A DNA stretch of 64,000 nt from Eledone cirrhosa. Its lineage: Eukaryota. Below the pieces are notes generated by a model. The model was not told the DNA's origin. It was given only the letters and a program-made list of their open reading frames with translations, and made no database searches. The stretch lies in assembly GCA_964016885.1 (NCBI GenBank), contig OZ024740.1:352222001-352286000 (forward strand), given 5' to 3'. This document shows positions 1 through 64,000 of the stretch, piece after piece (position 1 is the stretch's first letter; every line of letters starts with the position of its first letter). The translations under genes and the position numbers were made by a program.

Positions 1-177
1 ACACAGATTACTAAAATAACATCTATGATGGCGACAAGCATGGAGTCCAAAAAAGATTGTGGTGATCTACATAAGAAAAAACTCAGTTCAATGAGTTTAT
101 CTGTGTCTTCTCTTGTAAGAAGATTTTCCTTCTCGTCACGTCACACAATCTCATTCTTATTTTGTGAAGATTTATAA
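1..177 (+). CDS. Possible 3' end of a host coding exon entering from the left edge (TQITKITSMMATSMESKKDCGDLHKKKLSSMSLSVSSLVRRFSFSSRHTISFLFCEDL*)
   Basis: Frame 1 is open from base 1 to TAA at 175-177 in non-repetitive sequence, followed by AT-rich UTR-like DNA. No recognisable domain. Confidence 0.25.
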   Translation, partial: TQITKITSMMATSMESKKDCGDLHKKKLSSMSLSVSSLVRRFSFSSRHTISFLFCEDL

Positions 178-1018
178 GAGAATTGAACAATTACAAAAGA
201 TTTTAACAAATGTTCCCAGAATAAAAGTTAAAATGAACTGGTAAAAAATATTCTCTATGTTCCAAAGCAATTTTTTTTGTTTTTGTTTTTTTGTTTCTGT
301 TTGTATATATTTTGTTTGATGCGTGTATGTTTAAAAGACCGTAAATACACAAGATAAAAGAAAGGGTGAAACCATGACTTTCCACAAAGTTGTTTTGTTA
401 AGAATACATGGTAAAATAAACACTAGAGTTGTTGTTGCTATTGTAGAACTGTTAGATCAGACCTATGATCAATGGCGTTCCAGCCGTGACCCCCGTCTTT
501 TAAATGGTACATGGGACCACATTAATACAATGTGGGCTTTTTGTTTTCTTATTTAAAACGTTATGCCGAAATTTGCAGTCGAGCGATCACGTTGAGACTG
601 ACTCGTATCGGCGTTGTTCTTGTTTAGACCTAGGTCAGCCCTGATCAATCAGAACTATGATCAAAGGCATTCTGGCCATGACCATCTTGTCTTTCGTGGC
701 TATTTAGGACTACATTATTGAATCCGCCCTTTCCTTATTTAAGATGGTTTGAAGGAGATTTGATGGCTAATTTTAACAAGTAGAGCAGCCATGTGGAAAC
801 TCCCTCGTTGTCTGTTGTTATTGGTCTAATTATTAAAGCTAATATAGTATTACAGCACCAAAGAAGAAATGAGCCGAGTTCGGTATGAGACAGTAATACA
901 ATTTGCCCTTAAGAACCAATGAAGAACTTCAACCCAGCCGTACGACATGCTACATATAGCAGTTAGACATCCCTCGATTTACATCATGTCTCACAAAAAA
1001 AATCATATTTGATAATAT

Positions 1019-1212
1019 CAGACCTGTTAACCACTAAAAACCCTAACGGAGAATATCATGAGAAAAAGTACCCAAAACGGGGAGAAATGAGGCAAAATGG
1101 GTAGATTTTACATAATGAAAGCTATACCCATTTTCACAAGAGCAGGCATCTCTCACCCACCCCAAAATGGCTGGGTGATCTTCCCGTCGGACGGAGAGAG
1201 TTGACATGTCTG
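1019..1212. mobile_element. ~190-bp MITE, family A (TIR CAGACCTGYCAAC), copy 1
   Basis: Termini CAGACCTGTTAAC...GTTGACATGTCTG, flanked by TAATAT on both sides. Three more copies in the window. Confidence 0.8.
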
Positions 1213-1763
1213 TAATATAATCCAGTTTGAATAGAAAAAAAGTGATGGTCACGTTATAGGTCTGCTTGATCAGGATTTGCTTGGAGACAGACATCGAGAA
1301 TAAGTTTTCTTTCAACTCCAATATTTCACTAAGATATTGTTCACAAATGCTTGCAATTAAAAAAAAATAAGTTAGCGACAAGAAAAGGCGGTGCATCGAG
1401 TAGATTGAGACGAGATGGGAATACACAACTTTTAGTTTGATACCATAACCGTTGTACAGTAGCAACGGTTGAAAAGTGATGGGGTTTTTATTGTGGCTGT
1501 TGTTCTTGTTGTTTATTTTGTTGTTATTGTTGTTGTTGTTGTTGTTGTTTTCACACCTGATACGCTGCTAAAGTTCTTAGAAAATGTATTAACGCCACAA
1601 CAATACGTTTCCTCTTGTGTGCTGTTGTTGTTTAGCCACAGTTCAGCTCTGAACGAACAGACTTTTTTTATATATCTTCAGACTACATTATCCCATGTGT
1701 ATTTCGTTTTCATGAAATGAGAGAGATTTGGCTGCTAATTCTAGCAATAGCGACCGTATAGAG

Positions 1764-2094
1764 CAGTGGTTCTTAACCTGGGGTGCCGGCACCCCCAAGG
1801 GGTGCAAGATTCAGTTATTGGTGGTGCGAGGAGAGGACAAGTCCAGAAAAACAACTGTATTTTTTTTCATTTTACTTCACATCATTCAGTGTTTTGATTG
1901 AATATTTTCTATTATTTAAAAGATAATTGTATTTATTAATCATAGTAGTTAATTAATTAAATAGTAGCAGCTAAGTAACTGATAATTTGACCTGAAAATT
2001 CAAGTTCTTTTGTCTTATGTGCTAGGCCTAGGGGTGCGGGATGGACTTTCAAAATCTCAAGGGATGCCACAATAGAAAAAGGTTAAGAACCACT
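1764..2094. mobile_element. hAT/Charlie-like MITE
   Basis: TIRs CAGTGGTTCTTAACCT ... AGGTTAAGAACCACT; non-coding interior. Confidence 0.75.
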
Positions 2095-2599
2095 TTTTTT
2101 TTTTTTTAAATAAAACTTCTGGTATCTCCGGACTATAGTTTTTCGTTCACCAACTCCAGACGAGGGCATTACACTTAAGGTAAAATTACTAATGCAGCGG
2201 ATAACGCTAGCTGTTCGCTGCGACAACGCTTTCGCCATTTTGTCCGCGGGACGCAGCTGAAACCGATTCTGCCTTGATAATGAAAAATGTTATTTTAAAA
2301 GCAACAGTAGTTTCAGCTACTCTCTGTGCATCTAAATCAGGCGTTAAATGCTAAAATTGACCAAAGGAAATCTTATAGAAAAAATGTTTACATGCTACAT
2401 GAGGAAAAAAGAAAGAGACCCATTTTTTGGTGATGGCTGACTGGCCAGGGGTTTTCCTCTGAGGCGCAAGCCAGGGCAGGGTTCTTTTCTAAAGACTAGC
2501 TGTCGCCCGTGAATGCAAGTCTCCCCTCGCCTCTACACCGATATAGTCCAAGAGAAAGGCTGATACAAATCAGAGTTAAGAGTCCTTTCTTTTTTAAAA

Positions 2600-3272
2600 T
2601 ATATAACTATATATTTCTTCAATGGCATTTAACTATATATTTTACCTTTGTGTGATATCGGACCATAGATTTAAACGTCTGTGTCATATTTAACTTTAGG
2701 TTTAATCAGTATATGTTACTATATATTTTATATCACTATATATTTTACCTGTATATCATACTTGACTTTAGATTTCATCTGTATATGTGATGTATATAGG
2801 GGCGTAACTAGGGAAAATAGCACCTATGGCAAGCAGTGAAGTTGCGTCCCTGCCCAGCACTATATTTTTAACTATGGACCTAATAATTCATATGAATTAG
2901 TTTAGTGATCCAGCCACCATAGTACTTCTCACCCATGATAATCAAAGACAGATCATACATCTCACTCTCCAACGATAGCTTATCTGACTTTAATAGAAAG
3001 TGTTCCTGATTCAAGTGGTGCCCCGTTTCAAGTGTCGCCCATGATACGAGCCATGCTTGCCATACCTTAGTTACTCCTCTAGATATATGACTATAAATTC
3101 TACATATATATGTGATATTTTTTTACGTATTTCACCAGCATATCATATTTTTCAAAAGATATGTGATATTTTACTATAGATTTCACATGTATGGGATAAT
3201 TTTACTTTAAACATCACATGTATGTAATAGTTTACTATAAATTTCACCTGCATGTGATATTTTACTGTATAT
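2600..3272. repeat. Degenerate ~30-bp minisatellite (TGATATTTTACTATAGATTTCACATGTATG-like), interrupted by a MITE
   Basis: Recurring TATTTTACT/TAGATTT/TGTATGTG motifs on both sides of 2797-3081. Confidence 0.55.
2797..3081. mobile_element. MITE with TIR (T)AGGGGCGTAACTAGG
   Basis: Left TAGGGGCGTAACTAGG and right CTTAGTTACTCCTCTA are imperfect inverted repeats. Confidence 0.65.
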
Positions 3273-4110
3273 GAGTCAACCGGAGAGTTTTTATTAAACT
3301 TTGAAACGAAAACAAACATTTTTTTTCCTTTTCTTGCTGCCGTCATAACAGTCAAGTTCAGAGCTAACCCAGGACGAAATAACAACAGAAATGTATATTA
3401 TAATACAAGCATAATGGCTGTTGTCAACTCGCTATCATGGATGGCCACCTTTTCTGCCCTATCTTTCCCTTTAAAGGCGAAGAACCATCCTATAATGAGA
3501 TCTCGGGATGACAGATATACACTAAAATGGAAATACCAAGACTTCCATCACCTTCAACATAAAACGCAGTCACATAGGTGACCGGAGAATCGCGAATGCT
3601 CTTACCTATACTACATTTTCTGTGAGCCTTTATCAGTGTGAAGACTACGGAATTGGTGGTATTTCGTTGACACAGATATCTTTGATGCAATGAAAGGTCC
3701 ATCGTTTATTTATGGTTCCAGCGAGTCCGAGTTGTGATATTTGCTGGAAAATAGTACCTATACATGACATTTTAGGACAACAAACGGCTGTGAAACATGA
3801 GTTATTCTCTAAACAAAGCAAGCTGGCCAGAGACTGCAAACACCGCATATTTCAAGAAGGAATATCCTTCCTACATGTTTATTTACATAAACATGTAGAT
3901 ACACACATATTGGATGACATTTAACTCTAGTGAGTTCATTCGTTCTTTGATACGATTTGTTTTCAGCGAGCAGGGTGTCCATAAATCACCCGCCTCTAAA
4001 AGCAGGTTTGGTTGCGTTGCCAGTTTAGTCGCCGACGATCCAGCTACGCAACTTATTGTTTGGGTTCCCAGTAGAAACCACGATCAATCTGACAACTATA
4101 TACATATATT

Positions 4111-4237
4111 CAGTGCCGGATTTAGAACAAATGAAGACCTGTAAAAAATATTTTGGGCAGGAAGATGGGCCCCCATCCCCTGGCCAACGGGGCCCTGTGC
4201 TTAAGCACACCTAAGCACAATGGTAAATTCGACACTG
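4111..4237. mobile_element. 127-bp hAT-type MITE
   Basis: TIRs CAGTGCCGGATTTA / TAAATTCGACACTG; flanks CATATATT / CATATATA (7/8 match, consistent with an 8-bp TSD). Confidence 0.7.
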
Positions 4238-4586
4238 CATATATATATATATACTAGCATACATAGACGTTCGCACACACACACACATACATACATACAT
4301 ACACATACATACATACATACATACATACATACATACATACATACATACATACATACATACATACATACATACTGCCTATTTACTCTGAGATATGATGACG
4401 ACTGATGCAGTCAGTTATATGAACAGGGGGGGGGGGGGGGTCTTGTGTGTGTGTGTGTGTGTCTCCAGAGATATATCGAGTGACTTATTCTGCAATGTTA
4501 AACACACACAAAACAAGTGTATATGTTTACATATTTCTACGTATGCATGAATAAAATATTTAAGTTTTTAACAAATAAACAGACGA

Positions 4587-4676
<90 letters not shown>

Positions 4677-5104
4677 TGTGTGAGTTCACGCGCGCTCGTA
4701 CATATCTGTACATGTAAGAGTATATATGCAATATATATATATATGTGTGTGTGTGTGTGGGCGCGCGCTCGTATATATCTTCTATATGTAAGATTATATA
4801 TGCAATATATATATATATAAGTTATAAACAAGTATTCCAGCCATGTGGTTTAGCTATACATAAGTGTGCCGGTTGCTGTTAAGAAACGTAAACTGAGAAA
4901 TTGTATACATCCTTTATATATAAACTGTTCAACTCAGACGTGCATCTTTGTATATGCACATACAGAAACATTTACATATGCATGTTTCTATTTATACAGA
5001 TTCACACGTTTCATACAAATATATATAAATATGTGTGTGTGTATGTATATGCGTGTGTGTGCGTGTATATATGTATGTCAATATATATAAACTGTATATA
5101 TATA

Positions 5105-5200
5105 TAGGGTGTCCCAAAAATGTATACACACTTCAACTGCATTCTAATAAATAGTGCCTGTACAGGTAAACAAAGTGTGTATACATTTTTGTGGAACATC

Positions 5201-5203
<3 letters not shown>
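5105..5203. mobile_element. ~100-bp Tc1/mariner-type MITE, copy 1
   Basis: Long TIRs (C/T)AGGGTGTCCCAAAAATGTATACAC with TA flanks; second copy at 51095-51192. Confidence 0.8.
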
Positions 5204-5284
<81 letters not shown>

Positions 5285-5335
5285 TACCTTAGCAGGGCCT
5301 CAGCCGGATGGCTGGAACAGGTAAAAGAGTAAATA

Positions 5336-5367
<32 letters not shown>

Positions 5368-5384
5368 CATATATATATATACAC

Positions 5385-5416
<32 letters not shown>

Positions 5417-5454
5417 TCACACACACGTTATATTTAAATGTTTTTGTATGAGTG

Positions 5455-5532
<78 letters not shown>

Positions 5533-5577
5533 TGTATAAGACTATGAAAAGCAGACACGCGCGCGTGTGTATTACAT

Positions 5578-5905
5578 TAATTGTTTCTACTTTAGGCACG
5601 AGGCCAGCAAATACTCAGTGCATTACTGGTACTTTATTTTATCGACCCCGTAAGGATGAAAGGCAAAGTTAACCTCGGCGTGTGTGTTACCTTAAAGTCT
5701 TCAGTTAGAACTATACTGCAGACTATACTGAAAATGAACAATAAAGTTCTGTTTTTACTGTTTGATAATGGTTTCTACTCTTAGGCACAAGCCAGTTATT
5801 GGTGAGGGTAGGGAAGTCGACAATACAGAACCAGCGCTTCACTGGTACTTTATTTTATCGACCCTGGAAGGATGAAAAGCAAAGTTGACCTTAATAGGAT
5901 TTGAA
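5578..5905 (-). mobile_element. Two 5'-truncated copies of tRNA-derived SINE family 1
   Basis: Match the core ACTGGTACTTTATTTTATCGACCCCGTAAGGATGAAAGGCAAAGTTAACCTCGGCG found in more than 12 copies in the window. Confidence 0.8.
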
Positions 5906-5959
5906 TGTAAATAACTTCTTCGTTTTCAATTTATACCACTTGTGTGTGTATATTTTATA

Positions 5960-6000
<41 letters not shown>

Positions 6001-6004
<4 letters not shown>

Positions 6005-6197
6005 AACAAGTAAGACCCCGACGGCTGAGCTCAAGCCGTTTCGACGGCTAATTCTGGACTAATTCAGAATTAGCCGTCGAAACGGCTTGAGCTCAGCCGT
6101 CGGGGTCTTACTTGTTCCTATTACCCACTCTACTACCCTAAGTATTGAGTACTTTGGTGCGTTATGGTCCACCTGGTTCCTTACCACTTTTCCTTCG

Positions 6198-6198
<1 letters not shown>
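6001..6198 (+). mobile_element. Palindromic mini-insertion, probable PLE terminal-repeat fragment carrying the 3' half of a hammerhead
   Basis: Perfect 56-bp inverted arms (6001-6056 / 6065-6120) containing GAAA-CGGCT..AGCCG-TC, then a unique tail; bounded by (TA)n. Relatives at 10831-11015 and 35452-35560. Confidence 0.6.
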
Positions 6199-6254
<56 letters not shown>

Positions 6255-6269
6255 TATAATATATATATA

Positions 6270-6384
<115 letters not shown>

Positions 6385-6626
6385 TTGATAGTCACAAGAA
6401 GAAATAAAACAATGTTTATCACTTGGATCGAAAATGTAATAAAACATTGTTCATAATTTGACGCATGCGTCCTTCATGAAACTTATCAAGTATAAATATT
6501 GTCGTTAAGGAGTAGTCACACGCATCTGCATTCAATAACATATATATATATATATACATATTTGTATATATATATATTTTATATATATATATATTATATA
6601 TATATTATATATATATATATATTATA

Positions 6627-6730
<104 letters not shown>

Positions 6731-6743
6731 ATACATACATACA

Positions 6744-6776
<33 letters not shown>

Positions 6777-7333
6777 GTATGTATATATATATATATTGAA
6801 TATGATATTCCGTTTATAGTAAATGTAAGAGAAGTCTTACCTTCATTTATAGAAGTCCGGAAACAGTTTGGTTTCCAGCCCGGCATTGTTATCGGGCGAA
6901 ATAGAAAGGAAAATGATGAACGAAATACAAAGAATATATATATAGGATGGTTGTACGATCGAATCCAAGCGTCACACAGTTTTGGTAATTATATCCACAG
7001 TGTTAGCTAAGTTAGTTTTGGCCTAGGAAGAAGTCGTTGCTGACGTGCAGCACCTGAAGGGAAGTCATGATATATGGTTGAAATAAAAATAATGGGGGGG
7101 GGGGGGTATCTCACTTAGAATCAGGAGTCAAAGAAACAGAAAGGACGACTACTGATGTGTTTTCTTGTTGTTGGTTTGTTTTTACGTTGGTGAAGTTATG
7201 TGCGCGGGGGTGGCGCGGGGGTGCGCGTAGTTTCGTTTTGCCTTTTTCTTTTTCAACAGTTTAACATGCCCAGTAAGCTCACATAACACTACATAACAGA
7301 GGTGTGTATATGTATGTGTGTCTGTCTGTCTTC

Positions 7334-7390
<57 letters not shown>

Positions 7391-7959
7391 TGTGTGTGTG
7401 TGCGCGCGTGTGTGTGCGTGTGTGCGTGTGTGTGTGTGTATAAGTGTGTATGTATGTGTCTGGGATGGGGAGAGCCTGATAGTAAGCATACAGAATAATT
7501 AGAGCACTGCAGACTCACCCAACTTGTACATAGTAGGGGAGGGGGTGAAAGTTCAGGTTGGCTGATGGTAATAGTGATGCTGGTGGTATTGGCCTGGTAG
7601 TTTTCAAACGCGTCTTCAGTTTCCGATGTTTCGTTTCTCCCAGCATTTTCAAATTTGTTTTTCGTTTCATGGAAAATAACGTGATTCTTTGCTTTCCATT
7701 TAATGTCCACATTGACATCCATAGTGGCACTGTAAGAAGCTGGCAAACAATGAGTTTTATAGACTACTAAAAAGGTTAGAGAGAGACTGCTGACGAAATT
7801 TATTAAAATGAATTGGGTAATAAAAGAGAAGCAAACATGTTGATGGGTAAATCCGAGAAGAGTAAACTAACAACGAAGACATATTTATGACAGTAATGGA
7901 AATATAGAATCGAGTCAATGAGGGAGATTCTACGCAGTCACTCAACCTGCTAGAAATAG

Positions 7960-8600
7960 CAGTGGTCCTAGCCGCGGTCAATATCCCTGAACTCAGGAGC
8001 CAGCCGAAGAGACTCGATAATCTTACACTTTGCCCTTGGACTGGAGGTTGGTGACCCATATGCGATGCCACAGTCAACGACTCTTTCACTTTCTCTCATA
8101 TCCTGAATGTTGTGGCGAAGTTAGGGGTCACTGCATCCGTACCAAACGGAATAAAATTGTGAAATACAATGAATTATCAGTAAACGTTTTTTGTTCATCC
8201 TGTGACATTCAGGGATTTGGACCACTGATGGTACGTGACTATTCAAATACCTTAGCCCCGCTATCACCCACTAGGTGTCTTGGCTTGTCTCAAAACGTTT
8301 TAGTGAGAAGCACCAGTATTCCCGGCTGTAATGTCTGATTGTACGTGCATGTCTTCAGTTTTTGCTTTTTTTATCTGATTAATTTCTGTTGATTTGTTCT
8401 TTTTATAAATCATATTCAATATATAAATTGTCTTTATATGTAAATATAATTGAAATATCTTTTTTATTCAAAGACCTGTATAAACAAGCTGTATTTTATT
8501 GTATCATTTTATGTTTTCATTCCTCACACAAATGTGTGCTTTTGGCCTGAAAGTTCAATCGGCGCCTAGGAATCAATATCGACCACCTTAGAGACCCCTG
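7960..8600. mobile_element. Possible degenerate hAT-like non-autonomous element
   Basis: Weak TIRs CAGTGGTCC..GGTCAATAT / ATATCGACC..GACCCCTG; no TSD seen. Confidence 0.3.
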
Positions 8601-10129
8601 TGCTAAGTCAAGGGAGCCTCTACCTGCTTACTCGACATGTTAGAAATAGTAGCCAAATCTTCTTACTGCCTTTAGAAAGGAAAACAAGATACATTAGACA
8701 ATACAGTCCTAGATACAATTTAAAAAACAGGATGGTATGCCTTTGATAATAGGTCTGCTCATTAAGCCTGACCTGAGTGTAAGCAACAACCTCTTCTTCT
8801 TCTTCTTCTTCTTCTTCCCTTTGATAATAGGTCTGCTCATTAAAGCTGACCTGAGTGTAAGCAACAACCTCTAGATCACGAAATTCACACACTCTATAAA
8901 CAGATAAATTTGGACATGGAAGACCCATGATATGACCGAATACGGTAGAGTAAATCATAATTCAATGAAGTCGACATCTTAAGCAACAATCTCAAGTTTT
9001 ATTTGGAAATACCTAAGTGACTATGTAGTACGTATGATCATTTAACAACAACAACAACGGCTTCAATGACGATGATTATCGTATGAGGACGATAGTGTAG
9101 TATCTGAAATATAATGTGGAGCCCAAGTGTAATTCATTTTCTTATGTTATGTTACATTTTTAACTATTTCAGATATGGCTATATACCTTATATATCTAAC
9201 GTTGAGTCCTATCAATACCCAAATCAATGTATGCAATATGCAACTGTATATAATAATAGAGAAAATCTTATGTGCCGATCATTCAATCAGTTCTATACTC
9301 TACTGCATATAATAGTCACGATGTCCAAGGAGTTTCGGGAGTTGGTACTAACAATTTCTATAGAAAATTACCCTTCACGTACACGTATCAGACAGCAGTT
9401 TAGTTTATCGCAGACAACTCTCCAGAGGAAAGGCTGCTACATATTATCCAGATACGTAATGTCTACTCTCCAGATACTTAAACATGTATTTTTCTCTCTT
9501 TTTTTTTTTTAAGGCGGCAAGATGCAGTTTAAAGATATGACTGTTGTTAAAATTTCCCCTTCGTTGTAGACATTGCAGAGTCTTTAAAATATCTAAATAA
9601 AGTGTTTAGACTTTTTTATATATATTTTTTTACATCTCGCAATTGTTTCGTTAACTTTTCGATTTTTGTTGAAAGCTAATCATCACGTTATACATCAAGC
9701 TACTATTTAAATCGTTTTTTTTTTTTATTCTTTCTTCTCATACAGACACGTTTATATAAGACTGGTTTTCTTCACTATTATATACAGTAGCATACTACTT
9801 TCATGGGAGAATGATTTGATAGAACTCAGAGCTAATAATACAATTGAAATGGTTGACATTATAACAGTAACAAAGCAAAGAAAAATACGCCATTAGATCA
9901 AGGAACGAACCATGGTTGTTCCCTTGACAAGTAAGATATTTTGTCATGGAATTCTGTACTTCAAATTATGTGTGCTAAATAAATAAAGGCTACATTTGAC
10001 AATGTATGTTGATATGCAAAACGACGGAATAAATCTCAACTGAAGTGCATTTGACCATGTCAGCTTGACCAGAGCTAACTGACACGGAGGCTAAACAACT
10101 ATAACTACTATTATTGCTACTTAAAAGGA

Positions 10130-10410
10130 GCTCTTTGGCCATGAGGGACCATGGACTTGCACCTGAAAAGTTCCTCTCTAAGATGCATGCAAGCCTGGTA
10201 TGCCAGTCTCCTCCTTTTCACACCACTGATGTTGACCAACGGGAAAGCAAAAGCTAATACAACTTAGCACCAGAGTCATTTTTTCCAGCTGAATGGACTG
10301 CAAAAATGTGAAATAAAGTGGCTTTTCAAGGACACCACACGCCACACGGTCCGAGAATTGAACTCAGGACCTTACACTGTGAGCCAAAAATCCTTAACCA
10401 CTAAGCAACT
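10130..10410 (-). mobile_element. Degenerate tRNA-derived SINE
   Basis: Reverse strand has A/B-box-like motifs (TAGTGGTTAAGG; GAGTTCAATTCTC). A related copy lies at ~14485-14780. Confidence 0.6.
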
Positions 10411-10749
10411 GCTACAAAATTCACTACATAGACTGTGTCGGAAGATATGTCCATATGTTGGGACAATTGCTGACTGCGTCTGGAAAATATTAATCTGCAA
10501 AATTTCTTATCTATTTTTCGTTTATATTCCTGTCTGTCGAATATATATATATTTTTTTAATTTATCAATTCTGAACAATGTTTGTTTGCTTTTCAATCGT
10601 TTATTTTTGTTTGCGTAAATATCTTTGTGTAAACATTAAAGTTAACGAGTGGTTAGTTGGCATTGATTGAAAGAGGGGAAGGGATTAAATGAATGACTAA
10701 ATAGAGAGCAGTGAAGAGGGAGAAATATGAAGAAGGCGGAGAAATATAG

Positions 10750-10830
<81 letters not shown>

Positions 10831-10832
<2 letters not shown>

Positions 10833-11008
10833 AGGTGGACCATAACGCACCAGAGTACTCGATATTTGGGGTAGTAGAGTGGGTAATATGAAAAGATTCA
10901 GGACCCCGACAGCTGACCTCCGGCCGTTTCGACAGCTAGATCCGAACCTAGCTAGTTAGGATCTAGCTGTCGAAACGACCGGAGCTCACCCGTCGGGGTC
11001 CTGAATCT

Positions 11009-11015
<7 letters not shown>
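10831..11015 (-). mobile_element. Palindromic mini-insertion, same family as 6001-6198
   Basis: ~57-bp imperfect inverted arms plus the tail GAGTACTCTGGTGCGTTATGGTCCACCTGG on the minus strand; between (TA)n tracts. Confidence 0.6.
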
Positions 11016-11046
<31 letters not shown>

Positions 11047-11050
<4 letters not shown>

Positions 11051-12441
11051 GAAAGGGTCAAACTAGATGAGATGCAGTTTGGTTTTGTGCCTGGGAAGAG
11101 TACAACAGATGCCCTCTTCTTGGTGAGACAAATGCAAGAGAGGTTCTTAGAGAAGAATAAGCCACTATACTTAGCCTTTGTTGACCTAGAGAAGGCCTTT
11201 GATAGGGTACCCCGATCTGTCATCTGGTGGTCCCTAAGGAAGCTGGGTGTTGAGGAATGGCTTGTAAGGACAGTGCAAACTTTGTACAGAGGTACTCTCA
11301 GTAAAGTCAGGGTAGGAATGGAGTTTAGTGAGGAATTCCAGATACAAGTAGGAGTACATCAGGGTTCGGTCCTCAGCCCGCTCTTGTTCATTATAGTCCT
11401 CCAAGCCATAACAGAGGAGTTTAAGACTGGCTGTCCATGGGAACTTCTCTATGCTGACGATCTGGCTCTTATGGCAGAATCAGTAGAGGAGCTAGAGAAT
11501 AAATTCCGGCTATGGAAGCAGCAGTTGGAAGCAAGAGGACTGAGAGTAAATCTAGCTAAGACAAAAGTGTTGATGAGTAGAAAAGAGGACAAAACCCTGA
11601 TTCCGTCAGGGAAATGGCCATGTTCGATATGCAGAAAAGGAACTGGCATAAATTCTATAAAATGCACACAATGTAGGTCCTGGGTACACAAGAGATGTAG
11701 CGGGATAGCAGGCAAACTAACAGGTAGGGAGAAATATGTATGCAGTAGATGTACAGGGAAATTAGACAGTAGAAGTCGCACTGATAGACACATTTTTCAA
11801 ATGCGAGAGGGCGCTATAGAAGTGGTGGATAGCTTCCGGTACCTAGGAGATCAGATTAGCATGGGAGGAGGGTGTTCCGAGGCCATAGTATCTAGAATAA
11901 GGACGGGTTGGAAGAAGTTTAGGGAGCTGCTTCCTCTGTTGACGAAGAAGGGTTTCTCCCTGCGTACGAAAGGCCGGTTGTATGATGCCTGTGTGAGGAG
12001 CGCGATGCTGCATGGTAGTGAGACATGGGCAGCTACCGCAGAAGATATGCGACGGCTGGAGAGAAATGAGGCAAGCATGCTCCGTTGGATGTGCAGTGTA
12101 AATGTGCGTGAACGACCCAGCATAAATGTGTTGAGAGAGAAACTGTGTCTGAGAGGGATAGAATGTAGTGTACGGGAGAGGAGACTGGGGTGGTATGGAC
12201 ATGTGATGCGCATGGAGGATGACCGATGGGTGAAGAAGTGCCAGGAAATGCCAGTTGAAGGAAGACGTGGTAGAGGTAGACCACGAAAAACATGGGCGGA
12301 GGTGGTGAGAACAGACCTCAGATCATTGAAGCTCACGGTGGAGATGACGAGGGACCGTGACGAGTGGAGAGATGCTGTGCTGAATAAGACCCGTCCCACC
12401 CTTGCAAGCAGGGAAAAGCGGACGTAAAATGATGATGATGA

Positions 12442-12445
<4 letters not shown>
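11047..12445 (+). mobile_element. 5'-truncated RTE-clade LINE: uninterrupted reverse transcriptase ORF (11072-12427) with an inserted Cys/His zinc-finger module
   Basis: RT motifs QFGF, FVDLEKAFD, GVHQGSVLSPLLF, YADD, FRYLG; RTE-like C-terminus (RLGWYGHVMRM, GRRGRGRPRKTW, DRDEWR); (GAT)n tail; inserted in (TA)n. Confidence 0.95.
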
Positions 12446-12519
<74 letters not shown>

Positions 12520-12522
<3 letters not shown>

Positions 12523-13200
12523 AAAACCTAGTTTTTAGTAAGTAGGAATGAAGCTACGATCCTAATACCATTAGGGAAATGACCGTGCTCGATATGCAGA
12601 AACGGAGTTGGTAGGAATTCTATAAGGTGTACACAATGTAAAATATGTGTAGACAAGAGGTGTAGTGGAATCGCAGACATGCTAATAGAAAAGGTAGGCT
12701 ATGTATGTGGCAGATGCACATGGATAGTTGATAGTAATAACACCAGTGAAATATACTTTTTTTCTAATCCAAGGAAGGTTCCAGACGAGTAGTTGATTGC
12801 ATATGTTACCTCGGTGACCAAATTAGCTGTGAAGTGAGTTGCTTGGAAAATATTGTTGCGAAAATAAGAATAGGTTAGGAAAAGATGAGAGAGCTACTAC
12901 ATCCGTTGGCAACAAAGGAATTACTTTTCCGCTCGAAGGGTGAACTGTATGATGCTTATGTGAGAAGTGCGATGCTGTGTAATAGTAAGCCGTGGGCAGT
13001 GAATGCAGAGGATGCACGAAGGATGGAAAGAAACGAATCAAACATGTTCTGTTGAATGTGTAATGTTAATGCGAACGAACAAAAAAGTACGGAGGGACTG
13101 AGTGAAAATCTGGGTATAAAAGGAATCAGATGTAACGTTCAGTTAAGATTGCATTGATATGAACATAAAATGTGTATGGGTGATGATCGTTGTGTGCAAA
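12520..13200 (+). pseudogene. Older degraded copy of the same zinc-finger RTE family
   Basis: Nucleotide similarity to ~11560-12240 (e.g. AGGGAAATGACCGTGCTCGATATGCAGAAA; TGTATGATGC..GTGAGAAGTGCGATGCTG), with many stops. Confidence 0.8.
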
Positions 13201-13803
13201 TGAAAATACATACATATATACATACATACACTCATCAGACCATGAATCGGCATCTGGAAAGCTCAGTACCTATATTGCTATTGACGTTGCCATCACAAAC
13301 CACAAACCAAAGAGCAAGAAGAAATTGCACAAGACATTCAGTTAGGCGCTCTAATGACTCTACCAGTTCACCGCCTTACATACGTAGATAATTAGACACA
13401 TACACACATAATCATATAAGCAGGATTATTCCTACACACGATCTCCTTTACATAAAGACATGAGATTTATAGACATTTCGACGTTGCTGTCACTACTACC
13501 GATCTCTTTCTCTTACAAAGGTGTATATACTCTTACCATCCCCTTTCCAGTGTGAAAGACATTTTACACCACAGAAACACTATCTTTAATAGATGTTAAA
13601 AGATGGCTGTTATGACATGTTATAAGTTCATATATATGTGCATGCTCTAACGTCGTTTTTCAGTGCATATTTGTGCATATTCTAATAGCTTTCTTCTGTG
13701 CAGTGCAGTATTAATTTCTTCTTGTTAATTATTACAATGTCTCGTGTTTCAGAAGCTGTCTTGTTAGTAGGAGCATGTGTAAATACATGTAAGGTCATGT
13801 GAA

Positions 13804-14075
13804 GGCTTGGTGGTTATGGTGTTCAGTTCGTGATTTTAAGGTCATGAGTTCGATTCCAAGTGGCATGTTATGTCCTTGAGCAAGACAGTTTCGTTTTGTT
13901 CTTCTCTACTCAGCAGGCAAAAATGAGTTGTATGTGTAATTCACAGGGCCAGTCTTGTCATATGTTGTGTCACGCTGAATTTCCCTTCAGAACTACGTTA
14001 AAGGTATACGTGACTGTGAAATGCTCAGCTACTTTCACATTAATTTTACGAGTATATTGTTCCGTTGACTAAACA
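13804..14075 (+). mobile_element. tRNA-derived SINE family 2 (CORE-like), degenerate
   Basis: B box GAGTTCGATTCC followed by TGTCCTTGAGCAAGACA; similar to 49659-49935. Confidence 0.6.
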
Positions 14076-15020
14076 GAAACTGACAGCAGTCGAACACACA
14101 CACGCGCGCGCGCGCATAGAAATGTAAGGTTAGCCGTATTTAGTCCAGGTGACGATATAAAAAGGGTAAATTAGGGTGAAATAAGATGCTGAATCCAAGT
14201 GATGGTTATCTGTATTAGGCATGATCAGTGGAGTGAAAAGCTATAATTCAGTTGAATGTTGTGCATAAAATGTAAAGTGCAGTTATTAATGTGGGTGTGT
14301 GCATATATGCACATCCTCAACTTAGTGCACCTACACGCCACCACATTTGTATGCACATTTTATTTAAACATGTTAGAAGATGGAACCTGCAACGGTATTA
14401 TATGTGAACATGTATGCAAGTTCTGATATTGTTCTTATGTGAAGTGTAAAAAAATGCATGTCTAAAATCGCTGGGGTTTTTAAGGCGCCCTTCGGTCATG
14501 AGCAACTATGGGTTTGTACTTAGAAAGTTCCTTTTAAGGTGCAAGCTTGGACAAGGTGTTTTCTGGAAGTCCAGCTACCGATGTTGTCCAAGGGAAAAGT
14601 AAAGCCGAACAACTTGACACAATTGTCGTCATAACTCATTTTTGTGCAGCTTGGCGGACTTGAGCAACTTGAAATAGAGTGTCTTACTCAAGGACACAAC
14701 ACACTGTCTGGTCTGGGAGCTAAACTCACAACTTTACTCTCGTGAGCCCAATACCCTAACTCCTAATCCACATGCCTTCACAATCGGCAGAGAAAACATT
14801 TGTAGAATATACTTTTGATGAGTGTAAGAAGATACTCATTCCATCTGAGAGTTTAACTAATTAAGCGGTTGCACCAGTATATTGTAGTTTTCATTTAAAC
14901 AGAGAATGTATTTGCCGACTGACAAAGCTTACAACACATGGAAACTGGGTAGCAGTGTAGATGGCACCAGCCGAAGACACACAAAATTGGATTAGATATT
15001 TTTTTCTCTCGTTTGTTTGA

Positions 15021-15056
<36 letters not shown>

Positions 15057-16967
15057 ATAAAGAATTCATATCTAGTAACATATATATACATACAGATGCA
15101 TATCAATGCTAGCAAATATATAGGTTTTGTCTTAATAACAGTGTGGTTCAATGCATGGGGTTGCAGAACAATAATATAAGAGACGTAAAATAAGAAAATT
15201 ATAAAATTAACTTACTTACTAAAATATCACTTCCAACTAATTAGTTTCTGGAATAGAGTAAATATATTTTCCGAAGAATAATATAGAGAAGCATTCCGTC
15301 GTCAGGAAAGTCTATTCTCATGTAAGTTTCCAGGCAAAGCGAGGACACTTATTTTACGTCTCTTATATATATATACATACATATATACGCGTTTAGATTT
15401 ACCAATGAGAGGAAAAGTACTCAATACGTGTATGGGTGTGTACTTGCTTTATGTATACATAGACACAAATATATATGAATCCACAGAATCAGAACAGATA
15501 TTTCAATTCAACCTGTCAGATATTTTGACAATTCCGTCAATCCACCGTCAATATATTGATAATTTACTGATCGATGCCGAAAGTGTGATAGGCAAAATTG
15601 ACTTCGACAAGATTTGAACTCAGAGCGCAATGAGTCAAAACAAATACTGAAACATTTAATCCGACACTCTCACGATACTGCCAATTTTCTGCCTTTTGAA
15701 CGCAATCAAAATTCGCAGGAAGAAAAGTGAAAATGGCTCTGCTGGGAATCGAATGTGTGTTTCAGATTCAACCCTTCCGCACTTATGCATAAGGGACTGT
15801 ATGCATGCTTGAAGTTAGCAATCAAGTTGAATAGGAAATCGCTACATCATTGTAAATTGAGCATTTGTAAAATACACAAGGGATTAATACACAGGAGGTG
15901 TTGAACTGAACCTACAATCTAACGAAACCAATGTCGGTTATATAATACTCCCATTCCGCTCTGAAGTGAACCGTGACTGTCATGCTTCCCGTTTATAGGT
16001 TGCTGATCTCAGTCAACGAAAATTATATGTCTTGGCAATGAGCTTAAATTAATGCTGCTAAACAAAACAAAGATATTGGCTTCTAGATTTATGACACGAG
16101 GACGAAATTACAAGGTTGAAAAAGAGATTGTGTGATACCCATGTCATTCATTGTTATATAAGGAGCACACGCAAAATGAATTTGTTCCAAACAAGAATTG
16201 AAACCTGTTCCCAGTCGGCTCGCTGGAAACTAACCTTCGGTTCTCTGAGTCCAAATCTGGTAATCTGCAATGTAGAAGTTGCTGGTGTTGTTTAGCCCCA
16301 GGTCAGCTCTGATGAAGAAGACCTATTATCGAAGAGTTCCGTCCCAACATATTTTCAGACGATGTATCTTGGATTACAATGGAGATGTGTGATATGAAAG
16401 AAATTCGACTACTGTTTCTAGCAGGTCGAATGACCACATATAAACACTCCCTCGTTGACCTCTAAGTTGTTTTTATTTTGAGGGGGTTGGGGTTGAGTAT
16501 GTGTTGGTATCTTCCGAACTCACAGTTGCTTAATTTAGCATCGCCATGAACGTCATCGACGTCTGAGATAAAACTAAGATAGTATTCTCTGACATTGTGT
16601 ATACGTATATATATATATTGTGTGTAGAGGTGGTTATATATTATCTCCAGATGTACACGCGTACACGTAAGTGCGTTCATTTCAACATGAAAAACCCCGT
16701 TTGCTCTGGCATCAGACTATTTGCAGTAAACTTCTCTGATAAGTAATTAATCAGACCCTTAGCATTGAATTTGTCTGTATATTTTACCATTACCGCCATC
16801 ACTGTTTGTACACACACACACGTACGTAAATACACAAACGTTCATGAATGAGACAGAAGTATGTTATTTAGGGTGCAGACTTCTTTCAAGTTGTGGGTAT
16901 GTGCATTTATGTGTGTTAGAGATGGAGCGGAGGAGAGATGAAGTGTAAGAGAGAAAGTATATGTGTG

Positions 16968-17183
<216 letters not shown>

Positions 17184-17421
17184 AGATATCAAATTTGTTG
17201 GTAATTCAACAAATATAAATGTTTATAACCCGACAGGTTTTCTGGAGTATAATATCCAAGGAAAATTTCAACCGTTAGGTATGTTCCTTGGCTATGTCAA
17301 AATTTATAAAACACACTTTGTATTTTATCTGATGAAAGCGTACCAAAGTTTTTGGTACCCTTGAAATATATATAATAGAATTAATATGGTTTTATAAATA
17401 TAGTTTCCATTTATTTAATAT

Positions 17422-17478
<57 letters not shown>

Positions 17479-17919
17479 CCCTAACCAACCTCCTCAAAAA
17501 CTCATTATGGTTATCCACAAAAGAACTATAATATATATATATACATATACAAATATACACATACATACATATATATAGATATAGATATATATATATACAT
17601 ATATATACATATATACATATACATATACATATATACATATACATACATATGTGTGTGTGCGTGTGTGTACACAGCGTGTCATGAAAAAAATGCTAGAGTA
17701 AGTAAATGGAGCATTAAGTTTTGAGGGACAGTAGCGTCACACAGTGATACCATCTCACTAAAAAGAAAATCAGATTAGAAAAATGTTTATACCATCATTA
17801 ATTCATTAAAGTATTTCAAGATGTTTATGTCATTATGTCATTATTCAAGTAACATGGTAATGAATCCAGTTGTCCACGGAATTGTGAAATTAAAAAAAAA
17901 TGGTTAGATAATTAAATAT

Positions 17920-18108
17920 ATAATTGTTTCTACTTTTGGCACAAGGCCAGCAATTACTCAGTGCATTACTGGTACTTTATTTTATCGACCCCGTAAGGAT
18001 GAAAGGCAAAGTGAACCTCGGCGGGATTTGAACACAGACCGTAGAGGGACGTAACTATACTGGAAAGCATGGCGTCCAACTCTCTACCGATACTGCCAAT
18101 CCACCGCT
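17920..18108 (-). mobile_element. tRNA-derived SINE family 1, full length
   Basis: Reverse complement of the 26911-27095 type copy. Confidence 0.85.
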
Positions 18109-18174
18109 TGGATAATGATTTTTATATGGTAAGAAATGATTACTTTGCTTCTTAACGCACCATCGATGATATAT

Positions 18175-21100
18175 ATATCTATCTAGGGCGGGTAAATTTC
18201 CCGAGATCCATGGACGAGTTCTCTCCAGCGGGCTCTGTCCCTCATTATCTCTGCCATGTCCTGCGTCTCCAACAGACCAGTGTCTGTCCTTAGGGCATCA
18301 ACATACGTTAACCTTGCTCTTCCTCTTCCAGTGTGCCCATGTAGGGGCTCCCACAGGAGCACTGACTGCAATGTCAACTCTGGATGTCGGTGAGCATGTC
18401 CAGCTAACCTCAGTCTCCTGTGTCACTTTTGAGCTGACTTTTGGGAGGCTCCCATACAGCTCTGAGTTTTTCATCCTCAGTGTATACTGATTAATGTTCA
18501 GAGCCATCCTCAGCATTCTCGTGTAGCACCCATCCACCATCTGAGTGAGTTTCTTGGTCAGTGTCCAAGTCTCAGACCCGTACAGCAGCACAGACTCCAC
18601 TACAGCAATGAAGAGGCGGATTTTCAGGTCTTTACGAAGGTCCGACTTCCACACCGATCTCAAGCTGTGGCACGCCGCCCAAGCTTTGCTCTTCCTCTCA
18701 ACCACATCATCTTCCGTATTCCCAATCTTTGCTCCCAAATACAGAAAGTCCTCAACCAATTCTATCGGCTTCCCGCCTACATTAGTGATCCCCTCTGGCT
18801 TCTCAACATTCTCTACCAGATGTTTTGTTTTAGTCTCATTCATTCTCAGCCCCACACTCATCGACACAGTCTCAACCTCCTGCATCAAATCCTCTGCCTC
18901 CTTCACTGTATTTGTCACCAAAACTATGTCGTCGGCAAATTCAGCATCTGATACCTTTTTCGCCTTAACTCTCCTGCTCTGAGCCGGTGCTACAGTAAAG
19001 CTAGAGTCCTGGTGTTTCTCCAGTGCAAGGCGCATACAATAGTCCACTACGATGATAAAAAGGTAGGGAGCCAATGTATCTCCCTGGAGCACTCCAGCCA
19101 GTATCTCAAAGAACTCTGTCATCCCATTAGGTGTAATGACATGGGCTTTCGTGTTGGTGTAGAGCAGTGATATCAGGTACACTATCTTCTTGGGGATTCC
19201 ATAAGCCTGTAAGATCTTCATCAGGCAGTGACGGTCGACAGAATCAAAGGCCTTCCTAAAGTCAATGAAAACCATGACAGCAGGAAGGCACTTTGCTCTA
19301 GCTCCCTCTAATATCCTCCTGTTGGGGGTATTTGCCACAAGTGACGTCAGTGAGATCCCCCTGTAGTTGTTGGTGTTAGAGAGATCTCCCTTCTTTGGCA
19401 CTGGGACGATGTTACTGATCCTCCACTGATTCGGGGCAACTCCTTTCTCCAGTGCCTGGTTACAGAACCCCAGGATGATATAATCAAAATCACACCTCTT
19501 CATCACCTCTGATGCCACTTCATCTTCTCCATGATCCTTGCCCTCCTTGATCTTCTTCTTGGCTCTCTGAAGCTGCTCTCTGGTGAAGGGCTCTGTCTAA
19601 ATATCCAGTTCCTCAAACAGCCGCCTGATCTCCCCAGTGCTCTGGGTTGTGGAGGGTGGCTCTCCTAGTAGGGTCCTAAAATGGTCGAGCCATTTCCTCT
19701 TCCTATCCTCGGGCTCCATTCCCTGGATCTGACTCGAACACCTTCTCTTCCTCCCTGTGATCTCGTTGATGATCATCCAGCTCTCCTTACATCCAGATCT
19801 GTCAACCGCTCTCTCCACACTTCTGATCTTCTCTATCAGTGCCTCCTCTCTGGCCTCAGTGTAAGCGGTACAGAGTTCTTCGCTCATCACCTCCACAGTC
19901 TCCATCCTCTCCTCCGTAGGATCAGCATAGAATTGGTCCTTGGCAGCTTTCAGGTGTGACTGCACACACTTTTGGGTTTGCAGAGCTGACGTGCTTCCTT
20001 TTGTTCTTTTTCCTCTGCACCAGGGTTTCACTTGCTTCCGTCACTGCATTGATGAAGTGCCCGTACCTCCTCGTCACACTCTCCTCAGTCCATCCAATCT
20101 CTCCACACAGAGCACTAAACCTGTTCCGTACTTCCACTGTGAACCTCTCCTGTAGCTTATCATCTTCTTTGAAAGCTCCCCTGTCATAGATTGCTCTCCG
20201 GGGCTGAGCCTTGCTCTTTCTTAAGCTCACGCGGACCTCACTCATAACAAGCCGGTGGTCACTACCCAGTGTACTAAAATAGTTGTATGGTTCTGTGTTC
20301 AGAACACTATTCCGCCACTTTTTCCTCACCAGAATGAAATCAATCTGGGATTTGGACAGGTGCATATCTGAAATGTAGGCCCACATCTTCCCCGGATTCT
20401 TCCTAAACCTTAGGTTGGTCGCTATCAAGTTCGCCTCCAGCAGGGTGTCTCTAAGTAGTCTTCCATTTCGGTTGGTGTTGTTATGGAAGTACCAGCAAGG
20501 ATCTTCACTGCCCTCCTTACTCAGATGTGCATTGAAGTCCCCCAAAACAAGCAGGATGTTGTGTGCTTGAGTGGTGTTGACAGCTCTACACACCTCCTCA
20601 TGGAACTCTTCCGCACTCACATCACTGTCTCCCTCGGTTGGACTATAGGCTGAGATGACTGTCAGTCTTGGGTTTCCATTGAAGGTCACCCTCAACACTC
20701 GCGGGGAGACAGGCATTATTTCCCTCACCAATAAACTGGTTTTTGTGCTGAAAACAAAACCCACTCCTCCCACTGCAGCATTGGTCATGTTCTTCACTGC
20801 CGATGTAGTGATGAGCTGGCTCCTCTTCCCGATCATCACACTCCTCACGGGATCATCGTGTAGGATCCTGTATCCTTGGATCGCAAGTATCTGTATACCA
20901 CTCTCCTCGAACAGATGTCCCAACTCCTCCCTCTTCTCTAGCGTCCGAATAGTCCTCACATTCTAAATGTCCATTTTGATGGCTCTTCTGCAGGACAAAA
21001 CTGCATTCTTTATATTTGTCACAGAGACAGCTGATCCATCATCCACTGGCCCTCTCTGTGGCTCTAAGCCAGCAGAGTCATAACGACCAGACTGCTCCTT

Positions 21101-21370
21101 GACAGTGTAATTAGGGGCTCTAACCCTAGTGCTGTTAGATCGACTCTCCATATTTCTTTTCAATGGCTAACAATACTTTACCGGCGCCACTCGAATAAGG
21201 TAGTTATTTAATCCATAAATGGAGCCCTAACAGGTACTACTACTTCGGGCCAGAGCAGACCTGGGAGTTATGACAACTAAGGGGTAACTCCACATTTCCC
21301 ACAGATCCTGAACTCCCGAACTGGACCCTTGCCACTGGATGTAGTTTAATGTCATACCCAGGACACCCTC
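18175..21370 (-). mobile_element. Near-full-length RTE-clade LINE (APE endonuclease + RT), inactivated by frameshifts, stops and an internal RT deletion
   Basis: APE motifs in 19922-20959 (GVGF, SAYSPT, LGDFNA, QIDFIL, SDH). RT in 18298-19518 ([38 protein letters not shown]); the segment between ISLTS and RRILEG is shortened. (TAGA)n tail at 18175-18185. 5' UTR-like region to ~21370. Confidence 0.92.
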
Positions 21371-21392
21371 AACACACATATATATATATGTA

Positions 21393-21449
<57 letters not shown>

Positions 21450-21572
21450 TATTATAAGTTGAGCCAACTTATACAGCTTCATATGCCAATGAGATTAATC
21501 ACCTCATTTACACAGACGAGAAAACTGTATATACTCGCCTGATTTCAAAGGCCAGCAGTTGCAAGAGCGGGA

Positions 21573-21623
21573 GGGATCGTCCTGATGAGGACCAGTTCAG
21601 TTCGAAATGCATCAACGATTCCC
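21573..21623 (+). ncRNA. Minimal type I hammerhead ribozyme within a ~350-bp solo element (21447-21800)
   Basis: GGGATCGTC-CTGATGA-GGAC(CAGTTCA)GTTC-GAAA-TGCA-TC-AACGATTCCC: intact core, 4-bp stem II, palindromic stem III, AUC cleavage triplet. The first pair of stem I is a C-A mismatch. Confidence 0.75.
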
Positions 21624-21816
21624 CCCCCCCCCCTCTTGCTTCTGCTGGATATCGCCAGGCGGCGATAGCTGCCGGTGTTTTTGTATAGCTGCAGCTTTTT
21701 AAATGTTTATTTATAAACATTCCGTATTTCTTTAGAAATACGAAATTCCAACACATATCTGATACAGCTATGCTCGAAGCTAAATTCTAATTCTATTATA
21801 CATATATATGTATATA

Positions 21817-22003
21817 TAATTGTTTCTACGTTTTAGCACAAGGCCAGTAATTACCCAGTACATTACTGGTACTTTATTTTATCGACCCCGTAAGGATGAA
21901 AGGCAAAGTTAACCTCGGCGGGATTTGAACTCAGAATGGCAAGGGCCGTAACTCTATACGTCAAAGCATGGCGTCCGACCCTCTACCGATACTGCCAATC
22001 CAC
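21817..22003 (-). mobile_element. tRNA-derived SINE family 1
   Basis: Full-length match to the family core and head. Confidence 0.85.
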
Positions 22004-22004
22004 A

Positions 22005-22257
22005 ATGTGTTTTTATCATAGCAAGAAATTGTTCTTCTCATTCCACATAACAACGTAATTATCCTCGTTTTTTTCCGCCCATTGCCAGGGAACATCTTTC
22101 TTCGGTTGTAACGTTTTTCGAAATATTTACTTCTGCGTCCACAGATTGATTTTTTTTCAATTTCAGAAGATCCCGTTAAGGGTGAAAGTATCGATTCTTT
22201 GCTTAAACTTTAATCTGATCTTATAATAAATATTTTCTCTACGGGTTTATTTATATA

Positions 22258-22311
<54 letters not shown>

Positions 22312-22350
22312 CATTATCGAACCCTCTTCGCATTTTAGTCTTCACATTTA

Positions 22351-22399
<49 letters not shown>

Positions 22400-23157
22400 T
22401 AACAGATTAAAGTTTAAGCAAAGAATCGCTGCTTTCACCCTTAACGGGATCTTCTGAAACTAACAAAGTCAATCTGTGAACGCAGAAGTGAATATTTCAA
22501 AAAAACGTTGCAACCGGAGGAAGACAAGAAGACGATACTTTGGTTCGTGGAAACGTTCCCTGGCAAAGAACGGGAAAAAACAAATATAATACGTCATTAT
22601 TTGGAGCGGTGAATAAAATAAAGTACCAGCAATGCACTGGGTAATTGCTGGCCTTGTGCCTAAAGTAGAAACAATTATTTGGAGCGGTGAAAAACAATTA
22701 CACGCAAAGACAAAACCACGTTTATGGTATAAAAGAAGTCGTAGACTAATATTCTATTAGGTGGTTCATAGAGACGTTCTCTGGCAATGAACGGAAAAAA
22801 CGAAGATAATACGTCATATGTGGAGCGGGGAGAACAATTGCACGCAAAGACAAAACCACGTAAATGGTATAACTGAAGTCGTAGACTAAAATTCTAACTA
22901 GGAAACCGAATGATTCTCGACTTCAGAGTTAAGAATAAAGTAAATAAATTACAGAGGTAATTGAAATTAAATAAATACATACACGCATCCATATACGTAC
23001 ATACACAAGCATACGCGAAAACACTCGCCATAGGTATACAAATACACGCACGTACACAAAAAAACAAACCCCGCACGCACATACAGAACTCACGCAACGC
23101 CTGTACCCGCACGCATACCAATGTATACACCAAATACACATAAAAATATATATAAAA

Positions 23158-23198
<41 letters not shown>

Positions 23199-23765
23199 CG
23201 TGTATACATATAATTAAATAAACGTATATAAATAAATAAAAAACAAGCGCACACACATACCTACATATAAATACACATATGTTCGGAGACGTACGTCAAC
23301 CAAAACACGTGGAACAATTCTTTCGCGGTGATTGATTGGTTCAACGGCATATGCAACAAGGAACATTGCCGTTTTATCCAATTCGACATCAATAATTACT
23401 ACTCCTCCATCACTTTACCACTTCTCCTTAGAGCTATCAATTTCGCTAAAACACTCACAGTGGTTAAGGATTTCGAACGTTTTTTTTTAAATATTCACTT
23501 CTGCGTTCACAGATTGACTTTGTTAGTTTCATAACAACGTAATTATCATCTTTCTTCGGTTGTAACGTTTTTCGAAATATTTACTTCTGCGTTCACAGAT
23601 TGATTTTTTTCAATTTCAGAAGATCCCGTTAAGAGTGAAAGCAGCGATTCTTTGCTTAAACTTTAATCTGTTATTTTAATAAATATTTGCTCTACGGTTC
23701 TTATATATTTGATATATATTTATCCTTATCGAGCCCTCTTTGGATTTTAGTCTTCAAATGTTATT
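22005..23765. mobile_element. Cluster of direct and inverted copies of a PLE-associated repeat plus a PLE RT fragment (23290-23470)
   Basis: The block ..CAGAAGATCCCGTTAAGGGTGAAAGCAGCGATTCTTTGC.. occurs at ~22165 (+), ~22420-22460 (-), ~23618 (+) and ~28860-28895 (-). ORF 23328 (WFNGICNKEHCRFIQFDINNYYSSI..LLRAINFA) resembles PLE RT motif A. Confidence 0.65.
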
Positions 23766-24416
23766 ATTATTACTCTATATATATATATATATAATAAATG
23801 TGAAGATAGAAGATTTGCTTCGAAGTCGCTAGACGTATCTGAGGAACTTGCGAATCCTCCAGAGTCAGGTTCGATCCACAAATAGATCGTACCTCGAGCT
23901 GTTCACCGGAGAAACAATTGTAATACGTTAATAAATTGTTTCGATGCACCACTGATTCTTCGTTTTCTATAATATTATAATCTGTTATTTTAATAAATAT
24001 ATATATATATATATATTAGAAAGTGAGGTTTTTTTTACAAAATGAAAAATAACCGAGGTGTCCTACACGAGTGAAAGTATAAAGAAAAAAAGATGAAATC
24101 GAAAATGCAACTGGAGTCTTATTTTTAAAAAAATATATATATTTATTTTGTTCCTTTACCGGTTTCGCAGTTCTTCTGCTTTTCAAAAGTAGAGTTGAGA
24201 TGGATGGGGTGGTTTTCCTCACACACATATATATATATATATATAACTTTAACTTTAATTATATCTCATAAAATAATACAACTGGCTTTTCCACATTATA
24301 CATATTGTTAGCACCCCAAACACTTAAATTGGGTTTATATTTTAATATAACCTAATGTTTGTTGAGTAAGATGGTTACCAGTCAGAGTTTAGCTTTAAAC
24401 TATCTCTGTTATTGTA

Positions 24417-24477
<61 letters not shown>

Positions 24478-24481
<4 letters not shown>

Positions 24482-25043
24482 CATAATAAACAACACAATA
24501 TAATCTTTTCATTACCAACATTTTCAAGAAATTGGATGATTCTTGCAAGGAACATCCAGTTCATTCGTCAGACAAAATAATTATCTTCATATTAATTAAG
24601 TGTAATTCGAAGGGGGCCATATTTTTAACTCTTAGTGGGTATTTGCATGACTTAATGTTAAAGTAATCCGTTGAATGTGTACTGAATTGTCCGTCAAATA
24701 TCATAGCTCCCCATCTCATTCTTTGTCTCATTCTTTGTATAACTTTTTCAACTTTGTCATTTAACATTTTGGTGTAAGATGCATTAGAAGGTGTCAGAAT
24801 GTTTTTAATAGAGTAATCCATTTCGTATATATCCATATATTATTTTGGTTAATTTCCTTATAACCGTAGAGTGCTCAACTTATCGGGACAATTATTTTAT
24901 CTGGCGGATGAACTGGATGTTCCTTTCAAGAATCATCTAGTTTCTTGAAACCTTCGGAAATGAAATAATTATATTGTGTTATTTATTATGTAGTTAAATA
25001 GCTCTGTACTATACATTGAGCACTCTTCTACGGAAATTCTTAA

Positions 25044-25045
<2 letters not shown>
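24478..25045 (-). mobile_element. PLE fragment: ORF N-terminus (24561-24836) between inverted terminal-repeat pieces
   Basis: YSIKNILTPS..YTKMLNDKVEKVIQRMR..W..F..KSCKYP..PFE resembles the conserved N-terminus of GIY-YIG PLE ORFs. 24478-24582 is an imperfect inverted copy of ~24890-24995. Confidence 0.7.
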
Positions 25046-25079
<34 letters not shown>

Positions 25080-25123
25080 TGCCGGGCTAAGCTGGTAGCA
25101 ATAGTAGGAATTGCTGCTGACAA

Positions 25124-25297
<174 letters not shown>

Positions 25298-25720
25298 ATG
25301 TATCTTATGAATTATCGAAGCGCATGATAGATTTGAAATTTGAAATGTGGTAATCCCAAAATAACTGTAACAAGTTGATTACTATAAAAAATAAGTCAGA
25401 AAGTCGGGTAAAATACCCTTAGTGGCGGGAAAAAGTAGCAACAACCAGAAAATGTCTTTGTAAGACAATTTCATTAGATTGGACATTGAGATTTCCATTT
25501 TTTCTCAGTATATTTGTCCGTCCTCGACCCTTCTGACTGCTGATCGCAGAAGGAATGTCTTTTTCATCACCTCATAAGAGTTATAGTCCTCGAAACGAAC
25601 GATCTATTACAAAATTCATAGAAAAACAGGCGGACGGACGAGAAGAAGGGTGAGAACAGGGAATATAATAGAATGTATGAGAATAGATGCAGTAGATTTA
25701 TCATTTGCTGATTACTAACC

Positions 25721-25916
25721 CAGACCTGTCAACTTTCCCCGTCCGGCGAGGAGATCTCCCACCCACTTTGGGGTGGGTGAGAGATGTCTTCTCTTGTGAA
25801 AATGGGTATAGCTTTCATTATGTAAAATCTCTCTATTTTGCCTCATTTGTCCCCGTTTTGGGGCACTTTTTTTTCATAGTACTCCCCGTTTCGTTTTTTA
25901 GAGGTTGGCAGGTCTG
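25721..25916. mobile_element. MITE family A, copy 2 (opposite orientation)
   Basis: CAGACCTGTCAAC...GTTGGCAGGTCTG. Confidence 0.8.
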
Positions 25917-26103
25917 CCAGTGATATCAGCTCAATATGGCTGCTATTACTGAACGGAAAATAATTTAATAACCTAAAATTGCAACAATAACAGCTTAGTG
26001 AATAAAAACATCACTACTTTTAGTTCGAATCTAGTGTGGAATCATCCAAATATACAAGACCTGATGACGGCTGGAAATCAAACTAATCGAAATGTAGTGT
26101 TGA

Positions 26104-26220
26104 TATAGTATAGTATAGTATAGTATAGTATAGTATAGTATAGTATAGTATAGTATAATATAGTATAGTATAGATAGTATAGTATGGTATAGTATGGTAT
26201 AGTATGGTATGGTAGGGTAT
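26104..26220. repeat. (TAGTA)n pentanucleotide repeat
   Basis: Directly visible. Confidence 0.95.
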
Positions 26221-26571
26221 GTATGTATGTTTCCGTAACTCCTAATGAAGTCGTAGGGGTACCGTATTGACATACGGCGTTTCTTTGACATTTTAAGCCT
26301 GGCGGAGCCCATCCCTCTCATTGTCTGAATACAGCAGATTTCTTCCAGAGAAAGATAGAAAGCGAGAGAGAGGAAATGAGAAAGAGATATAGAAGAAGAA
26401 TCAAGCCCAGTATTAGACTGGTAGTGTTTTTTATCGACCTCGAAAGGATGAAAGGCAAAGTTGACCTCGACGGGATTTGACCTCAGAGAACAGAGAGCCA
26501 GAACAAATACCATAAAACATTCCATCCGACGTTCTAATGACTGTACCAATTCGCCGCCTCGATATTATAAA

Positions 26572-26850
26572 TCTATATATATAAAACTGTTGTTGTCTGC
26601 GTGTGTGTCCTCATTTTTGCAAAGTCTATACAAATCCACATTTCTACTCCGATTGACTTCAAACTTGCATTCATATATTCCTTGCGGTCTAAAGATACTA
26701 ACTGCAGCTCTTATTTTTCAATTTTCTGTTGTTAAAGGGGTGTTAGGCGCCGGTTATCGATCTCCGTCGAGCCCTTATAATATCTGTCTGTATGTCTGGC
26801 TGTCTGCATAACGACATTCTGACGAACACGTCATTGCTGACGTATTATAT
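26572..26850 (+). mobile_element. Probable non-autonomous Helitron 5' portion
   Basis: A|TCTATATATATAAAA start and internal CCGATTGACTTCAAACTTG motif, typical of invertebrate non-autonomous Helitrons; right end unclear. Confidence 0.45.
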
Positions 26851-26910
26851 TCGCTACATTCACACACACACATATATATACTTATATATACATATATATA
26901 TATATATATA

Positions 26911-27094
26911 GGCGGTGGATTGGCGGTATCGGTGGAGCGTCAGACGCCATGCTTTCCAGCATAGTTACGTCCCTTTACGATCTGAGTTCAAATCCCGCCG
27001 AGGTTAACTTTGCCTTTCATCCTTACGGGGTCGATAAAATAAAGTACCAGTAATGCACTGGGTAATTGCTGGCCTTGTGCCTAAAGTAGAAACA

Positions 27095-27095
<1 letters not shown>
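26911..27095 (+). mobile_element. tRNA-derived SINE family 1, type copy
   Basis: A box TGGCGGTATCGG, B box GAGTTCAAATCCC, core GCCTTTCATCCTTACGGGGTCGATAAAATAAAGTACCAG, tail GGCCTTGTGCCTAAAGTAGAAACAA. Confidence 0.9.
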
Positions 27096-27147
<52 letters not shown>

Positions 27148-27153
<6 letters not shown>

Positions 27154-27560
27154 TGCCAACTCGTTTTCGAGTACAGCCACTACTTTATATCCATGTAGGA
27201 GAACCCCTTCCGATGCGCTGAACGAGTGTGACTTTTTAGTCCAGCCAGCGACTTGAAAACTCTGGTACAAACACTACACTTGTGACAATTATTGACACAC
27301 AGTGCTGGGCCCATGGTACCATGGGACGACAAGTGCAGAGAGATCTCCAGATATAAAGCAATGCCTGTGCCGTGAAGCTTTTATAGTGAGCAAAGGCACT
27401 GCACAAAGCCAGACCCACTCTCTTAACCAAGATGATATTTACCAAAAAGAAGAACAAGTCAACATCATTGGATACCATCAGGGTTGCAGGTGTTATATCA
27501 GAGTTTTCCTTCTCCTAGAATTCTGCCTTGACAAAGGCTAAGGGGTCATCTCTCCCGGTG
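27148..27560 (-). mobile_element. Short RTE-derived element with a terminal C2H2 finger remnant
   Basis: The minus strand encodes CSVCTRVFKSLAGLKSHTRSAH..* (27278-27180) next to the 3' end. The 5' part has CTAGGAGAAGGAAAACTCTGA, recalled as RTE 5'-UTR-like. Bounded by (TA)n. Confidence 0.55.
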
Positions 27561-27610
27561 TATATATATATATATATATGTATATGTGTATATATGTGTG
27601 TGTATATGTA

Positions 27611-27682
<72 letters not shown>

Positions 27683-27707
27683 TACATATACACACACATA
27701 TATACAC

Positions 27708-27750
<43 letters not shown>

Positions 27751-27817
27751 AATATATACACATATATAGATATACACATATACATATATAAATATACACA
27801 TAAAAATATATGTATAT

Positions 27818-27850
<33 letters not shown>

Positions 27851-27899
27851 CATACATACACACACATATATATATATGCATACATACACACACACACAT

Positions 27900-27972
<73 letters not shown>

Positions 27973-28074
27973 TATATCCAAAATACATACACACATATAT
28001 ATATATGCATACATACACACACATATATATATATGCATACATACATACACACACATATATATATATGCGTACAT

Positions 28075-28125
<51 letters not shown>

Positions 28126-28171
28126 ACAACCCTTAATTTAATTTTGGGATATATATATATATATGTATCTG

Positions 28172-28210
<39 letters not shown>

Positions 28211-28238
28211 ACAAAAATTAAATTAAGGGTTGTCATGT

Positions 28239-28280
<42 letters not shown>
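27561..28280. repeat. Long (TA)/(CA) compound microsatellite with a small inverted pair (ATGACAACCCTTAATTTAATTTTG) at 28123-28146 / 28212-28236
   Basis: Directly visible. Confidence 0.9.
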
Positions 28281-28282
<2 letters not shown>

Positions 28283-28440
28283 AAGGCGGGTAAAATTCCC
28301 GAGATCCATGGACGAGTTCTCTCCAGCGGTCTCTGTCCCTCATTATCGCTGCCATGTCCTGCATCTCCAACAGACCAGTGTCTGTCCTTAGGGCATCAAC
28401 ATACGTTAACCTTGGTCTTCCTCTTCTAGTGTGTCCATGT
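28280..28440 (-). mobile_element. 3'-terminal fragment of the RTE family at 18175-21370
   Basis: Near-identical to 18183-18342. Confidence 0.9.
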
Positions 28441-28471
28441 ATATATATTGTTATGCTTTGGGAGGGTCACG

Positions 28472-28830
<359 letters not shown>

Positions 28831-29317
28831 TACATTGTACAGATTAAAGTTTAAGCAAAGAATCGCTGCTTTCAACATTAACGGGATCTTCTGAAACTAA
28901 AAAATGTAATCTGTGAACGCAGAAGTAAATATTTAGAGAAACGTTGCAACCGAAGGAAAACAGGAAGACGATATTTTGGTTCGTGAAGACGTTCCCTGGT
29001 AGTGAACGGAAAAAAAGCGAGGATAATACGTCGTTATGTGGACTGAGAAGAACAATTTCATGCAAAGACAAGACCAAGTTTATGGTATAAATGGAGTCGT
29101 TAGACTAATATTCTATTTAAAATAACCGAATGATTTCCAGCCCCGGAGTTTAAGAATGATGTAAATAAAATTTAAAACGAAAATGGCAGAGGTTATTAAA
29201 ATAGTAAAAGTAAATAGTGAAGATTTGGGCCAGTACATACGTATGGGCCGACGGACATATACATACATATACATACGCACACACAAATACATACACACAC
29301 TCAAACACACACACGCA

Positions 29318-29750
29318 TGCACGTGTGTAAGCCTTATGCATTTCTACAGTATTTTCACCAAACTTAAGACATAGGTTACTTATGTACTCCGGATGGTCAT
29401 GGGCACTTTCATTTTTCCAGATATTGACTATAGGGCCTCCCGGCAGATAACCCCCTTTAACCACTTCCTTGGAGTCGACTGCAACACTGCAGTGCAATGC
29501 AACAAAACCTCATAACTTCTGGAGTTCGCAACCGATTTTCACAAAACTTGACACATGGGCTACGTTTGTTCTACAGATGAATGTGAATTGGCACATATTG
29601 AGTAGGGGACCCCTGGGGGCAGGAACCCCCTTTGGGAAAAAGCCGATGATTTTGTAAAAGTATAGTTTTCGAAGCAGCACTGAAGTATTGACATAAATGG
29701 TATATATAACTGCTATTTAATACCCGAGCAACGCCGAGCACCTCTGCTAG
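29318..29750 (+). mobile_element. Non-autonomous Helitron-like element, 3' part
   Basis: Ends in CCCGAGCAACGCCGAG..CTAG|T; internal repeated ATTTTCAC(C/A)AAACTT motifs. Confidence 0.6.
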
Positions 29751-30096
29751 TACACACTAAAAACAGTGTTTATAGTCTGGAAAATTATTGTATGAGTAAC
29801 TAACTAATCAGTAGCAGATTTAGATTTGGTGAGGGCTTACGCTTAATCGTGTTTAATTTATCCCTAAATCCAGCACCTCACGTAATATATAATCAGTATA
29901 AATCACCAGGTGGGCAAGATAGAAGAGAAACATATTTACAAAAGCATATTTCTAATTTCAGTTGGTGTCTTGTACAAACAACAAATTGTTTAGTCCCAAG
30001 TTGGCTCTGATCCAATAGACCTTTGATAAAAAAAAACAATCCAGTCAAGAAAGGAAAATATTTTGGAGTATACTGTAACTCGGAAAAGATTATTCA

Positions 30097-30190
<94 letters not shown>

Positions 30191-30628
30191 TTCTTTTTAG
30201 ACGGTAAGATGTACTTTGAGAAAGATATGACTACTATTTCGCTCGCGTTCAAATTTGAAGACCTGTTAAAAGAAAGTAGTTAAGTTTTCTCACTGTAAGT
30301 TAGACGAAAGAGCTTTGACAATTAAATGACAAATAAGCATCAGGCTACTAAACTAACCAGTTTCATGAAGTTGCTTAATTATGAATTTGTTAAATTAACG
30401 ATTCATTATTTTTCTCAGCGAAGAGAACTTTTCATGGGTTCTCATTCACTTGCAATTTGACTCTCGTGGAAAAAGATTTCTCAACTTATGGCAGAGAAAC
30501 TCTCTCATTAACTGAACTAGAAGAGTGAAATAAAATTAGGTGATATTTCTTAAAGGTACAGGTGATGTAAATGGAATTAATAGGCTTTAACGCTGAAAAT
30601 GCCACTTACCTCGATTAAATTAAATGCT

Positions 30629-32790
30629 TATAGCGGAGATACTGAGTTGCATGAATGTAACAAAACGAGACAATGTTTGTGTATATAATATTTAATTAAC
30701 GGTAGATGGAATACTTGACATGTCAAAGATAGATGTTAGAATGAAACAAAGTTAGCAGTTACCGTTTTGATTGCCAGGCAAACGCGGCTGGCAGAGGGCG
30801 CCTGGCCTTAGCCAGGCGCCTGTTGGCCAAATTAATGGCAGAGCCAAATGAGAAGACTCTTCGACCTGGTGCCGAAAAGGCAAAGAGAGGGAGGAAGCCC
30901 AAAGTTGTTAGTTTTATAGGGCTCTGACCGGAAGTTGCAGAAAGGGTTCCACTTCCCGTCTAGATCCCAATCAAAACAAGGGAGACAACCGCTACATAAC
31001 CTCCCGCCAGAATTTTAGTGTATAAAAATCGAAATGAAAATATGTAGCAAGTTGGCGAGAATTTTGTAACAGGCATGAAAATTACAAAAGAATGTTTGGA
31101 AAAATCAATGATTGATATCAAGGTAGCCAACCGCTCTTGGCCAGAGAACGACTGGACATCCATCTACCCATCACCCAAAGATACAATGTAATAAAGCAAA
31201 AGTAATAGAAGAGCTCAAAGTTCAAAATATAGTTCACAGGTGTGCAATCACATGACAGCAGGAAAGAATGTGTTCCAGAGAATGAATGCAGGTGGTTTCT
31301 GTTCTGTGGTATATCGTGAAATTTCCAACCTCCGAATGGATTTTCTCACAGGAAGAGTGCTGCAAAAATGAATTCTCTGGCTTTGGTGAAGCTGTATTGA
31401 TGTATTGCTGTTGCTGTTATATTGCTGTTGCTGCTGCTGTTGTCTCGCTGAGTGAGCGTATTCGGTGTTTAAATTCACAGTAAAAAAATTTTTTTTTTTT
31501 AGAAAAAAATGAGTTGCGCAAAGTGCTAGAAATAGCAGCCGAAGTTGATGGTCGATGTTGAGAATGCGTTGACCTGGAAGGGTCAAGAGGCCAGCGACCA
31601 GAGAAATAAGCATTCTTAATAAATGCGCGGTTATCAACGGTAAATTTACATTGTAAACTTATAAACCGGCAAATAGAAGAATATAGCTTAAGGCTGAAGA
31701 ATCCTTGGGGGAGAAATGCTATCTCTGGCGTGCGGCTGTCTGTGAGTAAGAGACATCTCAGTGAATCGAGAATTTATGCTGCCTACACGTGCCAATACAA
31801 GGTTGAAAAAAAATATTTCTAACGCGCGAGAAAATGATAGTGCAATTTTGAAAGTGACAATGATGAAAAAGAAAGGCTTCAATCAGCATAATCATTGGTG
31901 TGAACTTTTGAAAAAAACAAAAAACTTGAACGATGAACAAAAGGCAATGGTTCATCGAAAATAAATGTTCCTGTTGAAATGTTTTTTAAAGAATATCAAA
32001 TTTCTTTTTTTTTTTGTGTTCTGAAAGAGTTCGTTGTAAGAAACGAGAAACATATATATATATCGTGAAATGTTTTTTTTTTGTTTTGAAAGTGTTCGTT
32101 GTAAGAAACGAGAAACATATATATATATCGTGAAATGTTTTTTTTTGTTTTGAAAGTGTTCGTTGTAAGAAACGAGAAACATATATATATATATATTGGT
32201 GAAATGCGACAGTTAATTGATGCGTGAGAGAAAAAGTATGTCTGTGCGAATTCCACATGTGCGTGTGTGCGTGACCTTGAGTATTTTCATAGTTTGTCGC
32301 TAAATTTGCTGTGTATTCGTAATGTTACTCACAAAACCAGATGTGCTATTTTTTTCTTTTTTTGGGGGTGACCACTTATAGCGATGAACGGCTGCGTGTT
32401 CGTATCACGTCAGGGTCACCAATATAGCGGAGATACTGAGTTGCATGAATGTAACAAAACGAGATAATGTTTGTGTATATAATATTTAATTAACGGTAGA
32501 TGGAATACTTGACATGTCAAAGATAGATGTTAGAATGAAACAAAGTTAGCAGTTACCGTTTTGATTGCCAGGCAAACACGGCTGGCAGAGGGCGCCTGGC
32601 CTTAGCCAGGCGCCTGTTGGCCAAATTAATGGCAGAGCCAAATGAGAAGACTCTTCGACCTGGTGCCGAAAAGGCAAAGAGAGGGAGGAAGCCCAAAGTT
32701 GTTAGTTTTATAGGGCTCTGACCGGAAGTTGCAGAAAGGGTTCCACTTCCCGTCTAGATCCCAATCAAAACAAGGGAGACAACCGCTACA
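30629..32790 (-). mobile_element. Young non-autonomous LTR retrotransposon (TRIM/LARD-like, probably Gypsy-dependent)
   Basis: 368-bp LTRs at 30629-30996 and 32423-32790 with 2 differences seen. Termini TGTAGCGG...CCGCTATA on the minus strand; 4-bp TSD TGCT; tRNA-Trp PBS at 32404-32421; PPT-like GGCGGGAGG at ~31000-31008; 1426-bp interior without gag/pol motifs. Confidence 0.93.
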
Positions 32791-33377
32791 TGCTAATTAC
32801 TAGTGGATTAGTAGTAATTGGTTAATTAACTGAAACATATTAAGAATTGCTGCTGTTGGTGGTGGTGTTCAGACCAAGGAAAAGCCTGATCAAGCAGAAA
32901 TGTGATCGAAAGTGTTCCATTCGTGACTATCCAATATATTTGTAAATATGTACTACATTATAGTAAGTACAAGAGATTACATTATCTAATGTGTTGCGGG
33001 TCTCATGTTAGCTCGCGTACTCTTGTACTCTCAGTCGCTTCACGTCATGAAACTGGGATAAGCATCGGCCAAATGAGCCTTCTGGTTTACGACAGACTTT
33101 AGGCTTTAGACTAGTCATGACTATCACGCTCTTTTCTTGAGTATCGCATATTAAGAAGTATGGGATTTAACTATCGAGCGATCACGTAGAGGCTCCACAT
33201 TAATCCATGGCTGGTGGAGTAGATCTATGATCGAAGTTGTTCCAGTTGCGACCATCACATCTTTTTCCAGGCATAGTGTATCTAGGGTTACGCCATTTAA
33301 TGTATCTGTTGTTTTTTAAAACAAGAGTGAGAGTTGGTAAAGGCTTTACTGCTATTTCTAGGCTTCCAGAATATATG

Positions 33378-34115
33378 GATCTAGCAGCCAATGAATTCAA
33401 GGCTAAATTTATCCAGCGTATACACTTCTTTAAGTGCATAAACAGGGGGAGATCTACCACCCTGTCCCGTTTCATATGGAGACTCCGTGACTGGGAGTAT
33501 AATATTCTCAGCATTAAATGGAGCGTTTTGGACAGAGCATGTTCATGCTGCGCTGCCGGCCACAATTATCAACTCTACCTCCACGAGAGCAAGAAGAAAA
33601 CTGACCTAAAGTTTTGCTGCCAACGGAGAAGCGCCATGTTAGCCAATTTCAAACAACTGTCCCCGAACATCACTCAAAGACCCCATTAGTTCCACCTGGA
33701 TGACGTGTCTCGTTGGGGTAGATAGCTTTAACCAGTACGCACACTATGAAGACACCATCATCAGATACACCTATTGACCACCACATACATTAATTGAACA
33801 TTCAGACCGCCAGCAACGTCACATACACGGAACTGCAAGTCTTAATGAGCCCATAAATACACACTGTATGACATTGGATTCCATCAAGATTAATGGCGTC
33901 ACCGAGACGCTAACTTTCCTGGACTCACCCATTCATCTGCTATCACTGACTTAATCCTCCTACCATGTGACCTGATCAACTCAGAGAAGCATTTAATGGC
34001 CTCGAACTTCGCTTTCAATTTTGTTTACCTTATTCTTCACTGCTTCTGATGATATAGACGTATTTTCGTCTTGAAACCGCTAATAGTGCGAAGTTAAGTC
34101 AAACTTAATATAAAT
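33378..34115 (+). pseudogene. PLE 3' remnant: GIY-YIG endonuclease region plus 3' UTR with a hammerhead-like motif
   Basis: LAANEFKAKF..H.F...STTLSRFIWRLRD..IKWSVLDRA..L.LHE resembles the PLE GIY-YIG C-terminal region; CTGATGA..AGACG/CGTCT..GAAA at ~34046-34075. Confidence 0.7.
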
Positions 34116-34162
34116 ACTCTCAACTTTCACACTGTGTTGCTCTTTTCTTTTGTTTGTATGTT

Positions 34163-34204
<42 letters not shown>

Positions 34205-34277
34205 AACATACACACATATACATACATATACACATACATACATATATATACATATGTATATACATACATATTCACAT

Positions 34278-34348
<71 letters not shown>

Positions 34349-34358
34349 CATACATATA

Positions 34359-35353
34359 CACTGTGTTTGTCACCAGAACTGTCGTCGGCAAATTCAGCAT
34401 CCGATATCTTTTCCGCCGTAACTCGCCTGCTCTGAGCCGGTGCTACAGTAAAGCCAGAGTCCTGGTGTTTCTCCAGTGCAAGGCGCATACAATAGTCCAC
34501 TACGGTGATAAAAAGGTAGGAAGCCAATGTATCTCCCTGGAGCACTCCAGCCAGTATCTCAAAGAACTCCGTCATCCCATCAGGTGTAATGACTTGGGCT
34601 TTAGTGTTGGTGTAGAGCAGTGATATCAGGTCCACTATCTTCTTGGGAATTCCATGAGCATGTAAGATCTTCATCAGGCGGAGGAGGCAGAGGAGTCGAT
34701 GCAGGAGGTGGAGACTGTGTCGATGAGTGTGGGGCTGAGAATGAATGAGATTAAGACGAAGTATCTGGTAGAGAATATTACTAATGTAGGCGGGTTGAGG
34801 ACTTCCTGTATCTGGGAGCGAAGATTGGGAATACAGAGGATGATGTGGTCGAGAGGAAGAGCAAAGCTTGGGCGGCGTGCCACAGTTTGAGATCGGTGTG
34901 GAAGTCGGACCTTCGTTGCTGTAGTGGAGTCTGTGCTGCTGTACGGGTCTGGGACTTGGACACTGACCAAGAAACTCACTCAGATGGTGGATGGGTTCTA
35001 CACGAGAATGCTGAGGATGGCTCTGAACATTAATCAGAATTCACTGAGGATGAAAAACTCAGAGCTGTACAGGAGCCTTCCAAAAGTCAGCTCGAAAATA
35101 GCACAGAGGAGACTGAGGTTAGCTGGACATGCTCACCGACATCCAGAGATGACACTGCACTCAGTGCTCCTGTGAGAGCTCCTGCATGGACACACTGGAA
35201 GTGGGAGACCGAAGTTGATATATGTTGATGCCCTATGGACAGACACTGGTCACTTGGAGACGCAGGACATGGCAGCGATGATGAGGGACAGAGACCGCCG
35301 GAGAGAACTCGTCCATGGATCTCGGGAATTTTATCCGCCCTAGATAGATAGAT

Positions 35354-35354
<1 letters not shown>
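34359..35354 (+). mobile_element. 5'-truncated RTE copy with an inverted 5' segment (34359-34679 minus, 34680-35354 plus)
   Basis: Both parts match the 18175-19226 element; (TAGA)n tail at 35341-35354. Confidence 0.9.
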
Positions 35355-35384
<30 letters not shown>

Positions 35385-35391
35385 TACATAC

Positions 35392-35451
<60 letters not shown>

Positions 35452-35600
35452 ACATGAAAATATCCCGGACCCCGACGGCTGAGCTCCGGCCGTTTCGACA
35501 GCTAGATCCGAACAGTATTCTGGTGCGTTATGGTCCACCTGGTAACTTAACACACCCTCTTTGTTATATATACATACACACACATATATTATATACATAC

Positions 35601-35633
<33 letters not shown>

Positions 35634-35647
35634 ACAACAACAATAAA

Positions 35648-36295
35648 ATAATTGTTTCTACTATTGGCACAAGGCCAGCAATTATCTCAGTACATTACTG
35701 GTACTTTATTTTATCGACCCCGTAAGGATGAAAGGCAAAGTTAACCTCGGCGGGATTTGAACTCAGACCATAAAGGGCCGTAACTCTATGCTGCAAAGCA
35801 TGGTGTCTGACCCTCTACCGATACTCCCAATCCATACACGTGCACACACCGTAGAGATAAGTTGTTCAGGGTTGGAATACGGTCCCAGTATTGAATCCCA
35901 TTTGTTACTATTTCATTTCACTTTCATCTTTAATGCCGCTATAATATTTCTATTCATTCATGCAGTCTCCTTCCCCAGAGTCCTAGAAACCTGACGTTTT
36001 GTGTAGAAAACAATTTATTTCTTTTACTTCTGTTTTTGTTTTTAAAAATATCCGAACCTAGCTTTCGTAGTAAAAGTAATGATTTCTACTATAGGCACAA
36101 GGCCAGTAATTTGGGGGGAAGGGAAAGTCGATTAAATCGATCCCAGTGTATTACTGGTACTTTATTTTATCGACTCCGTACGGATGAAAGGTAAAGGTAA
36201 CCTCGGCGGGATTTGAACTCAGATCATAAAGGGCCGTAACTCTATGCTGCAAAGCATGGTGTCTGACGATCTACCGATACTGCCAATCCACGGCC
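35648..36295 (-). mobile_element. Two SINE family 1 copies (35648-35835, 36077-36295)
   Basis: Family core and tRNA-like head present in both. Confidence 0.85.
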
Positions 36296-37150
36296 CTTTT
36301 CGTAGTAAAAATAATAGAATGAATAAATAAAAGAAAAATATATTATTAGGTGAGAGTATAAAATTATTCAATGGATGTAGAATAATAACAGAGACTGGGA
36401 TGGAAGACTACGAGAAAAGTGTTCAGGAGATCCTCAAAATGAAATGACATCAGTTGGGTGTGTCTGACCAAATTCCTTCCCCACAAGCAACTGTAACCGA
36501 AACCAAAGTCATTTGCATGTTTGTTAGGCTGGTACTAAAATATTTACGTTTAGGTGAAGGACAGCTTAGACATATATACATATACACATATAGATATGCC
36601 TATACACATGTGTATATATATATATACACACATATGTATACACACATATGTATACACACGTATATATACACACATATGTATATACACATATGTATACACA
36701 CGTATATATATATATACACACATGTATGTATATATACACACATTCATGTGTGTGTGACTAATTCATATATACAAACACAGACATAAATCTCGGGCGAGCT
36801 CAAAATAAATCTCTTTATAAGTAATGAATACATACAAACATATATATATATGTGTGTGTGTGTATGCTTACACACACACACACTATATTTAGGGTTAATC
36901 GATACATATAAAATATATAACAATTATGTTTCTCAATAAAAAAGCTCAGGGCATCAATTATACAAGTTTAAACGTTATTTAAAAAAGGATAAATATCAAT
37001 TGAGAAACTACAGTAGCAGTTCATATATACAGAACAGTTGATATGTAAGTAAATATACTTACTTCAAGATGGTAACATAATTAGGGATTGATACTATTAT
37101 AATTACTAAGATCGATGGTTTGTTATCAATTGATATATATATATATATAT

Positions 37151-40100
37151 ATTGGAATAAATGCTCTGAAATAGCGATATATATGTGAATATAGACATAG
37201 AATATTCGAAAATATTCTGTATGTTTATAATAAACATTTTGAAGACCTAATCGCTATAGAATAGAATACGTCATGTATTACAATTAGATTCTCGATAAAA
37301 GCAAGGGAAGTAATCTACGCGTTTCATTCTTATTAGAAATCTTCAGGACTACATATCCAGTGCTTTTATCGAGAATGACACAGCTAGAGACTTATAGAAT
37401 ACTTAGCTGTGTACAGGAACTGGATTGAAAGAGCGGTTGCCGGTCCGGCAGAAATTAGAAATTGGAATAAATGCTCTGAAATAGCGATATATATGTGAAT
37501 ATAGACATAGAATATTCGAAAATATTCTGTATGTTTATAATAAACATTTTGAAGACCTAATCGCTATAGAATAGAATACGTCATGTATTACAATTAGATT
37601 CTCGATAAAAGCAAGGGAAGTAATCTACGCGTTTCATTCTTATTAGAAATCTTCAGGACTACATATCCAGTGCTTTTATCGAGAATGACACAGCTAGAGA
37701 CTTATAGAATACTTAGCTGTGTACAGGAACTGGATTGAAAGAGCGGTTGCCGGTCCGGCAGAAATTAGAAATTGGAATAAATGCTCTGAAATAGCGATAT
37801 ATATGTGAATATAGACATAGAATATTCGAAAATATTCTGTATGTTTATAATAAACATTTTGAAGACCTAATCGCTATAGAATAGAATACGTCATGTATTA
37901 CAATTAGATTCTCGATAAAAGCAAGGGAAGTAATCTACGCGTTTCATTCTTATTAGAAATCTTCAGGACTACATATCCAGTGCTTTTATCGAGAATGACA
38001 CAGCTAGAGACTTATAGAATACTTAGCTGTGTACAGGAACTGGATTGAAAGAGCGGTTGCCGGTCCGGCAGAAATTAGAAATTGGAATAAATGCTCTGAA
38101 ATAGCGATATATATGTGAATATAGACATAGAATATTCGAAAATATTCTGTATGTTTATAATAAACATTTTGAAGACCTAATCGCTATAGAATAGAATACG
38201 TCATGTATTACAATTAGATTCTCGATAAAAGCAAGGGAAGTAATCTACGCGTTTCATTCTTATTAGAAATCTTCAGGACTACATATCCAGTGCTTTTATC
38301 GAGAATGACACAGCTAGAGACTTATAGAATACTCCAATTTCTAATTTCTGCCGGACCGGCAACCGCTCTTTCAATCCAGTTCCTGTACACAGCTAAGTAT
38401 TCTATAAGTCTCTAGCTGTGTCATTCTCGATAAAAGCACTGGATATGTAGTCCTGAAGATTTCTAATAAGAATGAAACGCGTAGATTACTTCCCTTGCTT
38501 TTATCGAGAATCTAATTGTAATACATGACGTATTCTATTCTATAGCGATTAGGTCTTCAAAATGTTTATTATAAACATACAGAATATTTTCGAATATTCT
38601 ATGTCTATATTCACATATATATCGCTATTTCAGAGCATTTATTCCAATTTCTAATTTCTGCCGGACCGGCAACCGCTCTTTCAATCCAGTTCCTGTACAC
38701 AGCTAAGTATTCTATAAGTCTCTAGCTGTGTCATTCTCGATAAAAGCACTGGATATGTAGTCCTGAAGATTTCTAATAAGAATGAAACGCGTAGATTACT
38801 TCCCTTGCTTTTATCGAGAATCTAATTGTAATACATGACGTATTCTATTCTATAGCGATTAGGTCTTCAAAATGTTTATTATAAACATACAGAATATTTT
38901 CGAATATTCTATGTCTATATTCACATATATATCGCTATTTCAGAGCATTTATTCCAATTTCTAATTTCTGCCGGACCGGCAACCGCTCTTTCAATCCAGT
39001 TCCTGTACACAGCTAAGTATTCTATAAGTCTCTAGCTGTGTCATTCTCGATAAAAGCACTGGATATGTAGTCCTGAAGATTTCTAATAAGAATGAAACGC
39101 GTAGATTACTTCCCTTGCTTTTATCGAGAATCTAATTGTAATACATGACGTATTCTATTCTATAGCGATTAGGTCTTCAAAATGTTTATTATAAACATAC
39201 AGAATATTTTCGAATATTCTATGTCTATATTCACATATATATCGCTATTTCAGAGCATTTATTCCAATTTCTAATTTCTGCCGGACCGGCAACCGCTCTT
39301 TCAATCCAGTTCCTGTACACAGCTAAGTATTCTATAAGTCTCTAGCTGTGTCATTCTCGATAAAAGCACTGGATATGTAGTCCTGAAGATTTCTAATAAG
39401 AATGAAACGCGTAGATTACTTCCCTTGCTTTTATCGAGAATCTAATTGTAATACATGACGTATTCTACTCTATAGCGATTAGGTCTTTAAAATGTTTATT
39501 ATAAACATACAGAATATTTTCGAATATTCTATGTCTATATTCACATATATATCGCTATTTCAGAGCATTTATTCCAATTTCTAATTTCTGCCGGACCGGC
39601 AACCGCTCTTTCAATCCAGTTCCTGTACACAGCTAAGTATTCTATAAGTCTCTAGCTGTGTCATTCTCGATAAAAGCACTGGATATGTAGTCCTGAAGAT
39701 TTCTAATAAGAATGAAACGCGTAGATTACTTCCCTTGCTTTTATCGAGAATCTAATTGTAATACATGACGTATTCTATTCTATAGCGATTAGGTCTTCAA
39801 AATGTTTATTATAAACATACAGAATATTTTCGAATATTCTATGTCTATATTCACATATATATCGCTATTTCAGAGCATTTATTCCAATTTCTAATTTCTG
39901 CCGGACCGGCAACCGCTCTTTCAATCCAGTCCCTGTACACAGCTAAGTATTCTATAAGTCTCTAGCTGTGTCATTCTCGATAAAAGCACTGGATATGTAG
40001 TCCTGAAGATTTCTAATAAGAATGAAACGCGTAGATTACTTCCCTTGCTTTTATCGAGAATCTAATTGTAATACATGACGTATTCTATTCTATAGCGATT

Positions 40101-41709
40101 AGGTCTTCAAAATGTTTATTATAAACATACAGAATATTTTCGAATATTCTATGTCTATATTCACATATATATCGCTATTTCAGAGCATTTATTCCAATTT
40201 CTAATTTCTGCCGGACCGGCAACCGCTCTTTCAATCCAGTTCCTGTACACAGCTAAGTATTCTATAAGTCTCTAGCTGTGTCATTCTCGATAAAAGCACT
40301 GGATATGTAGTCCTGAAGATTTCTAATAAGAATGAAACGCGTAGATTACTTCCCTTGCTTTTATCGAGAATCTAATTGTAATACATGACGTATTCTATTC
40401 TATAGCGATTAGGTCTTCAAAATGTTTATTATAAACATACAGAATATTTTCGAATATTCTATGTCTATATTCACATATATATCGCTATTTCAGAGCATTT
40501 ATTCCAATTTCTAATTTCTACCGGACCGGCAACCGCTCTTTCAATCCAGTTCCTGTACACAGCTAAGTATTCTATAAGTCTCTAGCTGTGTCATTCTCGA
40601 TAAAAGCACTGGATATGTAGTCCTGAAGATTTCTAATAAGAATGAAACGCGTAGATTACTTCCCTTGCTTTTATCGAGAATCTAATTGTAATACATGACG
40701 TATTCTATTCTATAGCGATTAGGTCTTCAAAATGTTTATTATAAACATACAGAATATTTTCGAATATTCTATGTCTATATTCACATATATATCGCTATTT
40801 CAGAGCATTTATTCCAATTTCTAATTTCTGCCGGACCGACAACCGCTCTTTCAATCCAGTTCCTGTACACAGCTAAGTATTCTATAAGTCTCTAGCTGTG
40901 TCATTCTCGATAAAAGCACTGGATATGTAGTCCTGAAGATTTCTAATAAGAATGAAACGCGTAGATTACTTCCCTTGCTTTTATCGAGAATCTAATTGTA
41001 ATACATGACGTATTCTATTCTATAGCGATTAGGTCTTCAAAATGTTTATTATAAACATACAGAATATTTTCGAATATTCTATGTCTATATTCACATATAT
41101 ATCGCTATTTCAGAGCATTTATTCCAATTTCTAATTTCTGCCGGACCGGCAACCGCTCTTTCAATCCAGTTCCTGTACACAGCTAAGTATTCTATAAGTC
41201 TCTAGCTGTGTCATTCTCGATAAAAGCACTGGATATGTAGTCCTGAAGATTTCTAATAAGAATGAAACGCGTAGATTACTTCCCTTGCTTTTATCGAGAA
41301 TCTAATTGTAATACATGACGTATTCTATTCTATAGCGATTAGGTCTTCAAAATGTTTATTATAAACATACAGAATATTTTCGAATATTCTATGTCTATAT
41401 TCACATATATATCGCTATTTCAGAGCATTTATTCCAATTTCTAATTTCTGCCGGACCGGCAACCGCTCTTTCAATCCAGTTCCTGTACACAGCTAAGTAT
41501 TCTATAAGTCTCTAGCTGTGTCATTCTCGATAAAAGCACTGGATATGTAGTCCTGAAGATTTCTAATAAGAATGAAACGCGTAGATTACTTCCCTTGCTT
41601 TTATCGAGAATCTAATTGTAATACATGACGTATTCTATTCTATAGCGATTAGGTCTTCAAAATGTTTATTATAAACATACAGAATATTTTCGAATATTCT
41701 ATGTCTATA

Positions 41710-41713
<4 letters not shown>
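37151..41713. repeat. 310-bp tandem array (~3.8 units in one orientation, ~10.9 units in the other), each unit with a hammerhead ribozyme: retrozyme-like
   Basis: Unit starts recur at 37151, 37461, 37771 and 38081; orientation flips at 38333/38334; 5 substitutions seen; flanked by (TA)n. Confidence 0.97.
38447..38489 (+). ncRNA. Minimal type I hammerhead ribozyme (representative of 11 plus-strand and 4 minus-strand copies)
   Basis: GTAGTC-CTGAAGA-T-TTCT(AATA)AGAA-T-GAAAC-GC-GTA-GATTAC: CUGANGA and GAAA core, stem I GUAGUC/GAUUAC, palindromic ACGCGT stem III, predicted cleavage after GUA at 38483. Confidence 0.85.
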
Positions 41714-41752
<39 letters not shown>

Positions 41753-41820
41753 TTATATATATTTAAACATGTGAGTGTATATATACATATATATATATAT
41801 ACATATACATAAACATATAC

Positions 41821-41853
<33 letters not shown>

Positions 41854-42137
41854 CTTTCAAACGTTCAATCATCTGACAGAAAGGTATACGATGCTGACGA
41901 TAGCTAATAAGCTTGAAACTAGTACATCGCTCCTGTGTCAGTGTTGAACAAAAGGGCGACGATGGTTGCCGAGCACTGTACGGCGTAATTCGGGCTGTTT
42001 GTTTACAAACAAACCGAACATTATAATAAATGTTCGGTAAACCCATACGTACATATATATATATATATGTGTGCATGTATGTATATATATACATACTACT
42101 GTACGTCTGTACACATATATGTATGTACGTATACATA

Positions 42138-42207
<70 letters not shown>

Positions 42208-43129
42208 TACATATATATATATATACATATATATACATATATATACATATATATACATATAATATATATATATACATATATATATACACATATATATATA
42301 TATATACATATATATATACACACATATATATATTCACATGCGCGCGTGCGTGCGTGCGTGCGTGCGTGCGTGTGTGCGTGCGTGTGTGTGGGGGGTGCCT
42401 GTGTGTGCGCGTGTGTATAAGTTGTCTGGGTGTATGTACGCCTTGTGCTAAAAATTTGTAAAACAAACACACACGAAACTTTTATTTTTTTGCCACTTCA
42501 CCGGACAGGTAATGGTAATGTTTATTTTGATGTATAAAGTTGCTGATCCATACACTTATTAAATTTTGTTTATGTCTATGTATTCATATTGAAAACTCTA
42601 GCTATTTTGTCTTGCAATAAAAAAAAAAGGGGGAAGCAAATACATAGATACGTATACAAAATCAGACAAAGAAACAGTATTAAAAACATATTAAAAACAT
42701 GCACATTTTAACACGAATTACAGGATAATGAATGAGGAAAGGGGTGATGAGCGATTGAAGAAAAGAGTGAAAGATAGGGATCATCGTTTTAAGATTTAAT
42801 ACACGTCTGTTGGTGTATGTATATATATATTTATATAGATGCACACACACACAAACAAACACACACATTTGTGTGCGTGCACGCGTTCATAAATCAAATA
42901 CTGTTATTCTAATAATTATTCACTGTATGGGAGTCCAAGTTTCAGTTAATCTCTTCTAGTTAATATCCATCATATATTTAAATATACATACATACACATT
43001 TATTATACTTGTCGTGGGGTCATTTTGATATATTGTTTTTAGTCGCCTCTTGCGACACGCGGACATCTTGTGTATCTGTTCTATTGTTTTTAGGTTTATT
43101 GTTCTGTAAAAAAATGTTCAACGGGTTTT

Positions 43130-43310
43130 CACATGAAGTAGAGACATGAGCATTAAGAAAGTTGGGAGTGGAGGAATAGTTGGTTAGATTAGTGATGAAA
43201 AACTATGAGAAAACGCGTACAGTTGAAAGAGCAAAGGGCGGTTATAGTGATGAGTTTGAAGTGAAGGCTGGAGTGTATCAGGGATCAGTATTAACGCAAC
43301 TATTTGTACG
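43130..43310 (+). pseudogene. Small degraded RTE RT fragment
   Basis: Translates roughly to ..ALRKLGVEE*LVRLV..YS.EFEVKAGVYQGSVL, similar to 11230-11380. Confidence 0.65.
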
Positions 43311-43767
43311 TTTGATGCAGAGTATCTTATAAATTTGCTCTCTCTCTCCCTCTCTCTCTCTCTCTCTCCCTCTCTCTCTCTCTCTCTCCCTCTCTCTCTC
43401 TCTCTGGGAACGAAATTAAAAGAGGTCTATAATACGCAACCGCAGAGATGAATGGAGGAAGAGATGAAAAAAAAGAGTGTGACAGAGAAAGAGAGAAAAT
43501 CTATGTGGGTAATATCTTTCAAAGAGAAAAAGGGTAATAAGGAGAATCAATGATTTCTAGTATAGGCACAAGGCCAGTAATTTGGGGGAGGGAATGTCAA
43601 TTAAATCGACCCCAGTAAGGAGAATCAATGACAGGGAAAGTGAGAAAAAGGGACAGTGTGAGAAGTCAACAGACGCGTGCGCGTGAAAAGACACACAACA
43701 ATACAGAACTATTAATATATACATCTGTTAACAGAGAGAGAGAGAGTGAAAGAGAGAGAGAGAGAGA

Positions 43768-44128
<361 letters not shown>

Positions 44129-45689
44129 CCCGTTTACATATAATCCACAATACATACTCACGCGGGGGTACAAATGTGTGTGTATGAGATGAAAGCGTCC
44201 TGTAACCCATTAATGAATCGTTGAATCACTGATGAAGAGCCGAGGGAATCTTAACTAAATTTGTTTTTGTTTTTTATCTTACATGCTTATCATTTCGCTT
44301 CTCTTTATTACTAAGAAACCTCATCTACTTCTCCACCTTCACCTCACAGAGAGGGCAAGGCTTGGTGGCAGAGAAAAAGTCAGTATGGAAGAATAAAGAA
44401 ATGAGAAAATAAAGAGGATGGCGTAAAACAAGGATGTACCTTTTATTTCAGAATGTTTTCAATTCAAATTATCCCCGTGTTCATAAAAAAAATGTACAAA
44501 CATATTTTGTTTACATTTTTAGAACCAACAATATTTCAGATTTTCAGAAAATGAAACAATACTATACTAATACTTTCATTATTCATACAATAGAGCCTGA
44601 TGGCTGCTTAATGCCAGTGGATTAGCAGAATCGTTGAAGCCTCGGACAAAATGCCTTGTACTATCTAGTTATGGTCCTTTACATTAGATACCTCGGTATT
44701 TGTACTGGCTCTCTTCTCTCTGAGTTCAAATCCTGCCGAGTTCGATTTTGCCTTTCATCTTTCGGGTTTAATAATGTAAGTACTGTTCAAGTACTGGGGT
44801 CGATATAATCGACTGTTCTCACCCCTCAAAACGTATGTCCTTGAGCCTACATACGAATTCATTAATTTCTTCATTTTGTTCGCATACAATAGAGCCTTAT
44901 GTCCGTTTCTGGTGTCTACTTCCGTTGGACTTTCTGGTCCCAATTATTTTTCTTTCTCTGTCTAAATATTAGAAATATAAAAAAAGGTATTTCGTTATTT
45001 ACTGACTAATCTAAAATATTTTATTACAAGTAGTAATCATGATCCTACATAGCAATGTAGTGTAGAAGGCTGTTAAGTAGATCAGATTCTTTCTTTCTAA
45101 ATGACTCCCGTTATATAAATTCGTCTAAATCGCTTGAGATCAAAATCTGACAGTCTTGTGGAAGAGAAGATATCTCTATATTTTGAAAAATGTTGTTTAA
45201 CCAATGTAATTTGACTGAGATAATTTAACTACTTGGCATGTAGGAATTACATTAAATTGATATAAATTACTTTTAACTTCACAAATGCAAGTGATGATTC
45301 AAATTTTGTACAAGTATCAGCATCAATATTATAGATGTACTTTTTGTATGGACCCCTACCGCCTGCTAGAGTTGTAGGGGCGCCGTCGGGACATACAGCG
45401 TGTGTTAGGCATTTTAAACCTGGAAAGGCCGATCCCTCTCCAGGTCTAAACACAACTGATTTCTTAGATAGAAAGATAGAGAAATAATCGACCCCCAGGT
45501 CTTGACTGCCACATTATCGACATCGAAAGGCAAAGATGACCTGGGCGAAATTTGAACTCAGAAGCCAGAATGAATACTGTCTACCAGCATATCATGAAAA
45601 ATTATACATCTCATATGTCTGAAGAGGACATGTGCTGGTTTATGTTATACACAAAATTTTGCATCTTCGAAATATATATAATGAAGACG

Positions 45690-46013
45690 AGCACTTACCT
45701 CTTTAGTGATGCCCTGATTAACTTTTTCAAATTTCATTTGAAAAGGAAAATCAGAGTAGAGAGGGAAGTACTCTCTTCCCATCATTTTGTTCAAAGATGG
45801 TGGTCAGGGTCGCCGTGGCTGTTTTTTAATGGGCTTTCTCCACGATGGCCCTCGGAGGTCTCCTCCCTATTGGGGAATTTTTCATTGTTCCTTTTTTTGT
45901 TACATCCTCTTTTTTGTTTTTTGTACACGCAGAAATGCCCATTTGTGCCGTCCTGTATTGTCCTGTACTGTCCTTAATGTCTACTTTGTGTCAACCCTTG
46001 TGGTTAATAAAGA
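45690..46013 (+). mobile_element. Possible L1/Tx1-type LINE 3' end
   Basis: ALINFFKFHLKRKIRVEREVLSS..F.QRW followed by a T-rich UTR ending in AATAAAGA at the gap. Confidence 0.4.
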
Positions 46014-46213
46014 NNNNNNNNNNNNNNNNNNNNNNNNNNNNNNNNNNNNNNNNNNNNNNNNNNNNNNNNNNNNNNNNNNNNNNNNNNNNNNNNNNNNNNN
46101 NNNNNNNNNNNNNNNNNNNNNNNNNNNNNNNNNNNNNNNNNNNNNNNNNNNNNNNNNNNNNNNNNNNNNNNNNNNNNNNNNNNNNNNNNNNNNNNNNNNN
46201 NNNNNNNNNNNNN
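46014..46213. other. Assembly gap (200 N)
   Basis: Run of N; the round size suggests a scaffolding placeholder. Confidence 0.99.
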
Positions 46214-47238
46214 ATACAATATGGAATGTTTATTCACAATTATTTTCCATCATATACGTGGAATATCTTGTGTATTTCGAGAGGCGTTTGTGGAGAAAAC
46301 TTGATAAATCAATACATCTGGGAAAAAAAAAAAAAAAAAAAAAAACAGATAACAAGGAATAAAATAAGATTTTTCAGAATATAATTACACTGATTTTTGT
46401 CAGGTTAATTAAAATCGATTTCTTGTTTCAAAGTATAATGATCACCTGTAACAGCTGTTGAAAGAAAGAAATTCCAGATATTATAAAAATACAGCCATGA
46501 AGTTTACATTGTTTATATCGTATCAGTTGGTGGTATAACATACTCACATTCATGATTAGATATGATTCATACTATCTTATATACCATGTATATTATCGTG
46601 AAGTATCTGAAGTTATAAATTAATTTTTTTTTTAATTTAGTCATGTATTTAAGTAGTGTTTTAGCTAAGTGATGTGTAGTGTGTGTGCGCGCGTGTGTGT
46701 GCATGCGTGCGAAAAGTAAACCGAAAACAATAAAGCAAACAATACAGTACAATGAAGATATATTTTAGTTTAACGTTTGATCCAGTGGGAAAAGAGTCTT
46801 AATGTTTCGAACGCTAGTCCTTCATCAGAAGATGGAATGAGAAATAAAAGAAGAAATAGAAAGATAGAGGAAAAATTTGTGTACGGAATGTTCAGCTACT
46901 TTAATTAATTTCACGGGGAAGCTGGTCCGTTGATCGAACGACTGGAACACCCATCGACCATACTGACGGGTATATATTCCATTCCACAGTCATTATAACA
47001 TAAGATAACCGGTTTCAATCGAAGGTCCAGCCTGGTTCATGAGTTCTTTAATCTACAGTACTCACAATAGACAGAATAAATTTACTTTTAATTGACTATA
47101 CGTTAAAATTGTATTTCTAGTGACTGAGCTTTGCTTTGCTTCAACGAAATTTTATTTATATATTTTTTTAAATTTTGAATATATGTTATGTTAAAGATAA
47201 CTGCTTCAACGCAGTCTTGTGGAAGAGAAGACATCTCT

Positions 47239-47416
47239 CAGACCTACCAATCTCTAAAAACCCAAACGGGGAGTACCATGAGAAAATAAGTGCTCTAAAA
47301 CGGGGAGAAATGAGGCAATATGGGGAGATTTTACATAATGGAAGCTATACCCATTTTCACAAGAGAAGACATTTCTCACCCACACCAAATTGGGTGGGAG
47401 ATAGTTGATAGGTGTG
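47239..47416. mobile_element. MITE family A, copy 3
   Basis: CAGACCTACCAA...TTGATAGGTGTG; flanks CATCTCT / CATCTAT. Confidence 0.75.
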
Positions 47417-48163
47417 CATCTATATATCTTGAGAAATGTTGTTTCACCAAATACCGCAATGACATGTTATTCGACACTTTATCAATTCTGCTAATCCACC
47501 ACTTTATAGGAATAATTGTTCAACTATGAAAAATAGTCGAACAAGTTGGGCATGTAAGCTCCAAGAGTCGAAAAGAAAAGTGAACATTACCTGAATTATA
47601 CGTTTAGTTCTTAGTCAATCTCCCATCATCTTCATATCGATTATTAAATATTCAGTTACAGCTCTTTTCGTATCGAAATGTTTATTTTGCCTTTCAACCT
47701 TCCTAGATCGATAAAATAAAGATCGGAACGTTGGCGGCCCGTCTGAGGAAGGAGCCCTGTAGGCGGGGTGGCTGTTGCAGCAGGTGTCGCTGGGAATTGT
47801 CCGCAGCAATGCTTTTGCGATCTTGCCCGCGGGGTGCAGCCCCTTTACCACCGCGCCCTATCCCCAGAGCCCATTCATCCTCCCCCTTCCCCTATTCCCT
47901 TTTTTCTGTAACACTAGAGTCCTTGTCATTCCCTCCTCTTCCCGTTTTTTTCCTTTTTCTCTTTTTTTCTTTATATTTTTCTATTTTATATTCCATTCTT
48001 CTCAATCTAAATTTTTTTTTCTTTTTCTATCAAACTGTATTTACATGATATATTCCATAAATAAAATTATCCATCCAGTACCTGTTAAATAAAAAGGTCA
48101 GTGTAATCAACTACATCACTTCCGCTAAATTTGAAGCCATGTGTATTTGTCATTACTACTAAA

Positions 48164-48353
48164 GGGCGGAGTATTGGCAGTATCGGTAGAAGGTCGGACG
48201 CTATGCTTTGCAGCATAGAGTTACGCCCCTTTATGGTCTGAGTTCAAATCCCGTCGAGGTTAACTTTGCCTTTCATCCTTAAGGGGTCGATAAAATAAAG
48301 TACCAGTAATGTACTGGGGTAATCACTGGCCTTGTGCCAAAAGTAGCAACAAT
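48164..48353 (+). mobile_element. tRNA-derived SINE family 1
   Basis: A box, B box and core as in 26911-27095. Confidence 0.85.
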
Positions 48354-49658
48354 TATTACTACTAATCCAGTCGTTATCAGTTCTTCACTTCTAACTACAC
48401 TCTGTATGAAGTCTTATTAAACTTCACTGGTTCTGAATGTTCGCATTTCATATTATTGGTTTCCCATACTTCATCTTTGCTTCTTTTTTTTTTAAACGAA
48501 AAATTCTAAAATATTTTTTTGATACAATAATTAATATAAATTAAAAATTGATGGAAAGAATAAAAAGAGAACGAATAATTAAAAAAAGAAATCAAAATAT
48601 TCCTGCGAAATATTCTCAGAAAGAAGATTTACTATTTCATAACATTAGCTCATATAAGAGACATTTTAAAATCAATGACACTATTATGACATGTTTAATT
48701 GACAAGGCATACAAATAGATAAAATATCGTTGTGGTTAATCACCAACTCTAAATTACAACACCAAGAATATATAATTTATTAAAGAATTATTTAATTTAA
48801 GCGAGGTAGACACTTATTCAGTGAAATTTTCGATGGAAATGTCAAATCAGATTGGAAAAATATAAATTTAAAAAATTAGAATTTTAGTAAAACGAAAAAA
48901 TAATATTGATTTCTATTGATCTTTTTAATATTGGATTTTTTTTAAGAGAACCAAAAATATTGATTTCTGAAAATATTGATTTCTGAAAAAAAGATAGAAA
49001 ATATCAAATATAAAAGCGGATTCGTGCGCTTTTCAGCAAAAGGTCATGGAACGTAAACGTAATCCGAAATGCTTAATCTGCTCTACATAACATGAGAAAA
49101 TTACGTTTCATAAAAAAAAATAACATGTTTTATGGTCTGCTCTGATATCTAAAACTTATTCATCGCAATTTTTCATAACACGAACGAGTAAAATTTCGAT
49201 ATAGGAAACATTAAAAAAAAAAAGGACAGTCGATTAAATTTACTTGTTCGTGTGAAACGAATTTTTTTTTTTTTTTTTTTTTTTTTTTAGTGGGATGTTC
49301 AAATGGTTAAAACAATCCCGGAATGCATTAACCCCTGTAACCCTGGGTCAAAATCACACAAATCTAAATTCATATTGTATTTTTTTTTTTTTTTTACTAT
49401 CGATTTCTATTTTATAATATAATTAAGTTTGATTTTTAAAAGAGAGGAGTATAATCGGAGTAATAAGTAACTTGTACTTATAATAGAGGACAAGAACCAT
49501 GAATAAACGGTGTCCACATTGCAATGTCTGGTGCACAGCTCTCTACTGTCATCACTCTTATCGAACAACCAATAACAATTGAATATGTAGTTTGGCAGCA
49601 TTGTTAGAGCGTCGACCAAAATGGCTATATTATTTAGTTACTGTCATTTATGTTCTGT

Positions 49659-49935
49659 GGGGGCACGTAGCCTAGGTAAGGGTGTTGGACTTACGATCAT
49701 AATATCGTGGGTTCGATTCCGGGGCTTGGTTGCGTATTGCGTATTGTGTTCTTGAGCAAAACACTTCATTTCAAATTGCTCCAGTATACTCAGCTGAAAA
49801 TGAGTAGCTGGGGTTTATTCCTGCGATGGACTGGCGTCCTGTCCAGTGGGAAGTCTTGTACTCTCAGTCGCTTCACGCCATGAAACCGAGATAAGCACCG
49901 GCCTAACGAGCATTCTGGCTTAAGACAGACTTTTA
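49659..49935 (+). mobile_element. tRNA-derived SINE family 2 (CORE-like), near full length
   Basis: tRNA-like head with GGTTCGATTCC, central GTGTTCTTGAGCAAAACACTTCATTTC; the tail is shared with ~33020-33100. Confidence 0.75.
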
Positions 49936-51094
49936 GACACTTACGTTCTGAAATCAGATCCTCCGAACATAAACTTGGCCTTTCTTTCTTCTGTGGTCCT
50001 TGAATAATTAAAACCACAATTACAGAAATGGTAAAGCATCGGTTAAAATGCTTTTGTACAGTTCAAATCCTGCCGAGATCCACTTTGCCTTTCATCCTCC
50101 TGGGGTCATTAAAATAAAGTACCAGTCATAGACTAGGATTAATTTAATCACCTGGTACCTAAATTAGAAATCAATTGTTCCCATAATGCACCCTAGATGT
50201 AGATAGAATTATAATATCAGAAAAAAACAAATTTGCTGTCGGGGGATAGTACAACTTCAATGTCACAGGAAAGGAAAGAGTCGATCGTCAGATCGAACCA
50301 AGATCGAAGACTATGCTTCAATTGATCTTTCTATTGCTGATACTATCCGTCGATCGGAAATCCTGACAGGAAGAAACGAGATTTGGATTCAAAGCGCACA
50401 AAGCCATCACATACCACAAAGCATACCGTCTAGCCATGGATTTTATCGATTCAAAAATGATGAAAGGCAAAGTTGACCACGACAGAATTTGAACTCAGTA
50501 CGCAAAGAACCGGAACAAAAACTGTGGCATTTAATCCGATGCTCTAACGAGCAATTTCTCTGCCCCGTCAGTTAGGTTTTAATACTGTGTATGACCTTAC
50601 TAGTGAGTTGTAGGTGTAGCAAGGTACTACAATCTAAGAAATGGTGACCGGGTCGTTTGTCACATTGAAATAATAACAGAAATTGCAAACTCACTTAAAT
50701 ATAATGATTTCTAGTACTGGCACCCGGTCACAAGTATATGGAAAGAACCGAATTCATAGATTGTTGTTACCTTTATTGAATAAAACATCTATGTCAACTA
50801 ATCACAATTTGAAATCAGAATGTAAAAGGTTGAAACTTAATACCAACGCCATACAAGTAGTGGTACCTACCACACTCCAGTAGTAAATTTGATAAGTATA
50901 TCGTGTAATATTTATCGTGTAATACCCGTCTGTTGTAAAAAAATTTAAAACACTTTTAGATAATCCGTTGGCAACCTTCTTCAAATGCAGTTATATTTAA
51001 TTTGTGTTGGTGTGTTCGTTCCAATAAGCTCTAAATGTTTCTCAAATGTCGACATTATATCTGCATCGGTTCCGCATGAGTAATTTTATATATA

Positions 51095-51192
51095 CAGGGT
51101 GTCCCCAAAAAATGTATACACACTTTGATTACCTGTACAGGCAATATTTATTAGAATGCTGTTGAAATGTGTATACATTTTTGGACACCCTG
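51095..51192. mobile_element. ~100-bp Tc1/mariner-type MITE, copy 2
   Basis: TA-CAGGGTGTCC...GGACACCCTG-TA. Confidence 0.85.
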
Positions 51193-51228
51193 TATATATA
51201 TATATATATATATATACATATACATGCG

Positions 51229-51313
<85 letters not shown>

Positions 51314-52144
51314 AGAAGTGCGCAAGCACAAGCAGCCCAAATATATGATAAAGTTATACCTGATTCAATATAGTGTGTAACCGAGATTGCACCAACGTAT
51401 ATATAATATTTTTAAGCTGTTAGAAATATTAAAAAATAAACAAAACAATGTTAAAATAGATTCTAGAATCCCAAAGCTCTGTTGACGTTCTACATACCAT
51501 AAAAAGCAATATGAAGAGATTAATCGCGTCTGTGTATCTTGCTATACATTTGCGCCATTCAGGTTTAATCGGTTAGATAGATATTTCTAGATAGATATTT
51601 AACATCCTGCTGTGAGAAATAATTGATGGTTCTTTTCGTCTTTGTGATATCGATTTAATACAATTACATAAAGCTGACACTTATATCGTAGTCAACTGAT
51701 AGACCAAATACAATTATATAATAACTGTATTTTTTCTGTTGGTAGTTGTGTTTAGACAGATAATCTTGCATAGATTCCTGTAGTAAATTTGATAAATATA
51801 TCAATATTTATCGTGTAATACCCGTCTGTTGTAAAAAATTATAAAACATTTCTGTTGGTAGTAGTGTTTAGACAGATAATCTTGCATAGAGGAATCAAAA
51901 ATATATTTTGTACTTGTGATTATATACGTCGTTCACATTAAAATCACAAAATAGTAATAACCAAAGAGTAACTTTTACCAAGAGAACACAAACGATATTC
52001 AGTTTATTTATTTATTTATTTATTTGTGTTCCGTGGCTGAGGCCATGCTGGGGCACCGCCACCGATGCTACACTTCCCATAGCCAGCCAGCGATCCCTGG
52101 TTGACCAGTGATGCAAAAGGTCACCAATTTGCTAACTTAATGAA

Positions 52145-52608
52145 ATAATTGTTTCTTATTTAGGCACAAGGCCAACGATTTCGGGGACGGTAAAGTCGAT
52201 TAAATCGACCCCAGTGCTTTACTGGTACTTTATTTTATCGACTCCGTAAGGATAAAAGGCAAAGCTAACCTCGGCGGGATTTGAACTCGGAACGTAAATG
52301 GTCGTAACTCTATGCCGCGAAGCATAGTGTCCGACGCTCTACCAATTCTGCCAATTGACCGCCCCAAATTCTTAAATTAATAAGCATACATTCTACTTCT
52401 TAGAAATTAGAAACGCAAATAATTGTATCTACTATTGGCACAAGGCCAGCAATTATCCAGTGTATTACTGGTACTTTATTTTATCGACCCCATAAGGATG
52501 AAAGGCAAAGTTAACCTCGGCGGGATTTGAACTCAGAATGGCAAGGGCCGTAACTCTATGCGTCAAAGCATGACGTCCGACCCTCTTACCGATACTGCCA
52601 ATCCACGC
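52145..52608 (-). mobile_element. Two adjacent SINE family 1 copies
   Basis: Family core at ~52222-52290 and ~52467-52535. Confidence 0.85.
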
Positions 52609-52821
52609 CATGCAAATAATGCCCTCGTTAATACGATCCTATTAGGGCAAAAATAGGCTTACACAGCCACCTTAGAACACACAAATTCAATGGAACTAAA
52701 TTGTCAGCACCGAGAAATTATATATATATAATTATTGATGGAGTCAAGAATTATAGCATTTATTATATTTCAGATTATGGGAAAGAACAGACGCTACTTA
52801 ATGCAATACATACATACATAC

Positions 52822-52852
<31 letters not shown>

Positions 52853-52867
52853 CATATATATATATAC

Positions 52868-52906
<39 letters not shown>

Positions 52907-53242
52907 CTGTATATAATGCATTAAGTAGCGAAGAGTGAAAAACGGCGAATATTGGACTTGGCCCATAAAAATGCCTATAAAAGTTACAAATATAACGCAA
53001 AATATAATAAAAGAGAGGGGTCGCTTTATGCGAAGGGACGTCGAATAGGCTGGTAAATACGGTATATTGTTATTAATAATTTAACGTTAAAAATATATAT
53101 ATATTGCCACGGAAAAAAAGCCATAAATAAAGGCGGAAGATATTTACGATTCCGCGAAAATGTGGTGGTTTCCACGAACAATTATTAGTTAGGTTCTAAG
53201 GACAATTCCGCGAATAACCGGGACCACCAATATGTGGGGGTA

Positions 53243-53278
<36 letters not shown>

Positions 53279-53409
53279 GACGAGTGTTTTAAGGCCATTT
53301 TCCCTGCTAAAGCAGGGGTTAGTCGTGCAAGCTGCATGACAAACTTCTCCATTTTTCCATGTCTTCAAACCCATGGCGTTCATTTTCTACATCATCTTTA
53401 GCCATGTAT

Positions 53410-54180
53410 TTCTTGTTCCTCCCCTTCCCCTCCTTCCACAGTTATCTCCTTCTCCACTGGCACGCAGCTGGATAGCAATAGCCTGCGCATCGGTGTTTCT
53501 TTGAGGCTTGGCCTCCGGATCTGCGAGCCAGACCATTGTCGCTGTGGATCCACCGTGGACTCTTTCGGCCTCCACCCGCTTTCCTGTCACCACAGTACCG
53601 GCCGCCTTCCACGCCATGCTGCCCCCATAAAGCATGACTTGGACGCTGCAAGCTTCCCTTCCCAGCTCGAGTCGATGGGGCTGGACCGAGGGGACGGCAA
53701 AAGGCCAGACGGCATGACCATCTTCCCGTTCCGCGGTGGCAAACCCCTCGTCTGGGATGCCACTTGCACTGACACTTTCTCCAGCCGCAATCTGGTGCAG
53801 TCTGCGACTAACCCAGGTTCTGCTGCACGTCGGGCTGAGGAGGCCAAACTCTCCAATACCGGTCGCTCTCCGACAGGTTTGCGGTCGTACCCTTGGCAAT
53901 GGAGACTTCTGGTGTCCTCGGCCCTAGGGCTACTTCCCTACTCACCACCATAGGCACTGAGCTGGCCAGCCGCAGGTGTTAGCCTCGCGAGTTGGAATGG
54001 CTCTTCCAACGCGTCTCCCTTGCCGTACTCCGGGGAAACGCCTTCTCCATTCTATCCGCCGGGGCTGTGGGGAGGCCATCAATATGATTGACTGACTTGT
54101 CATTTTATCAGTCAGCTGATTATTATTAAGTCTCAGAGCTGGTCATTTGTGAACCGCTTGTTATGAAAAAATATATTGAA
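53410..54180 (+). mobile_element. 5'-truncated CRE-clade non-LTR retrotransposon: zinc knuckle plus restriction-like endonuclease, frameshifted
   Basis: LRLG..C..CRCG..D..GLH.LSC...RH...KRPDG.T..PF..GK.LVWDATC.DT; downstream frames give PLAMETSGVLGP and FQRVSLAVLRGNA. A small related piece lies at ~55105-55195. Confidence 0.8.
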
Positions 54181-54194
54181 CTGAAACATTGGAA

Positions 54195-54620
54195 GGTTGT
54201 TAAGTTATTTCCATCACTTCTGTCACCCAGTTACTTTCATCCTTCTTCAACTCATGACCCAACCATCTCATTACATTTCTCTTCACAACATTCATCACAT
54301 GCTCTATTCTCATAATCCTCTGCAATTTATTATTTCCTTCCCCTCTCTCAGTAATATTCCACACATCCACTGTACCATTCTTGTTTCTGTTCTTTCCAGA
54401 CTTTTCTGATGCTCCCCGTTCACCATCCATGGCACACTCCCATAAGCTGTTTGTCATACGTGTAGTATACACCTTTTCCTTCAATTTCAGCGATGCCTTT
54501 CTTATTAGCACACAACTCTGTTCTTGGAACTTATATTCACATCGATATACGGTCATAGGGTCTGATCTACCTTCTCCATTCAACATGTTCCCCCGTACAC
54601 ATTTTATAGGACTGTAGTTA
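54195..54620 (-). pseudogene. Degraded RTE 3' fragment
   Basis: ASLKLKEKVY...VVKRNVMRWLGH..K.DESNWV. Confidence 0.6.
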
Positions 54621-55593
54621 CCACATTATTTAATATTCCCTTATATAATGTGTGTGTGTGTAATAACACGCATGCACTTTCTGATGAAAGCCCAACTAGG
54701 CTTGGAAGCCGGTTAAAAGGTGAGCCGGTGTTACATTACAGAGAAATTCTGATATTTGGCATGTTTACCTGTCTAGATACTAAAATGTATAAATTTATAA
54801 ACACATTACGCTGTCTCGGTTACTCCTATTCTGTATATAGAAAGATATAATCATCGCACACACACACACATATATATACATTACATACGCACTGAAGCTG
54901 ATACTTTCTGAATTTGAGGTGTCGCGTTTCCTATCCTCAGACAAAATATAAAGACTCTTCTTATTTTGTCTAAGGATCGGAGACGTGTAACTTAGCCTCA
55001 ATATATATAGTAACTCCAGATGTCTCGATCCGTCCTTTCTGGTCGTATTTCCTGAAGTCTTCAATCCGGTCTCATTTTGAAGTATGTCTATGAAGTTGAC
55101 TACCCGCAGTGTGGGCCTCGCGAGCTGGAATGGCTCTTCTAGCACGTCTTCCTCACCGTCCTCAGAGGAAACGCTTTCTCTATTCTGTCCGCTGTGGCCA
55201 CGAGGTGGCCAGCGCGTGGGCCCCTATTTGCTCATAATAGTGAGAGATGGGGAAAGCGGGAGAGTCGGAGGCAGTGACAGTGGGAGTTTGGTACCTTTGT
55301 GTTCGGACATGGTGTATATGTTTATGTTTCACTCTCACTGTTATAAAGAAACACTGAAAGTATCTCCATTTTATCTCAGTGTCTGCAAACCTCCATTACT
55401 GACCCCATAGCTTTCATTTCCTCATCCTCCGCCATCTTTAGTTAGCTAGGTGTCTCCCATCGTTAATCCATCCGCCCGCTAGCTGCCAAGCTCTGGATAT
55501 TGTAATTAGTATTTTCAGGTCAACTGTTACACAACCACTATAATAACTAAGGTCATCAAAAGAAAAGTGATGCTAGTTACGGAGGAGTGATAG

Positions 55594-55787
55594 TAGACTT
55601 GTCAAATCTCCCCGTCTGGCGGGAGATCTCCCATCCACTTTGGGGAGGGTGAGAGATGTCTTCTCTTGTGAAAATGGGTTAAACTTTCATTATGTAAAAT
55701 CTCCCCAGTTTGCCTCACTTCTCCCCGTTTTGGGACACTTTTTTTCATGATACTCCCCGTTTGGGTTTTTAGAGGTTGGCAGGTTTG
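55594..55787. mobile_element. MITE family A, copy 4
   Basis: Matches 25721-25916 along its length. Confidence 0.8.
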
Positions 55788-56224
55788 TTGTAAGCGTATG
55801 ATAATGAGATTGTATATATGTTAGTGCTGAGAGTGTAGATACTGGTGTGTTAAATTTAATCGGGGTTTGGTTGGTAGTTATGGTGTATATGTGCATGCTT
55901 GTATACAAGGGCATGCATTTATTATAATCACGGATAATGTTATCGAAATTAGTGGCTATCCCATTCTTTAAAAGCAATGTTAAATTATCTGCTTATTAGA
56001 ATCAAAGATCCATGATTCTCTGCTTAAAGTTATCAGTCGGGAATTGCTAACGAAAAAGCTTCGCCCCGAAATTATCACAATGAGCGGCTTTCACTGTATA
56101 TATTTTAATTCATATGAGAAAACAAGAAGAGTTAACATGTTTTTCGTAAAGCTGTAGTTCACCTCAATGCTGTTTTGTTCAACAGCTTGCTGAATTCATA
56201 GCCGTTCAGGCGTCGTAAACGATA

Positions 56225-56460
56225 ACAAATGCAATTCATCGAATTCTACGTCGTTGATAATTATCCTTCCATAAGACAGAATCTTTTAAATTCCATTAAT
56301 TTTTTCAGAATATCCACTAATATCACACAAAATGACTTACATTTCAGTATGGATACCAAAAGATCTCTGCTTTTTAATAGATTGGAAATGACAGGACGGG
56401 CGGTTTTAATAGCATTGCGAGTAGCTTTGATGAAGTCGTATTATGCGAGCTTGTAAGCTT
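56225..56460 (+). pseudogene. Degraded PLE RT fragment
   Basis: FIEFYVVDNYPSI..NLL..I.F....I...D......KRSLLFN resembles PLE RT motif A and the following helix. Confidence 0.55.
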
Positions 56461-57859
56461 GTTCTAGTTTTCATGAAATAGTTCTAACCCATAGTATAGG
56501 AGCTGTGATTTCTCAATTCGGATAAGTAGCGGCTCTACCTGGAGTAACTCTAATCTCTGAGTCACGCACTTTATCGAGTAACGTTACTCCAAAAACCCTT
56601 CGGAGGAATCCCATTTCGGCCTCTTGTATTCGCGATCGGTCATTCGCGATCGGTCATTGCCGAAGATTCATGACCTATGGGTTCGCACGAAAACCGAATT
56701 GAAGGTAGCGAGTTTGGCTTTTACACCTACCTTCCTTCTTCTGATTACTGAAAGCTGAATTATAAATGACAAATTTGAAATAACAATGTAAAGATTTCAA
56801 TTTTTTAGAAAAAGGTTTAATAAATTTGAAGATGAATTTTGAAAGTGTCTTTAACAATTTTGAAATGTTCTGAATATAATGTTGAGGCTTAGCATCTTGT
56901 AAAGTTTTTGACTGAGTTAAAATTTACTGCTAATGGTTTGTGAAACATTGCTTTCACAAAGCAAACAATTCCTGCAGTTTTCCTATAATTGATATAATTG
57001 AATAGTTGACTTGAAGTGAGTATGAATTAATTTGATATATAAAATGTGATGTTTGTACAGTAAAGCCAATGTCGATCTGAAGAGAAGAGAACGTGATGAG
57101 AAGAACGCAGTTCACTTTTTTTTTCAGATAGGTTACATGAACATTTTAGAACTATTTTATGCAAAAACAAAACTGAAATTGTGTAGGTCGGGCTTTCGAT
57201 TCCCATCCGATGACAAAAATTTCACAGCAACCTTTTTTCCATGTTAGTGCATCTATAACACATTTATTCAATCCAACCTGGAGCTAAACAATAACTATTA
57301 GTTTCTAATTTTCACTGAATCTAGCTGCATATGAGATTACTTGGTAAGTAAAACGTAAATATGCTATTGCAACGTCCCTACTCAAATCTTTTCAAGACAT
57401 TATCAGATAGTTCTTCTGATGTATCGTTGATTTGCACGTTCTATAATAAAAGTTATGTATATGCATATAATATACTAACCGTAAAGTAAATATTTATTAT
57501 TTGAACAGATTGAAAGTTTAAGTACAAAATCTCTGCTTTCACCTTATAGTAAATTTGTATGATCGATATGTTGTGTTTGTGTCTCTCTCATTTTATAATT
57601 TTAAAAAATTAATATCATAATTACGTACGCTAATCTAGCGAAAATAAGTTTCTAAAACAAAATTAAAAAGTTATTCCACAGATTAAATAGTATGGCATTA
57701 GGATCCATCATTGACTTTTCAAAAATAATTTTTATAAAAAAATAAAAAAAATGGTTCTAACTTTTACTGATACTGTATCGTTGTTTGCCACATTAATAAT
57801 CACCATCCTGAAGAGATATAAGTTCCGTCCATGTCTATGTGACTTGTCTCATACAACTT

Positions 57860-58060
57860 CTTCGCCCACTTAATCCTGGGAGGGTCGTGGGGTCAGAGTC
57901 CTCAAACACTCCTTCCAGCGGGTCTTGCCAGAAGCAACCGTCTCCAACTGATCTGGCTGGATCCCCAAGCGAGACCAGCCAAGTTCATCAATGTTTTCCA
58001 ACCATCTTGCTCGCGGACTACCTCTGGGTCTCCTGTCGGTTGGTTTTGCCCGTAAAATCT
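57860..58060 (-). pseudogene. RTE 3' fragment
   Basis: AKPTDRRPRGSPRARWLENI...RW; same family as 61655-62435 and ~56500-56755. Confidence 0.7.
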
Positions 58061-59337
58061 GAAGTAAGTAATTTAAAATGACGATCAACAAACGTGAAAT
58101 GCTATCCGACCACACCTTTACCCACCCTTCATCAGAAATTTCACAAATGTTGGTTTGTTACATCTAACGTTAAACAAAATGACGGGAGGGGCTAATTATT
58201 TTTATTTATTTAGTGTTTAACCCTATGTTATTTGAAATAAAATTTAAACCAGACCCTTTTCTAAATCTACATCGACAGCAAAAAAAAAATTGCAAGTTTC
58301 GTTGGAAACAGAAAGACGAAACCAGATCAGTTAAGTGGTGAACGAGTTTGCTTATTTCTTGATTATTCCTCTAATATTTAATTTCACTTTGCCAGCAAAA
58401 GCATATTACGAGTTTATATACCAAATTACTCGACACCAACTAAACAAATAATAGATAAATAAAGTACTGAATATGTCTTGGTTATTTATATCAATGTCTG
58501 CTTGCGGGGGAGTTTGTGCGTGTTGAGATGTCGGGTTTAGTGCTTCAATGCTAGTATGTATTAGTACAACAGGCTTATATTACACACGAGAAAGAGAATT
58601 TGAATCTGTCTGATTTATGACAACAGAGCAAGCAGACGACATAAGAAGGCAGTTGCTTAGGAAGTATTGCATTCTTTTTCACGAACGTCTCGCCCTTCAC
58701 TAAATGAATGTGGCAGAGAAAAGAAGAAATTCCACGCCGTTCTTCTTTTTTTACTTCTTAAAGTAAAAGAAAATGACAAAAGGAATCGTCAAACACAAAC
58801 AGAAAAGAGGAGGGAAATAGGTTGGCAATAAGTGTTCATTTCTTTTCCGTCTTAAATTGATAAACATTTCACTACAAAAGTTTAACATATTTTTCGTTTC
58901 AATATCATTCTTGTTTGCTTTCATGATTTAACTGGTATAAGTTCATATAATAAATGACAATCATAGAAATATTGTCAAAGGGAAACACTTCATATAAATA
59001 AAACAAGGGATTTACTTACGAGAATTATCCTATATTGTTTATAAATATAAATCATAAGAACATTGTCGAGTTTAAAAGATCGTAACTCATAATTTAGAGA
59101 TTCACCAAATTATATTCGTTAAAGAAGGAAAGAAAGAAAACACAAGAAAACCGAGAGAGGGACAAGTAGTAGGGAATAAAATAGATGCCAACTTGTATAT
59201 ATGTCTATTTTACATTAGAACAAGGCCAGAGATTAATAAAGAAGTGAAAATGAGATGGTGTAACTTACATGCCTTTTACAAACGAAACAATATTGGTTTC
59301 TAGAAATGAATACGAAATGTATTATTATTACTAATAG

Positions 59338-59545
59338 AGTGGTGGATTGGCAGTATCGATAGAGCGTCGGACAACATGTTTTGTGGCAAAGAGTTATAGC
59401 GCTTTACGTTCTGAGTTCAAATCCCGCTGAGATTAGCTTTGTTTTTCATCCTCACATGATCGATAAATTAAAGTACCAGTACGCACTGGGGTCGATATAA
59501 TCGACCTTCCTATTCCCTTCAAATTGTTGTCCTTGTGCCAAAAGT
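59338..59545 (+). mobile_element. tRNA-derived SINE family 1, diverged
   Basis: A box, B box and core present. Confidence 0.75.
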
Positions 59546-61654
59546 AGCTATTCCAGTTCTGAGAATAGCCAGAGCAAAAACCAAAATAGGAGTCGATCAT
59601 CCTCAGCACCAGGAGCCGACTAGGTAGGGAATCAAGAACCCGGGGGCGTCTCCTCCTCCAGTACATGACTAGTCGAAAGATGGTGGCAGCCGTTTTATAT
59701 AGAAAGGGGGGTGTAAGAGCGCTGGAATTGCACAGGCTACACCCTAAGTATTGGTCAAGAGTGGAGGTGGGTTTTTTTAGTTTTATCCTTTGACCGAAGA
59801 CTAGTGCCAAATCTTTAGAACATAATGGGCTCCCAAGGGTTAGGTTGTGGTTATAAACCAAGTGACGGAATAAGAACAGGTATAGATTATCTGATGAGCT
59901 TCCGTACAGTTTCTACCTAACCAATTTTACTCGCATGGCTTATTTCGACCTGAGGCTATGGAAGAAAACATGGTCAAGGTGTCGCACAAATAGATCGAAC
60001 CCGGAACCATATGGTTTGAAAGCGAACTCCTGAAACGCAATCATAATATCCTGAAAGACAGCCAATCTTGATCAGATTTGAACTGACTATAAAATATGGT
60101 AGCATTAGTCTGGTGCTATTTCGTATATATCAATTCACTGCTCTATTAACGTACAGGGAATATTACAAATTACACTGTTGAACATATAAATTAATTCCAT
60201 TTAAGAATATATTTCTAATTTTTCCATAAAATAATATTGGTATTATAACCTCCAGAGAGAACATTTATTTTTCTGAGGCGACAGCGTCCCTTGTAGTAAA
60301 ATGTTAAAGCCAAAGAAAAAGATAAGTTACATTTTTTTTCTTTGCAGCATCCTATATAGAAAAAGATTTGGAAAGAATAGATGACACTTGGAATTGCTGG
60401 TGGGAAGTTGCAGCCCCTCCCTTCCCGGTTACAAGAGCTTTGAAAAGTAAGATATAACCCTTTTTTATACTTTTTTTTTTTAATCTTACTAATTAGTAAC
60501 GATTGGATACTCCGTTTAGCTTTTAACGACAGAAACCGAAGCGGTAAATTGTTTACCAGGAATTTCAATTCTAAAAGGGAAACAAAAAACAAACTAGACC
60601 CGCTGGGAAAGGTCGCTCTACTTTATGGAAAACCAAATGAACATGTCTTCTGAGTGTTTAAGGGACTTACTGGGTTAATTTAAAATAAATATAAACAGCA
60701 AGTTATGCTCGGCTAGGCGCGAAACCTTGTCTAGCAATAAGCGCCAGACGACTTATAACGCATGAAACTACGACTAAAGACAGTAGGAGTTACATGACAT
60801 TGTTCGGAGGGTGAGAAAAATATGTTGGAAAACAATATTACACTATTTATCTATCAATAATAGAATAAAAAATCTAAGAGAGTTTGTCAATATCAATAGA
60901 TTTGTTGACAATGAATTATCATACTAGTGTCCTTAAATTGAGGAGTTTTTAATAATTCCTTGACATCGAAATATTCTATTTTAACCGACAAGACCTAAAC
61001 CTCTGAAGTTGTAATCGTTTATTGGGGGAGATAACAAAAAAAAAGCCCTCGATAAATGATTCTTAGTATTTAGTTAAGTGCCTCTTACTTCTTTCTTTAT
61101 GCCCTACCTAAGTCAATTAGGTACGTACAACTAACGTCATATAGTCGATTTAATAGTAATGGTTTATATAATTCGATGATCGATAAAGGCAGCTCTAAAG
61201 TATTCGTTTATATACATTACATATGGGGACATATCAGCTTGGTGGGGCCCGTTCTTCCTTAAGTTAAACTTAAAGGATAGTAGAATAAATGAAATAACAC
61301 TCGTTAATTTTACAATACTCCTACTTTTTACAGCATAAACTATATTGTCTTTTGGTACCCTGTTACAACTATATGAACTAAGTCGTTAAGAGTTAAAATA
61401 CTTGACCAAGGACACAGCTCAGTACTAGTGACAACAAAAAATGAAGGGACACGGTGAGTTAATAATTTGTTGATTCAGCCAATTGCAACATCTAGGGTAA
61501 GCTAACCTGGTGGAGCCTTTCCCTTTCTTTTCCAGGAGTTGACAAAATCATGAAAACTAACAAATATAAAAAGTTATCCAGCGGTGTCAACGTTGATATG
61601 TGTCAACGTTGATATGCATGACAAGGAATACTACGACGTATGGCCTAAACATCT

Positions 61655-62435
61655 AGGGGGATTCTTTTACAGCTCTTCTTCGTCCACATTTCTGAGAGGG
61701 TCGTGAAGGCAAAGTCCTCAAGCACGTCTTGCAACGGGTCCTGCGAGAAGCAACCGTCTCCAATGGATCCAGCTGGATCTCCAAGGGCGACGAGCTGAGT
61801 TCAATAGATGCTATCCAACCATCTTGCGTGGGGTCTACAACTGGGTCTCCTGTCGGTTGGTTTTGCCCGTAAAATCTGTTCAGTGATTCTATCCTGAGAC
61901 ACTCTAACCACATGTCCGTAATCTTTCAATTCCAAGAAGTAGCAGCTCTACCTGGAGCAACTCTTTGATCTCCAAGCTATGCACTATCGAGTAACGTTTC
62001 ACCAAAGACCCTTTAGAGGAAAGCCATTCAGTCGCTTGTATTCGTGATCTTATTCTTTCAGTCATTCCCCAAGATTCATGACCATAGGAAAAGGTTGGCT
62101 CGTATACGGAATTGAAGAGAGCGAGTTTGGCTTTTACGCCCACCTCCCTTCTGATTACCAAATGCTGAAACTGACACATTACTCCACCAGCTGCTGGCAA
62201 ATTTCTTCCACTTAATTCAGCCTCCTGCCTTCCATCACTCGTGAAAACGACCCTGAGATACTTGGAATTCTCCACCATCTTCAGTGGAACTCCACTCACA
62301 TGTAGAGTACACTGCATAGACTTCCTTGTGAGTATGAGTGTCTCAGTCTTCGCAGCACTGATTTTCATTCCTGCCGTAAACCTATCAAGTGCACGTTGGA
62401 AATCACCTGATGAGTTAAGTAACACTGTCGTCTGC
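61655..62435 (-). pseudogene. Degraded RTE (Expander-like) 3' half
   Basis: GMKISAAKTE..KYL.V.FTSDGR..KAKLALFNSVY.PT.SYGHESW.MTERIRSRIQA.E. Confidence 0.8.
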
Positions 62436-64000
62436 AAATTCCACTTACAAACCGGCTACGCATATCAATCCTGTCCAATATTTGGAACAGGGGAGCTCAC
62501 ACCCTCGCGGAGTCCGACACCCACATTGAATGGTTTCAACTTAGTATTTGTGTTCGGATAAATGGTGCTAAGGCATTCATATAGAAAATTAGGGCAACAA
62601 GTAGCTATCCATCGATCCCTGTCTGCTGATAGGTGAAGAATTCACGAGAAATGACAATGTAGCCATTTTAAAAATATGGCATCAGTGACGCAATAGACAG
62701 TACTAAAGTAACATTTTTCTTCGAAAATGATAAAGCATCTAATAATTTTAAAAAAATCGTCCAGAATAATACTTTTTCTTTAATGTCAGCCAGGTTGAAT
62801 TTTTGTTTTAAATACTAGTTTTTCTTTAAAATAAAGATGCGTTTTATATCCCGAAAAAATACGGTAAGTAATGAGAGCGTTTTGGGAAGCGGGCGAGAGA
62901 TTTAGGTGTCACATTAGTGTGCGGTCGCCTGCAGTATCCGGAGTTAACGTTATGTAATAACCGGACCTGTTTACCGGTTTAGTTTCTGTAGTTGCGTTTA
63001 ATTGCATGCTGAACTGTAAAAGTACAGGTAAAACTCAGGTAATGCGTATATGACCAGATATAACACACAAAGTGGTACCGAGATTTACACTTGGGAATAT
63101 TTAACAAATTAAAAGCCAATTCATATTTAAGAAAATTATTAGGACTGAAAAAAATAATGGTTTCTGATTTGCGCACAACGCCGGCATTTTTGGAGGAAAG
63201 GGAAAGACGATTAAATTGATCCAGTACATTACTGGTACTTATTTCATCGACACTGTACGATGAAAGGCAAAGCTCACCTCGGACTGAAAAAAATGTTATA
63301 ACTATTGTTGAGAGTTTATGTCGAAAAACGTAGAGTAAATATAGCAACTGTACATACAACCATCTATCATTTCACTACGTACACACCGACCGTAATTTTT
63401 GGTGCACATATTTATGTAATGTATTCTCGGATCTCGAATAATCGGCCATCACTCTCGCTAATTAATTTTTCAAATTTTTTTCCAATTTTCTTTATACATT
63501 AAAAAGATTACACATGACAAAGTACATTATTAGAAATCTCATACGTTATAAAATAAATAGGATGGGTTCTCATTATGTAAACTAAACGACTAATTCTGGT
63601 AAAAAAAAATATCAACGGAGACAACCTAGAAAAATTAGCGATTTTCCAACCAGCAGGGCGCTGGAATGTAACCGGGTTGTTAAGCGGGGCGTTCGTTTAA
63701 CGACCAATTCGTTTTACGAATAATTCGGAGCCTGGTCGTCGTTTTCCTCCGCCAAATCGAGCAGAAGGCATCACTTATGATTAAAAAATAAAATTTAAAA
63801 AAAAAAAAAAAAAAAAGGAGCTTCATGGCTAATGCAACGGGTATCACTGACTCTTCACCGCAACAATGTTTTCGCCATCTTTTCCGCGGTTCGCAGCCAA
63901 GTGTGTAGAGATTACCCACTCCCTGTTAGCCCCATCTTTTCTTCTCATATTTAATTATTAAATAGCTACTGAAGCGACTGAGAGTATTTACATAATCAGG

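Follow-up and report, generated by a model that had tools for sequence, protein, structure and literature searches.

Background

Metazoan non-LTR retrozymes are non-coding tandem repeats of ~300 nt with low GC content, one type I hammerhead ribozyme per unit and thousands of copies (PMC7229834; bioRxiv 10.64898/2026.07.22.740005), and the repeat unit described here resembles them in each of these respects, its hammerhead being a predicted one. Mobilisation of retrozyme circles by Penelope-like elements (PLEs) is a proposal of PMC7229834, and PLEs and rolling reverse transcription of circles have been put forward as the metazoan retrozyme route both there and in bioRxiv 10.64898/2026.07.22.740005. 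PLEs themselves are found with an inverted 5'-truncated copy, a tail of 30-40 bp at one end and, in Neptune and Naiad, a bias towards (TA)n targets (PMC8557442); how they produce tandem and inverted insertions is, according to the same source, undefined. The purified PLE protein Poseidon PAc cuts and extends both strands of an AT-rich target in vitro, is a predicted dimer, and uses two adjacent internal reverse transcription start sites that bound the tail (PMC11167929).

The window analysed here, 64,000 nt of Eledone cirrhosa contig OZ024740.1 (positions 352,222,001 to 352,286,000), contains an array of a 310-nt hammerhead retrozyme in two divergent arms of 3.8 and 10.9 units, sitting in (TA)n. 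The array and its inversion exceed chance. The locus is probably a single retrozyme insertion, in which a Neptune-like Penelope-type reverse transcriptase (RT)-endonuclease would have cut both strands of the TA tract and primed one cDNA per end on the same RNA.

Layout of the array

The left target tract, present as (AT)n at 37133-37150, is followed by the left arm on the reverse strand (37151-38333), which covers 3.8 units, from unit position 64 to 6 in ribozyme sense, in copies that are 100% identical with a 310-nt period. This arm terminates in TTTATTCCAAT at 37151 and then runs into the (AT)n, the AT at 37151-37152 being assignable to either tract or unit. Its outer end is the fixed site B, or tail end (unit 316 = 6), and the 26-nt tail (unit 291-316; 37151-37176, reverse strand) is found at the left-arm end only. 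The two inner (5') ends meet at the inversion junction (38333), where unit 64 adjoins unit 1 with 1 nt of exact microhomology. The right arm (38333-41722, forward strand) begins with TCCAATTTCT, runs through 10.9 units from unit 1 to about 281-290 with five single-unit substitutions, and has the fixed site A as its outer end. Its last unit reads TATATTCA followed by TATATA; because the unit's C is replaced by T at position 41714, the arm truly ends somewhere from 41713 to 41722, and the right (TA)n tract is read as 41714-41747. Apart from this correction, the initial annotation gave the coordinates and junction letters of the array accurately.

Two variants distinguish the array. The first, at unit position 43 (38375 in the first right-arm copy, forward strand), is private to this locus among 104 and present in 11/11 right-arm and 3/3 left-arm copies, and the second private variant, at unit position 193 (38525, forward strand), is present in 11/11 right-arm and 4/4 left-arm copies. 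A search of the array for open reading frames (ORFs) found none with RT plus GIY-YIG, the longest stop-free stretch being 59 codons.

One type I hammerhead is predicted per unit, lying in the first right-arm copy at 38447-38489 (forward strand), with a 6-bp stem I, the core CUGANGA...GAAA and a palindromic stem III of 2 bp; from the letters, the cut is predicted after 38483 (unit position 151). The motif, read by hand, agrees with the type I architecture described in PMC4209133, and across 16 variants its core is invariant and stem I covaries. An Rfam search gave nothing at the gathering score, and no indels were found at the predicted cut site in 897 passes. Tandem 310-nt units lacking coding capacity, with a type I hammerhead in each, characterize the family as a non-LTR retrozyme. 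As stated in the initial annotation, the predicted cleavage site is absent from both ends of the array.

Fixed ends, pairing and target sites

The retrozyme family consists of about a thousand or more insertions in TA tracts, each made of two back-to-back strings. Simple two-arm insertions, with an inverted 5'-truncated copy adjoining the 5' end, account for 104 of the 137 loci; another 20 are one-armed (two truncated by the limits of the retrieved sequence, two at N gaps and at least two in which a second arm is present but tiny), and 12 have a complex structure. TA-rich sequence lies on both sides at 98 of the 104 simple loci, so that the proposed targeting of TA tracts, and the expectation that other arrays would show inversions and TA flanks, both hold. 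A (TA)n target with no clear duplication is also characteristic of insertions mobilised by PLEs (Neptune, Naiad).

The outer ends are fixed: the junction at site B (left outer end) has 948 exact copies genome-wide and that at site A (right outer end) has 1,040, the two sites being 26 nt apart on the unit (about 290 and 316). The genome contains 0 junctions with (TA)n at two further positions of the unit that likewise end in TA or AT, one being the cleavage site and one another AT site; given this contrast, the earlier suggestion of priming by microhomology, if taken to mean microhomology alone, is not supported. The random phase that had been anticipated from a tabulation of array ends was found for the inner ends, but not for the outer ends with their two fixed sites.

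Pairing of the two sites is strict. One A end and one B end are present at 69/69 simple two-arm loci, none pre-selected as pairs (33 were picked regardless of their ends, 22 via the B end, and 14 via the A end without an exact B pattern), whereas independent choice of sites would give A+B at about half; of the 40 loci added last, 36 had been chosen because they were known A+B pairs, and the pairing tests do not include them. Among the matches listed, 54/54 divergent neighbours no more than 20 kb apart are likewise A+B, 27 in each order. A tail that is confined to one end and bounded by two RT start sites, as here (69/69, 54/54), is what a PLE-mobilised insertion displays. The arms likely end at two fixed sites 26 nt apart because a PLE enzyme primed both break ends on one RNA.

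By this route, a Penelope-type (Neptune-like) RT-endonuclease would cut both strands of the TA tract, and the dimeric enzyme would begin one cDNA at each of the two sites, A and B, of the same RNA. Both cDNAs would extend upstream for several unit lengths and halt at arbitrary points, after which their 3' ends would be joined via microhomology and filled in by repair. It is a real possibility, somewhat short of probable, that PLEs normally make their inverted, tailed insertion by means of a single dimeric enzyme whose halves are unequal, each half having its own start site on a shared RNA and priming there from one strand of the break; if that RNA is a retrozyme circle, both halves would run round repeatedly, displacing each other's cDNA.

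Inner ends and inversion junctions

Inner ends are uniform in phase on the unit, with 2 of 208 lying within 5 nt of the cut site (7.4 expected), and the inversion junctions show 2-3 nt of microhomology, with at least 2 nt at 34/57 loci (null 19%); 24 loci biased by a similarity search are excluded from the phase and microhomology statistics. At 17 of the 104 loci, four of them with arms of less than 400 nt, neither arm nests in the other. These arms and the junction microhomology sustain the earlier view that two cDNAs were separately primed.

Three candidate patterns were rejected. Enrichment of inner A-arm starts at site B (7 versus 4.7 expected within 10 nt, first 69 loci) was not replicated (0/35 within 5 nt), nor was a depletion of inner ends over the ribozyme (5 versus 19.6 expected at first, then 12 versus 9.9). 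Clusters of inner ends at unit positions 42/106 and 193 are an artefact of the similarity search, which favoured the two private variants of the 38333 locus.

Template of the two arms

Variation within and between arrays bears on the template. The arrays comprise 41 haplotypes in 97 loci, and variants within arrays occur at 5.4e-4 per base, 129 of 140 allele records being singletons. A variant private to one locus (that is, private within about 100 of over 1,000 loci) is present in every unit of both arms at 20/104 loci, and at 11 loci such a variant occupies all of at least two units per arm in both arms. New fixed variants number about 0.19 per daughter, versus 0.17 predicted by a one-unit bottleneck. 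The majority of arrays resemble the product of repeated reading of a single unit, which favours circles. On these sequence patterns, it seems moderately likely that a single unit usually serves as template and is read over and over, the simplest form being a monomer circle produced by the hammerhead, and that a minority of arrays come from multimeric or mosaic RNA. Among the sequencing runs listed as containing the unit, none is recorded as RNA. At L081, L106 and L122 (3/104 loci), variants are mirrored in register from the outer ends; the template there was therefore one multimeric RNA, and a plain monomer circle is impossible as their source. To account for L081, either the template would have to be a mosaic with as many as 18 units or both enzymes would have to jump in coordination. 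Between them, the three mirrored loci and the many uniform arrays accord with the multimeric or circular template that was first proposed. At L098 the four outermost units are not the same in the two arms, and a pattern with a period of 7 is seen at L092, indicating that template switching or later conversion also occurs.

The same two-site priming by a PLE could have operated without any circle, with a long transcript of an array already in place, linear and uncleaved, always serving as template. This alternative, appreciably less likely but the strongest of those considered, accounts for the unit-to-unit differences mirrored in both arms at L081, L106 and L122, and in vitro uncleaved RNA is the dominant substrate and ribozyme mutants are still inserted (PMC11167929). 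Copying of linear parents as mixed as the present arrays predicts about 45 mirrored variants, in contrast to the three loci observed, an expectation that would be lower if the parents were very young and uniform. Linear copying is also unable to lengthen arrays or to fix a new variant in all units, yet the 11 loci noted above carry private variants throughout both arms.

Two different RNA molecules, one per strand, could have been used instead. Such dual priming is improbable: the consensus of the two arms is identical at 77 of 84 loci, whereas only 10.7% of 6,966 pairs of different loci agree. A cell dominated by one haplotype could mimic this sharing, and the consensus differs between arms at L098 and six other loci of the 84; against this, private variants and outer-register mirrors are common to both arms, and strict A+B pairing is easier on one RNA.

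Other explanations of the inversion

A single cDNA might fold back, making the second arm a copy of the first, with subsequent cutting by the endonuclease at the other fixed site, as in the 'EN-mediated resolution' of the tail in PMC8557442. This would produce the same orientation and a common haplotype, and the junctions at L036, L127, L191 and L206 are near-perfect hairpins. It is nevertheless very unlikely, given that the arms are unable to nest at 17/104 loci, that mirrored variants line up when counted from the outer ends and not from the centre, and that start offsets are scattered across the unit.

It is less credible still that faulty assembly created the inversion at 38333, or that the array grew by unequal crossing-over after insertion of a single unit. 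No short-read contig crosses 38333 among the matches listed (25/367 pieces, with TA tracts skipped), 0 reads of the raw-read run X21 aligned, and a few old arrays (L034, L038) have variants common to several units; but more than 100 loci repeat the layout with different junctions, three runs yielded short-read contigs in which further inversion junctions of the unit are present, and within-array variants are mostly singletons. Runs of other organisms matched at shares of 0.25-0.30, X4 among them giving a single contig of depth 4. Crossing-over cannot yield two fixed ends in opposite orientation, and the initial preference for insertion over unequal crossing-over stands.

L1-type twin priming, in which a second primer anneals internally beside the stop of the first cDNA and the arms abut on the RNA, retains almost no probability: it is refuted because the left outer end is fixed (948 copies), and the near-abutment on the unit at this locus, where no more than 6 nt separate the right arm's start from the outer end of the left arm, occurs at 3/79 loci chosen without similarity search (3.3 expected) and at 0/35 of a later set (within 5 nt). 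The 6-nt contiguity reported earlier is real as an overlap on unit positions 1-6, but its frequency is that of chance; of the two geometries then offered, the PLE type is retained (A+B at 69/69, tail at one end) and L1-style twin priming is discarded. The arms overlap almost fully on the template, rather than abutting, because the fixed sites that form their outer ends are separated by 26 nt.

Penelope-type partner

Neptune-like protein-coding PLEs of this genome have the same insertion layout as the retrozyme. In two such families, 10 of 11 divergent pairs combine a short end with a tailed one; the pair L111 has two tailed ends and may represent two insertions. A 772-aa ORF at L148 has as its nearest Atlas clusters (0.96-0.98) groups in which some members carry HTH_animal, GIY-YIG or RVT_1. 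A Pfam scan of four PLE frames returned no family, and a PDB sequence search gave nothing significant. Comparison of 40 PLE loci with the unit (150 of 16,821 candidates scored) revealed only a 28-nt ribozyme core in common, and none of the 40 is homologous to the unit outside that core.

Comparison with known systems

A young family with over a thousand insertions is a large natural readout of start-site pairing, of the shared template and of countable signs of circular versus linear RNA. The short RNA, its two start sites and the candidate proteins now named are open to direct testing in vitro, and symmetric priming of two strands is relevant to retroelement-based gene insertion tools. The reading of the enzyme as an unequal dimer, if true, would account for the tail of PLEs, for the inversion and for the origin of ribozyme satellites by a single step, and would constitute genomic evidence of target-primed rolling-circle reverse transcription of circular RNA in animals.

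For retrozymes, the two-armed insertions, fixed ends and TA targets found here are not described in the main-text passages of PMC7229834 or bioRxiv 10.64898/2026.07.22.740005; in the available text, the term 'inverted' occurs 0 times in the former and once, in a reference title, in the latter. A literature search covering mostly openly accessible papers, in their main text, found no description of paired ends of retrozyme arrays. Whereas bioRxiv 10.64898/2026.07.22.740005 invokes unequal crossover for local expansion, the arrays here look born multimeric. PLEs (PMC8557442) share with these insertions the inverted partner copy, the tail at one end, the TA microsatellite target and the lack of a visible target-site duplication. 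The retrozyme differs from them in having no ORF, a tail of 26-33 nt and two multimeric arms, and the strict pairing of one end of each kind is quantified here, unlike in the corresponding passages of PMC8557442.

Poseidon PAc resembles the inferred route in cutting and extending both strands, in its two adjacent start sites, its AT-rich target and its predicted dimer, but the available text of PMC11167929 reports no difference in start site between strands and does not address pairing per insertion, an inverted product or a circular template. L1 twin or dual priming (PMC2837659) likewise involves two target-primed cDNAs, inverted joining and microhomology; L1, however, has poly(A), target-site duplications and a second primer that anneals at a varying internal position, whereas here both starts are fixed, poly(A) is absent and the two arms cover overlapping stretches of the template.

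Architecture and abundance of the retrozyme arrays

The array in the window consists of two divergent arms of a 310-nt hammerhead retrozyme unit: a minus-strand left arm (37151-38333) of 3.8 copies without differences among them, and a plus-strand right arm (38333-41722) of 10.9 copies with five single-unit substitutions. TA tracts flank the left arm (37133-37150) and the right arm (41714-41747). The coordinates and bases of the initial annotation are correct except at the right end, where position 41714 is T rather than C. No open reading frame is present in the array. Every unit carries a type I hammerhead motif, as read from the sequence, with a stem I of 6 bp, a palindromic stem III of 2 bp and a predicted cut after unit position 151. 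The hammerhead has no scoring match in Rfam; its core is invariant across 16 sequence variants, and changes in stem I preserve pairing. The same architecture is described as working in dimers in the available text of PMC4209133.

A similarity search of the E. cirrhosa genome with the unit found 37 loci, and exact end-junction patterns occur genome-wide in 948 copies (left end) and 1,040 copies (right end), which are lower bounds because ends also fall a few bases off. Through three routes (similarity, ribozyme core and one end), 136 additional loci (L-numbers below) were extracted and their arms mapped; with the window locus, these 137 comprise 104 simple two-armed, 20 one-armed and 12 complex loci, and one that is incomplete in the extracted piece. 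Other inversion junctions of the unit are present in short-read contigs from three runs of one sample, so the inversions are generally not a product of assembly. The junction at 38333 is crossed by none of the short-read pieces listed, and the runs possibly derive from another individual.

Fixed and paired outer ends

At every simple two-armed locus, one arm stops at site A (unit position ~281-290) and its partner at site B (~315-323), 26 nt away across a short tail. Sites A and B are combined in 69 of 69 such loci taken without pre-selection as pairs (33 picked irrespective of their ends, 22 via the B end, and 14 via the A end without the exact B pattern). Among the matches listed on one contig (100 A, 88 B), they are likewise combined in 54 of 54 pairs of divergent neighbours within 20 kb, 27 in each order, a set that overlaps with the 69; three other neighbours listed there are convergent or same-strand. 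Independent choice of site by each arm would give A+A or B+B in about half of the pairs. Genome-wide pattern searches for array ends coinciding with the cleavage site, or with another unit position ending in AT, returned no matches; the start is therefore dictated by a position on the RNA, and matching to TA at most tunes it by a few bases.

The random phase that the initial annotation envisaged for array ends holds for the inner starts, which are uniformly distributed (79 loci; chi-square p 0.26), and not for the outer ends, which are fixed at A and B. The start of the right arm in the window is a single draw from this uniform distribution. The ~6-nt contiguity of the two arms, previously taken as a record of the insertion, is a chance outcome: an inner start lies within 6 nt of the other outer end at 3 of 79 loci, versus 3.3 expected. 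The left arm ends at TCCAAT because site B is fixed.

Two cDNAs and their template

The consensus is identical between arms at 77 of 84 loci, versus 10.7% of between-locus pairs, and 20 loci, including that in the window, carry a sample-unique variant in all units of both arms. L081, L106 and L122 have variants restricted to one or two units at the extremity of each arm; counted from the outer ends, these occupy matching positions in both arms, a pattern best read as a pair of enzymes that began next to each other on a single RNA. Counter to a single template, the arms differ at 7 of the 84 loci, and at L098 they differ across four units.

For most insertions, the template was probably of monomer type. 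There are 41 haplotypes among 97 loci, yet arrays are nearly uniform (5.4e-4 variants per base within them), and 129 of 140 within-array allele records are singletons. With a bottleneck of one unit, each daughter should gain 0.17 new fixed variants; such a variant is present at 20 of 104 loci, although variants counted as private may exist in unsampled parents. A circle would not be the sole route: the three mirrored loci require multimeric or mosaic templates for some insertions, and a pattern of period 7 at L092 also runs counter to a circle-only template. However, linear copying of parents mixed like today's arrays should have yielded ~45 mirrored variants, an expectation that drops if parents were very young, whereas three loci were observed. 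Two further observations favour a circle: inner ends are not concentrated around the cut site (2 of 208, versus 7.4 expected), and no indels were found there in 897 passes.

Two distinct 1-nt insertions, two bases past the predicted cut site, are fixed throughout all units of the arrays at L049, L059, L088, L172, L170, L177 and L065, possibly as a ligation scar or through tolerance of stem I. Phase jumps within an arm, with strand unchanged, occur at L031, L058, L082, L174 and L196, as expected from template switching by reverse transcriptase.

Conversion between inverted arms could also mirror variants at L081, L106 and L122, but it is disfavoured because it would align them from the centre rather than from the outer ends. 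Fold-back, with the second arm copied from the first, is excluded at the 17 of 104 loci where neither arm nests in the other (four have arms <400 nt). Where two cDNAs meet, microhomology of at least 2 nt is present at 34 of 57 gapless inversion junctions, versus 19% by chance; 23 further junctions have gaps or inserts.

Related repeats and candidate enzyme source

A second, older-looking family (L044 9558-9939, L064 8569-9196, L077 6317-6817, L086 1565-1872 and L054 8007-8194) is 72-80% like the unit over positions ~205-386, retains the tail region, and also includes divergent pieces. The part common to both families may be the enzyme-binding element. Beside a Penelope-like element (PLE), L160 (2088-3486) contains a different retrozyme array, with four other hammerhead motifs spaced 466 nt apart. 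Elsewhere in the window, frames at 10967-12427, 18298-20962, 34120-35040 and 61904-62455 have, by eye, LINE-like reverse transcriptase/endonuclease character and are presumably RTE-like; a run of N (assembly gap) was noticed in translated frames at ~45900-46220.

The query that retrieved the PLE families, a decayed frame at window 33231-33689 similar to the endonuclease end of a PLE, has many relatives. L148 encodes a 772-aa ORF, of which the nearest Atlas clusters have HTH_animal, GIY-YIG or RVT_1 in some members. A Cys linker before the endonuclease, which we take to be a Neptune trait, led us to call L148-type elements Neptune-like. This is a label, not a tree-based placement, and also draws on the available part of PMC8557442. 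In two such families, insertions lie in TA tracts as divergent arms, and 10 of 11 pairs have one end with a longer tail (~70 and ~90 nt). One has a 28-nt ribozyme core in common with the unit and no further homology; the partner family of the retrozyme is therefore put forward as a candidate.

Both PLE families have left insertions in the window. A miniature two-armed insertion of the 3' end of the L148 family lies in an AG/TA microsatellite (28580-28791), with its own hammerhead motif in each arm, one end short and one tailed. The second family (L149-L151 type) is represented by a two-armed, internally deleted insertion in TA tracts (22378-23787), again with one end short and the other tailed, and by further end fragments (22095-22268 and 28809-29169).

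Comparison with known elements

The element is a non-LTR retrozyme with a PLE footprint, each already known, and a link between retrozymes and PLEs was proposed in the Discussion of PMC7229834 and, in the text available, in a 2026 preprint (bioRxiv 10.64898/2026.07.22.740005). Strict pairing of start sites and same-template evidence were not found in the literature passages searched.

Of the two geometries offered by the initial annotation, L1 twin priming is ruled out for the window array, because site B is fixed, the inner start is uniform and contiguity occurs at the chance rate. The PLE-type geometry stands: the arrays share with the layout in the consulted portion of PMC8557442 their (TA)n target, the tail confined to one end and an inverted copy truncated at its 5' end. 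The accessible text of PMC11167929 has the PLE enzyme extending both strands, with the tail as the interval between its two reverse transcription start sites. Retrozyme arrays thus resemble PLEs in insertion layout and differ from L1, for which PMC2837659, in the part available, places annealing of the second primer at internal positions that vary, whereas here the outer ends are fixed.
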